NCBI GenBank assembly: GCA_001179505.1
Contig: CDMY01000447.1
Location: 124,001-188,000, forward strand
Length of the DNA stretch: 64,000 nucleotides
Reading direction: 5' to 3'
Source of the DNA: Vitrella brassicaformis CCMP3155
Taxonomy: Eukaryota; Protista; Chromerida
Shown here: piece after piece, positions 1 to 64,000 of the stretch
Layout of the letters: each line of letters begins with the position of its first letter
How positions within the stretch are numbered: position 1 is the first letter of the stretch
The notes under the pieces: model-generated
Seen by the model: the letters and a program-made list of their open reading frames with translations, nothing else
Told to the model about the DNA's origin: nothing
Database searches by the model: none
Program-made: the position numbers and the translations under genes

Positions 1-1
1 C

Positions 2-922
2 AACCCTCAGTCGCTGCCCAACAACCCCTGGTACAACCCACAGAGCTTCCCCGACGACCACGGCGCCGCCAGTGGGTCGTTCCCCCCTCTCAATGCTTCC
101 TCATCCTCCAACAAGCAGCAACAACAGCCGCATGAGGAAGGCAAGCCGGGCCCCTCCAGCCCTATGCACCGTGGCGCGCCCCCCGGGATGACGCCCTCCC
201 CTTCGCCGCCCAGCGTCAGCTTGTCGAGTGAGGGCGGCAAGGGCCCCGACTCAGACGCGTCTATCATGGATGCGCTTGCCAAGGTGTGTCCCCAGGTGTC
301 GCTGTTCGCCAAGAACAAGCCGCAGATGCAGCATGGGCCAGCGGGGAGCGATTCAATGGCGGGGGCGGGGGGCCCCGAGCCGCAGCCGCCAGGTGGTGGT
401 GGTGGTGGGTTTGGGATGGGCAGCCGGCCGTCTGCTTTCAACCCTTCTGCGCCGCCATTTGTATACGGCCGGTCGTCCCCCTCCCCCAATACAAATCCAC
501 ACGTGCCGTCGATCATCCGGCCGTACAATGACGACCAGAGCCACAAGCAGCCCGACTGGATGAAGCATGACCATCACCAGCAGCAGCGGCGCGACCACCA
601 CCACCAGCAGCAGCAGCAGAGGATGCCTCCCCGCGGGCAGCCGCAGCCGCCCCCGCCCCCTCCTACACATATTCCGCCAGTGCCCACAGTGCCCCCACCT
701 CGCCCGGATCAGCTGATGAATCAGCGGCAGATGCGCATGATGCACGGGTATGACGGCGGGTACGGGGGAGGTGACCCCCAGGGTGGGGGCATGTTTTCCG
801 GTGGCGGTGGTGGGTACGGCGGCATGTACGGCCAGATGGGGGGGCCATCAGCTGGGCTGAACCCTGCTGCATATCCTTTCGACCCACAGGCGGCCATGTG
901 GCAGCCTGGACAGAGACAGTGA
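2..922 (+). CDS. 3' part of a Pro/Gln/Gly-rich low-complexity protein with two PAM2-like motifs (5' end lies outside the window)
   Basis: The frame of ORF 164..922 is open back to base 2 (NPQSLPNNPWYNPQSFPDDH...). It contains SAFNPSAPPFV (431-463) and GLNPAAYPFDP (854-886), which match the PAM2 pattern LNxxAxxFxP. Stop TGA at 920-922. Confidence 0.75.
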   Translation, partial: NPQSLPNNPWYNPQSFPDDHGAASGSFPPLNASSSSNKQQQQPHEEGKPGPSSPMHRGAPPGMTPSPSPPSVSLSSEGGKGPDSDASIMDALAKVCPQVSLFAKNKPQMQHGPAGSDSMAGAGGPEPQPPGGGGGGFGMGSRPSAFNPSAPPFVYGRSSPSPNTNPHVPSIIRPYNDDQSHKQPDWMKHDHHQQQRRDHHHQQQQQRMPPRGQPQPPPPPPTHIPPVPTVPPPRPDQLMNQRQMRMMHGYDGGYGGGDPQGGGMFSGGGGGYGGMYGQMGGPSAGLNPAAYPFDPQAAMWQPGQRQ

Positions 923-2789
923 CTCAGGGAGGGAGGGAGGGAGGGATGACAGCCACGGAGAAGGGGAAAGGGGATGCCTGCGTGAGTGAGTGGGTGGGCG
1001 GGCGGATGGACACTTGGTAGCTTACGATCGTTAATTCAGTGTATGTGTCTGCCTGTGTGAGATTGGATAAGACAGAGGGGCGGGCGAGACGAGGCTCGGC
1101 GGCGTCGGGGCCGGGCCGAGCCAAACAAACCAACACGGGGTGGGAGGCCCGCCTGTCTGTCTGAGGGCGGGTGGGGTGGGGTGGGGTGGTATTTGTGTGG
1201 TGGATGGTTTGCCTCAAGTGCCTGACACAGACAGACAGACAGACAGACTCGCTTTTGATGTGCGTGTGTGTGAGAGAGAGAGAGATGGAGACCAGGGTGC
1301 GGCCGATGCATGCACGGATGGATGGATGTGTTTTCCCTCCCTCCCTCCCTCCCTGTCTTCCCTGTTCCCTCCCTTCCCCCTTCTCCCCTGCTTGCCATAC
1401 CGCCCCTCTTCCAATCAATCCATCATGCACTGTAATGTCCGCCCCGCCCGCAACGCACCCGTGGTTGATGGATGTTTTCGTGAGAGAGACAGCGTGTGAG
1501 AGTGGTGCATACCTACCTTACGTTTGCATACCATACCGTCCTTGCCTGTGCGCCATACCATACACCATGTGCGAGAGGGGGACAGAGAGACGGACGACTG
1601 ACTGACTGATTGACGTTTTTGACATGCATGCCCCCATGAGTGCTTTCTGCAGTGGCTGGCTGTCGGGCTGGTTGGCAGAATGAACGAGGCGACGGCCTGT
1701 CAAACCAGTGGATGCCGGGTCAGAGGAGATGGATTGAAGAGAAGACGCGTTTTCTTTGTCTGTCTCCCTTTCTCCCAGATATGTCCACACACCGGCCGGC
1801 CGGCCGATTGATTGAGTGTTTCCTGACGCCCATCCATCCATCCACGGGGGCAGGGAGAGAGTGAGAGTGAAAGTGAGAGGGTGGATGAGAACATGATGTG
1901 TACTGCTGTGACTGAGCGGCATCGGCTCTGGGGAATCGCACGGGGAACTCAGATGAGATGAGATGGCACTTGTGCTTGCATGAGTACATGATTACATCCA
2001 TCCACACGTGGTTGTTTTCCTCTTTTGTCTTCATGATGATCGATCCACCGATTGATTGATTGACTGACTGACTGATGGCCAGGCATCAGACACAGACAGA
2101 CAGACAGACAGGCAGCCATATGAGCTGCCCGTAAGTAAATGCATCTGTACTGACTACAGCCAGACCATGCCCCGCCCCTCCCCCTTCCCCAACCCCTCCC
2201 GTAGTCAATGGGGCATGGCACACACAACGCACACACGACGGACGCATGGATGACCACACGCACACGATGGCCGGACAGACACACACACATACATACGCAC
2301 ATCGATCGCATCACCCCTACACACAATTGAAGTGCATTGCATGGTGGGTGGATGAATGTGTTTAACAGACCAGAAGAAAGGGCGGAAGGGGCGAGGGAGG
2401 GAGGGAGAGCGAGCCACTTTCTATATCTCATTGAGTGTTTTCACCTGTGATGTGTTGTGCGTGTGGTGTGATGGGGCCCGGCTGGCTTGCGGTGAGGGTC
2501 CCATTTTTGAGTTGGTGCCTGACTGCATGCATGAATCTGGAATGGTCGTGCCCTGCATGCGCTGTGCTTCTATGGGAGGAGTGGGAATGTGGAAGGGTGC
2601 TTCTCAAAACCCTACAACCCCCAACCCTACACTGCAAGTCTTGAGCTCGATGGGCCAAGGAGAGCGTGCATCGTTCGTTTTGATTGTGCGCGAACTTGGC
2701 CGTCAGGCCGCCTAGGACATTCCGTGAAACTGCTCGCTCGCCGAGGAAGAAATCCGCGAGAAGCGAAGGATAGAGATCTGCGAATACCG

Positions 2790-4013
2790 ATGGCAGAAGA
2801 GTCCAGCAAGATGGCGCTGACAGACGAAACACAGACCACAAAGGGCAAACTGGTGCGCTCACACGAATGAGGAATCGCCCTGCTAGAGACAGTCCATCTT
2901 CCGGTGGCTGCGTGGATCTGTGTGTTTCAGGGCGTCCTTGCCTTCTGGAGATGGCCACTCCACTGGCAGGTCCGCGCGAGAGAGATACACACACCACTTC
3001 ACGCCCTGCAGATGGCAGAGATCGCTCTGTGTGTACTGTGTGTGTGCGTATGGTGTGTGCAGGCGCTGGGCGGCATCGTGATGGGTTTGGTGTTGGGCTA
3101 TTTGTCTGGCGGCGTGGGTTATGCCACATTCAAATCCACCAGATGGGACATGATCATCTACGACCTCATCGGGTGCGCAGAGACAGACAGATGCAATGCA
3201 GCCACGGGCATGACCATACCATCTCTCTCTATGGTGTGTGTGTGTGTGCAGAGATATGTTCCTGCAGGGTCTGAAGATGGTAGTGGTGCCTCTGGTGCTG
3301 ACAGCCATCGTCAACGCCACTGCTGGTATGGGTGACAGGGCCGGATTCGGTAGACTGGGGGGCAAGACCGTCCTCTTCTACCTCGTCACGTCACTCTGCT
3401 CCACTCTCATCGGCCTCGCCTTTGTCAACATCATCAAACCGGGTAAGGAAGCTCGCTGTGTACGGCCAGGCCACCCACACGCCTCAGTGTGTGAATGGGT
3501 GACCTGTCTGTCTGTGTTGTGTGCAGGCGAGGGCTCGGTGGGCACGACGGTCGACGAGACGCTCAAGTCCGTCGAGAATGAGGGCTCTGACGAGCAGGGC
3601 AACCTGCAGAAGATCGAGGAGCGCTCGGAGGGAAGGGGCGGGATCGAGTCGATCCTGACGGTCTTTCGAAACATGGTGCCCCCCAACATCTTCGCGGCGT
3701 TTGCCGAGGACCAGATGCTGGGCGTGATTGTGTTCGCCCTTCTGTTCAGCTATTACATGGCCCGCCTGCAGGGGGAGCAGAGACGGATCATGACGGTCAT
3801 CTGGGAAGGTGCGCCGGCACGTGGGAGGGACGGGCAAGGCAGGGCAGGGGAGGATGTGTGTGTTTGGGTGTGTGTATGTGTGTGTTCAGGCGCGTACAAC
3901 GTTATGCTGGGCATAGTTTTCTTCGTGCTGAATTTCCTGCCTTTGGGCGTCATGTGTCTGATCGCACAGAGCTTCGCCGACGCATTTGCGCAGGACAAGT
4001 AACCAACAATGGC

Positions 4014-4044
<31 letters not shown>

Positions 4045-4986
4045 GCATGCATCACCCTCCCCTCCATCCCTCCACACTTGTGTGTGTGTGTGTCAGCTTT
4101 GTGGAGCGCATGACGCAGCTGGGCCTGTTTGCCGTGACGTCTGTGTGTGCGCTGGCCACACACATCTTCATCCTCATGCCGCTCTTCCTGTTTGCTCTCG
4201 GACGCGTCAACCCTATCAGGTCACACACACAAAGCCACCCACACCGTCCATCCCACCCTACCTCGACGGTTCCATCTCATCTTTGCCCACACCACATGCT
4301 GTATGTAACACAACCCAGGCACTTCAACGCCGTGATGCCTGCGTTGCTGACGGCCTTCTCGACTGCGAGCAGCAGCGCCACCCTGCCCCTCACCATGAGC
4401 TGTGTGGAGCAGCGGGCTGGAGTCAGCAAGAGGATGGCCAACTTCGTCCTGCCTTTGGGTGCAACTGTTAACATGGACGGCAGTGCCCTCTATGAATGTG
4501 TCGTGGTGAGTGCAATTTAGTGTACAGATCACAGTTCTTGTGAGCGCTCGAGATGTTTGTTTGTGATGGTATGGCTGGGTGCGTCAGGTGATCTTCTTGG
4601 CTCAGTTCAGCGGTATTGAGCTCACCTTCACCAATCAGCTGATAGTGGTGATACTGGCCCTCCTGACGTCCATCGGCGTGGCGGGCATCCCGTCTGCGTC
4701 GCTGGTGGCCATTGTGGTCATCCTCAACGCTGTCAATGCCAACCTCCCCGGGGTGAGCAAGCCAAGTTCAGAGAGGGCACAACACAATCCGATTGACACA
4801 CACGACAACACCGCGCAGCGCAGGACACACTTGTCAATTATGCGCTTTGTGTGTATGTGTCGTCGCTTTGCCTGTGTCGCAGGGCCAGACGATTCCCCTG
4901 GAGACCCTTGCCGTCATCCTCATCATCGACCGACCACTGGTGAGCTCCTGAGCCTTCGCACCACGTCGCTCCTTCCACGATCCCAC

Positions 4987-5022
<36 letters not shown>

Positions 5023-5337
5023 CCATTAAAGGACATGTGCCGGACGGCTGTCAACGTCATGGGCGACACGGTGGGCACCATCCTCATCGCCCGGTCCGAG
5101 GGCGAGAAGCCGCTCACCAAGCACCCCGACGAGATGCAGAAGCTCTTCATGGAGAACTTCGCCATGCACGAGATGGAGCACGGAGCGGGCAAGGGTGGCG
5201 GGGAGGGTGGTGCCGACCAGCAGGGGCCGTCGTCTCAGGTGCAGACCAAGGAGAGCTCGGAGGTGCAGTCGACAGAGGAGGAGAACAACACCAACGGTGA
5301 CAGCGGCGAAGACGCCAAGGCACTCGCCGTGTGCTAG
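2790..5337 (+). CDS. Dicarboxylate/amino acid:cation symporter (DAACS/SDF, GltP/SLC1 family), multi-exon
   Basis: Spliced exons give [43 protein letters not shown] (HP1), [16 protein letters not shown] (TM7), [11 protein letters not shown] (HP2) and IIDRPL|[12 protein letters not shown] (TM8). Introns are GT-AG. Stop TAG at 5335-5337. Confidence 0.95.
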
Positions 5338-7036
5338 ATGGTTCGATGGATGGATGGATGGGGCGTGTGTGCATTGTATCTATCCATCTTGTCTGGCTGG
5401 GGTGTCTGTCTGTCTGTCTGTCTGTCGTGGAGTAAGTCGCTTACCAGTCAATGTTCGTCCGCTCGTACAATGTATTCATGTATATGTCGGGAGAGCGAGG
5501 GCGAGGGAGAGAGAAGCGAGGCGAGGATGTCGAATGAAGTTTTGCACGGACGCGCCCGGTGCATCCGTCTGTGTGGCGGTCGTACACCTCCTGTTGGTAA
5601 CGGATGGCGAGCAGTGTTTCCCCACGCTGCTCACCACCGGTTGCCAGCGGGGGAGTGACGAACTCAACACGACGGACACGGGGCGCAGCCCAGCACACGT
5701 CTGTGGCTCGTAAGATTGAGAGAGAAGGAGAAGAATGTTTTGCCTGCTTGCCTACAGTCAGTGAGTGTACATTGCCTGTAACAAACATCATTCGGGGGTG
5801 GGCCTGCACCGCGTCGTGTCGTGTCTTGTCTTGTCCTGATATGCCGTCTTTTATATACATGTGAGTCTGTCAGGTCGGTCATGTCATGTCATGTGTGTGT
5901 GTCCGTCTGTCTGTCTGTCTGTCTGGTGTGCGTACGGGAATATCCACACATACATATACACACATCGATCGATGCATATACACGTACTGACTGCATGGCA
6001 TGAATGCATTGTATGTGGGTGCGCTATGTGCATTGCCGAGTGGCTGGCTGACGAGTGGCTGACGGTAGTCACCCTCACCACATCGTCAGACAGCCACATA
6101 AGCGGCAACGGAGACGTTCCATGGATGGATGGATGGATGGGTGCGTGCATACCAACCCGGGCTGACCCACTCACTCAGTGCATTGCATTGCATTGCATTG
6201 CATGGCCATTCATTCGTTTCTCACGTGGCTGCATGTCATGTGTGAGCATGTGATGTGATGTGTATGTGTGCTTGTACGTGTGCCCACATGTATGTATGTA
6301 TTTATCTATCGCCTTTATGGGGGACAGCTGTCTGTCCTGTCGGCGCTCTCTCGTCGACACGTGACCTGACGTGGGTGTGGTGTGCAGAAGGACGGAAGTG
6401 GTTGGGGTGGGATGGGCTGAGTGAGTGCCTCTCTCTCGACTTGATTCACTGCTGGGCCTGCTGGCCGCCTGGGTGCACTTTTCGAAACGCAGGCAGGCAG
6501 GCAGGCAGGCAGGCAGACACAAGAGATGACGACTCTCTCACCCACTCACCCACTCAACTCACCGACGTTCAGCTGGCCGACAGGACTCCGCTACTTTTTG
6601 TCCTTCCATGGGTGCCTCTGCCGTGCCGTGGATGGATGCAAGTGCATGTCCGTGTGTGTGGGCATGCGTATGTATGTGTGTGAGAATGGTGGGTTTGTAT
6701 GGGTTTCATGCAGTGACATACCATTGCAATGCAGTGTGGTGGATACGACCGACCGACTTGTCATCTCCCCTGAACAGAACACGATCGCAATGGATGAATG
6801 AATGAGAAAGCCTTCTCGCCGTCAGCAGGGTTTCGGGTTTTAGGGTTTCGGGGAATTGTAGCTCGCATTCCGAACTCGTCGTGTTTTTGCTCAGGCGTCG
6901 CGTGTAGACTGTGCACGGTTTGATCAGTGATCTAGCATCGCTCAATTGCTGGATACGCTTCTTCGCCGAGACATCGATCCCTAACGTACGTCGGAGGGAG
7001 GCAGATGTTGCCGTGACGTGAGGCGCTGAGCTGACG

Positions 7037-10000
7037 ATGGAGCAGCCCAAGACAGCCATGAACCTGTCGGATCTCCTCACTCCCATATTCGACGACTTCG
7101 GTGAGGGAGGGACGGAGGGAGGGTGGGAGGGAGCCACACGCGACAGGACAAACAAGCACTCGTCAGGAGATATGGCTGTTTGGTATGGTGACGTGTGTGC
7201 GTGTGTGTGACAGAGCTGACGGAGGAGGAAAGATCGGAGATACAAGCCGGCCTGAGGAAGCTGTTCGTCAGGAACGTCGCATCGCTAGCCAAGGCTCACC
7301 CTGAGGACCTCACTGCCCACGGCCTGCCCATCGTGGTGGTCCGCGAGATGTGCAACCGAGCCAAGGACGCACTGGGCACCAGCTCACCCACTGCCGAGTC
7401 GACGCCTCGCGCAGGCGGGTCGACTCCCCCCGCCCAGTCCATCGCTTCCAGCAGTCAGCCCAGCGAGGCAGTGCCGAGCTTCATGTCTCAGCACGGAGCT
7501 GATGACAAGGAGCTGGGGAGGGGCGGCGGCGGTAAGGGGAGGGCGGGGTGGCCCGACCACGAGGACTACGGCCTGGAGGAACTCGCTGAAGCAAGTGAGA
7601 CTCCGAGAGAGAGGGCGCACTCTATCTGTCTGTGTCTGTATGATTGCCCCTGTCTGTCTGTCTGTCTGTCTGTGTCGACACAGCTGCGGCTCGTGTGCTG
7701 GACACCGGGGAGTGTTCAAACAAGGCCGCCCACCACCTGAGTACGTCGACCAACCACTCCACCACCGTCCCCCCGTCGCCCCACCAGGTCTCCATGTCCC
7801 ACCGGACGGCCACCATCATGCGGCCCAGAGTCAGCCTCCCCATGACCACACCGGGTGGCGGGGGGGACGTCTCGCCCCTCCGCAGACAGTCATTCCACTC
7901 GCCCTCGTCCAACATCGAACTGGGCTCCAACTTGCTCGAGGCCGACCGCGGCGCGCCCACCGCCCCTCTGTCGGCACCCGTGCTCTCCGAGCCGTCGACG
8001 ACTCACTCGACGTCGTATCTGCAGCCGCCCTCCCCGCCCGGCACGTCAAACACGGCCGTCACGACCACATCGTCATCGTTCCCCCTGATGCACGGTGGTG
8101 AGGCCAGCAGCTCTTCTGACGGCATGGTGGGCACGCCGGCCGTGGAGCCAGAGCACGACACCAACAGCATGGTGTCCCAATCGTACGGTGCCTTCCGGGG
8201 TGGCGGGCTGGGGCTGGGAGGGGGTCTGGGTGTGGTGGGGAAGCCGCACGGCACCCTCAGCTCGTCCAGCACCAGCACTGGCGGCGGGCTGTCGTGGGGC
8301 GCGGTGCCGCCGCCATCTGGCGCAGACGAGGACCACACACTGGCCCGGCTGCGCAACATGATGGCCTGGAGCAGCTCGTCCGTGACCAACGAGGGAGGGC
8401 AGCAGCAGGACACCACCGCCACCGCCACAGCCACGCCCACGACCAACCCCCCGGCATCTACCATGTTCAGCCCCACCGTCGGGCCCGGCACTGCGACATG
8501 CTGCACCGACCCTCACAGCCACGGCCAGATGCAGTCACTCACCTTGCCTGCTGTGAGCGACACCACCGGTGGTGACCAGCCCAACTACCCTCGGCCGGGC
8601 TCTGCCTTCAAGTCGTGGGACGACCTGTCTCTCTTCCAGAGCCAGGGCACCGGCGCGTCGGCCGCCATGGCTCAGCCGCAGGAGCAGGGCGGCAATGGGG
8701 GCAATGGGGAAGGGGGTGAAGGCGGGTCGCTGTCGGCTCTCGCTGGGCTGCTAGGCAACCTCGACCGTGACCAGCTCGCCAGGCTTCACGAACTCAAGAA
8801 CCAGCTCTCACAGCAACCCCACCAGCAGCAGCCGGATACCACCACGAGAAGCAACGCCGGCAGCGAGAGCGAGGAGCAGCGTGGCGGCCCCGCCAGCACT
8901 GGCCCTCCGCCGCCCCCGCCGCCCCAGCAGCAGCAGCAGCAGCAGCAGACAGGCGAGGGCGGCCAGACCCAGAGCATGACGGCGGCCAACCTCATTGGCG
9001 CACTCGCCACTCTGGCCAAGACCAACCCCAACTTGCAGAGCCTGCTGACGGGTCTGCAGACACAGCAGGCCGCCGGGCCACCAGCGCCCCCAGCAGAAAC
9101 CAGCCAGACCATCCAGCAGGGCGGGGTCTCGCTGACAATCACGCGCAGCAACGACCAACAGCAGCAGCAGCAGCAGCAGGCACAGCAGCCGCAACCGAGT
9201 GGTGTGAGCGCTCTGCAGCAGCAGGGGAGTTCGAGTAGCCTGAATGCGAGTGCGCCTAGCTATGCGCCCCAGCCGCTGCCGAGTGCGTATGCGGGTGGTC
9301 TGGTACCGCAGCCGCAGCAGGCCATGCAGCAGCAGCAGCCCAACGACGACAAAGTCATCATCACCTCACCTGACGAGGGTACGGGTCGTGTACCTACCTG
9401 ACCTACCTGTGGGGACGTCAGTCACGGCACACAAGAGGAGACGTCAATGCAATGCATATGCCGTCTTGTTTGTGTCTTCTTGTCTTCTTGCGATCAGTTC
9501 GTTGGCACCCCCCCTTGGCGTGGGTGCATCCGGTGATCCGCTGGCTCAGACGACACAACCTCTGCAGCTGGGTGCAGGTGCGGACGGAGAGACACTCACA
9601 GCTGGCCATGCAGTGCAGGCATTACTAGTCACACCACCTCACTGATTCCTGTGTGTGCCTTGTCTGTCTGTTCGGTGTGTGTTCAGCCCCTTGCCCCGTC
9701 CGGGCGCCCTCTCGGGCAGAACTTCCTGTTGCAGGTCATACGCGCCGTCGAGCACCCAACATACTCGAGGGGATTCCAAGTCGTCGCCAGGAGGCTGCCG
9801 GGCAAACAGAAACAGGTCAGGCGAACCGCACTATACACCTGCCAACACTGATGGGATCAGTAGAGCGACCAACCTGTGTGTGTGTGTGTGTGGGTGTCTG
9901 GTGCAGACGTTGTTGGTGTACACTACGTTAAGTCGCGAGGCGCTGGAGGTCATATGCAATGCCCTGCAGGAAGAGATATCCGATGCGGCAAAGTGAGCCA

Positions 10001-11191
10001 CCAAACACCATTCCAACACCATTCTCGCGTCTCATCATGTCTTTCTGCTTGTGGTGGTGTCATGTCAGGGCTGGTTTGATTCCCGAGGGGTGGGGCAAGG
10101 CCGGTCAGAACGAGCCGCCCCCCGGTCTGGAGGACCTTCCGGGCACCTCTCACGGCGGACAGGGCCACGGCTCGTGGTGGGTGGACTCGCTATACAACGT
10201 CCTCGAGAGACGCCTGTCAGTCTGCCGCGTCAACAACAACGGCGAGGCCCAGCCGACCGCCTCCCACTATGCCCCTCAGGGCCCCCAGCCAATGCCCCGC
10301 CAGCCCGTCCCCTCCCCTCCCACAAACTACGCTCACATGCATCAGCAGCAGCAGCAGCAGCAGCCGCCCCCCTACCAGGCCGCCCAGCCGGCTCCCCCTC
10401 CCGGGCCCTACCCCAATCCCTACGCCGCCAACGCCATGCACCCGACCACCATGACGAGCCAAAACGGCAATGTGTCGATCAACCTGGACCTGGTGGCTGC
10501 TCTCGGCGGCCTGAGCAACATCACGGGCGCCGGCGTGGGCAGCTACCTGTCCCCCGGGATGGCGTCGCGCGCCGCGGCGGCCATGGCGCGAAAGGACCAG
10601 GACAACAACCCGGAGATCCCTTTGTGCCAGCGGTACCAGCGGGGCGTGTGTCGGTCCAAGGTGTGCAAGTACCGACACAGGTGCGGCAGCTGCTCTGGCG
10701 CACACCCGCAGAAGAACTGCCCCCGCAACCCGGCCCCGCTGTCGGCCCAGGCCGGCTACCCCTCGCCGTCGATGCAGTCGTCCGGCACGCAGCCCGACAC
10801 GCCGAGCGAGGGGTCGTCGCCCACCAACTCGGCCTCGCACATTCCGTCGATCCAGGGCATGATGGGCCAGTCCCCCATGGCACCGCTGCTCGCCAGCCAC
10901 CCGCTGCCGCCACCCATGGCCGGTGGTCTCCCGCAGGCACACCAGCAGCAGTACCTCCAGGGCCTCGTTGAGAGTGTGGGCCTGCCCCCGCCCCCGCAGC
11001 CATTCCAGCAGCAGCCACAGCACCAGCATCCACAGGCGTACCAGCAGCTACAGCTGCAGCAACAGCAACAGCAGCAGCCCCCTGCGTACCAGTCCCAGCA
11101 GCAGCAGCAGCCACAGCCCCAGCCCTACCAGCCACCGGCACAGCCGTACCCCACTCTGCAGGGGCAGCAGCCGCCTCCTTTCGGCTTGTGA
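7037..11191 (+). CDS. Large Q/P/S-rich protein with an N-terminal HhH/SAM-like helical segment, a PAM2-like motif and a C-terminal CCCH+CCHC zinc-finger pair; probable RNA-binding protein
   Basis: ATG at 7037; exon 1 ends at 7100 and splices to 7214 (ELTEEERSEIQAGLRKLF...). Long coding exons correspond to ORFs 7644..9401 and 9959..11191. Motifs: SLNASAPSYAP (~9237-9270) and CQRYQRGVCRSKVCKYRHRCGSCSGAHPQKNC (10625-10720). Confidence 0.8.
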
Positions 11192-13483
11192 GCTGAGAGT
11201 GAGTGTTGGCACGTGGGGCGGGCGGGCGGGATGAAGGGTGGGAAGTGTCTCAGCGGCGGTGTGCGTGAGCCAGTCATGGATCGGTCGGGTCGGTGGGTCG
11301 GGCGGTCGGTAAATGGTACGGGGACAGTACACGTGCGTGTGTGAAAGTGAGTGAGTTGGGCCGTGTTCCCCTCTCTTCTTTTCTGCCTGGCTGCGTGTGG
11401 CTGGCTGGTCGGCTGGTCGGCTGGTTGGTTGGTCCGCCCACCTAAGTATGCATGCCTTCATTCGTGCGTGGTCTGCCTGCCTGCCTGCCTGCCTTTGTCA
11501 ACTTCCTCCGCTGTCTATCCGTCCGTCCGTCCGTCTACGTTCGTCTTTTCGGGTGTTTTCCATCATTCTTATCATCATTATTATTGTCACTCACTGTCGA
11601 GTCAAGCAACCAATCGTTCTGTTGGCCCGCAGCGCAGCCAGCAGCAGTGTTCTTATTACATGCATGTAGACAAGCCGACAGCGAGCGGGCGGGCGAGCCC
11701 CACTACTCTGCGTGCGTATGTCTTCCTCCCTATCACCTACGTGGCTTTGCAAGGGAGGTGGGGAGGGGCGGGGCGGAGGGTTATGTGTGTCGTGTGTGGG
11801 TGGCAATGGTATCTATGACTCATCTTTTCACGATGGATGGATGGATGGATGACCCGAACCAAAGCGAAGCGAACCCCATTTGTTTATCTGTACGTGTATC
11901 AGCAGAGGACGCGACTCTTTTCTTTTGTTTCTGAAGCTCGTCGGTTGGTCGTTGTTCAGTCATGTGAAGCGCCGCCTCTTGTAGCGGACACAGACAGACA
12001 GACCGACCAACAAGCCGACCGACTAACTGGTTTCCTCCATCCATCCATCCATCGGCAGACCACACACACACACAGTGATGTGATGCGCCCGCCCTTCCAC
12101 CGCACTTTTCTGGTGTGTGTTTGCATGCGCTGCGTTGCGTACATGCCCGTAGTTGCGTATTGTACCCCGCTGCGCTGCGTAGCGACCTGACCGACCGACC
12201 GACCGACCCGACCACACACCCACAGACTCGCTGACTCACTCACCGGCCCGCCCAGCCCAGCCCAGCCCAGCCCGCACACAGTGGCTGCAAGGAGGGGTAG
12301 GGGAGAAGACAGAGGGGGGAGATGGAAAGGGCCGCCTTTGCTCACTACTTGATGACTCGCTTGGTGGCTGGCTACCTGGCTGGCTGGCTGGCTGGCTGGC
12401 TGACTGTCTGCATGATTGAGTGGAGGGGTAGGGGAGAAAGGGGAAACAGGGAGGGGAGGGGGGATGACCGGCTCTTTGGCTGGCTAGGTGGCTGTTTGGA
12501 TGCTCTCCTGTCTGTCTGTCTGTGCATCCATCCATTCATCTATGGTATGCTTGCTCGTGGAAGAAAGTTTGGGCGGCGCTGTGCCCATCCATCGAGCGAC
12601 GTAGCGTAGACCTCTCTCGATCGGCCCATCCATCCCATATCGACCATCACATATCATTGTTATCGTCTGTTTCGTCTTGTTCGTCTGCCGAGAGAATTCA
12701 TGTCTCCTCTGGCTGACCGGCTGCCTTTGGCTCTGCACTCACTCTGCTGCCTGCCTGCCTGCCTGCCTCAGCGTGGCTGCCTCGGGACCCTGCCATCATG
12801 TCATCTCTATGGCTGTCAGCACGGCCATCGGGGTGGGTGGCGCGTGGCCGACATGACTCACTCTCTCTCTGCCTGCCTGGGGGATGTGCGTATGCTTGCT
12901 GCAATGCTGCATGTGAAGGAGGGGGGCTCACGTGGGGGAGGCGGCCAACCGTCCAGCAACTGTCTTGTCTATCTTTTTGGTCGGCGCTTTTCTTGAAAGA
13001 AACCGCCTGGCTGCTGGGCTGGGGGACCGGCCGCTCCGCTCGGGGGGAGGGGAGTCGGGCTGGTTGGGATGGATGGGATGGATGGAGTGATGAAAGCTGT
13101 TGGAGGAAATCTCTTGCTGCTGACAGCCAGCCATATCTGCAGCTATGTACCCATTGCCGCGGTCACCGCTTTCGTCACGCCGCCACTGCTTTCTTGTTTT
13201 GCCCTTCCTTCTCCCACATCACGTCCAATTGCTCTCTCGGTCTGTGTGGAAAACTGCGGCTTCTGCACCAATCCTTTCGTCGTTTCACTCACTATAAGGC
13301 AGTGGGGCACTCTGGGACAGGGCTGGGGCTGGGGGGGAACTCTATCTCGTGCTCTGGGGACGCTTTTGAATGAATGGATGCTCTTAATTCGGCTCTACGG
13401 CTCTCTGGCGGCTGGCGGGAGGGAGAGAGGGAGTAGCCTTTGCTCCCCCTCTGCTGGCCGTCCTAAGTGATTTTCATGGGGCG

Positions 13484-13522
<39 letters not shown>

Positions 13523-16500
13523 TGTCTTATGTGGATGTACCTCTCTCACACCCCTCTCGCATCTCGCTGCCTTTCGTATGTATCTCTCTGTCTTTCGTTT
13601 CTATTTCAATTCGTGTAGCTCAGCTCACTCAGCAGTGCTCTCCTCTCTCTCTCTCTCTCTCGTGTGTGTGCATATGGTTATGGTTCGGCTGTTGGCTCTC
13701 GCAATCTGCCTCAATTCGACTCATTCATCGCATGGATATGTCTTGACACATCCATCCATCCATTGATCCATCCATCCATTCTCATGCGATCGCTCTGTCT
13801 GCATGTCTGTCCGTCTGTCCGTCTCTTCTGCTCGAAGTGTTTGCTCTTCGTTGATGATGTCCCGCGCTAATTGACCTTTTCTTTCTCAACACACGCTGTC
13901 TTACCGGGTGCGCAGCTCTCTCTCTTTCTCCCTCTCTAGGTAGGAGTCAATATCGTGTCCCCCACGTCGCCGAACTGTTTCTTTGGCGAATCTACATACT
14001 CAGTCACCACACACACACTCACACACACGGAGGGAGGGAGCGGGTGCATTGGGGCGGGTGGGGGGATGGTTTGTCATGGATGCGTGCGTGGGAGCATGGG
14101 TGTCGTCGAGTCCGACAGTCAGCCAGTCATCATTTCCTCCTCCCCTGACTACATTGCTGCTACGGTAAGTACGATTGTGTTGTGTTTGTTCTACATTCAC
14201 CCCTTGATTCGCCATCGATCCATCCATCCATCCATCCATCTCATTCTCCTTATCATGAATCGGGAAGAAACTGTCCCCTTCATCATTGAGTGGTTGATTG
14301 AGTGATCGGTATGTTGTCTGTCTGTCTGTCATGACGTCCGTATGCATCGCGGGCAGCCCCGCACCGCCCCATCGGGCGGGCGGCCGGGTGCACAAGCAAA
14401 TACACTCACTACTACACTATCTATTATCCTCCTTCCTCCTCTGCGTTGGTCATCCATGGCTGATCTGACATTTCGTTTGCGCGTGTGTGATGATGAAATT
14501 GTGAACGAATGGATACACACAAGCAAGGGAGGAAGGAAGGGAGAGACAAGACAGATGGAAGCACGCACAACAAAAGGGAGGGCCTAGGCTGGTGCGTGGG
14601 GTGGTGGTGGGGTGGGTGGTGCATGTGTGTGTCATCCGGACGGCCCGACCGTTTTTGTCACTTATTCCTTACCCTACCCCTCCTTTCCCGATAATTCCCC
14701 TACTCAGCCGACTGCCCGCTCGCGTGCGCCACTACCAGATAGCAAAACACCGAATGGGGGAGGGAGGGAGGGAGGGAGAGAAGCCTGACTACTCTGTTGT
14801 GTGTGTGTGTGTGTGTGTGTTGGAATGATTGATTGTTTGTTTGCATCGCTCGTTTCCCAGAAATGGGACTAACGAGAAGTATTTCGTCATTCATCGACTC
14901 ATGCATGCCTGCATCGCTGCCTGCCTTGCCTTGCCTCGCCTCATCGTGTGTGCGTATCGATCGATTGACCCTTCCTCAATCAGTCAGTCATTGTTGTACT
15001 CGACTACTCTGTTGGTTGCCCTGGTATTCCCTTGCCCTGCCCGCCTACCTAGCCCGCCTGAGGTGGGGCTGGGTGGGGTAGAGCAGGCAGGAGCCAGCCA
15101 GGCATCGCTCGCTCCGGCCAAATCATGAATCATGTCATCTTTTGTCGTCCGTAGCGATCCATTCAGTCAGTCAGTCATCGATTCCATCAATGGCGCGGCC
15201 CTCTTTTAATGCAAACTAGCCTAGCCAGTACCTACCGTAATACCGGCCGCCCTTGTACGTTTCTTGTCTTGCGTACGTCCATCCGTGTGTCCGTCTGTCT
15301 GTCTGTCTGTGTGTCTTTGTGTGGCTCCTCCCCTGCCTACTCGCCTGTCTTTCGATGGCTGCTCGCGCGGCGGCGGCGGCGGTGTGAGTGCGCAGTGTGA
15401 AGTGGGTTGACACTGTCATTTATTGATGAAGGAAGCCAACGGCTGAATGATTGGATGATTGGGTGACTGAAGAGGAGGACATGGTCAATGGATGGATGGA
15501 TGAATGAATTTGTGGGCGGCGCGGCCGACGGCATGGCATGGTCAAGGGGTAGGGTATGGGCCAAGGACGGGTATGTCTCTGATGACGATTATCTGTCCTA
15601 AGTGTTTTGCACCGCTGCAGTGGGCCGGCCAGCCGGCCGGCCGGTCAGTCAGTCAGTCATGCCCGTCCCTCATTGCTTCCTTCCTTGCCTCGATCGCCGC
15701 GCATACTTCCTACTGGCAGTCAGTGTATTCATTCATGTTGGTTGATGTGCATTCCTCTAGCCTAGCTGTTTGTTGTATGCGTGTGTGTATGTCGAGAGCC
15801 ATCTCTCCAGCCGAAACAGAGCTTGCCTGCCCGTTTGTCTGTCCGTCCGTCCGTCCGTCCGTCTGTCTCTCTGTCTGTCTGTCTGTCTGTCTGTGTCGAC
15901 TGGCCGTAACTACCCAGCCCACCAGCTATCTAGATTATATGCTCCATCATTGCATCCATGTCGGCCCGCGACCTTGGGCAGGCATGACACATACGTACGG
16001 CAGGTACACAAATGCCACCCACTCCTACTGCCTGTACATATATGCCTTGCTACTGACTGACTCACACATATGTTGGGGCGCCCATCTTCATCTCACTTGG
16101 CCGCTGTCTTTTCTGGTTGAACCTCTGTCCATCTGTCGTACTTTTGTATGGGGGTGCGAACAGCTGCTACACCCAGATATACACAGACAGACCTCCACGC
16201 GCCTGCCCACCACGCAGGCAGGCAGGCAGGCAGGCCGGCCAATTTTCTCTCTCCCGCTGGGACCACCACCTCACACGAATGAGTACCTACCTACCGTACC
16301 TAATCCATCCGACCTAGCCACTTGCGTCTCAATCCAGTGCTGTGCTCGCCTGCCGTGCCGATACGTGGATCCACCCCCGCCCCCTCCTCTGGCCGGTCCA
16401 CCCTTCTCTACGTTGCCCTTCTATCACCCAGCCAGCCACTCGGGCGCTTTTAGCCACAGACCCCAGGGGGCGTGTGGGAGCGTGGGAGTGTGGGCGGGCG

Positions 16501-17697
16501 GATGGGCGATGGATGACGTTATTTTGTGGCATCAGCATGAATGCCTCGATTGAGAGAATTATCGTCTTGACGTATACGTGTCGACTCACTCACTCCCTAA
16601 TTGCGCCTGTGTCTCTCGCCCTCCCTGCCGTCTCCGAATGGCGGTCGACCTCTGATGATGCACTGGCCAATCAGTGTATCGTCTCAGGTGTGCCGCGATT
16701 GGGTTGACCTGGCAGGGAGGACTGAGACCGGCACACGCCACGCTCAGCCTGCGAGTGACAACCCGGTCTGTCTAATCCGGTCTTCGTATGTCAGTTTTTC
16801 GTCTCGGGCGTACAAGCACCACACCACACACGCCGCTGTTGCACCGTCTGATACGTATCGCTGGGTGCGGGTATGCGTGGGTGGATGGATTCGTGGAGAA
16901 CAAAGGACACCACCGGCCGGTTTTTTTACGCCTTCGCACGATGCCCTTCCTGGCCGTCTAATTCGTGACGGATGTACCACCCGATGTGTGAAGTGACGCG
17001 ACTCATGTGTGTGAAGGAAATGAATGCCCAAGGCGACGGATGATGGGAGGGAAATCAGGATTAAGTTGGTAGACGTCACCACACACACACACACACGCAT
17101 ACTCACACACATGCATATGCAGAACTGTTGATACGTCATCAAGCCGACTGCCTCCCCCTGCCCCCCACCATGGTTGGCTAACCTGGAAGCCCACTTGCAG
17201 CGTTTGAGCGGACGGTTCGTGTGCGTCAATCAGTTATCGTATCGTCTTTCTCCGCCATTGATGATTGAGTTGACGCCACACGAATGCATTTATGACGGAT
17301 TCCATCCATGTACAGTAAGTTCAGCACACACGTCCTGTCCTGTCCTGGCTTGGACAGACAGACTGCCAACAGCGCTTCGTCGGCACATGTGGAAAGACAG
17401 ATGAAGGCGCACTCTCAGCTCCGCGGCACACGACATAGGGAGTCCAGATTCGACTATGGCGTCGGGCCAGGTACCCTGGCACACACCGGCATAGGGCCCA
17501 GAGAGCTCTCACTCACAGACAGGCAGGCAGGCAGGCAGGAAGACCAGCAGACAGGCAGAGGTCGGGAGGGGGAGAGAGAGGGGCCCGAGGGAGGGAGGAA
17601 AAAAGGTCGCCTGTGTCCCTGTACATGCAGGTCTGCATGCGGCCCACCCACCGGGTGGCTATCTATCCGTCACCCACCCGTGCCGTGTGTGGGTTCA

Positions 17698-20006
17698 TCA
17701 CATCTGTGCGTCGTTGGGGTTGAATTCGGGGTTGGTCTGGGGGGTGGCGTTGGCGGTGTCGTCATCGGTCGACATCTGCTGCTTCATCTCCGCCATGAGC
17801 TCGCAGCGCAGAGCCTTCCGCAAGTGACGCGCAATCCAAACCCTACCCCAGACGACAAAGGAGACGGACGGTCGAGCCGCGCACATTTTATTTGAGGAGG
17901 CAGGGGTGTACCTGTAGATGAAGAAGAGTGACACGACGACGATGGAAGCGCCGATGATGGAGACGAAGACGATCCACCAGGGGACGCCCTTCTCCTCCTC
18001 AGGCTCGTGCTCCTTCTTCTCGAAGTCGTTCTCGAAGTCGATCTTGCTCGGATGGAGCAACGTGTCGCACTCCTGACAGATATCGACACGTACACACGGA
18101 GGGAGAGGGCGGCCGTTGGTGCACTGGCTGGTGTCTCGCTGATTGATGTTGTGGACGTGTGTACCTTTGGTCGTTTCTCGAACCCTGAGCAGACGGCTCG
18201 TGTGATGAGATCCGGGTCGAGGGGCCCGCTGTACCGCCAGTCGTTGATGCGCATCGCCAGGGGGCTCCACGCGTGGCTGAGGCGCTCCCTTTCCAATATC
18301 GACTCCTTGTCCTTCTGCACACACCAAGAAGAGGCAGCTGGGTGCGTGTTGTGTGTTGTGTCCTAGCAAGGATGTGACGTGACGTACGGTGAGGCATTCT
18401 TGGATCTGCTTCATGTCTGCGCCGAGCTTCTTCATGAGGCCGAGAGAGCACTCCTCGCCGAAGACCTTGTTGCCCTTGCCGTCCATCGGACACCTGCGCA
18501 CCGCACACACGATTGTCAGTATTCCCTGCCCCTCCCTCCTACATCCCTCCCTCGATGCCCGTGTTGTGAATGTGGTCTCGTACGCGTTGGGTAGCTGGTC
18601 GACGTAGTCCCACCAGATCGCCGAGTAGTCGCCGCTCTGCTCCACATTGTGGTCAACAATCGCGGTCTTCTCCCACAGACACAATTGACTGCACACACAC
18701 ACACCACACACACCACCACCAGTCAGTCGTAAGTAACTCTACGGTGCCCACGCATCCATCCATCCATCCGTCCATTTATGCATCCATCCACCTCTGCTCA
18801 CTCACCGGACGGTCTCCTCGACCACGTCTTTGCCCGTGGTCGAGCCGGCCATGTCGGGGTCCAGGGCGCAGTAGGTGGCGTCGTCGTCTATGCACAAGTC
18901 CTTGTAGTCACGCGGGAGGCTGAAGATCCAGTAGTGCGGACGGAAATCAAGCTGCAAGGTACGTAAGGTGAGCAGCAACCACAGAACGAACACCATACAT
19001 ACACACCACACAAGCAGGAGAGGAGAGAATGGACAATGAGACGAGGAAGGGGAGAAGGGGAGAAGGAGTCGCCTTTGTCCTGACCTTGTGCTTGAGCGTC
19101 TTGGCGTAGTGGGAGTACTCCCGGAGAAAGCTGATGCTCTTCTCCACCGCTGGAGTGATCCAGAAGTCCATCGACACCGTCGTCTCCTGCAGCGCAGCAC
19201 CCACAGAAGACACAGCCGAGAAGCCAATCCGCTCGCCTGGTCTCCGTCAAGACCTCCGCATATATGTGGGTCTGCACCCACCTTTCGCACGTCCCAGGCC
19301 AGCTCGATGATGACGTTGTTTCCGTTCTTCCGGAGCTCGTCGATGAGCAGGGACCCCTCCTTGTCACTGATCAGGATGGACGGCACCTTGACGTTGTCGC
19401 CCCAGCCGTCATCAGCCATGATGACTCGCTGGATCTCTGACGGTGTCCTGCTGGACCCCAAGGTGTCCACCACTATCACCGCCACGGCGTCCTTCTCCTC
19501 CTCAGCGATGCGAATCTTCGTCACGAAGCTGCAATTCCCTGATGAAGGAACGAAACAAACGGCCAGAATGACTCTGCCCTTCGACTCTCTCGCGCTGCCC
19601 TCCGCCTGTCTGCTTATGGCTGCGGTTGGGGTGCCAGATTGTTTTGTACCTCTCCTGACAACGATGATGTTGGGAAGCTTTCTTTCCTTGTCGCCGAGGG
19701 GCGGCGGGATGTCATAGTCGTCTTCGCGGCACCATCGGTCGCCCTTGGACTCGCCGTACACCAAGCGGCCGGTTATCCGCTCGCCATAATACTGCCACAC
19801 ACACGCCCGCCCTGCGTCTCTTGTGTGTGTGAGTGTTGTTTGTTGTGTGGGTATACCGGTGTGCCAAAGGCGGCAGTTGAGCCGTCGATCTTGGCCCTGT
19901 GGAACTTCTGGGAGAGGCTCTTTGGATGGAGCACCTTGATTTGAGCCACTGTGCTGGCGACGTACGCAAGGCAGACGCACACCGCCAGCGGCTTCCTGAG
20001 GACCAT
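17698..20006 (-). CDS. Vacuolar sorting receptor (VSR/BP-80-like) with signal peptide, PA domain, thioredoxin-like VSR domain and C-terminal TM helix
   Basis: Signal peptide MVLRKPLAVCVCLAYVASTVAQ. PA-domain motifs AAFGTP, IVVRR|GNCSFVTKIRIAE, AVAVIVVD, DDGWGDNVKVPSILISDKEG. Also FRPHYW, GKDVVEETVR|QLCLW, WWDYV, RINDWRYSGPL and TM WWIVFVSIIGASIVVVSLFFIY. Confidence 0.9.
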
Positions 20007-20564
20007 CCTGTGTGATTCTGATGTGACAAGAGGCCTCCTGTGCGGCTGCGATGTGCGTGCGACCCTTGCGTCTGATAGCGCCCTTCTCCGTCATTTCCGC
20101 GGAGGACGTTAACGATTTTTCTTCCCCGTACGAATTTACAAGGCGGAAGGGAGGGCGCTTACCCTCCCCCCTCCCTCTCTCTCTCTGTGTGTGTGTGTGT
20201 GCAGAGAGCATTCACACAGCAAAGAGAGGAGGCGTCCTCAAGGGAGAAGGGGACATGGCATTCATTCGGCTGGAAGATAGGACTCGGACGCGTTGACATC
20301 TGCACGACCGAGTCGGCTCCCCAAGACCATACGCGCACCGTCGTGAGGAGAGTGCAGACAAGCTCTGCTATGAATCAATGATCGTCAGCGGAAGCAGTGA
20401 GTGCCCCTGATGCTTAGCGATGCATCTATATCTGCCGGTGTTCCAGCCAAAGAGGCCACTTGCCACATAGAGGGACAAACACACGCACAGAGAGAGAGAG
20501 AGAGATCATCCACAGCGGGCAGATCGGGGTCGGTGAACTTGTGTATGAGTGAGTGGCACGTTGT

Positions 20565-23500
20565 CTAAGCTCCATCGGGTGTGTCCTCCTCATCGGCTGC
20601 TCCCGGCTGGTGCCCCCGGCCACTCGTCACCGCACCGACAGTCACCGAACCTGACACACAACACGCACACTCACTCCAGGTCATCCACCGTCCATTTGCC
20701 CATGTTCACACCACACTCACCGAAGTGTCCATGATCGTCCTCCTTGCAAGGGCCATAATCGCCACCAGCAGCAGCATCATCATGACCACCACCACCAGCG
20801 TCTGCTGTAGGTGCGGCTTCACTCTGAGCCAAACACACACAGAGAGCATCAACGGTGATGCACACAGGGAGCGTATGTTTGCGTGGTTTGTTCGGCCTAC
20901 CGTGGCTGTCGAGGGCTGCGCGAGTGGGAGCTGCTCCCCTCATTAGCACCAACACCACCTGGGCACACACAGACAAAGTGAGCATGCGACGAGATTTCCT
21001 CCGTTCCCTCCCTCTCCCTGACCCTTAGACACCCCTGTCGATGTCGCCTCGCTGACCCCCCGGATCAGCCACGCATCGCTGCCCATCTTCGTGCGCGCCA
21101 ACGCCACTGTCTGAGGACTGCCCGCCACACCAACACCATCGCCTCGGGGCTCCTCGGTGCTGTGGAGGGCGATGCGTGCCCGTCCGCCCGGGTGCAGGCA
21201 CATCTCGATATCTGCCGAAAACGGGTCCCCTGCCTTGTCGCCACACAGGATGACCAATCGCTTTGCGCGGCCACTCCAGTCCGTGAAATCGCAGCAGCAG
21301 CTGTCCCACACGCGCGACGGCTGGGCCATGAGCGCAGCAATGCGCTGAGCGCCAGCAGATGCCGGAGAGTTGTCCTCAGAGGCGACCAGACCCGATAAGT
21401 GTATCCTAAGGCGCGAAGGAAGATAAGACAGTGAGAGAATGCAGGACATAGCATTCTGAGGTACACTAATGCTTGCGTACCCTTCCGGACCACACCCCAG
21501 GCCGCACCGACGGCCGATGAGCGACCACTGCCCCAGGCACTGCCCCCGGCTCTCGAATGTCTCTCGAAGGCCGACCTGCTCTACATCGCCCTCGTCCAAC
21601 TGGATAGGCAGCTGCTGGATCCGTTTGTGTTGTTTGTGGTTCTTGGCCAGGTGGATGAGCGCGACATTGCCCGTCCAGTCGCCCCCCGTCTCGAGGAAGT
21701 ACTGCAGGCGAATCAGCTGAGACAGCCGACGGGGGCTGGCAGACTGGCGCAGCGGCTGGTAGTCGATGACGCCGGAGAGGCCCTTCTGCTGGATCAAGTC
21801 ATCGATAGCCGACGTCACTACGGCCTCCTTTACGTCCACCTCCAACTGCAGACATTATCAGAAAGTATTTCACACACGGACGTAATCGGGGTTCCTTCGC
21901 CACCCTCTGGCTGGCTGACCTGATACACCTCCAGCCGCCGTGCGGTGAAGGAACGGCTGTGTACGTGGCCGCGCCGGTCAAAGAGGCGCCGCCGGCAGAG
22001 GCGAAGATCGCCACCCAGGCCCACCTCCAGACAACTTCCGTTGAAGGACAGAATCCCACGCGGGCCATCTCCTCCGCTCGTCACCGCACCAGCCCCAGCG
22101 ACAGTCACGCGCTGGTTGCTACGTGGCACCTCCACCTCTTCTGGGCCCTCGGTGGACATCCCACGCACAGAGAAGAGGGCCACGGGGCACTTGGTGGTGA
22201 GATGGGATTATTGGTCAGGGGGATTGATGAGCTGCCCATCGATGTGGCAGGCCACGACGTCGCAATCGCCGTCGTCAACGATGAAGAGGAGGCCTCGCGC
22301 GCCGCCAACCTGATGCAGCAACTTCTGGAAGGACGTGCCGTGAGCATCACTCCTATACACAGTCACACGAACACACACATTAAGGGCGAGAGAGCGGAGG
22401 AAACCTTACGTGAAGAGCCGGTGTAGGTAGGCTGGTTGGTTGTAGGTGATCGTCTTGGCGAGGTTGTGCATATCGCCATCGGGGAGTATCGGGGGGTATG
22501 CGGCGTCGAGCAGGCCGCACATCTCACACTCATACAGCAACTGGTCCATCTGATCGCTCGTGGTCGTGGGAGGGGACAGTGTGGTGCCCTTGGGCATGGT
22601 ACAGCGACGACGCTCATAGTCGACGATCCTTCAAGCCACAAGGACAAGGAGAGGGAGGAATGCGGCTGTCAATGGCGGCCCATGCGGTGCTCTTCTGTTG
22701 GTTGACGTCTTACTCGCTGAAGTGGTCGGCAGATACACACACGACTGGAGCACTGTACCTGTCGACACCACACACGCAATGTATTCCTCTCTTCCTGTGA
22801 GTCTGTGGGTCCTCTGTGGCTGTGCGCTTACGTGTCGAATATGTTTCGCAGGCTGCTGGTGGTCTCTTGAAGGGTCGACTCAGTGGTGCTAATGACCACG
22901 TCGGGTCGCCCGTTGCCCTCCGACACTCGGATGGAGCGAATGGACTCAGAACCACTCATGGGCCGCAAGAAGGGACTGACCGCCTGTGACACACAAGCAC
23001 CACAGAGAGGAACACGTCCATCGACCCAGCCCGCTTTTCCCCTCCCGCCCGCCCCTCTCACCTTGATGTCCCGCATCACTCGGTCGTATCGGGCCTTCTT
23101 GGCCGCCATCTCCTGCGACAGCTCAGCTAACCTCCCAGCCAATGTCTGGACAATCCTCTCCATGACAGCAACGAGGCCCTTGAGCTGCTCCGGCAGCGCA
23201 ACGGCCGACAGGGAGGGCGGCAGGGTGCTGATGTGGCCGTTTGCCAACTCGCCACCTAATGCTGCAGGTGGTGAGAGCCAGAAGCGGATCCAATCACAGA
23301 TGCCACCTGCTCAACAAACAACACGGGCACACTTACTTGACCTGCAGAGTTCATCGATGTGGTCGCCTCAGCTAACCTCTGAAGAGTCCGTCCGCTGCCA
23401 TCTTCTTCAGCTGCTCCACGCCCTCCTCTCCGTCCGCCTGACGCGCCGCCCTAAGGACCATCTGGAAGGCCCGCGGGTCGGCATCGATGAAGAATCGGTC

Positions 23501-23994
23501 GTCATCGTCCCTCGGTAAGCGGTGGTCCCACTTGCCTCGGAACAGCGAGGCCATCACCGATCCCGCCGCGCGTGTGAGGTGGTGGCGACGGACGGTGAAC
23601 GGTCGGCCGCCCACGTTGACCTCCAGCTGGTCATCAGCATCTGCCGCCCCGTCAGCTGCACCACGTTGGCCAGAAGCATGTCGATGTCGTACGATGCATC
23701 GATGCATTTCTCCTCGGCCGTGAGCTCCTCCAGAAGGGCCACAATCTGGTTGTCCAATGCGCACAGGGCTGCATGGCGAGAGAGCAGATCCCGTGCCATC
23801 GAGCTCAGCAATGAATCAAGGGCCTGAAAGACAGCATGACAGAGAGAAGCAACAAGATGCAATGAGTTGATGGTCCTGCCGTGGCGCGCTTCTCGTACCT
23901 GCCGGAATCACGCGTCAGTCGGGGCGAAGGCGTGTGTGTCGGCAGCAGGGGAGAACTTCATGCTGCTGATGGAGCGAACAAGCGGGCCATTCAT
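20565..23994 (-). pseudogene. Probable pseudogene or disrupted allele of a coiled-coil + KCTD-type BTB/POZ + TLDc-like multidomain gene
   Basis: BTB motif LEVNVGGRPFTVRRHHL...SLFRGKWDHRLPRDDDDRFFIDADPRAF. TLDc-like stretch RLFTSDAHGTSFQKLLHQVGGARGLLFIV...ACHIDGQLINPPDQ*SHLTTKCPVALFS with an in-frame TAA at 22208-22210. Apparent frameshift near 23655-23670, and an in-frame TGA at 23908-23910 in the first exon. Downstream exons continue to TAG at 20565-20567. Confidence 0.7.
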
Positions 23995-24177
23995 CGCTCA
24001 TCCAAAGGCAAGATCGTCGACGAAAGTCCGATCAGCGGGGGTTGCCAGGTGCGCCCCGTGCTGCGCCGCTATGAAATTCGTTCAACTCAGCAACAAGGCT
24101 CGCAACAGAAGGCTAAGCTCGCACTGTGGTTGGCACAACAGAGCCCGTCTTTCGTCCGGTAGTACGAGTCAGTCGTC

Positions 24178-24762
24178 ATGGTCCGCATCACACGTCCCGA
24201 AACGCCTGTGCCGCCAGGCACCGGCAAGGGGAAGGGCAAGGGCAAGGGCAAGGGAGGCTTCGTCACCAAACGACACACTGTGCCACGCGACACCATTCTA
24301 GGTAGGTGACAGACGGACAGCTAGATGTGCACACAAGAATCAACACATCCAAATGGTCGCATTTGACTCTTGTGTGTGTTCGGTTGACAGGCATCACGAA
24401 GCCAGCGATTCGTCGCCTGGCACGCCGGGGCGGCGTCAAGCGGATCTCGGCGCTCTGCTATGACGAAATCCGCGCGACGCTCAAAAATGTAAGGCAGCGC
24501 CCGCAGGCAGTGGAGGTTCACTCACTGGGGTGTGTGTGTGTGTGTGTCAGTTCCTGGAGAATGTCATCAAGGATGCCGTCCTGTACACCGAATACGGCAA
24601 CCGGAAGACCGTCACTGCTGTGGTCAGACAGAGAGAAAGACACAGGGGATGCAGCTCACTTCGCTGTGTTCTGTTCCGTGTCGTTTCTCACTCTTCCCAC
24701 TGCAGGATGTGTTGTATGCCCTCAAGCGCCGCGGCAGGACGCTCTACGGCTACGCTGACTGA
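24178..24762 (+). CDS. Divergent histone H4 variant, 4 exons (24178-24301, 24391-24488, 24551-24622, 24706-24762)
   Basis: Spliced product: [116 protein letters not shown]. The H4 core [20 protein letters not shown] is unmistakable and all three introns are GT-AG and frame-preserving. AATAAA at ~24895-24900. Confidence 0.95.
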
Positions 24763-25233
24763 TCAATGGGAGCCGGTGCACACATCAGGATACGCAGCCT
24801 GTTAGCTTAGAGGGAGTGGGGATGGGTGAGGGAGGGGGGGAGGGAGGCATAAACGAAGTGCTGGCGGCAGAGACCAGACAGACACCCGCTGTGGAATAAA
24901 GGGGCGGTGTTGCCCTTTTTACTTGTGTATTTGCCTATAGGATGGATGGGTGGGTGGCTGGGACTGGGGCTTGTATGTAGTGGTCGACGTAAGGACGTAC
25001 ATTACGTTACGTACTCGTGTACCCGATGACATTGTCTCCCTGCCTTCTTTGCTCCGCTTTGTGTGCTTGCCCGGCAGCTTGTGACTGAGTGAGAAAATGC
25101 CATGTACAATAGCTTGCCGGCCGGTGAATCGTGGACTGGACGTGCCAATGTGAAAATGATCTGAAGACTCGTACTTCGCATGAATGTCCGTGAACTGAAA
25201 TTGCGATGATTTTGTCCGAGTGCATAAATCGTC

Positions 25234-26983
25234 ATTTGGTGTATCGTTTGAGGTTTCTTGCGAGGTCATGCAGAACATCAGGGTGCGGCTGCAGGGTGGC
25301 CAGCATCCTGCGCCACTCATCACACTCACACACTTGACTGTACCAACACAACCACACAACCACACACACACACGCAGATTCATGTCATGTGCCGTGTGGG
25401 TGTTTTGTATCATTCTGTGTATACCCAGGGGTCCGTTCGAATCTGGCCATGAGACAGGGCAGCGCGCGGCAGTCCTCCCACGGCCCCCTCTCCTCCAACA
25501 CCATCGACCGCTCTATCGCATCCTCCCGGTGAAATCCGCCGTCAGCCTCTTGTGCAGCAGCACTCTCGGCCTCGTCGGCGATTGGCAGCGGAGTCCTCTT
25601 GGGAAGGAGGTCAGAGTGCGGCGGCTGCGTGAACAGGAGGGGCAGCTCGATGGTGAAGATCTCCTGCAGCTCCTGCACGAACAACAGGTCGTCCTCGACA
25701 CTCCGCAGGTCCGCACTCAGCGTCTCGAAGGCCGCCTCCCTCTGCTCAGCAAGGAAGGCCTCACGCAGCCGCTTGGGCAACGTCTCCTGCACACGCGCAC
25801 ACAACGTCGAAGAGACGGGTGGTGCTGATGAGACGGGCCAGCACTGAGCTCACTTACTTCAACTGCTCGGTCGGCAATGGATGTCTGTCGTGGGCCGCCA
25901 GGCGGCCTCGATGGCAGCCCGAACACCTCTGGGGGCGGCTCCTTGCGGCAGTGGCAGAGTGCGTTGAGGACGCCCAGTTGTGTGCGTGTTGCGGTGAGGT
26001 GCCTGTCGGCCTGGTAGAGCATCCTCTTGTCGAAGAACAGCACTGCCAGGTGGTAGTAGAGCGACAGCTCTTCCGTGAAGGACTTCTGCTTCCTCGCCAT
26101 GCGGGCCGTCAGGTCCTTCTCCTCTTCTCTGTGATGGTTTGTCTGCCAGGGAAGGGAAGAAAGAGCTCGTGAGACACCCATCCCATCGCGAGTACGTATT
26201 TCTCCGTGTGGTGTGGTGTGGTGTCTGTCTCCCTACCAGTCGATGGATAACGGTGAGATTGTGACGGGCACAGCCCTCAGGAAGGCCTGCACAACCATCG
26301 GAAAACACCTGCTGATTGATGTTGTGTGTTCTGCAGGCCAGCCATACCCACCCCTGTCTCTTAGAAGGTCACACGCCAGCTGCGCCTGTTGCCTCGCCCA
26401 CTCAGCCTTGCCCTCATCCCTATGCACACGCCAAGTAACCGGCCAGCCATCAGATCCGCTCGACACAGCGTCCGCCTTCCTTACCAGTATCGAACAGAGA
26501 GGTTGAAGTACGCCAGCACACGAGTGATGAACGCCTTGCACAGCCGCTCGACCTCAGAAACGACAGGACGTGAGACGGCCAGAGCCGCGTAGCGACCCCT
26601 TTGCGCTTCTCGGGCCAGTGTCGTCGCGGTCTCATCACGCGGACGCAATCTGATCGGAGGGATCTCACGTCACCCACATCCCAGCCACGGGCACGCCAAC
26701 TGTCGTCTCTTCACCTCTTTGCCTCCCGGAACTCCTTCTCTGCGAGGCGCCACAACTTGGCCTCTCCCTCCGCCGATGAGGGCTCCTCTGCGTCCTCCCC
26801 CAAGCCTTCCTCGTCCCCTCCCTGGACCTGCCATTGCCTTTCTTCCTCTTGGCGTCTCCGGCTCGAGTTGATCTGCCGGAAGTACGACTTGCCGAGCTTT
26901 AAGTGGAGATCGAAGTACTCGCCTGTGGTTGGCGCAAAGGCCTTGCGGCTTGGACCGCCGGCGGCTGTCGCTTTCTTCATCAT
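25234..26983 (-). CDS. Hypothetical helical (TPR-like) protein, multi-exon; boundaries approximate
   Basis: Coding-like exons MMKKATAAGG...EKEFREAKR, EVERLCKAFITRVLAYFNLSVRYW, SFTEELSLYYHLAVLFFDKRMLYQADRHL and ETLPKRLREAFLAEQREAAFETLSADL, separated by GT-AG introns. No family recognised. Confidence 0.6.
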
Positions 26984-27045
26984 TCAAGTTGAGCGAGGAG
27001 TCCAAAGCCGCTCCTGTGTTCGTGCGAGACGGGGGGGGGGGGGGG

Positions 27046-27345
27046 NNNNNNNNNNNNNNNNNNNNNNNNNNNNNNNNNNNNNNNNNNNNNNNNNNNNNNN
27101 NNNNNNNNNNNNNNNNNNNNNNNNNNNNNNNNNNNNNNNNNNNNNNNNNNNNNNNNNNNNNNNNNNNNNNNNNNNNNNNNNNNNNNNNNNNNNNNNNNNN
27201 NNNNNNNNNNNNNNNNNNNNNNNNNNNNNNNNNNNNNNNNNNNNNNNNNNNNNNNNNNNNNNNNNNNNNNNNNNNNNNNNNNNNNNNNNNNNNNNNNNNN
27301 NNNNNNNNNNNNNNNNNNNNNNNNNNNNNNNNNNNNNNNNNNNNN
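27046..27345. other. Assembly gap (300 N) flanked on both sides by G homopolymers
   Basis: G15 at 27031-27045 and G24 at 27346-27369. Confidence 0.98.
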
Positions 27346-27463
27346 GGGGGGGGGGGGGGGGGGGGGGGGCGTCTTGCATGCGGCCCCCAGCGTTTTCTCT
27401 CCTTTCTGCGGTGAGCCGGCGTCTCGTGTGAGGCAGGTCGACCAGAGGCGGTTACCTTTGTGT

Positions 27464-28177
27464 ATGGACGCCGGAGGTGAGATTGCAATGGCGTCACCCG
27501 AGTATGAGGCGGAGAAGGCCATGGTGGAACAGCTGTGGAGCCGGCGGGATGCCCTGCTGTCGTCGTTATCGGCCCAGGACCCGTCAAGGCACGGATTCAT
27601 CGCACGCACTGTAAGGACCAGTGAGCGAACAAAGGAAACCTGACAGCGCGTTTGTTCCTCTCCCTCTGTCCGCCTTCCGTGTGCAGGCACTTCTCCGGAT
27701 ATTGCGGGGACTCGTGGGGCACGGAGTCATCCAAGAGGAGCTGCTCAGAGATGTGATCCGAGCCGACACACTGTAGCTAATGTTCTTATCATGCCTCGCG
27801 TCTGCGATATGTGATGCCTGCAGGTTCTGGCTGCCTGTGCAGTGCGCCCTGCAGGTATGTACAGCCCTCATCGTTGCGACGGGACGTCCGCCTTGGTTGT
27901 TTGTGTGCGAGCAGCTGGCGCGCACGGAAGGACCAGGCCAGATGCCATTAACTATCGCGCGTTTGTGCGGGTCATAGAGACGGCACATCATCACATCCGA
28001 GAGGGCGACCGTCATTTGTGCTCTCTTCAAGGGCCCCACGGCTCGGCCCCCAGGACGACATTGCAATCAGTGCCTCAGCCGGCAGCAGAGGGGAGGAGAG
28101 TGCAGCAGAAGAGGGATCATGAGCCGCCCGTCTGTGCCCTCACGTCTTCTAGCTCAACCGTGTCTGATGGTCAGTAA
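27464..28177 (+). CDS. Small hypothetical spliced protein, possibly EF-hand-like; may be joined to the downstream low-complexity ORFs
   Basis: MDAGGEIAMASPEYEAEKAMVEQLWSRRDALL..., GVIQEELLRD|VLAACAVRPA|AGAHGRTRPDAINYRAFVRVIE. The splice path is inferred by eye and is ambiguous. Confidence 0.4.
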
Positions 28178-28280
28178 GCAGTCAGAAGACTCGCTCTCGT
28201 CTTATGGCTCTGTCAACCCTCCCTTGTCCGGTGAAGGGCTGCAGGCAGCGGGCACTCACTTGTAAGACAACCCGCGTCAG

Positions 28281-29956
28281 GTGGGCCCTCAGGCGTCGAA
28301 TGAAGCTTTTTCGGCTCCCCGGCCTTCCCCTCGCCCCCTCTTCTCTGGCACTCCGTCATTCGACCCCCTCCCCGGTCTGCCCTTCTCCCTCGCCGGACCA
28401 CCGGAAGCCGACAAATCGAGACGCAAGGAAGAGAGAGCCAGGAGTGATGCCAGAAGAGAGAATGGTGTCACAAAGGAGGAGGCAGGAAGAGAACATGCGA
28501 GGAAAGGTAATCGCTTTCAGCGTGAGGAAGCCCCTGTTAAGCCCCAGCGATGGGCGCCTGAGAACAAGGAGGACGGTACGAGAACGGACAAACCATCAAC
28601 AAGGAGAGAGGCCAGTCCAGTGGCAGAGCGCTTCCAGCGGCTGCTCAACGCCGCAGACGGCCTGGAGAAGAGACCCGCGAGAGACACCGCCCGTGACAAC
28701 TACTGTCTTCGTGCCCCCAGCACTGCAACCTCTGCCACCAAGGCCCCCTCAAGCGCGTGGAGCTCCTCTGCATCCGTGCCGTCGAGGGACGGCAATCGCG
28801 AGGCCGAGCGCCCTCGTGAAGCCGACACGAAGGTCCTGTGGATCGATAAGCTCTTGGACGAGGGAAAGGTCAGCAGGAGGCGGGACACACAAGTGGCGCA
28901 GGACACGACTGGTGCCACTCCGCTGCCGAGGTATGTGAAATCTCCGCTCAGTTTCCAATCCTTCTTATGATCCCTCTGTTGGCCATGCGCAGGGCACGGA
29001 AGAATAAGTGCGAAAGCCACGTGTCTGCATCCTCGGCGGATGTCGATTCTATCGCGTCATCCGAGCTCATAGTCAGCCCAACAAACCCACTGCCCAAGTG
29101 GCCTCGGGCTCGACTCACCAAAGCAGCTCCAAAAACGGCTCCAAAAGGCGCTGGCCATGTCAAATCGAGACACAAGGCAGAAAAGAGCCCCAAGAAGGCC
29201 GAGAAAATGCCAGAGAGCTTTCCGTCGAGAAGACAGCTGCGTGCTGCTGGCGTGAAGGGCATGTACCTGGTGATGAGCAAGGGTCTGAGACGGCAGCTGC
29301 GGCAGTCCATGTCCCAGTGGATAAATCATGTCTCCTCCGCCAGCGAGACACCGTCCTCGGACGATACGATTGCCACCTTTCTGGCTCACTCAGCGACGGC
29401 TGGAGCCTCACCGAAGGAGGATGAGAGACTGAATGCGGAAGAGGCCCTGTCGCTTTGCCAACAGGCAACGGCAACGTGTTCTATCGTGTGGCTGACCCGT
29501 ACGGCTGCCCAGCGGCAGGAAAGAATCGCATTCATGAGAATCAAGGCCAACAGATGGACCAGGAATACAGCCACCCAGACGTGCCGCAGGAGCCTCGAAA
29601 CGGAGAAAGACGAGATGGGCAGTCGTGTGGTGCGAGGAGTTCTGCCATTGACGACCGCCGCGAGCAAGCCATCTGGAAGGCACGCGCGAGGCACCGGCAG
29701 CGGCGGGGCCTGTTCGCTGTGGGATGAGAAGCCGACCCCTAGATTCGCGGACGAAAGGCCCAGCCAGAGTGCCTCTTCGACCGAGACACAGCACCATCAC
29801 AGCCACTACCACTTCCACACGCCGGCTGGGTGCATCCGAAGGGGCGGTACATCGACTGCCTCGTCATCTTCTTCCTTGCAGGTGCGTGCGGGTCAAGTGA
29901 GGGAGCTGCTGGAGACGCTGCACAGGATCTCTGCTGTTCTGGGGGATGATGCATGA
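28281..29956 (+). CDS. Hypothetical low-complexity S/R/K/A-rich protein (ORFs 28281..28970 and 28967..29956, probably joined by a short intron near 28931-28992)
   Basis: Two long abutting ORFs with no microsatellites and a plausible gtatgt...gcag intron between them. No domain recognised. Confidence 0.5.
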
Positions 29957-30130
29957 GCGGGAACATGATCGGGTTCACTGCAGTGACAAAGACGCCTTGT
30001 GTGTTCATGAGGACGCCCGAATGAATGAATGAGTGAATGGTTGTTATAAGGGCGTGTTTGTGTGAGTGGTCGATCTGCACTGGCTGGCCACCTGGGGATG
30101 GGCGGTATGTACGTATGGAGTCATGGTGCA

Positions 30131-30182
<52 letters not shown>
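30131..30182 (+). repeat. Perfect (GCAC)13 microsatellite
   Basis: Direct reading of the sequence. It lies ~370 nt upstream of the TMEM65-GAF ATG. Confidence 0.95.
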
Positions 30183-30185
<3 letters not shown>

Positions 30186-30552
30186 TGCACGCCGCCTTCA
30201 GGCTGCTGGGGTGGCGTGTGTGCGACGTTGTGGTGCCTGCTCGAATGTTGCCGTCGTTCGCAGCGCATTGCATATCCACCTGTTTGCTGCCTCTGCCCTC
30301 TGCGTACTGCGTGTTGCGTGTCCATGTTGCATGTTAGGGTGCGTGTTTTCATGTTGGACACACAGGGGACTTGGCCGTCAGGCCGCCTAGGGCGCTCCAT
30401 GAAACCGTTGCTGCGGGAAACCGCTGCTTCGCGGAAAACGGCACGTACACAGAAGCTGCATTTGTACGAGGAGTAGCAGCTCTCGTAGCGTGGCGGCGAC
30501 CGCTGGCTTCTCCTTGCTCCCCATCTCCTTCTTGCCTTGGTGAGGCGAGAGG

Positions 30553-33532
30553 ATGCACCCAGGTGTATCTTCCCTCACACGCCTCGTCCGCGCAAGAATC
30601 ATAAAACAGCCTCCACGCAGCTTCCACCGGCCAGGCATCCATCGCCTCATCCCGCAGGCAGCGCGCCAGCTCACCAACAACAAGACCGACATGAACAGCA
30701 GCACAGACAGCAGCAAGGACAGCGGCGATTCTGCGACCACTGCCACATCCACAGCCACAGCCACAGACACCGGCAGCACGGCAGTGCCAGTGCCACCCAC
30801 ACCACCCACAGACGTGAGGGAGGAGACTCTGCTGTCGGGGCTGGTCGGCATGTACAGGAAGCTGGGAGCAAGCCAGGGGAGGTCGGCGTACCTCATGGCC
30901 GACGGCAGCGGGCGGGTGGACGGAGCCAAGGTCCTCAATGAGCTGGCCACTACGGTGGGAGAGGATGAGAAAATCGCAGCCGAGTTCGCCAAGACCATCG
31001 ACAGGTAGGTAAAACTCCACGCAGGCAAACACATGCAAGCCTAGCAGGCGGGAGGACACGTCCTCATGTCATGTGATGTGTTGGACTGTCTGCTCTGTTT
31101 GTCGCGTATCGTATCGTCCTCCAGCGATACCCTCGGCCGCATTGAAGAGGCAACCAAGGACGAGCAGCATGTGAGCGTGCCCGACCCAGGTCCGCTGCAG
31201 CTGTGGCTGCTGGCCTTCTCTTTCGCCGTGTCGTACGCTGGCTTTGGCTTCGTTGACAACTTCGTCATGATCGCTGCGGGCGACGTGGTGAGTGGAGTGG
31301 AAGGGGTCGCGTCACCTTACCCAACCAGCCAGCCGTCATACACACACATGCGTCCTACCGACCATCTTTCCCTTTCTGCCCGCTGTCCTTGTCCGTCTGT
31401 GGTCAGTTCGATGCCACTCTGTGCGTGTACATGGGCTTGACGACGCTTGCTGCCGCCGGTCTGGGCAACCTCCTGAGCGACCTGCTGGGGCTGCTCATCA
31501 AGGGCATCATCGAGGACCTCGGTGGGCGAGTGGGCGTGCCGGACGCACGGCTCAGCCCCGCACAAATGGCCATGAGGAAGACCAAAATATGGTAAACAAA
31601 CAAACGTTCGAACGAGGACACACGAACGACATGCGTGGCATATGGGTACTTGCGTCTGTCTATTCGTTGGTTCTTCCTTCTTGTATGTGTGTGTGCAGGG
31701 GCAATGTGGGCAGCATGGTGGGCGTGACGGCCGGGTGTGTGCTGGGGATGTGCCCTTTGCTGTGGCTCGACACCGACGAGGCGGAGCGGCTCAAACACAA
31801 AAAGAAGAGAAACGAGCTCTTCGCCGTCGTGGTGAGCCAGCCAGCCAGCCAGACAGACAGCGACGCACAAAACAACCCCCACACACATATACAGGTTAAT
31901 TGCTGTGTCCTTGTGTGTCCATATATCTGTTCAGAATGAGGAGCTTGCGGCCGTGTTGGAGTCTGAGCAGGCGTCGATGTACCTGCTAGACCCGACGGGC
32001 ACCGAGGTTCAGACCAAGCACCAGCCGCACCTCCACGCCCACCGCCACCCGCCCCTCTCGGGCAGCAGCCGCACACAGCCCTCATACACTGACGCCACCG
32101 AAACCACCATGAACGTCGTCAGGGCTCCTGTTGTGGTGGAGAGGGAGCGAATCGAGCGGCTCATCAAGGACGAAACCGACAGAGGAGGTGACAGGAGGGG
32201 CGAGGGCGTGATGCCAGGGGGAGGGGGCGGGTGGTTTAAGGCCAGGAGGCGACCGCGACGGTCGACGGATCCCGACGAGGACGACATTCGGGTGCCGGTG
32301 AGCTGGGAAACAAACGGGGAGCAGACAGACAGACATGACAGAACGGGTGGATCGATGGATTGCTGGATGTGGGGTATGGTAGGTCTCCAAGCTGGACAAG
32401 GATGGTCTGGGCTACGTCCTGGCCACAAAGCAGGTAAGGCAACACACCACACCCTTGTTTGTTTACACGGCTACCATGGGAAATACTACACACGGTAGGT
32501 ATCTGACTGTGTGTGTTGCCATTTGTTCAGATGGTGAATCTGTCGGGCGACAAGGCGGCCCAGTGGATCTCCTACCCCCGGCTCATCCGGCACACCCCAG
32601 ACCTGCCCACACCTTCTCCACCCCCTCTGCCCAGGCATCACGCCACGCACCACCACTCACCGCCACACAAGAGACTCCGCATCCTCCCACACGTGCTCGA
32701 CCGACCGCCGCCCTCGCGAGCTGACGACAAGCATGCCTCAGAGGGGACACCCTCCCACACACACACGTCAGCAGCAGCTGCTGCCCCCGCCCCCTCTGCT
32801 AGCAGCAGCAGCTCTGCGACGGATGCAGGACGCCCGTCTGAGGGTTCGGCGAGTGCCGAGAAGGATAGAGAGAAGGATAAGGAGAGGAGTGGCGGCATGT
32901 CGCTGTTCCTGGCGTCGGACACGATGTACGAGAAGGACGCCATGGCCAAGACGGGCAAGCCCACCGAGCCAAAGTACGTCTTCACCTTCAGGAAAGTGAA
33001 GCCCCAGGGGGCGAGGGCGAGCCCCTATGCGGAAGGACTGGCGCCCAGACAGGTGCTATGCGCACCTCTCATCGGCACCAGGGTGGGTGACTTCCTGACA
33101 GACACACGCCAGCCACATAAGACAAGGCGACACATGTGTTGGATGTGTGTGTGTGGATGTCTGTGGGGTAGGGTGAGCTGATAGGGATGGTTGAGGTGCT
33201 GAACAAGGTCGGTGGGACGGGCTACACGGCGAGCGATGCGCGGGTGCTGCGGGCGGTATGCAGCCACCTGGCCATCCACCTCGAGGAGGCCAAGAACCAA
33301 CACGTACACCAAAGGCCAGAGGCGCTCAGGAAGGTCTTCTGGTGAGTGAGGACTTTGGGCAGATCTGCAGACCTTGTGGACGAATGTGTGTGTGTGTGTG
33401 TGTGTGTGGCACATCAGGATGTGTCGGGAGCACATGGCGGGTTCTCCCTCTCCCGCAGCGGCCAAGCAGGAGGGTCTGTCCTGGGGCAGCTACCTCAAGT
33501 CCTTCATATGGAGCAGCAGCAGCGGCAAATGA
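30553..33532 (+). CDS. TMEM65-domain membrane protein fused to a C-terminal GAF domain, with a putative mitochondrial presequence
   Basis: TMEM65 motifs GFGFVDNFVMIAAGD|QFDATL...TLAAAGLGNLLSDLLGL...GNVGSMVGVTAGCVLGMCPLLWL. GAF motifs ASMYLLD, GLGYVLATKQMVNL and VLCAPLIGTRGELIGMVEVLNKVGGTGYTASDARVLRAVCSHLAIHL. The N-terminus is Arg-rich and acid-free. Stop TGA at 33530-33532. Confidence 0.85.
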
Positions 33533-34690
33533 ATGAACCGACCATCCCTCCGTTTGTCCAGTGACGGAGGGACCGATGCGATGGATACAATTCAAGCAAG
33601 ACTCAGAGGGAGAAAAAAGGGGGAAGGGGGGAGGGGCGCCCGAGTGCCGCAAGACACATGGGGGTCAATGAATGTGGCAACCAAGCAGCGAGCGGGCAGA
33701 ATCCACGGCAATGTGGTCGTCGCCGTGTGTGTGGGTGAATGTGCGTGTGCGTACCTACTGGTAGGATTGCGTCTGTTCGTCTGCCTGTCTGTCTGTCTGT
33801 CTGTGTGTGTGTGGGCGTGTCGTCCTCTGTGCCTGTCTCCTTCATTCACTCTGCTGACTGCCTCCCGCTCATATGTCAGCTCACTGCCCTAAGGACATCT
33901 CACTGCTGTCTCTTCTCGCACTGTCCGCCTATCTGTCTGTCTGCCTGTCTCCTTACTCACTGCCTGTGACTCACTCACTCCACTCCCTGCCTGAGTGACT
34001 GACTCCTTCGCCATTTTTCTCTCCTTCCCCTGCTCACCTTGCTCACACGCAAGCAAGACCGACCATGGGACATGGATGGCATGTGCAGCTGTCCGAGCCA
34101 ATACACACCTGCGTGTGCTTGATGTGATGGCGGTGGTGTGGTGTGGTGCTGTGTGGGCGCTGCGTCCATACGTGCGTGTCTGTGGAGAGATGGATGGATG
34201 GACGGACGGCTGGCCTGGATGGGCAGTCCGGCCATGGGAGGGTTTTTCAGACGTCAATCTGTCTGCCTGCCTGCTTGCGTGTGTCCGGTCCCTCCCTCCC
34301 TGTATACTTAAGTATTCGCGTGGCGTGATCGCTGTGACAAGAGAGACCGTTTGTTCGGTTGGTTTCGATGTATCCGCCTCGCCTCGCCACGTGCCTTGTG
34401 GCTGCGGCGGCTGTCATGTGTAGATTCCTCCAACTGCAATGATTGCAATGCGACATCGTACATTCCATTGACACGCGTGAAGCGTTGGTGTTCACGAACA
34501 CACTACACCACACCACACCACGACAAGCTCAAGTAAAGCAGAACACGCCCTCACACAGAAGCCACTAGTTAGTGTACATCAGTCCTTCACCCCCCCTTTC
34601 GTCACACATTCACAGCCGCGCGGCCTACGATCACGATTTCATTCATTCAACCAGTGACCGCATCGCCTTGCATCGCCTTCCATGATTCAT

Positions 34691-35857
34691 TCATTCCATG
34701 TCATCCACAGACATCCCCCTGGCCACCTCCCCACTGGCACTGCGCCGCATCTCCTCACGGTCACCGTACAAACTCCGCGGTGCCGCCACCGTCACTTGAC
34801 CAAATGCAGGACCGGCAAACCCCTCACCCCCAGGCCCGCACGATGGACCCTGCTGCTGCCTCTGGGGCGCCTGAGGAGGGGCGATGATGACCGGTGGCAC
34901 CGACGGGAACACAAACGAGCCCGCTAAAGCTCCCGGCGACATAGGAGGTAATGGAGGGGAGGATGGAGCCGCCACGGGGGCCGGGGGGAGGGGAATGGCA
35001 ATGGACGGGGGTGACAGGATGGCCGCAGGCAAAGGATCGACTGGCAAGGGGGGCAGGGTGGGCTGGGGGGGAAGCAGGCGATCCCGCGACACGCGCCGAC
35101 GGATGGGCTGTTGCTGCCGCTCCTCCGAGCTGTTGCTGCGCATAGGCATGTCGCCCCAGTTGAACGCGTCACTCGGCAGCTCGGTCTCCATGTCGGCGTC
35201 CCTCTTGTTGCCATTGTTGCCGTTGGTGGCACGGCCCGCCAGCACCTCCTCAGGTGGCGTGTAAGGGATGATCTGGAGCATCTCGTAGCCCTCGCCACTG
35301 CCCTTCTTCAGAGCCGCCTGAAAGGCCCGATGCAGCTGTTCGTGCAGCGGCCCAGGGAGCGGCGCCCGAGGCCGCATCGACGAGGGCCCTGGCCGGCTCA
35401 TTAGGCATTCCTTGAGGGATTCCTCGTTCTCGACCTCAGCGATAAGGGACTCCATGGAGCGCGAGCTGCTGTGGGGGATGATAGCACGCGACTGGCGCCT
35501 GTCGTCTTCTGCCGCGTCCGTCATGGCCGCATCCCCACTGCCCTCCTCCGACCGCTGCGAGAACAGAGAGCTGGTCCGGTCGACGCCATCAGTGCGATAA
35601 AGAGGCGTCGGCGCGTCATCTGTCGCCTCGTCGCCATTGGTCCGCATAGCCTCCTCGTCTTGCTGCATGTGTGCAGAGGGTGGGACGGCCGAGCTGACAT
35701 CGGTGTACTGCTCCAGCCGCAGCCGCTTGGCAAGGTTGCTGGCGAGCGCGGCTTCTTCGGACGATTGGTTGAGGTCGACGAGTAGGCGAGTGCGCTTCGC
35801 CATAGTGGGACTGATGCCACCTGTGCCGCTGGTTAAGCCTCGACGATGGCCACTCAT
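34691..35857 (-). CDS. Intronless hypothetical low-complexity/Pro-rich protein, possibly nuclear (AKRTR, AKRLRLE)
   Basis: 432-aa ORF 34691..35989; the likely start is ATG at 35857 (MSGHRRG...). Codon-like composition with no microsatellites. Confidence 0.7.
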   Translation of the reverse strand: MSGHRRGLTSGTGGISPTMAKRTRLLVDLNQSSEEAALASNLAKRLRLEQYTDVSSAVPPSAHMQQDEEAMRTNGDEATDDAPTPLYRTDGVDRTSSLFSQRSEEGSGDAAMTDAAEDDRRQSRAIIPHSSSRSMESLIAEVENEESLKECLMSRPGPSSMRPRAPLPGPLHEQLHRAFQAALKKGSGEGYEMLQIIPYTPPEEVLAGRATNGNNGNKRDADMETELPSDAFNWGDMPMRSNSSEERQQQPIRRRVSRDRLLPPQPTLPPLPVDPLPAAILSPPSIAIPLPPAPVAAPSSPPLPPMSPGALAGSFVFPSVPPVIIAPPQAPQRQQQGPSCGPGGEGFAGPAFGQVTVAAPRSLYGDREEMRRSASGEVARGMSVDDME

Positions 35858-36145
35858 TGACGGCAGCGGATGAAAACGACAATGCCGTGCTGTGGTCCTC
35901 CTCCTTCTCCCTTCCCTTCTCCACTGCGAGCTGTGGGGCAGAAGACTGGGGGCATTCCCGAGACTGCGGGCTGATTTTGGCCTCCGCAAGGAGCTGGGGA
36001 AGGCCCTATCCCATTAAGGCAGCACAGGAGAAAGGAGATCTGAGTTGCCGGGCGCCAATTATCCCCTTTTTTCATCCTGGTGTTTGTCCGGTGAGCCTGA
36101 CCGATGTCGCGCGTGTCTGGTGCCGGGGGCGGCGCTGACCAGCCC

Positions 36146-39100
36146 GAATGGATGAGACTCGCACGTAGGCAGGAGGAGGGCCGGGAGGGAGGGAGGGAGG
36201 GACGGAGGGAGGGAGGGGGTGGTGACGTGAATTCTGGTTTATCTTTCTTCGTGTGTGGCCCAGAGGGCGTTGGCTCTGAGTACATCAACGTTCCCATACC
36301 AGGTGAAGCAAAGACGAGGGAGCCATAGAGAGGATGAGACGCCGTCATCACATTCAGGGACCAAAGATCTCTCTTCATGTGTGTGTGGTGTGTCTCAGGC
36401 CGTGTAGTTCACCGCAGCCGCTCACAGCCTCGAGAGGAGCCGGTGGGGCAGGGCCGAGCCAACGTGCCGCAGGATCGCAGCGACAGCGCAGGAACTGCCC
36501 CACCCAGGGTGATGAGGGAGGCAAAACCAGTAGAGCTGGATACGGGCGCTGTGAAGCGGCTCGCAAACGAGGGCGTCATCGTGGTCAGTACAGCCGAGGG
36601 AGGGAGACACGTGTCTCGCCTTCCACACGACCCCGCCTTGATGTCTGTCTGTCTGTCTGTCTGTCTGTCGATTGTCAGCAATTGTGGCTGGAAGAGGAGC
36701 AGGTCTTCCACCGGTGCAAGCTGAACGTGTCCAGGGACTTCGACTTCATCCTGTTCTCCGCAACCAAGGAAGGCGACCCTCTGCAGACCCCCATAGAGCT
36801 GTCCACCGACAGGATCCAGATGGTTTACTACGGCGACAAAGCCCCCGGCCATGTCGACGGCCGCGTAAACCTCACCCTCATGCCGCCCCATGCGAAGCCC
36901 ATCTTTATCAAAATCCGGGAGGGTGACGGCGCCCCCCTGTCATTGTGGTTCATGTACCTGACTCGGGCCGAACCGCATGAAGTGCGCAAGACAGCCGATG
37001 GAGTCATGCACGCTGTGCTGAAGACTGCGGAAATGGGCGGGCGCATCACCGGGCCCATGTTGGAAGAATACGTGCGGTGAGCAAGGAGCTCGCTTTGGGC
37101 GAGTGACTCGGGAGCGTGCTCTGCTCTGTGTGTCTCCTTCTTCCTGTGCTGCAGCAACCGTCCTTTGCGCGATTCGCTGCGCCCCGGGCCAGTGGATCAC
37201 CTGGAGCCGCCCGCCACGCCCGGAAGCCTCAGAATCGTCAACCTGCAAGAAGTCAGCCGGCCATCAATAAGACACATACATCTGCAGATGCGCATGATGT
37301 GATGTCCTCGCTGGTATACCAGATAGTGGCATTGTTCTCGGGGGGTCGGGGTGGTACCGAGGCATCCCTCGGTGCCCCCGTCCTTCAGTTTGAGTTGACG
37401 CCCCCAGCTGGGGCGCCCACCGCGACGCCCGGGCCGCTCCTGCTGGACATACCGCTGCGCAGCCTGCGGGACGTACCCAGGCCGCCGCAGATCGAAGCCA
37501 TTGTCAGTCCATCCACAGCCTGGAAATTCGTGGATGTGTCACACGCACACACGACCCTATTTGTTCCCTGTGCGTGTGTGTGCAGGTACGTGACTTCATG
37601 GTGAAGCACTTGCCGTCTCTCATGGTGCTTTCCGACAACACCATCACGGTGTCGCGAGTGAACGACGCGATCGACGCATACCTGATGGCGGCTCACTACG
37701 AGAGTGTCGCTGTCGCCCTCAGTGTACTGTGATCGATTCATCAAGGCTCTACTCTCTCTTCCTCCCTCCCTCAGGCCGCGTTGAACAACATAAGCGATGA
37801 CGATGAGGTGCTGGTCAGAGAGTTCCATGGCAGGGACACCACACAGCTGGAGTAAGACGTCACGACACCCCCACCCTCTTTCCACCTGAACAAAGATCCT
37901 GTCCTGTGCTGTGCTGTGCTGTGCTGTGTGTATCGTCCAGCGAGTTTCAGAACCAGCTTCACAGCCTGTACAGCCACCTGGAAGGCAGCATCCACCCTTT
38001 GAACGAACCCAGTAGCCGTCACCGGGTCATGTACATGGTGCGTCAAGTGCCCACCCCACCAGCCGACAGACAGACTGACTGACAGACATCAGACGCCTTC
38101 ACCATACCTGCCTGACATGGCTGGCTCCGTCTCCTTGTTGTCAGATTCAGACGTTCAAGGAAGAGTTGGAGCTCGAGCTGCACATGCGCCAGCAGCGGGA
38201 TCGCGAGCGGTGAGCCGAGCTGAACTGAAGTGGAAAGCATCGACGCCACATCTATCTTTTCACTGACGCCCCCACCCATTGATTACATGCATATTCCCCA
38301 ATAGTGCGTCGGCTGGGACCACCCGCGCACCGGCAGATGAGGAAGAGGAGGCGGTGCATCGCCATGAGCGTGAGCTGGAGGCGCAGGAGCCTCCGGCGGA
38401 CAGACGGGTCGGTCGGCTGCATACGATGGAGGGTACGACGCCAGACAGACAAGAATGGGTGTGGCCAATGTAACTGCTTGAGATGGGGTGGTGGGGTGGA
38501 TGGTCTTGGTCTTGTTTGCAGAACACACCCGCCAGACCACGCCGCCCCGTGCGCGAGGTATCAACTCTGTGCATCCGTCAGATCTATCTCTCTCTTGGTG
38601 TGTCGGTCAATGGGCCAAATATGATATGATATGCAGGTTTTGACGATACACAGGTGTTGCGGCCCCGCGTGTCTCCCGATCAACAGCCGTACACAGTGCA
38701 GAAAGGTCAGCCAGCCAGGCAGGCCAGAGAGAAACAGACAGACAGGAGAGGAGACACCACAACAACATCTCTCTGCTTTTGTGCACCTACCTACAGAGTT
38801 TGGCCCGCCCATGCCCAACCGCGACACGACCACGACCAACTTCACCCAGCTGCCCCGGGACGCCACCCCGCAGCAGCAGTACGTCCCCGACTTCAGTTTC
38901 GGCCCAGCTGCAGCGGCGCACGCCACCATGGCTCCCGCCATGGCCGTCGGCCGCCCGCCTCCCGGCCCATCACGCTACCCTCAACTCCACCCTGTCGGCC
39001 AGCGGGGCGCACCCACCATCCCGCCAGGCGGCGAGAAACTCAAGCAAGGGGTGGACGGCCGCGGGGATGGGCGTGAGGGGGACCGTGGGGCAATGGGGCG

Positions 39101-39404
39101 TCGCCAGCACGCCTACCATGGCCCGGGAGACGAGGATGAGGAGGTGGGGTCGCCTCACGACTGGCGGCAGCGGTCGGGCGGCCTGTTGACGCCGAGCGAT
39201 GAGCGGCAGCCACTAAGGGGCCGGTCGCGCCGTGTGTCGCCCACGACGTCGCGTGGGCGTCCCGAGGCGCAGTTGTCACGTCGCCAGCAGCCGGCGGCCA
39301 AGAAGCGGCCGCAAGAGCAGGAGCAGGAGCCACCTGGTATCTGCGAGAGGCTGTTCGGCAGCCGCAACTGTGCGTGGTGTGCACAGCGATGCCCACTCAT
39401 GTGA
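36146..39404 (+). CDS. Hypothetical multi-exon protein with PH-like beta-rich segments, a coiled coil and a C-terminal CaaX (CPLM); start uncertain
   Basis: Frame-consistent exons LWLEEEQVFHRCKLNVSRDFDFILFS..., DTTQLD|EFQNQLHSLYSHLEG...RVMYM|IQTFKEELELELHMRQQRDRE, ending in RNCAWCAQRCPLM* at 39404. Confidence 0.6.
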
Positions 39405-39879
39405 AGGGGGACAGAGACAGAGAGAAAGGGACACGGTTGACTGACTGACTGGCTGGTTGGCTAGCTGGCTGGATTATTGAGTGCCTGCGTGGATGGATGG
39501 TAGTGACTGGATGAGTAGGAAGAGTGCGCTCGTCTTTTTCTTTTGTGCGGTCTGTCTGTCTGTCTGTCTGTCTGTCCGGCATAGGGTGGACTGAGTCGCT
39601 TGGAGAGAATGATGATTATGGAAGGATGGATGGAGTGAGTGGAATGGGAAGGAACACAAACTGATTGAGACAGGGAACTGATCGGTCAACTAGCGGATTG
39701 GAACGTTCCCTCCATATCACGTATGTATCATCTGATACGTCTGTTCTGTTCGTTGGTCGGTCTATACACACACACACACACACACGTGTGCAGACTGGCG
39801 CAGGCAGGCCGGGCTCGCCCCCTCACACCAGACCGATCGGTTTTCTGTCTGTCTGCCGATTGGTCGATCTGTCGTGTGT

Positions 39880-41755
39880 TGTGCTATGTTGTGTCGTTCT
39901 TGTTCTGCGGGAACATGGCGTCAGCGATGGCCTGGATGATCGTCTGCTTGTTCTGGCCCTTGTGCACACCCTGCACGCCGTGAATCTGCACACACACACA
40001 CACACACACACATGCATCAGTGAGTCAGTCAGTGCACACCACGCGTGTGGCGGTGTCTGTCTGTCTGTCTGTCTGTCCGCCGCATCCCGGCCACCCACCT
40101 TGGCGAACTGCAGTAGCTGGTCCTTTCTGTAGTTGTCGACCCACTCACACGACATCTCCCCACGGCTCACAGGCATCGCCTACACATCAAGCACAGCGGA
40201 TGTGATGCCGTCGTGAGTGATCCTCCTTCTCCTGATCCCGCCCCCCTCCCTTGCCTGAGCTGAGCTCCCTCTCCTCTCTCACCGGCATGATGACGGCATC
40301 GAGCATGCTCCTCTTCTTCCTAGCGGCACGGCCGTCGTCCACCATCTCATCATAGGCACCATCCTCCTCCTCCTCCTTGACACCCCGCTCCCCAACACGG
40401 GCGCCACGCTTAATGCCCTGACGTGACACACACATACACACACACACACACACACGAAGACCGTAGATCGATTCACTCACATATGGATGTGGATCAGGTG
40501 TTCGTTCTGTCACCTACCTTGGTAGCCTTGCTGTCCGTGTCCATGCGCTCTGCGTCACTGTTGGCCGCCTCATCCGCCGCCACTGCCTTGCCGCCATGGT
40601 CGTCTGCGGCTCTGGTGCTCTTGGCCTTGCCGTCCTTGCTCTCCTTCTGGGCCTTGTTGTCAGCCTGCATGGCCGTCAGCAGGTTCCTGAGCTTCTTCTC
40701 GGCAGCTGCGGCCTTCTCGGCAGACGCCTCGGCAACCCTCACACGATCCGACAACTGAGCGCATCTCACACACGCACACACACACACACACACACTCTCT
40801 TTTGGCTGAGTGGATTAGAGTCGGCAGGTAGGAATGTCTGTGTGCGCATGTGGGTGGAGTGTGCGATCAATGTGTACACACCGCACCGCACCGTACCCCA
40901 CCTGTGCGATGTGTTTGTGAGCGGCAGATTTCTCCTCAGACAACTTAGCCATGTCGTCGACAACCTGACACACGCACAACAATGTGATAACAATGCGCCA
41001 CTTGCTGGCTGATGGGCCCATTGTGCCGTCCCCTCCCCGGCCGGCTCACACAGACAGACGGACGTACCTTATCGTATTTGTGTTTGAGCGCCTCGTGAGC
41101 GGTGAGCTGTGCCTTGAGTGCCTTGACCTCCTCCTCCAGCGACGCAACCTTCACACGCTCGGCAGACAGAGCCTTGTTGTGCCTGCCAGAAGTGCAGTGC
41201 AGTGCACCAGAATGTCGGTTGGTCACATCCGTGTCTGTCTGTCTGCCGGTACGTCTGTGTGTGGGATAGGATAGGATGTATGTGTGTCTACGTAAGTACT
41301 CACTCGTCCTGTGTGCGGATGTTGTCCTTTGCGATGGCCTGACGCACCATCTGCTCCGCCAACTTGAGCTTCTGGTGGTCACACAACATACACAACACAC
41401 ACACACACACAGAGAAAAGGCCGATGCGTGACACATACCATCGTTGTGTCGATCACGCACCTCATGCGTCTGCTGGCTGTGGTGGTAGTCGGCGTGGCGC
41501 ACCACCGCATTCCACTGCTGCGTCACGACCTGCAGATGACCCTCAAAGTCCTGGACATCGTCAAACGACAACACAAACGCACGCCATCATTGCAGTTAAC
41601 CATTCATTGCAACGACACACACATGCCGGCGCCCCTCCCCTCAGAGTCTCCTGCATGCCCACCTGCACAGTCATGTGCTTCTTGGCCCAGTCCTGCGGCT
41701 GGCGCAGCGGACTCTTGGGCTTCTCCACGCGGGACCACACACTCAGGTAGTCCAT
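39880..41755 (-). CDS. Hypothetical coiled-coil protein with a C-terminal Rho_N/SAP-like helix-extension-helix; 3' end approximate
   Basis: Start MDYLSVWSRVEKPK (ATG at 41755). Heptad-rich exons KVASLEEEVKALKAQL and RVAEASAEKAAAAEKKLRNLL. Terminal segment WVDNYRKDQLLQFAK|IHGVQGVHKGQNKQTIIQAIADAMFP. Confidence 0.6.
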
Positions 41756-41769
41756 CTTGGGGGGGGGGG

Positions 41770-42069
41770 NNNNNNNNNNNNNNNNNNNNNNNNNNNNNNN
41801 NNNNNNNNNNNNNNNNNNNNNNNNNNNNNNNNNNNNNNNNNNNNNNNNNNNNNNNNNNNNNNNNNNNNNNNNNNNNNNNNNNNNNNNNNNNNNNNNNNNN
41901 NNNNNNNNNNNNNNNNNNNNNNNNNNNNNNNNNNNNNNNNNNNNNNNNNNNNNNNNNNNNNNNNNNNNNNNNNNNNNNNNNNNNNNNNNNNNNNNNNNNN
42001 NNNNNNNNNNNNNNNNNNNNNNNNNNNNNNNNNNNNNNNNNNNNNNNNNNNNNNNNNNNNNNNNNNNNN
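41770..42069. other. Assembly gap (300 N) flanked on both sides by G homopolymers
   Basis: G11 at 41759-41769 and G12 at 42070-42081. Confidence 0.98.
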
Positions 42070-42262
42070 GGGGGGGGGGGGAGGGGGCCCTCACGAGGAA
42101 AGCTTGACGGGCGGCAGGCACGGTGGCGGGGTGCAAGAGTGCTGGAGCAAACCGGTCGCAAGTCGCGATGCGTAAACTCAAAAACCCTGACCCTAAGCCC
42201 AAACAGCAACAGGTGCCACTGCCGGTCTGCGGCGCATTCACCATTTCCTCACCACACTGGCG

Positions 42263-45200
42263 ATGAATTCGGCAGCCGTGAGGGATATCTCAGCGTTTCC
42301 GATGGAGATCCGGTGCCGCATCTTTCGATACTATGCAACCATGCGCACGATGCGCAGCCAGAAGCGAAAGCCATTCATCCCGACTGACCAGCCCACCTCG
42401 GGGAAGCACGAGGAGCCCATCTATCTGACTGGCACCTTCCCTGCGCCTCACCAGCCGCCGTCCTCCCCTTCTAAATCCCCTTCTCCCAGCAAGACGAACA
42501 GTCCTCACGGTGCTGCCAAGCATGAGCCGAGAAGCTCGAGAGTGGAGCGGCCGATTCGGCTGCCCAACACCGCATCGTCATTCGCGTCGACCGCAAAGAG
42601 CAACCAGGCCAAAGCTGCGACGGCGAAGGCGCTTTCAGCAGAGGAGCCGGTCAGGCGGCGATCAACGACCCCCTCTGCCGACACTATCTCATTGCGTCCG
42701 GACATTTCGCGAGCCTGGACAAGGGAGGAGAAGAAGAAGCTGAGAGAGGAGATTCGGGCGCTCTTGCCGCCCGACAGCCAGCCCATGACACAGGCAGCGG
42801 AAGAGCAGCAGCGAGCGCAGGAGCGGCTGCTGCACACCCTTGGAGGGCTCAGCGAGGTCTATGACGCATCGCTCCTCAACCAGATCGCTGCTCGTGGCGA
42901 GGAGCCAGAGGTGACAAGACTCCGCCTCGAGCAGCTGGCCGCATCGCTATCGAACCTCGGCGACCTCATCCTTGCTTCGTCGGCTGATTTCCGCGCAACC
43001 GTCCTGCCCGACCACCCATTCCTTTCTGCCGCCATTGTGGCCATCCACCATGCCGCCAGATCGGCCCTACTCAGCCCCCAGGCGCTCGTCCACTCGATGG
43101 AGTTCCTTCTCTGCATGGGAGGCGCCCAGACGGCCACTCCATTGTCCTTCCTGCTGCACCAGCTGCTCCCTCTGCTGCCCTCCCTGCCGACGGCCGATGC
43201 CTCCCGCCTGCTAAGAGGCGTCGCGAGGCACCCCGTCCTAGCGCAACAACCGCAGATATGGGACTGGCTGGTGACGAATGCGGCCGAGCAGGTGCCTGAG
43301 GTTGCTACGGATGGTCTGGTGGAGCTGATGGGTGCTCTGGGGGAGGCCGAGTGTGCTGACGTGGACCTGTCGCGTGTGTCGGTGATGATCCGGGATCTGC
43401 TTGACTGCGGGTGGATCGCCCAGCTGCCTGTGAGGGGTGTGGCGAGCGTCCTCTTCTCGGTCGGCAAGGCCGGCATGGTGGACGGAGATGTGCTGGACGG
43501 CGTGTGCGCCATCCTGCTGCCGCTGCTGCCCTTTGTGACGCCATCTGAGGCGCAGTCGCTGCTGATGACACTGGCGCTTCACAAGAGTCTGTATGACAAC
43601 GCGGGAGTGGTGCCCAACCCCATCTACCGGCCTGCCCCGGGCAGACTGGTCAAGGCGCTGACACGACGGGTCACCAAGGAGATGGAGTGGATGACGCTCG
43701 AGAGAGCCACGCCCCTCTGCCTCACCGTCTCGATGCTCGGCCGGGGTAAGGACGCTCTCAAGGCCCTCGTCACCGCACGGGTCCTCAAGGGAGGCCTGCC
43801 GGCCATCCAGGCCCTCCCGACCGGCACATACGTAACCCTCCTCTACTCCCTCTACCACATGGCCATCTACAAGGGCTTCCACCCAGATCTCCCCCTGCCG
43901 CTCCTCGAGGCCTTCCCGGCACACCTGCCCAAAATGTCCCCCCGGCAGATCGCGACGTCGCTGGAGAGCCTGAAGCCCGTCACCGCCAAGAGGCTGGCGG
44001 CCCCACTGCTGCCCGCCTTCTACGACTTGGCGCAGCACATTCACTGGCAGCTTCGGGGTGGGGGAGGTGAGGCGGGTGATGTGTTGGCTGGGCGGCGTCT
44101 GACGCCGACAGAGATCATATCAGTGCTCAAGATCTATGGAGAGCTCAAATTCAAAGACAGGTGCGGACGCGAGTGCGACATAGCGCTTCGTGACGGAGTG
44201 TATTTGTGTTCTGTTTGTGTCACATCAGAGGTCCGCTTTGCTCCATCCTGGACACCATCACCGCTGTTGTCACACCCCCACCACTCCGTCCCCTGCTCGG
44301 CGAGTCGTCGTCCGTCTCTGCCGCTGGCGTACTGGACGTGTCGGTCAGCCCCCAACCGGCACCCTCGCCCTTCCTGGCCAAGCTCGGCCTCCCTCAGCTG
44401 TGCGACCTGCTGGAGGTGTATGCCCTTACCAAATCCATCAGGTGGATCGCTGGCACATGACACAGATGGATGGATGGATGGATCGTTGTGTCGGGGCTGT
44501 GAGTGTGCAGGACGCAGGCAGTACTGGAGGCGCTTGACCGGCGGCTTGAGGCGAGCAGCAACAGCATCTCGCCGACCAACCTGACAAGGATCCTCTGCCA
44601 CATGGCGACGCTGCAGACGTCATTCCCCCCGCTGGTGCGCCGGCTGTGTCGCCTTGTGGCCGACGAGACCATGGAGGCACCCCAAACGGATCAGTCCATC
44701 CAGATCCTCTGGTGGCTTGGCTACCTTCATCCACCCGGCGGATGACCAGTAATCATGCACTGGTGTTGTGTGTTTTCTGTGCAGGTCGCTTATCGGCTTG
44801 GACTGTTGGTCGACCGTCAGGGCCATTGCTTTGCCGACAGTCAAGATGGCGTAAGCAAGAGACAGACGGGCAGCCGGAAAAAAGTGGTTACCGTCATTTC
44901 TGCTGCGTCTTCTGCAGTCTCGATGAGTATGAGGATTTGCCGCGACAAAGCCACCTGTTGCTGTTCGAGAGTCTGTGTCAGCTGAGAGTCGCCATGCCCC
45001 CCCTCGCCCACCGGTGCCTCACCCTGTGTTCCAACTTCCCCGCCGTCCCCACCTACTCGGCCACGTCGCTGCCCATCCCGCCGCAGCTGATGGACACCAA
45101 CAGCAGCACCGACACCGACCAAGCTAGGTCGCCCCTCCGGGCCGTCGATGTGGACGAAGCACTCAAGACACTCAGCCCCGAGCCGTCGTCGGTCGGGGGC

Positions 45201-46717
45201 GGTGAGGATGTCATTCCTGAACTGACACCGATGGAAGAGGCCATGTTTGGGGAGGAGGGAGAGGTGGTTACGGGCGATGTGACGACTGATGTGGGCGATA
45301 GGCGGCTGCCTGAGTTGTCGTCGCTCGAGCGGAGAGTGGAGGACCTGCTCAGTGCGGCTGGAGGCGAGAAAGGGGTTGAGGAAAGGTCTGCATCAGACGA
45401 CGTCTCGTGGCTTGAGGACATCCACGGCCTTCTCGACACATTTGAGAGGGATAGTGGGTCGGCGGATGCTGAGCGTGAGGGAGCGCAGACCACCAAGCCT
45501 TTGCTCACCGACGACACACAGCAGCAAGAAGAGGTAGAAGACTTCGGATCGACCGATGAGACACCGCTGCCCGCTCACGTGCCACCACCAGGGGAGGACA
45601 TATGTGACACGTTCTCGATGCGGCACCTGCGGCTGGGTGGTGGGTCGGGCAGCAGCCTGCTGCTGCCGACGGGAGAGAACTCAGCGATGATCACGAGTGT
45701 CCTCACGGAGATGCAATTCGGTAGAGAGGACAGGACAGGACAGGAATTCAAAGGTACACTGTATCTGTTGTGCACGCGAACCTCTCGCTCTTCTGTCAGG
45801 CTGGCGATCGAGATCGAAGCACAAGCTTGCAACGGTGAGCCACACCACAGGCGGACGGGGCATGGTGTGATGTCGGCAGTTGTTGAAGAACATGTGTGTC
45901 GTGTCCTTCCCTTAAATGTCACTGCAGATGATGACTCCCCTGCACGAAACTGTCGGCGAGGTCCTCGGCAGCCTCAATATCGCAGCCGTACTCAGGTCCG
46001 ATTGCCACGACGGACGAGACAGACAGACAGACAGACAGGAGTCACAGCAATGAGTACTCACATGCCTCTTGTCTCAGGGAGTGCCCCCACCCGGGCGGTA
46101 TGATCGCCCAAGAGCACTGCCGCCCCTACGGCGGCTTCGCCATGCTGTGGCAAGCCGACCACGAGTACGTCATCGACCTCGCCCACCCCTTCACCAAAAT
46201 CGCCATCGTGCTGGTGGGCAACCACTCATTCGGCGCCATCAAGGACCAGCCAGGCGACAGCGACCACCTGCTGTGTGAGGCGGTGCTCAAGATGAAGTTC
46301 CTTCACGGCCTGCAGGGGTGGACCATCATCCCGCTGCGCAAGGAACAGATACGCGACGCCAGACGAGCTGGCGGGGGGTCTTCATCCCTCCACGCCGCTG
46401 TGGGGCGGGCAAACCGCAGACGGCCGGTGAGCCTTACCCATCTATATGGCCTAGAGGATACATCAGCTGAGGATGTGAGTGGGTTGCTGAAGCATGGTGG
46501 TGGTGGTGTTGGTTGGGAGGATGGGCTGTCACCGCTGCACGAGAGGCTGGATCGGGATAGGGTTGTGTTGCATGTGGCATCGCAGCTGTATGATGTGTTC
46601 CCGATGGACAGGAGCTTTCTGCAGAGATATGCGCACCTCACTGGCCTGCCTTCGCAGCTAGCTGGGGCAGGGCAGCAACCAACAGGGGAGGGAGGGAGGG
46701 AGGGAGGGAGGGACTGA
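42263..46717 (+). CDS. Helical-repeat RAP-domain protein (FASTK/RAP-like organellar RNA-binding protein)
   Basis: A long Leu-rich helical region precedes a C-terminal RAP signature: YVIDLAHPFTKIAIVLVGNHSF...LKMKFLHGLQGWTIIPLRKEQ. The N-terminus is basic and presequence-like. Confidence 0.8.
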
Positions 46718-47085
46718 ATGAGTGACTGCACTGCACTGCACACTTGCAACACACGTGCAGTGCAGTGCAGTGGCGATGTGTGGGTGGGTCCATGCCATGG
46801 CCATGGATGCTATGCTATGCTATGCGATTGTGAATAGACTGGCATACTACTTACTGCTCAATGTCCGATGATGATGAGCGAACCCCGTCTGCCTTTCACT
46901 TCCATCCATGTCTGTCTGTCCAAGCAGCTAACCAAGCCTCTCTCGCGAGATGCACGCACGCACGAAACCAACCCAATGCCGGAACGGCAAATGAAAGCCA
47001 ATCGCCCCCATGTCCACACAGCCCCAGCCCCGTCAAAACACACACACGCACAAATCTGCCTGTCTGCCTGCATCTGTGACATCCA

Positions 47086-49005
47086 TCACTTGTCACACAC
47101 GCTCTTCTGCTTGGTGAGGTATTGAAAAATCTGCGTGTTGACGTCATCCGACTCCTGCAAAGCTGACATGTCCGTCATGGGCACATCCACGGCCACACCC
47201 TCGTCATAGCTCAGCCCGTCAGCGAACTTGAAATGCTTGGTCGACAGCAGCAAGAAGCCCCCGTCGCTCAGTGGAAGGGCCTCCTGCATCGTGGCCTTGC
47301 CCTTGGTGGTCTCCCCGACCAGTGCGGCCCTACAGTGGCGCCTGAGGCCGCCCGCGAGCACCTCGCTGGCACTGGCACTCTTGGCATCCACCAGGATGAC
47401 CACCGGCAGTTCCGCGAGGTCGAGCGGCAGGGCCGCGTCGGTGGTCCAGGGGCCGCGTGTGTCGATCGTCTGAGGGGAGCTGTCTGATGATGTCCGCGAG
47501 TCGACGAGCAGCAGTGGGCGGCTGGGGCTGAACAGCGATGCAATATTGACTGCACTCTGCAGATCGCCTGCATGGCATGCACCACACCAACCAAAGGAAG
47601 GGAACAAACAACCGTGCGACCTCCTGTTATATGTGGATCATGCTAAATTCTATCGCGATAGCACCTCCTGTGTTGCCCCGTAGGTCGAGAATGAGTGAGG
47701 ACGGCGGCACGGCCTCCTCGCTGTACTGCAGCCGCTTCAACGCCCGAGCCACCTCTCTCTCCACCCGCGAATTGAAGTCGAGGATCTGGATGTACCCCAC
47801 CCACACCACACGCCGGCCGTCCCGGGCGTCCGGCTCCTCCTCGGCCGACAAAGTCTCGACGAAGAATCGGACCGGCTGCCGCACGCGGGCCTCCTCGGCC
47901 GCTGAGAGAGGGGGGCGGCTGGTGCGTTCGAGTGTGAGGTCCTCTTCTAGCGATGGCGATGGGCCGTCAGCACTGATGCGCTTGATCTTCATGGTCAGCT
48001 GCGGGTCGCCAGACTTGAGGATGGATGCATCAAAGTCCTCAGGGGACAGGCCGCGCAGCGTCAAACCTGAACCGACCAAAGACACAGCCGTCCTCCCCCA
48101 TCCCAGGTGGTGTGTGCCATGCCATGTGTAGCTACCTGTCACTTACCGTTGATAGCCACAATCTCGTCTCCTCCCTGCAGGCCGGCCTTGGCTGCGGACG
48201 AGCCGGCGAGAGGAACGCCCTTGACCAGCACCCGGCCGTCCACATCACTCGTGAACTGTATGCCGACCCCCAACACATCGTACGCCCTCAGCACCTCCGC
48301 AGCGGCAGGCGGGGCCAGCACCCGGGAGTACCGATCGTCCAGCTCGTTGACCATGTCCTGCAGCAGGGTGTAGTAGCGGTAGTCCTCTGCGCCGCTTTGC
48401 CGCTTGTCCATGTCGCGCGCCTTGCTGCGGTACTTCTGCACGATGCCGTCCCACTCGTCCGCTGCACCGTTCAGCGAAGGGTCCCAGTAGTGCTGCTGCA
48501 CCAGCTCAGAGACCTCCTCCAGCACTCGAGAGGGGGCGGCCGACGACGCAACTTGAGACAACATAAACACGCTCGTCTCGCCGTCAGCCGCCGGCGCATC
48601 CTGCTGGCTGAAGGTCTGCTGCTGGGCTGGCACATCTGCCGATGCAGCTGCAGGGAGGTGGTTGATGCTGGGGATCCACAAAGCCATCATCCACACGACG
48701 AATGCGCACACCATCTCGTTCAGCTTGTGCGTTAGGCCTTGTGCCGAGATGCCGCGGCCTTCTGCATTGCTGACCGAGGAGGCGCCCTCGAGAGCTGCCG
48801 CAAAGCTGCTGACAGATCCATCCCTCTGCGGGGGCGAAAGATGCATGCGACCGGTGCGTCGGCTCCTGCGGGCGAAATGCACTCGTGGATGCGGCGGATG
48901 ATCTACCCGACGCCATGATATCAACGGCGTCCCCAAGTGATGCTTTTGCAGCGGAAGTTCCTTGGCGGGCAGCGAAGGGCCTTGAAAGGCGAAGGAGATG
49001 GCCAT
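47086..49005 (-). CDS. ctpA: S41 family C-terminal processing peptidase (CtpA-like) with PDZ domain
   Basis: VLEEVSELVQQHYWD, LDDRYSRVL, PDZ motifs GVGIQF and SSAAKAGLQGGDEIVAING, VGYIQILDFN, LILDLRGNTGG, catalytic Ser in DAKSASASEVLAGGL and Lys in GETTKGKATMQ. Lumen-transfer-like hydrophobic stretch ending AASA|D. Confidence 0.9.
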
Positions 49006-49068
49006 CTCTCAAAGGGATAGCCGGAGAGAAAAAGGGAAGGCGTCTGCGAGCTCTTCGTTTTTTCAGTA

Positions 49069-49090
49069 TTAGGGTTTAGGGTTTAGGGTT
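49069..49090 (+). promoter_or_regulatory. Interstitial telomere-like repeat (TTAGGG TTTAGGG TTTAGGG TT), a telo-box-like element in the divergent ctpA/RecQ promoter
   Basis: Direct sequence, with a second copy ttagggtttagggttt at 49371-49386. Regulatory role is inferred from its position. Confidence 0.55.
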
Positions 49091-49470
49091 CCGGCTGCTG
49101 ATGCATTCACACATGCGTACGTTATTACACACACTGACACACACACATCACCGAATGTTCCATCTTGGCGGCACGCTCATCCGTCCGGCGCTCACCTTCG
49201 CACCGTCCTGCGCAGGATATGAATGCGTGCAGACACGCACCGTCATCTTGAGCCTTCACCAGAGCTTCGCCCGGAAAGTTTCGCCCACGCTCACGAGCTT
49301 TTCATTCTCACCCCCCCTCGCAGCCTGACCGAGTGGGTGCACTCACACAAGCTTGTCTTGTGTCCAAAAGTTAGGGTTTAGGGTTTGAAGGGTGGCGGTG
49401 CGATGATCTCCGTCAGCATCAGCAGCGCGGAGCGTTGTGTGGCGTCATAAGCAGCAGGGGTGGTCCGACG

Positions 49471-52400
49471 ATGAGTCCGCCGCTATCGCCGGCGGCCCTG
49501 TCGGCTTCGGCGGAGCGCGCCATGCAGAAGTACTACGGGTTCAGGGAGCTCAAGAAGTTCCAGCGTGACGCCGTGCTGGCGTGCTATCGCAGGCAGCACT
49601 GCTTCATCATTAAACACACGGGAGCCGGTGAGGCAGGCGAGGCCCATGTGGCGGGCGGATGGATCTGTGTGGGTGTTTGTTCATTCTGATAGATGAGTCG
49701 ATTATGTATGTTGGTGTCTGTGGTGCAGGCAAGAGTCTGTGCTACCAGCTTCCCTCTTTGATGGACAAGGCCAGCGGTAGGTTTGTGCTGGTGATATCGC
49801 CGCTGATATCGCTCATGCAGGACCAAGTGCACGCGCTGATGCAAAGACAGGTGAGGCACACGCACACATCAAAGACTGGCATTTCAATCACTCGAGTGTT
49901 GTGTGTGTGTGTGTGTGTGTGTGTGGGTGTGGGTGGGTGTGTGGGTGTGTGTCACATTAACTACGTGCAGATTGCCGCCGTGTTGCTAGGTTCAGCGAGT
50001 AGCTACACCTGGGGCGACGTGCTGGCGGGCCGCTACCGCCTGGTTTATGTGTCGCCGGAGTATGTGGAGAAGATGGTCGACACGATAGCTGCCTCCAAGG
50101 ACAGAATACTGCTCCTCGCCATAGATGAGGTCCGTACGGGCCTCTGATGATATCTGATGCTCTCATTTCATTGTCGTGTGTGTGTCCATTGATTTGATTG
50201 CCTTGGCAGGTGCACTGTGTGAGTGAGTGGGGCCATGACTTCCGGCCTCTCTATCGCAAGCTGTACCTGCTCAAGTATGTCAGAGACCAAACCAATGAGT
50301 GACGCACTTGTGCGAATGTAATGTGTTGCGCATATACTGCGGCTATGCACTTACTTTACTTGTGCAGGCGAGCGCTGAGCGGCGTCCCCGTCATGGGCCT
50401 CACAGCCACATGCACCATGGAGGTCAGAGCAGGTCACGCCACGCCATTGCGGGCATCACACACCATGTTTTCGCTTCTGGCATCAGGTCCAGAGTGACGT
50501 GTTGCACCAGCTAGATCTCAACATCCGCGACGTCCTCGTCCTCCGCAGCACCATCAACAGGTATCAGCCCGCAGCGCAAGGCAACCACACACAAACGCCG
50601 TCAAGCCGCTTCTTGATCCCTCCCTGCTGTGCTGTGCTGTGCTGTTTGGGGTGTGTAAAGGACGAATCTGTACTATGAGGTGCGTGAGAAGAAGGGCATG
50701 CAGGACGACCTGGGCAAGCTCCTAGCCATGCCATCTGTCACACTCGTAAGTGACCCTTGTCGAAAGCCACCACACAATGACTCATCTGTCTCTGCTGTGC
50801 GTGTGTGTGTGCAGCCCCGTCCGCAGGCCAAGTCCCGTTCCGAGAAGACCATCGACAATGCCGCCAACACCCCTGATCCGCTGCCGTTCGCGTCGACCCT
50901 CATCTATGTCCCCACCCAGAGGGACGCAGAGGAAGTCGCCTCGTCAGCCGACACACACTCACACACACACGACACAGACCCACACCCACACAGACACACC
51001 CACACCCACACAGACACACCCACACCCACACAGACACACACCCACACCCACACAGACACACACACCCACACACATCCCACCCCATGTGTGTGTCGCGTCA
51101 GGTTCTTGAGCGATCGCGGCGTGCAGGCGGCCGCATACCATGCCGGTGAGTGAGTGAGGAGGTCACCTAGGCAAGCAAGGAGAGCTCATGCCATGCCATG
51201 CGGCAGACAGGTGGTGTGGTGTGTGAAGCTGGGTTGGGCGTGTCGTCACCCCATGTGTACTGGTTGTCATGTCGTGCAGGCCTGCGGCCCGACAGGCGTT
51301 TGGGTGTGCATGAGGACTTCCTGCAGGACAAGGTGCAGGTGGTGGTGGCCACCGTGGCCTACGGGATGGGCATCGACAAACCCGACATCAGACGCGTGAT
51401 CCACTACGGCCTTCCTCGCACCCTCGAGGCGTATGTCCAGCAGGCCGGCCGGGCAGGTAGGGACGGCGACCTGTCCGAGTGTTACCTCTTCTGGCGGGAT
51501 GGTGACGGCGCCACCGGCCGGGCACTCATTCTCAACGATGCCAGCACCGGCAAGAACACAGCCGAATACACAAAACACCTGTAACTCACCCAGCCAGCCC
51601 ACCAGACACAGACACACAGGGAGGGAGGGAGGGAGGGAGAGAGGCACTGAATGCGGGGGGCGTCTTGGTGCGCCTTGGATGATGTGTCTTAGCCGCTCTG
51701 CCTGTTGTTGCCATGATGTGTGTCAGGATGGGCTTGTTTGGCAAGGTGCTCGAGTACGCCAAGGCCGGCAGCTGCCGGAGGGACATGCTCATCACATACT
51801 TCAGGGAACAACAAGATTACTCACAAACCGCCGCAGCACAGGTGACGGACAGACACGAGGCTATACGGACGGACGTTTTCCTCTCCTCTTTGCATGTGCA
51901 TGTGTGTGTGTGTGTGTGTGTATGTGTCAGGGTTCGTCTGACGACCCGCAGGCCACCAAGGGCATCTGTAGGAAGTAGGCGGCCGGAGCAGAAACACACA
52001 CACACTCCCGAACATGCGCACATCGAGGCAATGTGCCGTCGATCAGGTTGGCGGACGGATCGGTGACATGCAGCTTCTGCGACATGTGCAGGCGGCGGGG
52101 GCGGGGGCGGTCGTCGGCACCAAACACACAAGTTGACATCTCGTAAGCAGACAGACAGACGGCATTGCAACACACACAGCCTGCCCTGCCTTGTCTGTCT
52201 GTCTGTCTGTCTGTCTGTCGACACACACAGGTCGGAGGCCCGCATCCTGTTGGCCGGCGTGGCTGCCTGTGGCGGACGATTCGGCATCACCAGTAAACCG
52301 AAACACATGCCAACAAGACGCCTCCTGCCCGCCTTGCCTTGTGTGTCAGTGCCGTGCAAAGTGGTGAGCGGGGCCGGTAGCACCGACGTCAAACAAAAAG

Positions 52401-53558
52401 GGCTGACCCAACTGCGGGAGTACGGCAGCGGTCGCGATCGTCCCGTCAAATTCTGGACGGAGCTCGGCCGGATACTAATCCGCGAAGGCCTGCTCACCGA
52501 GACGGTCGGTGGGACAGATCAGGCCGCCGGTCCACACACAAACACACACGCTAGACTTCTCTCTCTCTCTCTCTCTCTGTGTCTTGTGTCAGGTAACGAG
52601 TTTCAGCAGCGCCCAGAGCTTCATGTCCACCTACATGGCGGTGTCGGTGTCGCCAGCGGGTCGTAGGTTCATCGCCGACCGGGCCAAGACCCTCACCACC
52701 GACCAGGCCGAGCGCCTGTTCTCCTTCATCAGGCTGTCGGGTGAGGGGGGCGGGGGCGGGGAGAGGGACGCCCCCCGTGTGGCGGTGTCGACGGCCGCCA
52801 CGCTCAAGCGGCATGAAGACGACTTGTACATTGTGCTGAGGGACATCCGCTCACGCGAGGGTCAGAGGCGGAAGATCGCTCCAGTGCAGGTAGGGGTAGA
52901 TGCATCGACACTCTCTCTGCCTCTGTGTGTTTCTCCATTCGCTTTGTTCTGTTCTCGTCTGGTGTTGTGTTGTGTTGTCGTTTCTCACAGATCCTGAGCA
53001 ACGAGGTGATGCGCAAGGCGGCTGGGCTGCGGCCGACGACCATCCCGCAGCTGCGCAAGACCGTCGAAGGCATCCCTGAGACCATCGACCAGACCATCCT
53101 GCAGGCCATGACCACCGCCATCGACAAATTCTGCCGGGACCACTACCTCACACCAGACCTCAATCCCCCGCCCCCACAGCCCCCGCCTTCACGGGCAGAT
53201 GCAGCCGACGGGCCATCGACATCGTCGCGGCAGCGGAGCGCCGCATCCTCTCTGCCGATGAAGAGGAAAAGTCAGTCAGGGAGAGGGGGAAAGAAGCAGG
53301 CGGGGTCATTGACGCGTGTGTCCCTGTGTCTGTGTGCGTGCGTGTGTGTCAGGTAGCGACAGTCCCTCGTCTGCGGATGAGTCAGGTGTGTGTGCAGATC
53401 GTGCTGTCGAGCACAAGAGGGCATCGATAGGCGAGAGGAGTGAAAGGGCAGAGCGGCAGGAAGCGGACGAGGTGCGGCCGCGGCAGCTGAGGGCTCCCGT
53501 GTTTGACAAGGACGAGAATAGCAACGCCGGCGATGAATTGCTCGACATGCTCGCCTGA
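49471..53558 (+). CDS. RecQ-family DNA helicase, WRN-like (helicase core + Zn/RQC + HRDC), multi-exon
   Basis: Motif 0 [14 protein letters not shown]|[26 protein letters not shown]|[66 protein letters not shown] segment [15 protein letters not shown] and HRDC segment LYIVLRDIR...ILSNEVMRK. The last exon is uncertain (53558 or 53814). Confidence 0.95.
50975..51075 (+). repeat. Intronic minisatellite, ~20-nt unit cacacccacacagacacacc (three near-perfect copies plus variants)
   Basis: Direct reading inside a RecQ intron. Confidence 0.8.
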
Positions 53559-54173
53559 CGACCAGTGGTCTGTCTGTCTGTCTGTGTGGTTGATAGATCT
53601 GTCTGTCTGTATAGGACGGGCCACTGCTGCAGTGCAGACGTGTGTGTAAGTGAATGTGCATGTGTTGTGTTGCGATTGCTGTCGTGGTGTTGGGGTTGTT
53701 GTAGAAACATATCCTGCCTCTCCTGCCTCTCCTTACTAGGTCCGCGATTCCGTCACGAAGGCCTTGTTGTCTCATGAGACGAACAAGGCCTTCGTGGACG
53801 AGTTGCTGGCCTAAAAGACCCCCAGGAAAAAAGGAAATCGATGCAAACTAGATGGACGTGACCAGTTACATGTTTCTTGCGCGTGTGTGTGAGTGCCTTC
53901 ATGCATTGGGGCAGTGGCCAAGTGCAGGGTTTAGAAACCCTCAACTCAACCCTAGAACTCATCTCCTTTCGCAAAGGAAGTGACGATTGACGGTCCTTCA
54001 GCCTCCTATCGTTTGTCCTGCCTCCCTGCTGCTGTCGAGCCCTTCCATCTATCTGGAGTCGGTCTGCAAGGTATACCCCAACCTGCACGGCCTCCCAGCA
54101 CCTCTCAGCTCCTTGGACACTGCAGGCATCACATCACCAACGTCTGCACGACACGTCATCAGTAGTAGAGAAC

Positions 54174-55428
54174 ATGGGCAAGCTCACGCTGTACTATTTC
54201 CCGCTCCGCGCTCGCAACGAAATCCCTCAGCTGACGCTCGCCGGGGGAGGCGTCGACTATGAGTACGTGAGCATCCTGTTCGACAAGTGGGCCGAGTTCA
54301 AGGACAAGACGTTCCTCAAACAGCTGCCCATGCTCGTAAGTCGACACACACACTGCACTGCACCACCACTGCAGTGCACCACTGCACTCGCACGCACTGT
54401 TGAATGGTCTTGGGTATGGTGCGGTGCGGTGTGTGCGTGTGGTGCGAGCAGGTGCTTCCTGACGGAACGGAGATCTGCCAATCCGGCGCGGTACGAGTCA
54501 GCTGCACAGAGGCCTGGGCCTGCAAGACACACACATCACACACATTCGCACGCACCGCCTCTCCCAATGCTGTTGTCTGTCTGTCCGTCTCTGTGCAGAT
54601 TGTGCGGTACATTGCGCAGATCGCTTCGCCGAGGTTGGTGCCTGACGACCCTGTCAAAGCCGCATACGTCGACATGGTACCAACGGAATGGACAGAAGCA
54701 ATCAGTGGCCGGTCGTGGCAAGGGCGGCTCAGTGGCGACTGGTGTCAATGTGTGTGTGTGTGTGTGCAGATCTTCGAGATGTGTCAGGACAAGCGCGTGC
54801 AGGTCATCGATCCGGTGAGTCCCGCATAGCACATCACATACGCGAATCACACGCAAGGAGCGACCCTGCTGTCCTGTGTGTGTTCCTCTGTTGGTTGGTT
54901 GGTTGGTTGGTCACAGATCTGCAACATGTACAGCGGCGAGCAGTTCAAGACCGAGAAGGAGACCGTGCTCGGACACCTCCAGGACAAGTGAGCCAAAAGG
55001 GAAGAAAGGGAAACCACACGCCCCCCCCCCCAACGGCCCGGCGTATGCGTCCCTCATCTATGTCCGACTCTCTCTCTCTCTCTCTTGTCCTTGTCAGCTA
55101 TCTGCCGTGCTGGACGAAGCTGCTGGGCGACAAGAAGTTCTTCGCCGGGGACTCGGTCACCTACGCCGACTTTGCCGTCTTCCACATCCTCGAAAACACA
55201 CAGAACGTCGAGCCAAAGTGAGTGAGCCACCCAGCCACAAACAGACCCACAGACCCACACACACACACATGCCCATTATTGTGACATGATTACGTTTGTG
55301 TGTCCATCAGCGTGTTGTCCAAGTGGAGCGAGATGAGTGCGTGGTATGAGCGCGTCAAGGGCCTCCCGGGGATAAAGCAGTTTCTCGACAGCAGACCCCC
55401 CCTCAGACAACTCCCGCCCGCTAACTGA
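54174..55428 (+). CDS. Glutathione S-transferase (sigma/mu/pi-like, Tyr-type)
   Basis: MGKLTLYYFPLRARNEIPQLTLA, FLKQLPML|VLPDGTEICQSGA|IVRYIA and LLGDKKFFAGDSVTYADFAVF, ending GLPGIKQFLDSRPPLRQLPPAN* (TGA at 55426-55428). Confidence 0.93.
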
Positions 55429-56112
55429 CCCACTCAGTCACTCACCGACTGACTGACTGAGCCAGCCCCAAGCGAGCCGCCCCGACATGGTGGATGGCCA
55501 GATGAGGGTGAGTCAGTGTCTCGTATCTAACGCTCATAGGCAGGCCGGGTGAGTCTTTTCGGGTACGCGTTAGTTGTTTGTTTGTTCAAGGGGTGTCTCA
55601 CCACTTGGAGCTTTGAATTATGCGGGAGAGAGGCATGTAGGTTTGGCAGTCAGGTTTGACGTGAGGGTAGCGAAGCGTCAGGAGGTTGCAGCTGCTAGGA
55701 ACCATCAGGTCAGCTTGAAATTTTGTTGTTTGTCGTGTGTGTGGAGCATGCCATGCCACCCGTTCGAGAATCTGCCTGTGGTACGTTGGTTGGGCAATAC
55801 ATATAGATCAGTCAGTCAACACACGCGTCTCTCTGTACGTGTGTGTCTGTATGCCGCCTGATCAAGACAGAGAGAGAGGGAAGAGCGTTTCCTTCATTGG
55901 ACAGACCGACTCTCCCCCCCTTGACCCTACAAACCCTGACCCTGATCACTCTCACGGTGGTGATGAAGAACTGACTTCCGTTGGTATTACCCCATTATGA
56001 GCGATTTGAAGTATGTCTAGAGATGATAAACCTGGTCTACGAGCAGCCATTGCTCGAAAGCTTCTAGTTTGCGAAAAAATGAGGAAAAAAAAGCTACATT
56101 CCGTAATGTAAA

Positions 56113-56196
56113 GGCAGCATGGCTGAGTGGTTTTCTGGCGATGCCTTGCTAAGGCATTGAGCTGTGCCCGCGTAAGATCGAATCCTGCTGTTGTCG
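56113..56196 (+). tRNA. trnS-GCU: tRNA-Ser(GCT), structurally divergent (possibly a pseudogene)
   Basis: Acceptor stem GGCAGCA/TGTTGTC with discriminator G. A-box TGGCTGAGTGG. Anticodon stem ATGCC/GGCAT, loop TTGCTAA (GCT at 56148-56150). Long variable arm. T-arm GTAAG-ATCGAAT-CCTGC. T5 terminator immediately downstream. Confidence 0.85.
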
Positions 56197-56349
56197 TTTT
56201 TCCTTCCCAAACGCATTTCCAAACGCATTTTTACATCAAAGGTCTCCGTGTCAACGGCAGCGCACGGCAGCCCTTCCTGGCTCATCGACTGCTGCTCGTG
56301 TTCGGCTCGTTGAGATCTGAGAGGAACGTTCTGTCCTGTCCAGCACACG

Positions 56350-57200
56350 ATGGCGTCCAAGGCCCTCGAATTCACTCTCGGTAAGTCGCGGCACGACAGC
56401 CAGGCACACCGCACACTCATTCAGTCAGTCACATGCATCTCTCTCTCACTGTCAGGTCTGCATCTGGCGCCGCTGCCCACCACTGCCCGTGGTACGCCCT
56501 GCTGCCTGGCGTCCCATCCCAAGAGGGACGTGGTGGCCTACTGCAGCGGGACCAACGTCGTCATCCGAAACCTGCAGCCAGCGGTCAGTTAGTCAAGACA
56601 ATCAATGATACGTCAGTCAGTTAGTTAGTCAGTCAATCAAGGGCTTGCTTCATTCATATGGATGCACTGTGTGTGTGTGTGTCCTGCAGGAGAATGAGTC
56701 GCCGGTGGAAGTGCTCGGCCTTCATGCCAAGCAGGCAGGGATGCAGGAAGGAACACAACACGACCCACCCCCATCATGATGTTTGGCTGGCTGTCTGGCT
56801 GTCTGGTCAGACGACTGCAGTGGCGTACTCGCCGTCAGGCCAGTGGATTGCCTCGGGAGGTAAGTGTTTACCTACCCAGGTGGGGTGCACACACGAGGCA
56901 AGGCAAGATCTGCGTGTGTGTCTGCTGTCTGTCTATACAATATTGTTTTGTGGGTCAGACGCGTCGGGCCATCTGAAGGTCTGGGGCGCCCACGGCGACC
57001 ACGTCGAGAAAGCGGTGTGTACGCTGCCCTCACTCAAAAACCAGGCAACACGCGTGATGCATGTCCGTTTGCAGGACTACCCTGTGCTGACCGGTGCCAT
57101 ATGCGACATCGCCTGGAGTGGCGACGGCCAGCGGATCGCTGTTGTGGGCGACGGCAGAGAAAAGTGAGTGAGGACACGCACGCACACGATGGCAAACTGT

Positions 57201-57231
<31 letters not shown>

Positions 57232-58348
57232 CCCCTCCCTCTCGGCATGTCAGGCTGGGAGCGGTTATCATCTGGGACACGGGCAGCAAGGCCGGGGAGA
57301 TATCGGGCCACTCCAAGCGGCTGAGGACCGTCGCATTCAGACCTAATCGGCCGTTCAGAATCCTTACCGGTAGTGCCAACCATACTCTGCCAGAGATCCA
57401 CACATTTATATGTGTGTGTGTGTGTGTGTGTGTTTCAGGTGGGGATGAGTTCAACATCTGCTACCACGAGGGCCCACCCTTCAAGTTCGGCCACTCCCTG
57501 TCCCTTCACACCAACTTTGTCAACGCCATCAGGTGGGCAGGCAGGCACACAGACACCTGCACACCTTCACACACACACGTGTGTGTGTGTGTGTGTGTGT
57601 GTATGCCTGTGTGTGTTAGGCATGCGCCAGAGGGCTACGACCGTCTTGTGTCTGTGGGGTCTGACGGCAAAGTCCACCTCATCGACTCCAAAACGGGACA
57701 ACACATCAGGTGCCTCACAGACAGACAGACAGACAGACAGGCGTGATCACCACACAACACATTAATGCATCGGTGAGCGGTTTGTCTGTCCACTTCTCCT
57801 CCCTCAGGGAGTTCGAGCGTCCTGCCGATCTATCTGGGAGCGTCTATGGTGTGGCGTGGCGGCCCAAGAAGGACTCACACATCTTCGCGACCGTTGGTCA
57901 GAACACGTACACGTAGCCACACGCTGTGGTAATGAGCCCGTATTGTCTGCCTATTGGTTGTCGGCTCGTGCCTGCAGGTGGCGACAAGGCCATTCGGCTG
58001 TGGGACGCAGGCGAGAGCGGGCAGCACATCTGCGCCACTCACGTCGGCGAGCAGAGACTGCAGGACATGCCACTGGGTGGGTGGGGTGACCTTATACAAA
58101 TGAGCATCAAAACACACACACCATCGATGGATGCCACCTGCCCATGTGATGTGCCTGTGTGTGTGGGTGGGGGGGTCAGGTGTGTGTTGGCTGGCCGAGT
58201 CGGACAGAGTCTGTGTGGTGACACTCGACGGTCGGCTGTTGCTGTATCAGGCCACGCCAAAGGACACGCCCACGTCACTTGCCCTCACAAGCACACTTAT
58301 GGGCTCGCAGGTACAACTAACCAAGTGTGGGTGCAGCCAACATGTGTA

Positions 58349-58382
<34 letters not shown>

Positions 58383-58386
58383 CCCC

Positions 58387-58417
<31 letters not shown>

Positions 58418-60050
58418 CAGAGGAGCTACACGTCTCTGGAGTGGGTCGGTGCCGACTGGCTGGCTGCGGGCTCGACGGACGGCTGTGTCATCGCCGTACA
58501 CACGGCTTCATACAAGGCCAACCAAGGTGAGCGACCACCTGCACACACTCAGACGTGCACTAAGCGTCCATCATTTCCACATCAGGTGTGGGTACGCTGC
58601 GCGTTCGTGTGCCCAACGACAAGACCGTCACTCACCTGACGGCTGTCGACGGCCCCACACCCACTCTGTTTGTCGTCGCGCTGGACGACTGCGTGCGATC
58701 TGTGCAGCTGCCCAAAGCGCCCACTGAAGAGGTGCACACACATCAGCACATCACATCAACAGACACGCTTGCTTGACCACCCAGCCCGTCTCATCATCTT
58801 GATGCCCTCCCTGCCTGCAGGCATCGACCCTCGTTCTGCCCATCAGCGGCGTCAAACTCCCCGGCCGGCCGCTGGGCGTCCTCGCCCTCACCCAGACCGA
58901 GACGACCCTGCTCACCGTCACGACACAGTCGGTCATGGCGGCCATCGCCACCCCGGTGCCCGCAGACGCCGGCGCGTGCACATGGGAGCGGAAAGTGGAG
59001 GCCATGCCCACGTGTGTGGGTGGGGGGGTGGCCGGCAAAGGCAAAGGGGATCAGGAGAGGGCGATCGTTGCTGTGGGCTTCAGGAAGCAGAAGGGGCATG
59101 TGGAAAGTTTCTTTGTCGGTGAGTGAGTGAGTGAGTGAGTGGGGTGGCAAAGAACACATAGAATTGGACCGTCTTGCTGCATGTGTGTGTGTGGGGTGGG
59201 GTGGGGGTGCACGTGTGTGTCAGGTGTGTATGTGGTGCTGGATGCGAGCCGGCCCGATGGCGTTCAGCCGCTGGGTGCTGCTGGTGATTCAAATGGATCA
59301 TCGGACGTCTTGCCGGCCGTCGAGACGCTCACCGGACACCAGAGCGAGGTGTGGCGGAGACCAAGGCGTGCAGGGGCCGGGCCGGTGTCCATTGATGTGA
59401 TGCTGTGTGCGTGTGTGTCGAGCAGGTGACTGCCGTCGCCTTGACGGGTGATGGTCGGTACGTGGCCTCGGGGGACAGCGCCAAGTACGTCCTCCTATGG
59501 GACCTGGACAATCTACAGGCAAGCCTCATCACAGGTGGCACAGCCACAGACACGCCCTTGTTCTGTGGCTGTGGGTGTGTTGGTTTGTTGAGCAGGTGGT
59601 GCATCGTCAGTGGGTGAGCTACTCGTCGCGCATCACGTCCCTCTCGTGGTCGCCAAACGACACCCTGCTCGCCGTCGCATCCATAGACCGGTGCGGTGCG
59701 TCTGGTCTGCTGCATATGATAGAGCACCTACCCACACCCACATGGGACGTGCCGATTGGTCCTGCTTCCTTGGCTTGGGTGTGTGCTGTGTGTTTTCAGT
59801 GACCTGTATGTTTGGGACCGCGAGACCCCCTCGCGGCGCGCCCACATCGCCAACGCACACAAAGGAGGCGTCACGGCAGCAAGGTCAGTGAGGCAGAGAG
59901 AAAGACGATCGGTCGTTATGCTGTGCGCCCGATGCTTATGTGTGGTGGCGCGGTTGTGTGTGCAGGTTCATGCCGGCTGTTGAGGATGCTGCCGTGTGTC
60001 TGGCCACTGCTGGGGCCGATGGCGCCCTCAAGTGCTACTACATGAAATAG
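56350..60050 (+). CDS. WDR1: Actin-interacting protein 1 (AIP1/WDR1), a double WD40 beta-propeller with many exons
   Basis: PLPTTARGTP, YCSGTNVVIRNL, TTAVAYSPSGQWIASG|DASGHLKVW, ICDIAWSGDGQRIAVVGDGREK, GEISGHSK, AFRPNRPFRILT, HEGPPFKFGHSL...HTNFVNAIR, WVSYSSRITSLSWSP and NAHKGGVT. Stop TAG at 60048-60050. Confidence 0.93.
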
Positions 60051-60899
60051 ATATCTATCTGTGAGGACGCGCAGGCAAATTTTCTTCGTCATGCATGGGA
60101 TGGCCGGTCATGTTATGGTGCAAGTGACGATGTGATGTGTGCTGTGTGGGCTTTATGTTACCTGGCGGACGTGACGTGGTATTTGTCAAATGAGACAGAC
60201 GGACAGGTTTCGCGTGTGTGCACCGGTCCTGTGTGTGTGGTTGACCTCGCTGCATATATGTCTTTTGATACACACATGGCGTGACGCATCAGATCTATTA
60301 GGTCGTGTGATTGATGAGCGGTGGTCGGTGTGACTGACGTGGTGAGATGAGGTGCGATGAGTGGTGCGGTGAGGTGTGGTGTGGTGTGGTGTGGTGCGTA
60401 TGGCCGTTCCGGCCGGCTATTTATTCCACAAACAGACATGGCAGACAGAGGAGCTGACAGACAGAACGACCGCCCCTGACCGTTTGTTCATGCTCTTTTT
60501 CTGTCCTTTGCTCGTCCCCCATTCCCCCCCCCCAAGTACACACAGCGCCGCCCACACGCATATTGAGGCAGGCAGACAGACTGACAGCCAGGCCGGCCAA
60601 TTGCACTCACTGCACACACCACACACACGACCAAGCACACGGCAAAGTGTCATGGGCCATTGTTACACTTATCCGTCCATTATCTCTTCTCAAATCAATC
60701 ACTCAAGTGGTCAATGTTGGCAGCTCCTCCGTTCGTTCAAAAGAAACTCTTACTGACACGCAACGCATTCACTCCTTCATCTCATCCACAGCCCTGCCTC
60801 TCAATCATCGGCCTTGTCAATCCCTCAGTTGAAGTGGTTTGCATACCCCGGGATCTGACGATTGCCACACACAGCACACACACAGCACACACGCACACA

Positions 60900-63800
60900 C
60901 ACACACAGGCGCGATTCTCGAATGCACCCCCACTCTGCTGGCATCACGTCCCGTCTCTCTTGTCGACGCCTTACGTTCGGTCGTCGCACGTGGGGCGGGC
61001 CGTAGGTGTAGTAGGTGCGCCCCGCACTGCCGGGGACTGCAGCAGAGGGGCCAAACGCTGCACACACACGCGCGACCGATAACATCAACGTATCCATCTG
61101 TCTGTCCATCTATCCATCCATCCATCCAGTTTCTCGTCTCTCGGGTCTGTCTATCGTTCACCTGGTGGAGTGCCCGCCCGTGGTGAGGGCATGGGCGAAG
61201 GGTAGTACCACTGCGTCGACACCCGAGGCGCCGGAGGGGGCGTGATCCGGCTCACCCGGGGAGACACGCCGTACGCATGGTATGCGGCGGCGGGGGGGTA
61301 CTGGTGGTGGACGTTGGCGTTCAAATATGTACGATACACGGCCGTGGCTGCTGATGTCGTGGCCTGCTGGGGTGGGTGGGGCAGCACCGTCGGCGTCTGT
61401 GTGGTTGGTTTGGCTGCCGGCGACTGCGGAATGAATGGACGCGGGATCGGCGAGTTGACTGACAAACGGAGGAGAAGAGACAATAAGTGGCATGGCCGCA
61501 GGCAGCCATGCACCAGTCCAGTCCATCTCTTTGTGTGTGTGTGTCTGGGTTGTACCAGCGCTTGTGATTGGTGTTGTGTAGACATTCGCCCCATTGGCCC
61601 CACCTGACGGTGCCGGAGCCACGACGGCAGCACGCACCGCCGGTGGAGTTGCTGCACACCACACCATGACCCAACCCATCACTCATTCTTGCCTTCCTGT
61701 TCTCCCTGTGGGTCACCTACCGATCTTGGGGTTGACGTTGATTGCCGGGAACGGCACAGGCGACGGCGGGTGGTGGTGGTAGTACGTCGACTGGAGTGGC
61801 TGAGCAATGCGCGCAGCCTGGACCACCGGGCAGAGCACATGAGCTGGGCTGTAGGTGTGCTGCACAAGAGGTGCGGGCCCGCGGGCGGTCTGCGGGGCCG
61901 CAGGCAGGGGGTCTTCGCGCTTGGACGCACAAACTCTGGTAGGTAGATTCCATCCACACACATGACATGGGAATGAGTGTCTGTATCTGTAAGTACTTGT
62001 GGAGCCCCACCACACTTACCTCGCTGACATGGGCGCCTCGGCAAATGGGCGTCTGTTGGTGGCGGCACTGCTGATCGACAGAGGCGGCACGATGATGGAG
62101 CCCCCACCAACGCCAACACCAGGACCAGGACCAGCTCCAGCCACAGCCGCCGCCGCCGCCGAGGTCTGACCGCTCTTCGCAACCCAACCGTTTTTGTTGT
62201 CGACACGAACCACGGGAACCTCCTCCCGGCCTGTCTCCACCTTCCCACCTTCCTCCTTCGGACGCACCTCATCCAATCTGCCACCTGTAAGCGAGACAAT
62301 GCACAACGGAGTGCGCCAACAAAGTGAAGGTCACGATTTGTCTTCTTCTTACCGAATGGCTGTGGCTGTGGCTGTGCGCGTTTCGCTGCGGGCGGAGCGG
62401 GTCCGCGCGCCTTGGGGCGGGTCGTGTTCACCACTCCTGCCCCTCCACGACCAGACAAAGCGAGCGATAGCGGCCGGCCTGATGATGGACAACACAACAC
62501 GCCACCACAGCATGACAGCATCACAAAATCCGTGTTGTTTGGTATGTATTCCTCGGTTGTGCTATCCCTCTCGTGTTTGGATTCGTACGCAGCGTGGTGG
62601 CCGCCGTGGGACTTGCGACTTTGCTGACAGCCGTACGATTGACCCCTCCCCCAACGCGGCTGCCTGCCGCAACAGACCCGCCCCGCACTCCACCCCCGCC
62701 CACTCTCTTGTTGGCTCCCGCACCCGCCAGTGTCACGACAGCATGAGCCGGCTGCCCAGCGGCCCCAGCCACCACATGCTGGTACGGCAAGCCCACAGAC
62801 GTGCCGCGATGGTAGGCTACCGAGTGCGGGATACCGTAGCTCGGCTGCTTGGACGACACGACGCGAGACGCACCACCGCCGGCCTTCCTGACGACACCCG
62901 GACTTCCCTTGTCTTTGTCCTTATCTTTTGGCGTGGTGGTGCTGGCGCGGGCAGTGGCGGCTCCCGTGTTGATGGGCGACCTGGCCGTCAGGGTCGGCTG
63001 GGTGCCCTTGCTGCGAGTTGATGTGGCCGTGCCGGGGCGAGAGGTGGCAGCAGCTGGCGGGGCGGGCGAAGCGGGGAGAGGGGGTGCGGGCGACGGGCCC
63101 TCCTCCTCCCCTTTCTCGACCAGACGCGGTGTCTCCTCGGCCAAAGGGGGAAGCAGCTCCAAGGCTTCGTCTGTGTCGTTGTTGATCTCACCATTCTCGG
63201 CCGCGGGACAACCCTCGTTGTTGTTGTTATTGTTGTTGTTGGCCACCACCTCCCCCTCAGTGACACCCGTCGAAAGCTGGCGCAGATTTGGCCGCCCGCC
63301 TGGTTCACCACCTGAGCCACCGGCAACTTTAACGACCTTGGAGTCGTCCATCTCAGCCAGATCGCGCAACGCGTCAGTCATCGAGAATTGGGGTGGCGGG
63401 GCGCCCGCGGGCTCCCCAGCTGGCTGCTCTCGTCCGTCTGCGATGTGAGGCGGCCGTGGGATGGAGGGCCCCGGCGAACCCGACAGCTGACAGAGCAGAC
63501 AACGAACAGGTAGACGAAATGAAGATGAAGCCATCAAGTCCTGTATCTCACTTAACTAAGTTTGTCAGTAGATTACGTACGTACCTGTAGAGGCAGTGAG
63601 TACATGTGTGTGACCTTGTCCCCGCCACCTTGCCCCGTCGCCTGCGTGAACACCGGTGGAGGTGTCTGCACGCCCCTCGCCGTGCTTGGGGCGCTGGCGT
63701 ACACGGCCACGTGGGGAGGCACCACAGAGTAGGCCGTCGCCGGCAGGAGGGGCATTCTCGGCGGAACAGAGGCACCAGCATGGAACTGGAAGGTACCAGT

Positions 63801-64000
63801 AGCCGCAGGCCGCTTGGGGAAGCAACAGGGCGAGAAGCTCGGCTGCTGCGGCTGCTGCTGATGGTGATGGTGGAGTGCCATTTCTGCGGCGAGTGGACCG
63901 TAGGCCACATACCGCTGGCAAACACAGACACAAACAGCATGACTCACATGTCTCTCTGTGTGAGTTCGTCGCGTGTCTTGACTGCTCACATGTCCTCTGA
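60900..64000 (-). CDS. 3' part of a hypothetical Pro/Ala/Thr-rich low-complexity multi-exon protein (5' end beyond the window; 3' end approximate)
   Basis: Coding-like exons within ORFs 63573..63989, 62521..63537, 61713..62015 and 61158..61682, bounded by GT-AG introns. No domain recognised. Confidence 0.55.

What the first reader, a model, noticed from the sequence alone, without database searches (positions are those of the whole stretch)
24178..24762. Divergent histone H4 variant with a rebuilt tail and no K20-equivalent
Seen: an intact four-exon gene encoding a 116-aa H4-like protein. The tail is [15 protein letters not shown]-(GK)5-GGFVT instead of SGRGKGGKGLGKGGA. The basic patch K16-R-H-R-K20-V-L-R becomes K-R-H-T-V-P-R, losing R19/K20. 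Core changes include SGLIYEETRGVLKV to [21 protein letters not shown] to TEYGNRK (H75Y at the H4-H2B interface) and a C-terminal FGG to YAD. Known: H4 is among the most conserved proteins, and bona fide H4 variants are rare (trypanosomatid H4.V is one example). K20 methylation and the basic patch govern chromatin compaction, acidic-patch contact and ISWI/Dot1 activation. Inference: this is a specialised nucleosome variant, possibly stage-specific, in a chromerid, that escapes K20 marks and changes octamer stability.
Basis: partly seen in the sequence, partly recalled or inferred. Interest (0 to 1): 0.78.

Follow-up and report, generated by a model that had tools for sequence, protein, structure and literature searches.

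The report
Divergent histone H4 variant in Vitrella
The alga Vitrella brassicaformis, a free-living relative of malaria parasites, has an ordinary histone H4 and also this spliced, selectively maintained H4 variant, one of two sister genes that lack lysine 20, the normal N-terminus and the normal C-terminal end; such variants are rare for H4, and its function is untested.

Summary
Window 24178-24762 (+) is an intact four-exon gene with three GT-AG introns.

- **Identity:** it equals the database record CEM13700.1 / A0A0G4FJC1 of Vitrella brassicaformis CCMP3155. The same ORF is listed from an MMETSP transcriptome assembly, so the spliced mRNA exists.
- **Not the only H4:** Vbra_20047 (A0A0G4EA45) is a conventional 103-aa H4 with KRHRK and GFGG.
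- **A two-gene family:** the paralogue P0138 lies on another contig; the scan noted it before on other DNA (s1-221716). Both share an N-terminal extension with a P-x-T-P-[VL]-P motif. Both read KRH-x-V-P-R, with no basic residue at 19-20. Both share L22P, H75Y, A76G, K77N, M84V, V87L and Q93R, states nearly absent from 307 other H4s.
- **Selection:** the pair is a clade (support 99/97). dN/dS is 0.20 with dS about 1.3, and this copy has the shorter branch, so it is not decaying.
- **Untested:** stage specificity, nucleosome incorporation and octamer stability.

It is best read as a replacement H4 with a weakened basic patch and changed H2A-H2B docking surfaces. It is a new member of a known but rare kind.

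The parts
24160..24162 (+). In-frame stop codon (TAG) upstream of the start codon; fixes the start at 24178
   Evidence: the protein has no other methionine.
24178..24301 (+). Exon 1: N-terminal extension ([13 protein letters not shown]), the (GK)5 tail, K16-R17-H18 equivalents, then T-V-P-R-D-T-I-L. Ends in phase 1 inside the Gly codon equivalent to G28.
   Evidence: no Pfam hit for this exon alone.
24302..24390 (+). Intron 1, 89 nt, GT-AG
   Evidence: its removal is required to give P0121, the ORF also found in the MMETSP transcriptome.
24391..24488 (+). Exon 2: helix alpha1, loop L1 and the first half of alpha2 ([32 protein letters not shown])
   Evidence: E 1e-12 to H4 chains.
24489..24550 (+). 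Intron 2, 62 nt, GT-AG, phase 0 (between N74 and F75)
24551..24622 (+). Exon 3: rest of alpha2, loop L2 and the start of alpha3 ([24 protein letters not shown]); holds T71L, H75Y, A76G, K77N and M84V
24623..24705 (+). Intron 3, 83 nt, GT-AG, phase 0 (between V98 and D99)
24706..24762 (+). Exon 4 with stop codon: alpha3 and the C-terminal strand ([18 protein letters not shown]); holds V87L, Q93R, F100Y, G101A and G102D
24895..24919 (+). AATAAA hexamer (24895-24900) overlapping an 8-9 bp hairpin (24898-24919), 133 nt after the stop. Candidate poly(A) signal, unverified.
   Evidence: The hairpin is no better than shuffles (z -1.0). No Rfam histone stem-loop in 24700-25700 at E up to 10.

Best explanation
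This is a functional, lineage-specific histone H4 variant gene of Vitrella brassicaformis (CEM13700.1). It is one of two old sister genes that exist beside a conventional H4.

Shown: the gene is intact and spliced. Its exact ORF occurs in a transcriptome assembly. It keeps the whole H4 histone fold and the invariant DNA-binding block. With its sister it shares a set of derived residues that have been preserved while synonymous sites became nearly saturated.

Inferred mechanism: it replaces ordinary H4 in a subset of nucleosomes and changes three things.
1. The tail. The SGRGK N-terminus (the S1/R3 modification and N-terminal acetylation site) is replaced by a 13-residue extension with a conserved P-x-T-P-[VL]-P motif, which fits proline-directed kinase sites. 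The acetylatable GK lysines and K16-R17-H18 are kept. R19/K20 are gone and L22 is proline. K20 marks are therefore impossible, and the basic patch is weakened. That patch contacts the neighbouring acidic patch and activates ISWI- and Dot1-type enzymes. The prediction is less compact chromatin that responds less to remodellers.
2. The H4 face of the H4-H2B four-helix bundle and loop L2 (T71L, H75Y, A76G, K77N, M84V, V87L, Q93R).
3. The C-terminal strand that pairs with the H2A docking domain and with Asf1 (FGG to YAD).

Changes 2 and 3 predict altered tetramer-dimer stability, or a preferred H2A-H2B or chaperone partner. The absence of a histone stem-loop and the solitary position away from other histone genes fit replication-independent expression.
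For: - Gene model and identity with P0121.
- Organism, accessions and the MMETSP transcript ORF. Locus on CDMY01000447.1, with no histone neighbour within 6 kb. Single copy in the window.
- H4 identity: E 4e-40 to PDB H4 chains. The AlphaFold model has helices 45-53, 56-89 and 97-107 and a disordered tail. The top 50 Foldseek matches are all nucleosomal H4.
- Conventional H4: the Vbra_20047 sequence is printed in a paper's supplement. By my reading it differs from the eukaryote consensus at 8 of 102 positions, and from this variant at 21 of 80 positions from R23 onward.
- Sister gene P0138. Its spliced RNA contig from ERR558152 and its genomic locus.
- Shared derived states L22P, H75Y, A76G, K77N, M84V, V87L and Q93R each occur in 0-2 of 307 other H4s.
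- Clade of the two genes: 99/97 support, stem 0.48, terminal branch 0.15 for this gene against 0.59 for the sister.
- Selection: dN 0.26, dS 1.28, omega 0.20 (fold 0.14, tail 0.36). pN/pS bootstrap interval 0.25-0.50, Fisher p 4e-11. 41 of 82 conserved residues use different codons.
- Among 24 aligned H4s, only the two Vitrella variants lack any basic residue between H18 and R23.
- No Rfam histone stem-loop in the 940 nt after the stop.
- The roles assigned to individual residues come from established nucleosome structure and biochemistry, recalled from memory, not from a tool.
Against: - No protein-level evidence and no evidence of chromatin incorporation.
- Expression rests on one database annotation (an exact MMETSP ORF). 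No reads could be examined, so level, stage and 3' end are unknown.
- Unlike its sister, this protein was not found on any Logan RNA contig. That may mean lower expression, or may reflect index limits.
- omega is a pairwise average and cannot be assigned cleanly to this branch. The shorter protein branch is indirect support only.
- Whether Vitrella methylates H4K20 at all is unknown.
- Vitrella's conventional H4 also differs from the consensus at positions 84, 87 and 93. Part of the 'interface' signal may therefore be lineage drift of the H4-H2B contact rather than a variant-specific function.
- Pfam scores fall just under the gathering cut-offs (27.1 against 28.1; 24.3 against 26.4).
Confidence: 0.75

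Rival explanations
1. This protein, alone or with its sister, is Vitrella's bulk replication-coupled H4, and the conventional-looking Vbra_20047 is the minor form. The finding would then be a derived 'canonical' H4, as in dinoflagellates, not a specialised variant.
For: No expression levels could be obtained. Other myzozoans (dinoflagellates, Perkinsus) have very derived H4s (PMC4751559).
Against: Vbra_20047 is 92% identical to the eukaryote consensus and keeps K20, the basic patch and GFGG. That implies strong ongoing constraint, typical of the bulk histone. The variant gene is single-copy, solitary and away from other histone genes. No histone stem-loop was found. The two variants have diverged 30% from each other, which is unlike bulk H4 genes.
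Confidence: 0.08
2. It is a histone-fold protein that has left the nucleosome. It would work as a soluble partner of an H3-like or other histone-fold protein, for example in a TAF/SAGA-type or centromere-type complex.
For: The Pfam hits are to general histone-fold families (CENP-T_C, CBFD_NFYB_HMF, TAF) and lie just under their cut-offs. The dimer-docking surfaces and the C-terminus are altered.
Against: The block [19 protein letters not shown] and R78-K79-T80, which contact DNA in nucleosomes, are unchanged. Identity to ordinary H4 is about 75% over the fold. The acetylatable GK tail and K16-R17-H18 are kept. All sequence and structure matches are to nucleosomal H4.
Confidence: 0.07
3. It is a decaying duplicate with no function.
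For: It is very divergent for an H4. There are no read-level expression data, and no orthologue was found outside Vitrella.
Against: The ORF is intact and all three introns have GT-AG borders. An exact spliced ORF is present in a transcriptome. omega is 0.20 with dS about 1.3. Its terminal branch is shorter than its sister's. Rare derived residues are preserved in both copies.
Confidence: 0.03

Closest known systems
Vitrella brassicaformis paralogue CEM23183.1 / A0A0G4G447 (P0138; earlier scan note s1-221716)
   Same: Same genome. Shares the N-terminal extension with P-x-T-P-[VL]-P, the KRH-x-V-P-R tail without R19/K20, and L22P, H75Y, A76G, K77N, M84V, V87L and Q93R. Also has four exons. The two form a clade with 99/97 support.
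   Different: 70% identical overall (82 of 117 aligned columns). The sister has a truncated C-terminus (RTMFM) and a longer branch (0.59 against 0.15). It has a second Met that could give a shorter tail. All three of its introns lie at other positions.
Trypanosomatid H4.V (Talbert et al. 2012 nomenclature, PMC3380720; Siegel et al. 2009 as cited in PMC3156773)
   Same: A lineage-specific H4 paralogue in a protist that exists beside a conventional H4.
   Different: Independent origin is inferred, because the Vitrella pair sits next to apicomplexan-type H4s in the tree. No trypanosomatid sequence was fetched, so orthology was not tested directly. The genomic role of H4.V (marking the ends of transcription units) has no counterpart shown here.
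Human H4.G / H4.7 (PMC8015243, PMC11742582)
   Same: An H4 variant with changes at H2A, tetramer and dimer contact sites and an altered C-terminal end. H4.G is reported not to form stable nucleosomes in vitro and to loosen chromatin, which is the behaviour predicted here from the C-terminal and interface changes.
   Different: H4.G is 85% identical to H4, is truncated by five residues and keeps the normal N-terminal tail with K20. The Vitrella variant is about 75% identical in the fold, has a rebuilt and extended tail, and is full length.
Oikopleura dioica H4t (PMC3156773)
   Same: A stage- or sex-specific H4 variant whose tail changes lie at positions 21-22, next to K20, in the stretch that meets the acidic patch.
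   Different: H4t has only three substitutions and keeps K20. Stage specificity is shown for H4t and is untested here.
Divergent H4s of dinoflagellates, Amoebophrya and Perkinsus (Marinov and Lynch 2015, PMC4751559)
   Same: Myzozoan relatives with elongated, highly derived H4 variants beside more conventional ones. That paper used Vitrella H4 sequences as outgroups in its H4 tree.
   Different: The paper's text does not describe a Vitrella variant. No dinoflagellate or Perkinsus protein came up among the closest hits.
H4 variant group of Rhytidocystis sp. ex Travisia (TSA GHVS; P0196, P0208-P0210) and a Logan contig of SRR28036163 (P0168)
   Same: An N-terminal extension, an altered 18-22 stretch (KRF-R-P-K-L or KRF-K-N-F-R) and Q93R. 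P0196 also ends in YGYD, like YGYAD here.
   Different: This group keeps SGRGK-like GRGKGGKGLGKGGA, H75, A76 and M84L. Sister-group status with the Vitrella pair is neither supported nor rejected (p-AU 0.47).

Membership tests
Histone H4 (core histone) | Histone fold: alpha1 - L1 - long alpha2 - L2 - alpha3 | tested here: met
   The AlphaFold model has helices 45-53, 56-89 and 97-107, with pLDDT 78-94 over the fold. The top 50 Foldseek PDB matches are all H4 chains, probability 1.00.
Histone H4 (core histone) | Closest by sequence to H4 rather than to H3, H2A, H2B or other histone-fold proteins | tested here: met
   phmmer against the PDB gave 99 distinct sequences; the 60 listed are essentially all named histone H4, best E 4e-40 over residues 14-115. 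Word and exhaustive searches return H4s at about 75% identity.
Histone H4 (core histone) | Invariant DNA-binding and alpha1-L1 block ([17 protein letters not shown]), and R78-K79-T80 in L2 | tested here: met
   These columns are invariant in the 24-sequence alignment, this protein included.
Histone H4 (core histone) | Canonical tail: N-terminal SGRGK, the signature G-A-K-R-H (PROSITE pattern, recalled from memory) and the basic patch K16-R17-H18-R19-K20 | tested here: not met
   The tail starts [13 protein letters not shown] and the signature reads V-T-K-R-H. H18 is followed by T-V-P, with no basic residue before R23.
Histone H4 (core histone) | C-terminal ...LYGFGG | tested here: not met
   The protein ends LYGYAD. 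F100Y, G101A and G102D each occur in 0 of 307 other H4s.
Histone H4 (core histone) | Pfam family score above the gathering threshold | tested here: inconclusive
   PF15511 scores 27.1 bits against a cut-off of 28.1, and PF00125 scores 24.3 against 26.4. The collection's precomputed table nevertheless lists PF15511 for this protein.
Histone H4 (core histone) | Forms H3-H4 tetramers and nucleosomes | not testable with these tools
   Needs reconstitution or chromatin proteomics.
Histone variant (non-allelic paralogue of a core histone, in the sense of Talbert et al. 2012) | A separate gene encoding a distinct sequence, beside a conventional H4 in the same genome | tested here: met
   The conventional H4 Vbra_20047 / A0A0G4EA45 of the same strain is printed in supplementary file 3 of PMC7996758. 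The variant is CEM13700.1 on CDMY01000447.1.
Histone variant (non-allelic paralogue of a core histone, in the sense of Talbert et al. 2012) | Expressed and maintained by selection | tested here: met
   The exact spliced ORF is in an MMETSP transcriptome. omega is 0.20 against the sister gene, Fisher p 4e-11. No read-level check was possible.
Histone variant (non-allelic paralogue of a core histone, in the sense of Talbert et al. 2012) | Replication-independent, polyadenylated mRNA without a histone stem-loop | tested here: inconclusive
   No Rfam Histone3 match in the 940 nt after the stop at E up to 10. An AATAAA lies 133 nt after the stop. Vitrella's own stem-loop type was not available for comparison, and no transcript 3' end could be seen.
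Trypanosomatid H4.V | Orthology with the kinetoplastid H4.V clade | not tested
   No kinetoplastid sequence was fetched. The nearest neighbours in the tree are apicomplexan-type H4s, so an independent origin is inferred.

The most novel reading that the evidence does not exclude
Chromerids, or at least the Vitrella lineage, evolved an old two-member H4 variant family. Its nucleosomes cannot carry the S1, R3 or K20 marks and have a weakened basic patch. They carry instead a phosphorylatable P-x-T-P switch on a new N-terminal extension, and they have a re-fitted H2A-H2B docking surface that selects a particular dimer or chaperone. This would define a distinct chromatin state, for example in zoospores or sporangia, or at particular genomic boundaries. 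It would be a rare case of an H4-based chromatin state comparable to those built on H3 or H2A variants.
Probability: 0.3. Interest if true: 0.72.

Novelty: new member of a known kind. Interest (0 to 1): 0.55.

Why it matters
H4 is the most conserved core histone, and reviews count very few variants (PMC8015243, PMC11742582, PMC3380720). Here an H4 paralogue has kept its fold and DNA contacts for a long time. Meanwhile it lost the N-terminal SGRGK, R19/K20 and the C-terminal GFGG, and gained a conserved extension. That makes it a natural experiment on what the H4 tail's basic patch, K20 and the C-terminal strand are for. Vitrella is a culturable, free-living relative of apicomplexan parasites, so the variant also bears on how chromatin toolkits changed on the road to parasitism. 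The pair of sister genes shows which residues matter: seven shared, otherwise almost unseen substitutions cluster on the H4-H2B/H2A docking side. This gives a directly testable hypothesis for reconstitution experiments.

Tried and rejected
1. **Exon-by-exon searches by reference**. Exon 1 has no family hit. The exon 2 word search was swamped by ordinary H4s. The exon 3 search returned the database's own record P0121, and I used that id for all full-length searches. The joined model itself was never sent to a search tool. It was assembled only inside scripts from window.fa, for translation, for tblastn against the window and for dN/dS.
2. **Exhaustive representatives search**. 6968 hits, but the top 150 are ordinary H4s with mispredicted extensions. 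The only variant-type hit is P0155, an intron-retaining form of the sister gene. No orthologue was seen outside Vitrella, but more divergent ones ranked lower cannot be excluded.
3. **Two metagenome scans** were blank. The degenerate pattern should have matched the JGI contig L004, which I already held. That record type is evidently not in the scanned collection, so the blanks say nothing.
There are no read-level data on splicing, 3' end, level or stage.
It was left out of every tool and script and compared by eye only. A three-way branch test of selection was therefore not done.
6. **Histone stem-loop.** None was found by Rfam. A hairpin at 24898-24919 is no better than shuffles.
7. **Shared promoter or 3' motifs between the two sister genes.** Only short matches at chance level.
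8. **Intron folding.** None of the six introns folds better than shuffles.
9. **Literature.** No paper mentions the accessions of either variant, nor an H4 variant in chromerids.

Full report
**What is there.** The stretch 24178-24762 on the + strand holds a four-exon gene. Splicing the exons 24178-24301, 24391-24488, 24551-24622 and 24706-24762 in a script gives a 351-nt reading frame and a 116-residue protein. The introns are 89, 62 and 83 nt, and all have GT-AG borders. An in-frame TAG lies at 24160-24162, and the protein has a single methionine. The unusual N-terminal extension is therefore not an artefact of start-codon choice. Every sequence detail in the finding is correct.

- Exon 1 has no family hit.
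- Exon 2 matches H4 chains of solved structures at E 1e-12.
- A word search with the ORF that carries exon 3 returned a single protein, P0121.
- P0121 is identical to my model.

All full-length searches then used that database id. The joined model itself was not sent to any search tool; it was built only inside scripts from window.fa.

**Identity of the record.** P0121 is CEM13700.1 / UniProt A0A0G4FJC1, auto-named 'Histone H4', of Vitrella brassicaformis CCMP3155. The collection also lists it as the ORF of Transcript_12252 in an MMETSP transcriptome assembly and as a EukProt entry. The gene sits on contig CDMY01000447.1 at 148178-148762. Its neighbours are non-histone genes: a BTB-domain protein and several proteins without domains. 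It is the only H4-like sequence in the 64-kb window.

**It is an H4.**
- The whole protein matches H4 chains of nucleosome structures at E 4e-40 over residues 14-115, and the listed matches are named H4.
- An AlphaFold model built from a 24-sequence alignment has the three helices of the histone fold (45-53, 56-89, 97-107) at pLDDT 78-94. Residues 1-32 are low-confidence.
- Its 50 best Foldseek matches in the PDB are all nucleosomal H4.
- Pfam's general histone-fold models score just under their cut-offs.
- The block [17 protein letters not shown] and R78-K79-T80 are unchanged.

**It is not Vitrella's only H4.** A proteomics paper prints, in its supplement, the sequence of A0A0G4EA45_VITBC (gene Vbra_20047). 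This is a 103-residue H4 of the same strain, with SGRGK, KRHRK and GFGG.
- By my reading it differs from a consensus of 307 H4s at eight positions: V21I, G56A, L62M, K77R, M84F, V87I, Q93N and L97I.
- It differs from the present protein at 21 of the 80 positions from R23 to the end.
It was left out of all tools and compared by eye only.

**It has a sister gene.** The full-length word search found a second Vitrella protein, P0138 (112 aa, CEM23183.1 / A0A0G4G447), on contig CDMY01000562.1. Its 656-nt gene matches the earlier scan note s1-221716, so the scan has seen this family before on other DNA. A spliced RNA contig from run ERR558152 and an intron-retaining JGI contig carry it.

The two proteins share features that almost no other H4 has:
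- an extension of the form M-(R)-V-[RK]-I-x-x-P-x-T-P-[VL]-P;
- the stretch V-T-K-R-H-x-V-P-R, one residue shorter than KRHRKVLR and without any basic residue between H18 and R23;
- L22P, H75Y, A76G, K77N, M84V, V87L and Q93R, each present in 0-2 of 307 other H4s.

**Phylogeny.** In a careful maximum-likelihood tree the two are sisters, with 99/97 support on a long stem (0.48). This gene's terminal branch is short (0.15) and the sister's is long (0.59). Their nearest neighbours are apicomplexan-type H4s.

**Selection.**
- Between the two coding sequences, dN is 0.26, dS is 1.28 and omega is 0.20. omega is 0.14 in the fold and 0.36 in the tail.
- pN/pS is 0.36, with a bootstrap interval of 0.25-0.50. 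The excess of synonymous change has Fisher p 4e-11.
- Half of the identical residues (41 of 82) use different codons.
- The duplication is therefore old, and there has been no recent gene conversion. The shared derived residues have been kept by purifying selection.
- The value is a pairwise average. That this copy has the shorter protein branch argues that it is at least as constrained as its sister.
- A branch test with the conventional H4 as outgroup could not be run.

**Relatives elsewhere.**
- An exhaustive search of 1.84 billion cluster representatives found nothing closer than ordinary H4s (about 75% identity), apart from an intron-retaining form of the sister gene.
- No Chromera protein appeared among the best 120 word-search hits.
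- Two metagenome scans were blank, but a contig I already held should have matched and did not. Those blanks are therefore uninformative.
- A separate H4 variant group occurs in the agamococcidian Rhytidocystis (TSA GHVS, identified through PMC7522995) and in one Logan contig. It has an N-terminal extension, an altered 18-22 stretch and Q93R.
- Joining that group to the Vitrella pair is neither supported nor rejected (p-AU 0.47).

**How it most likely works.** The shown facts are an intact, spliced gene with an assembled transcript; a conserved H4 fold with intact DNA contacts; and derived residues under selection. The rest is inference from established nucleosome biology, recalled from memory rather than from a tool.
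- *Lost from the tail.* The new tail removes S1 and R3, so their modifications and N-terminal acetylation of SGRGK are lost. It also removes R19 and K20, so no K20 methylation or K20-dependent readers are possible. The basic patch is weaker for acidic-patch contact and for ISWI- and Dot1-type activation.
- *Kept in the tail.* Five GK lysines in G-x-G-K-x-G-like contexts and K16-R17-H18 remain.
- *Gained in the tail.* The conserved P-x-T-P motif fits proline-directed kinases.
- *Docking surfaces.* The shared substitutions at 71-77, 84-87 and 93, together with the changed C-terminal strand, lie on the side of H4 that packs against H2B, pairs with the H2A docking domain and binds Asf1. I therefore expect altered dimer-tetramer stability or partner choice, as reported for human H4.G (PMC11742582).
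- *Expression mode.* The solitary position, the lack of an Rfam histone stem-loop within 940 nt and an AATAAA 133 nt after the stop fit replication-independent expression.

**Caveats.**
- Whether Vitrella methylates K20 at all is unknown. A 2013 survey found no Set8 in Chromera or colpodellids.
- Vitrella's conventional H4 is also unusual at positions 84, 87 and 93. Part of the interface signal may be lineage-wide.
- There are no protein-level data.

**Comparison with what is known.** H4 variants are few: trypanosome H4.V, human H4.G, Oikopleura H4t and the divergent H4s of dinoflagellates and Perkinsus. No paper mentions either Vitrella accession, or an H4 variant in chromerids. Marinov and Lynch used Vitrella H4 sequences only as outgroups. 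The gene is annotated automatically as 'Histone H4'. I file it as a new member of a known but rare kind: a lineage-specific H4 variant, here a two-gene family.

Noticed in passing
window 24302-24390, 24489-24550, 24623-24705; L002 6080-6177, 6244-6339, 6441-6563: The two sister H4 variant genes each have three GT-AG introns, and none of the six positions is shared. This gene: inside the G42 codon, N74|F75 and V98|D99. The sister: inside the K27 codon, inside the R49 codon and A82|V83. This points to an intronless ancestor with independent intron gains, or to wholesale intron turnover after duplication.
   Followed up: partly
same six introns: All six introns are CA/GA-rich near the donor and TG-rich near the acceptor, as in note s1-221886. 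None folds better than dinucleotide-preserving shuffles (z from -1.4 to +0.5).
   Followed up: partly
window 24895-24919; L002 about 6758-6775: AATAAA overlaps an 8-9 bp hairpin 133 nt after the stop. The words AAAGGGGC...GGTG recur about 100 nt after the stop of the sister gene. The hairpin is not significant (z -1.0) and the shared words may be chance.
   Followed up: partly
P0196, P0208-P0210 (Rhytidocystis sp. ex Travisia forbesii TSA GHVS); P0168 = L005 48-392 (Logan SRR28036163): A second group of H4 variants in or near Apicomplexa. It has the extension MTKV.HE..., KRF instead of KRH, altered residues 19-22 and Q93R, and in Rhytidocystis a YGYD end. It is apparently undescribed. Host contamination of the transcriptome was not excluded.
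   Followed up: partly
P0183 (ENA/Logan, organism unknown): An otherwise ordinary 102-aa H4 independently carries H75Y and A76G (TEYGRR) and ends in GFA.
   Followed up: no
L004 (JGI 3300017148, Ga0186167_114117): A transcript contig of the sister gene retains its 123-nt third intron. That intron is in frame and free of stops, giving a 153-aa reading (P0155).
   Followed up: partly
window 56113-56196 (+): tRNA-Ser (anticodon GCT), the only Rfam or ARAGORN hit in the window.
   Followed up: no
PMC7996758 supplementary file 3 (Vbra_20047): Vitrella's conventional H4 itself departs from the eukaryote consensus at positions 84, 87 and 93 (M84F, V87I, Q93N). The variants changed the same three positions in other ways, which hints at lineage-wide remodelling of the H4-H2B contact.
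   Followed up: no
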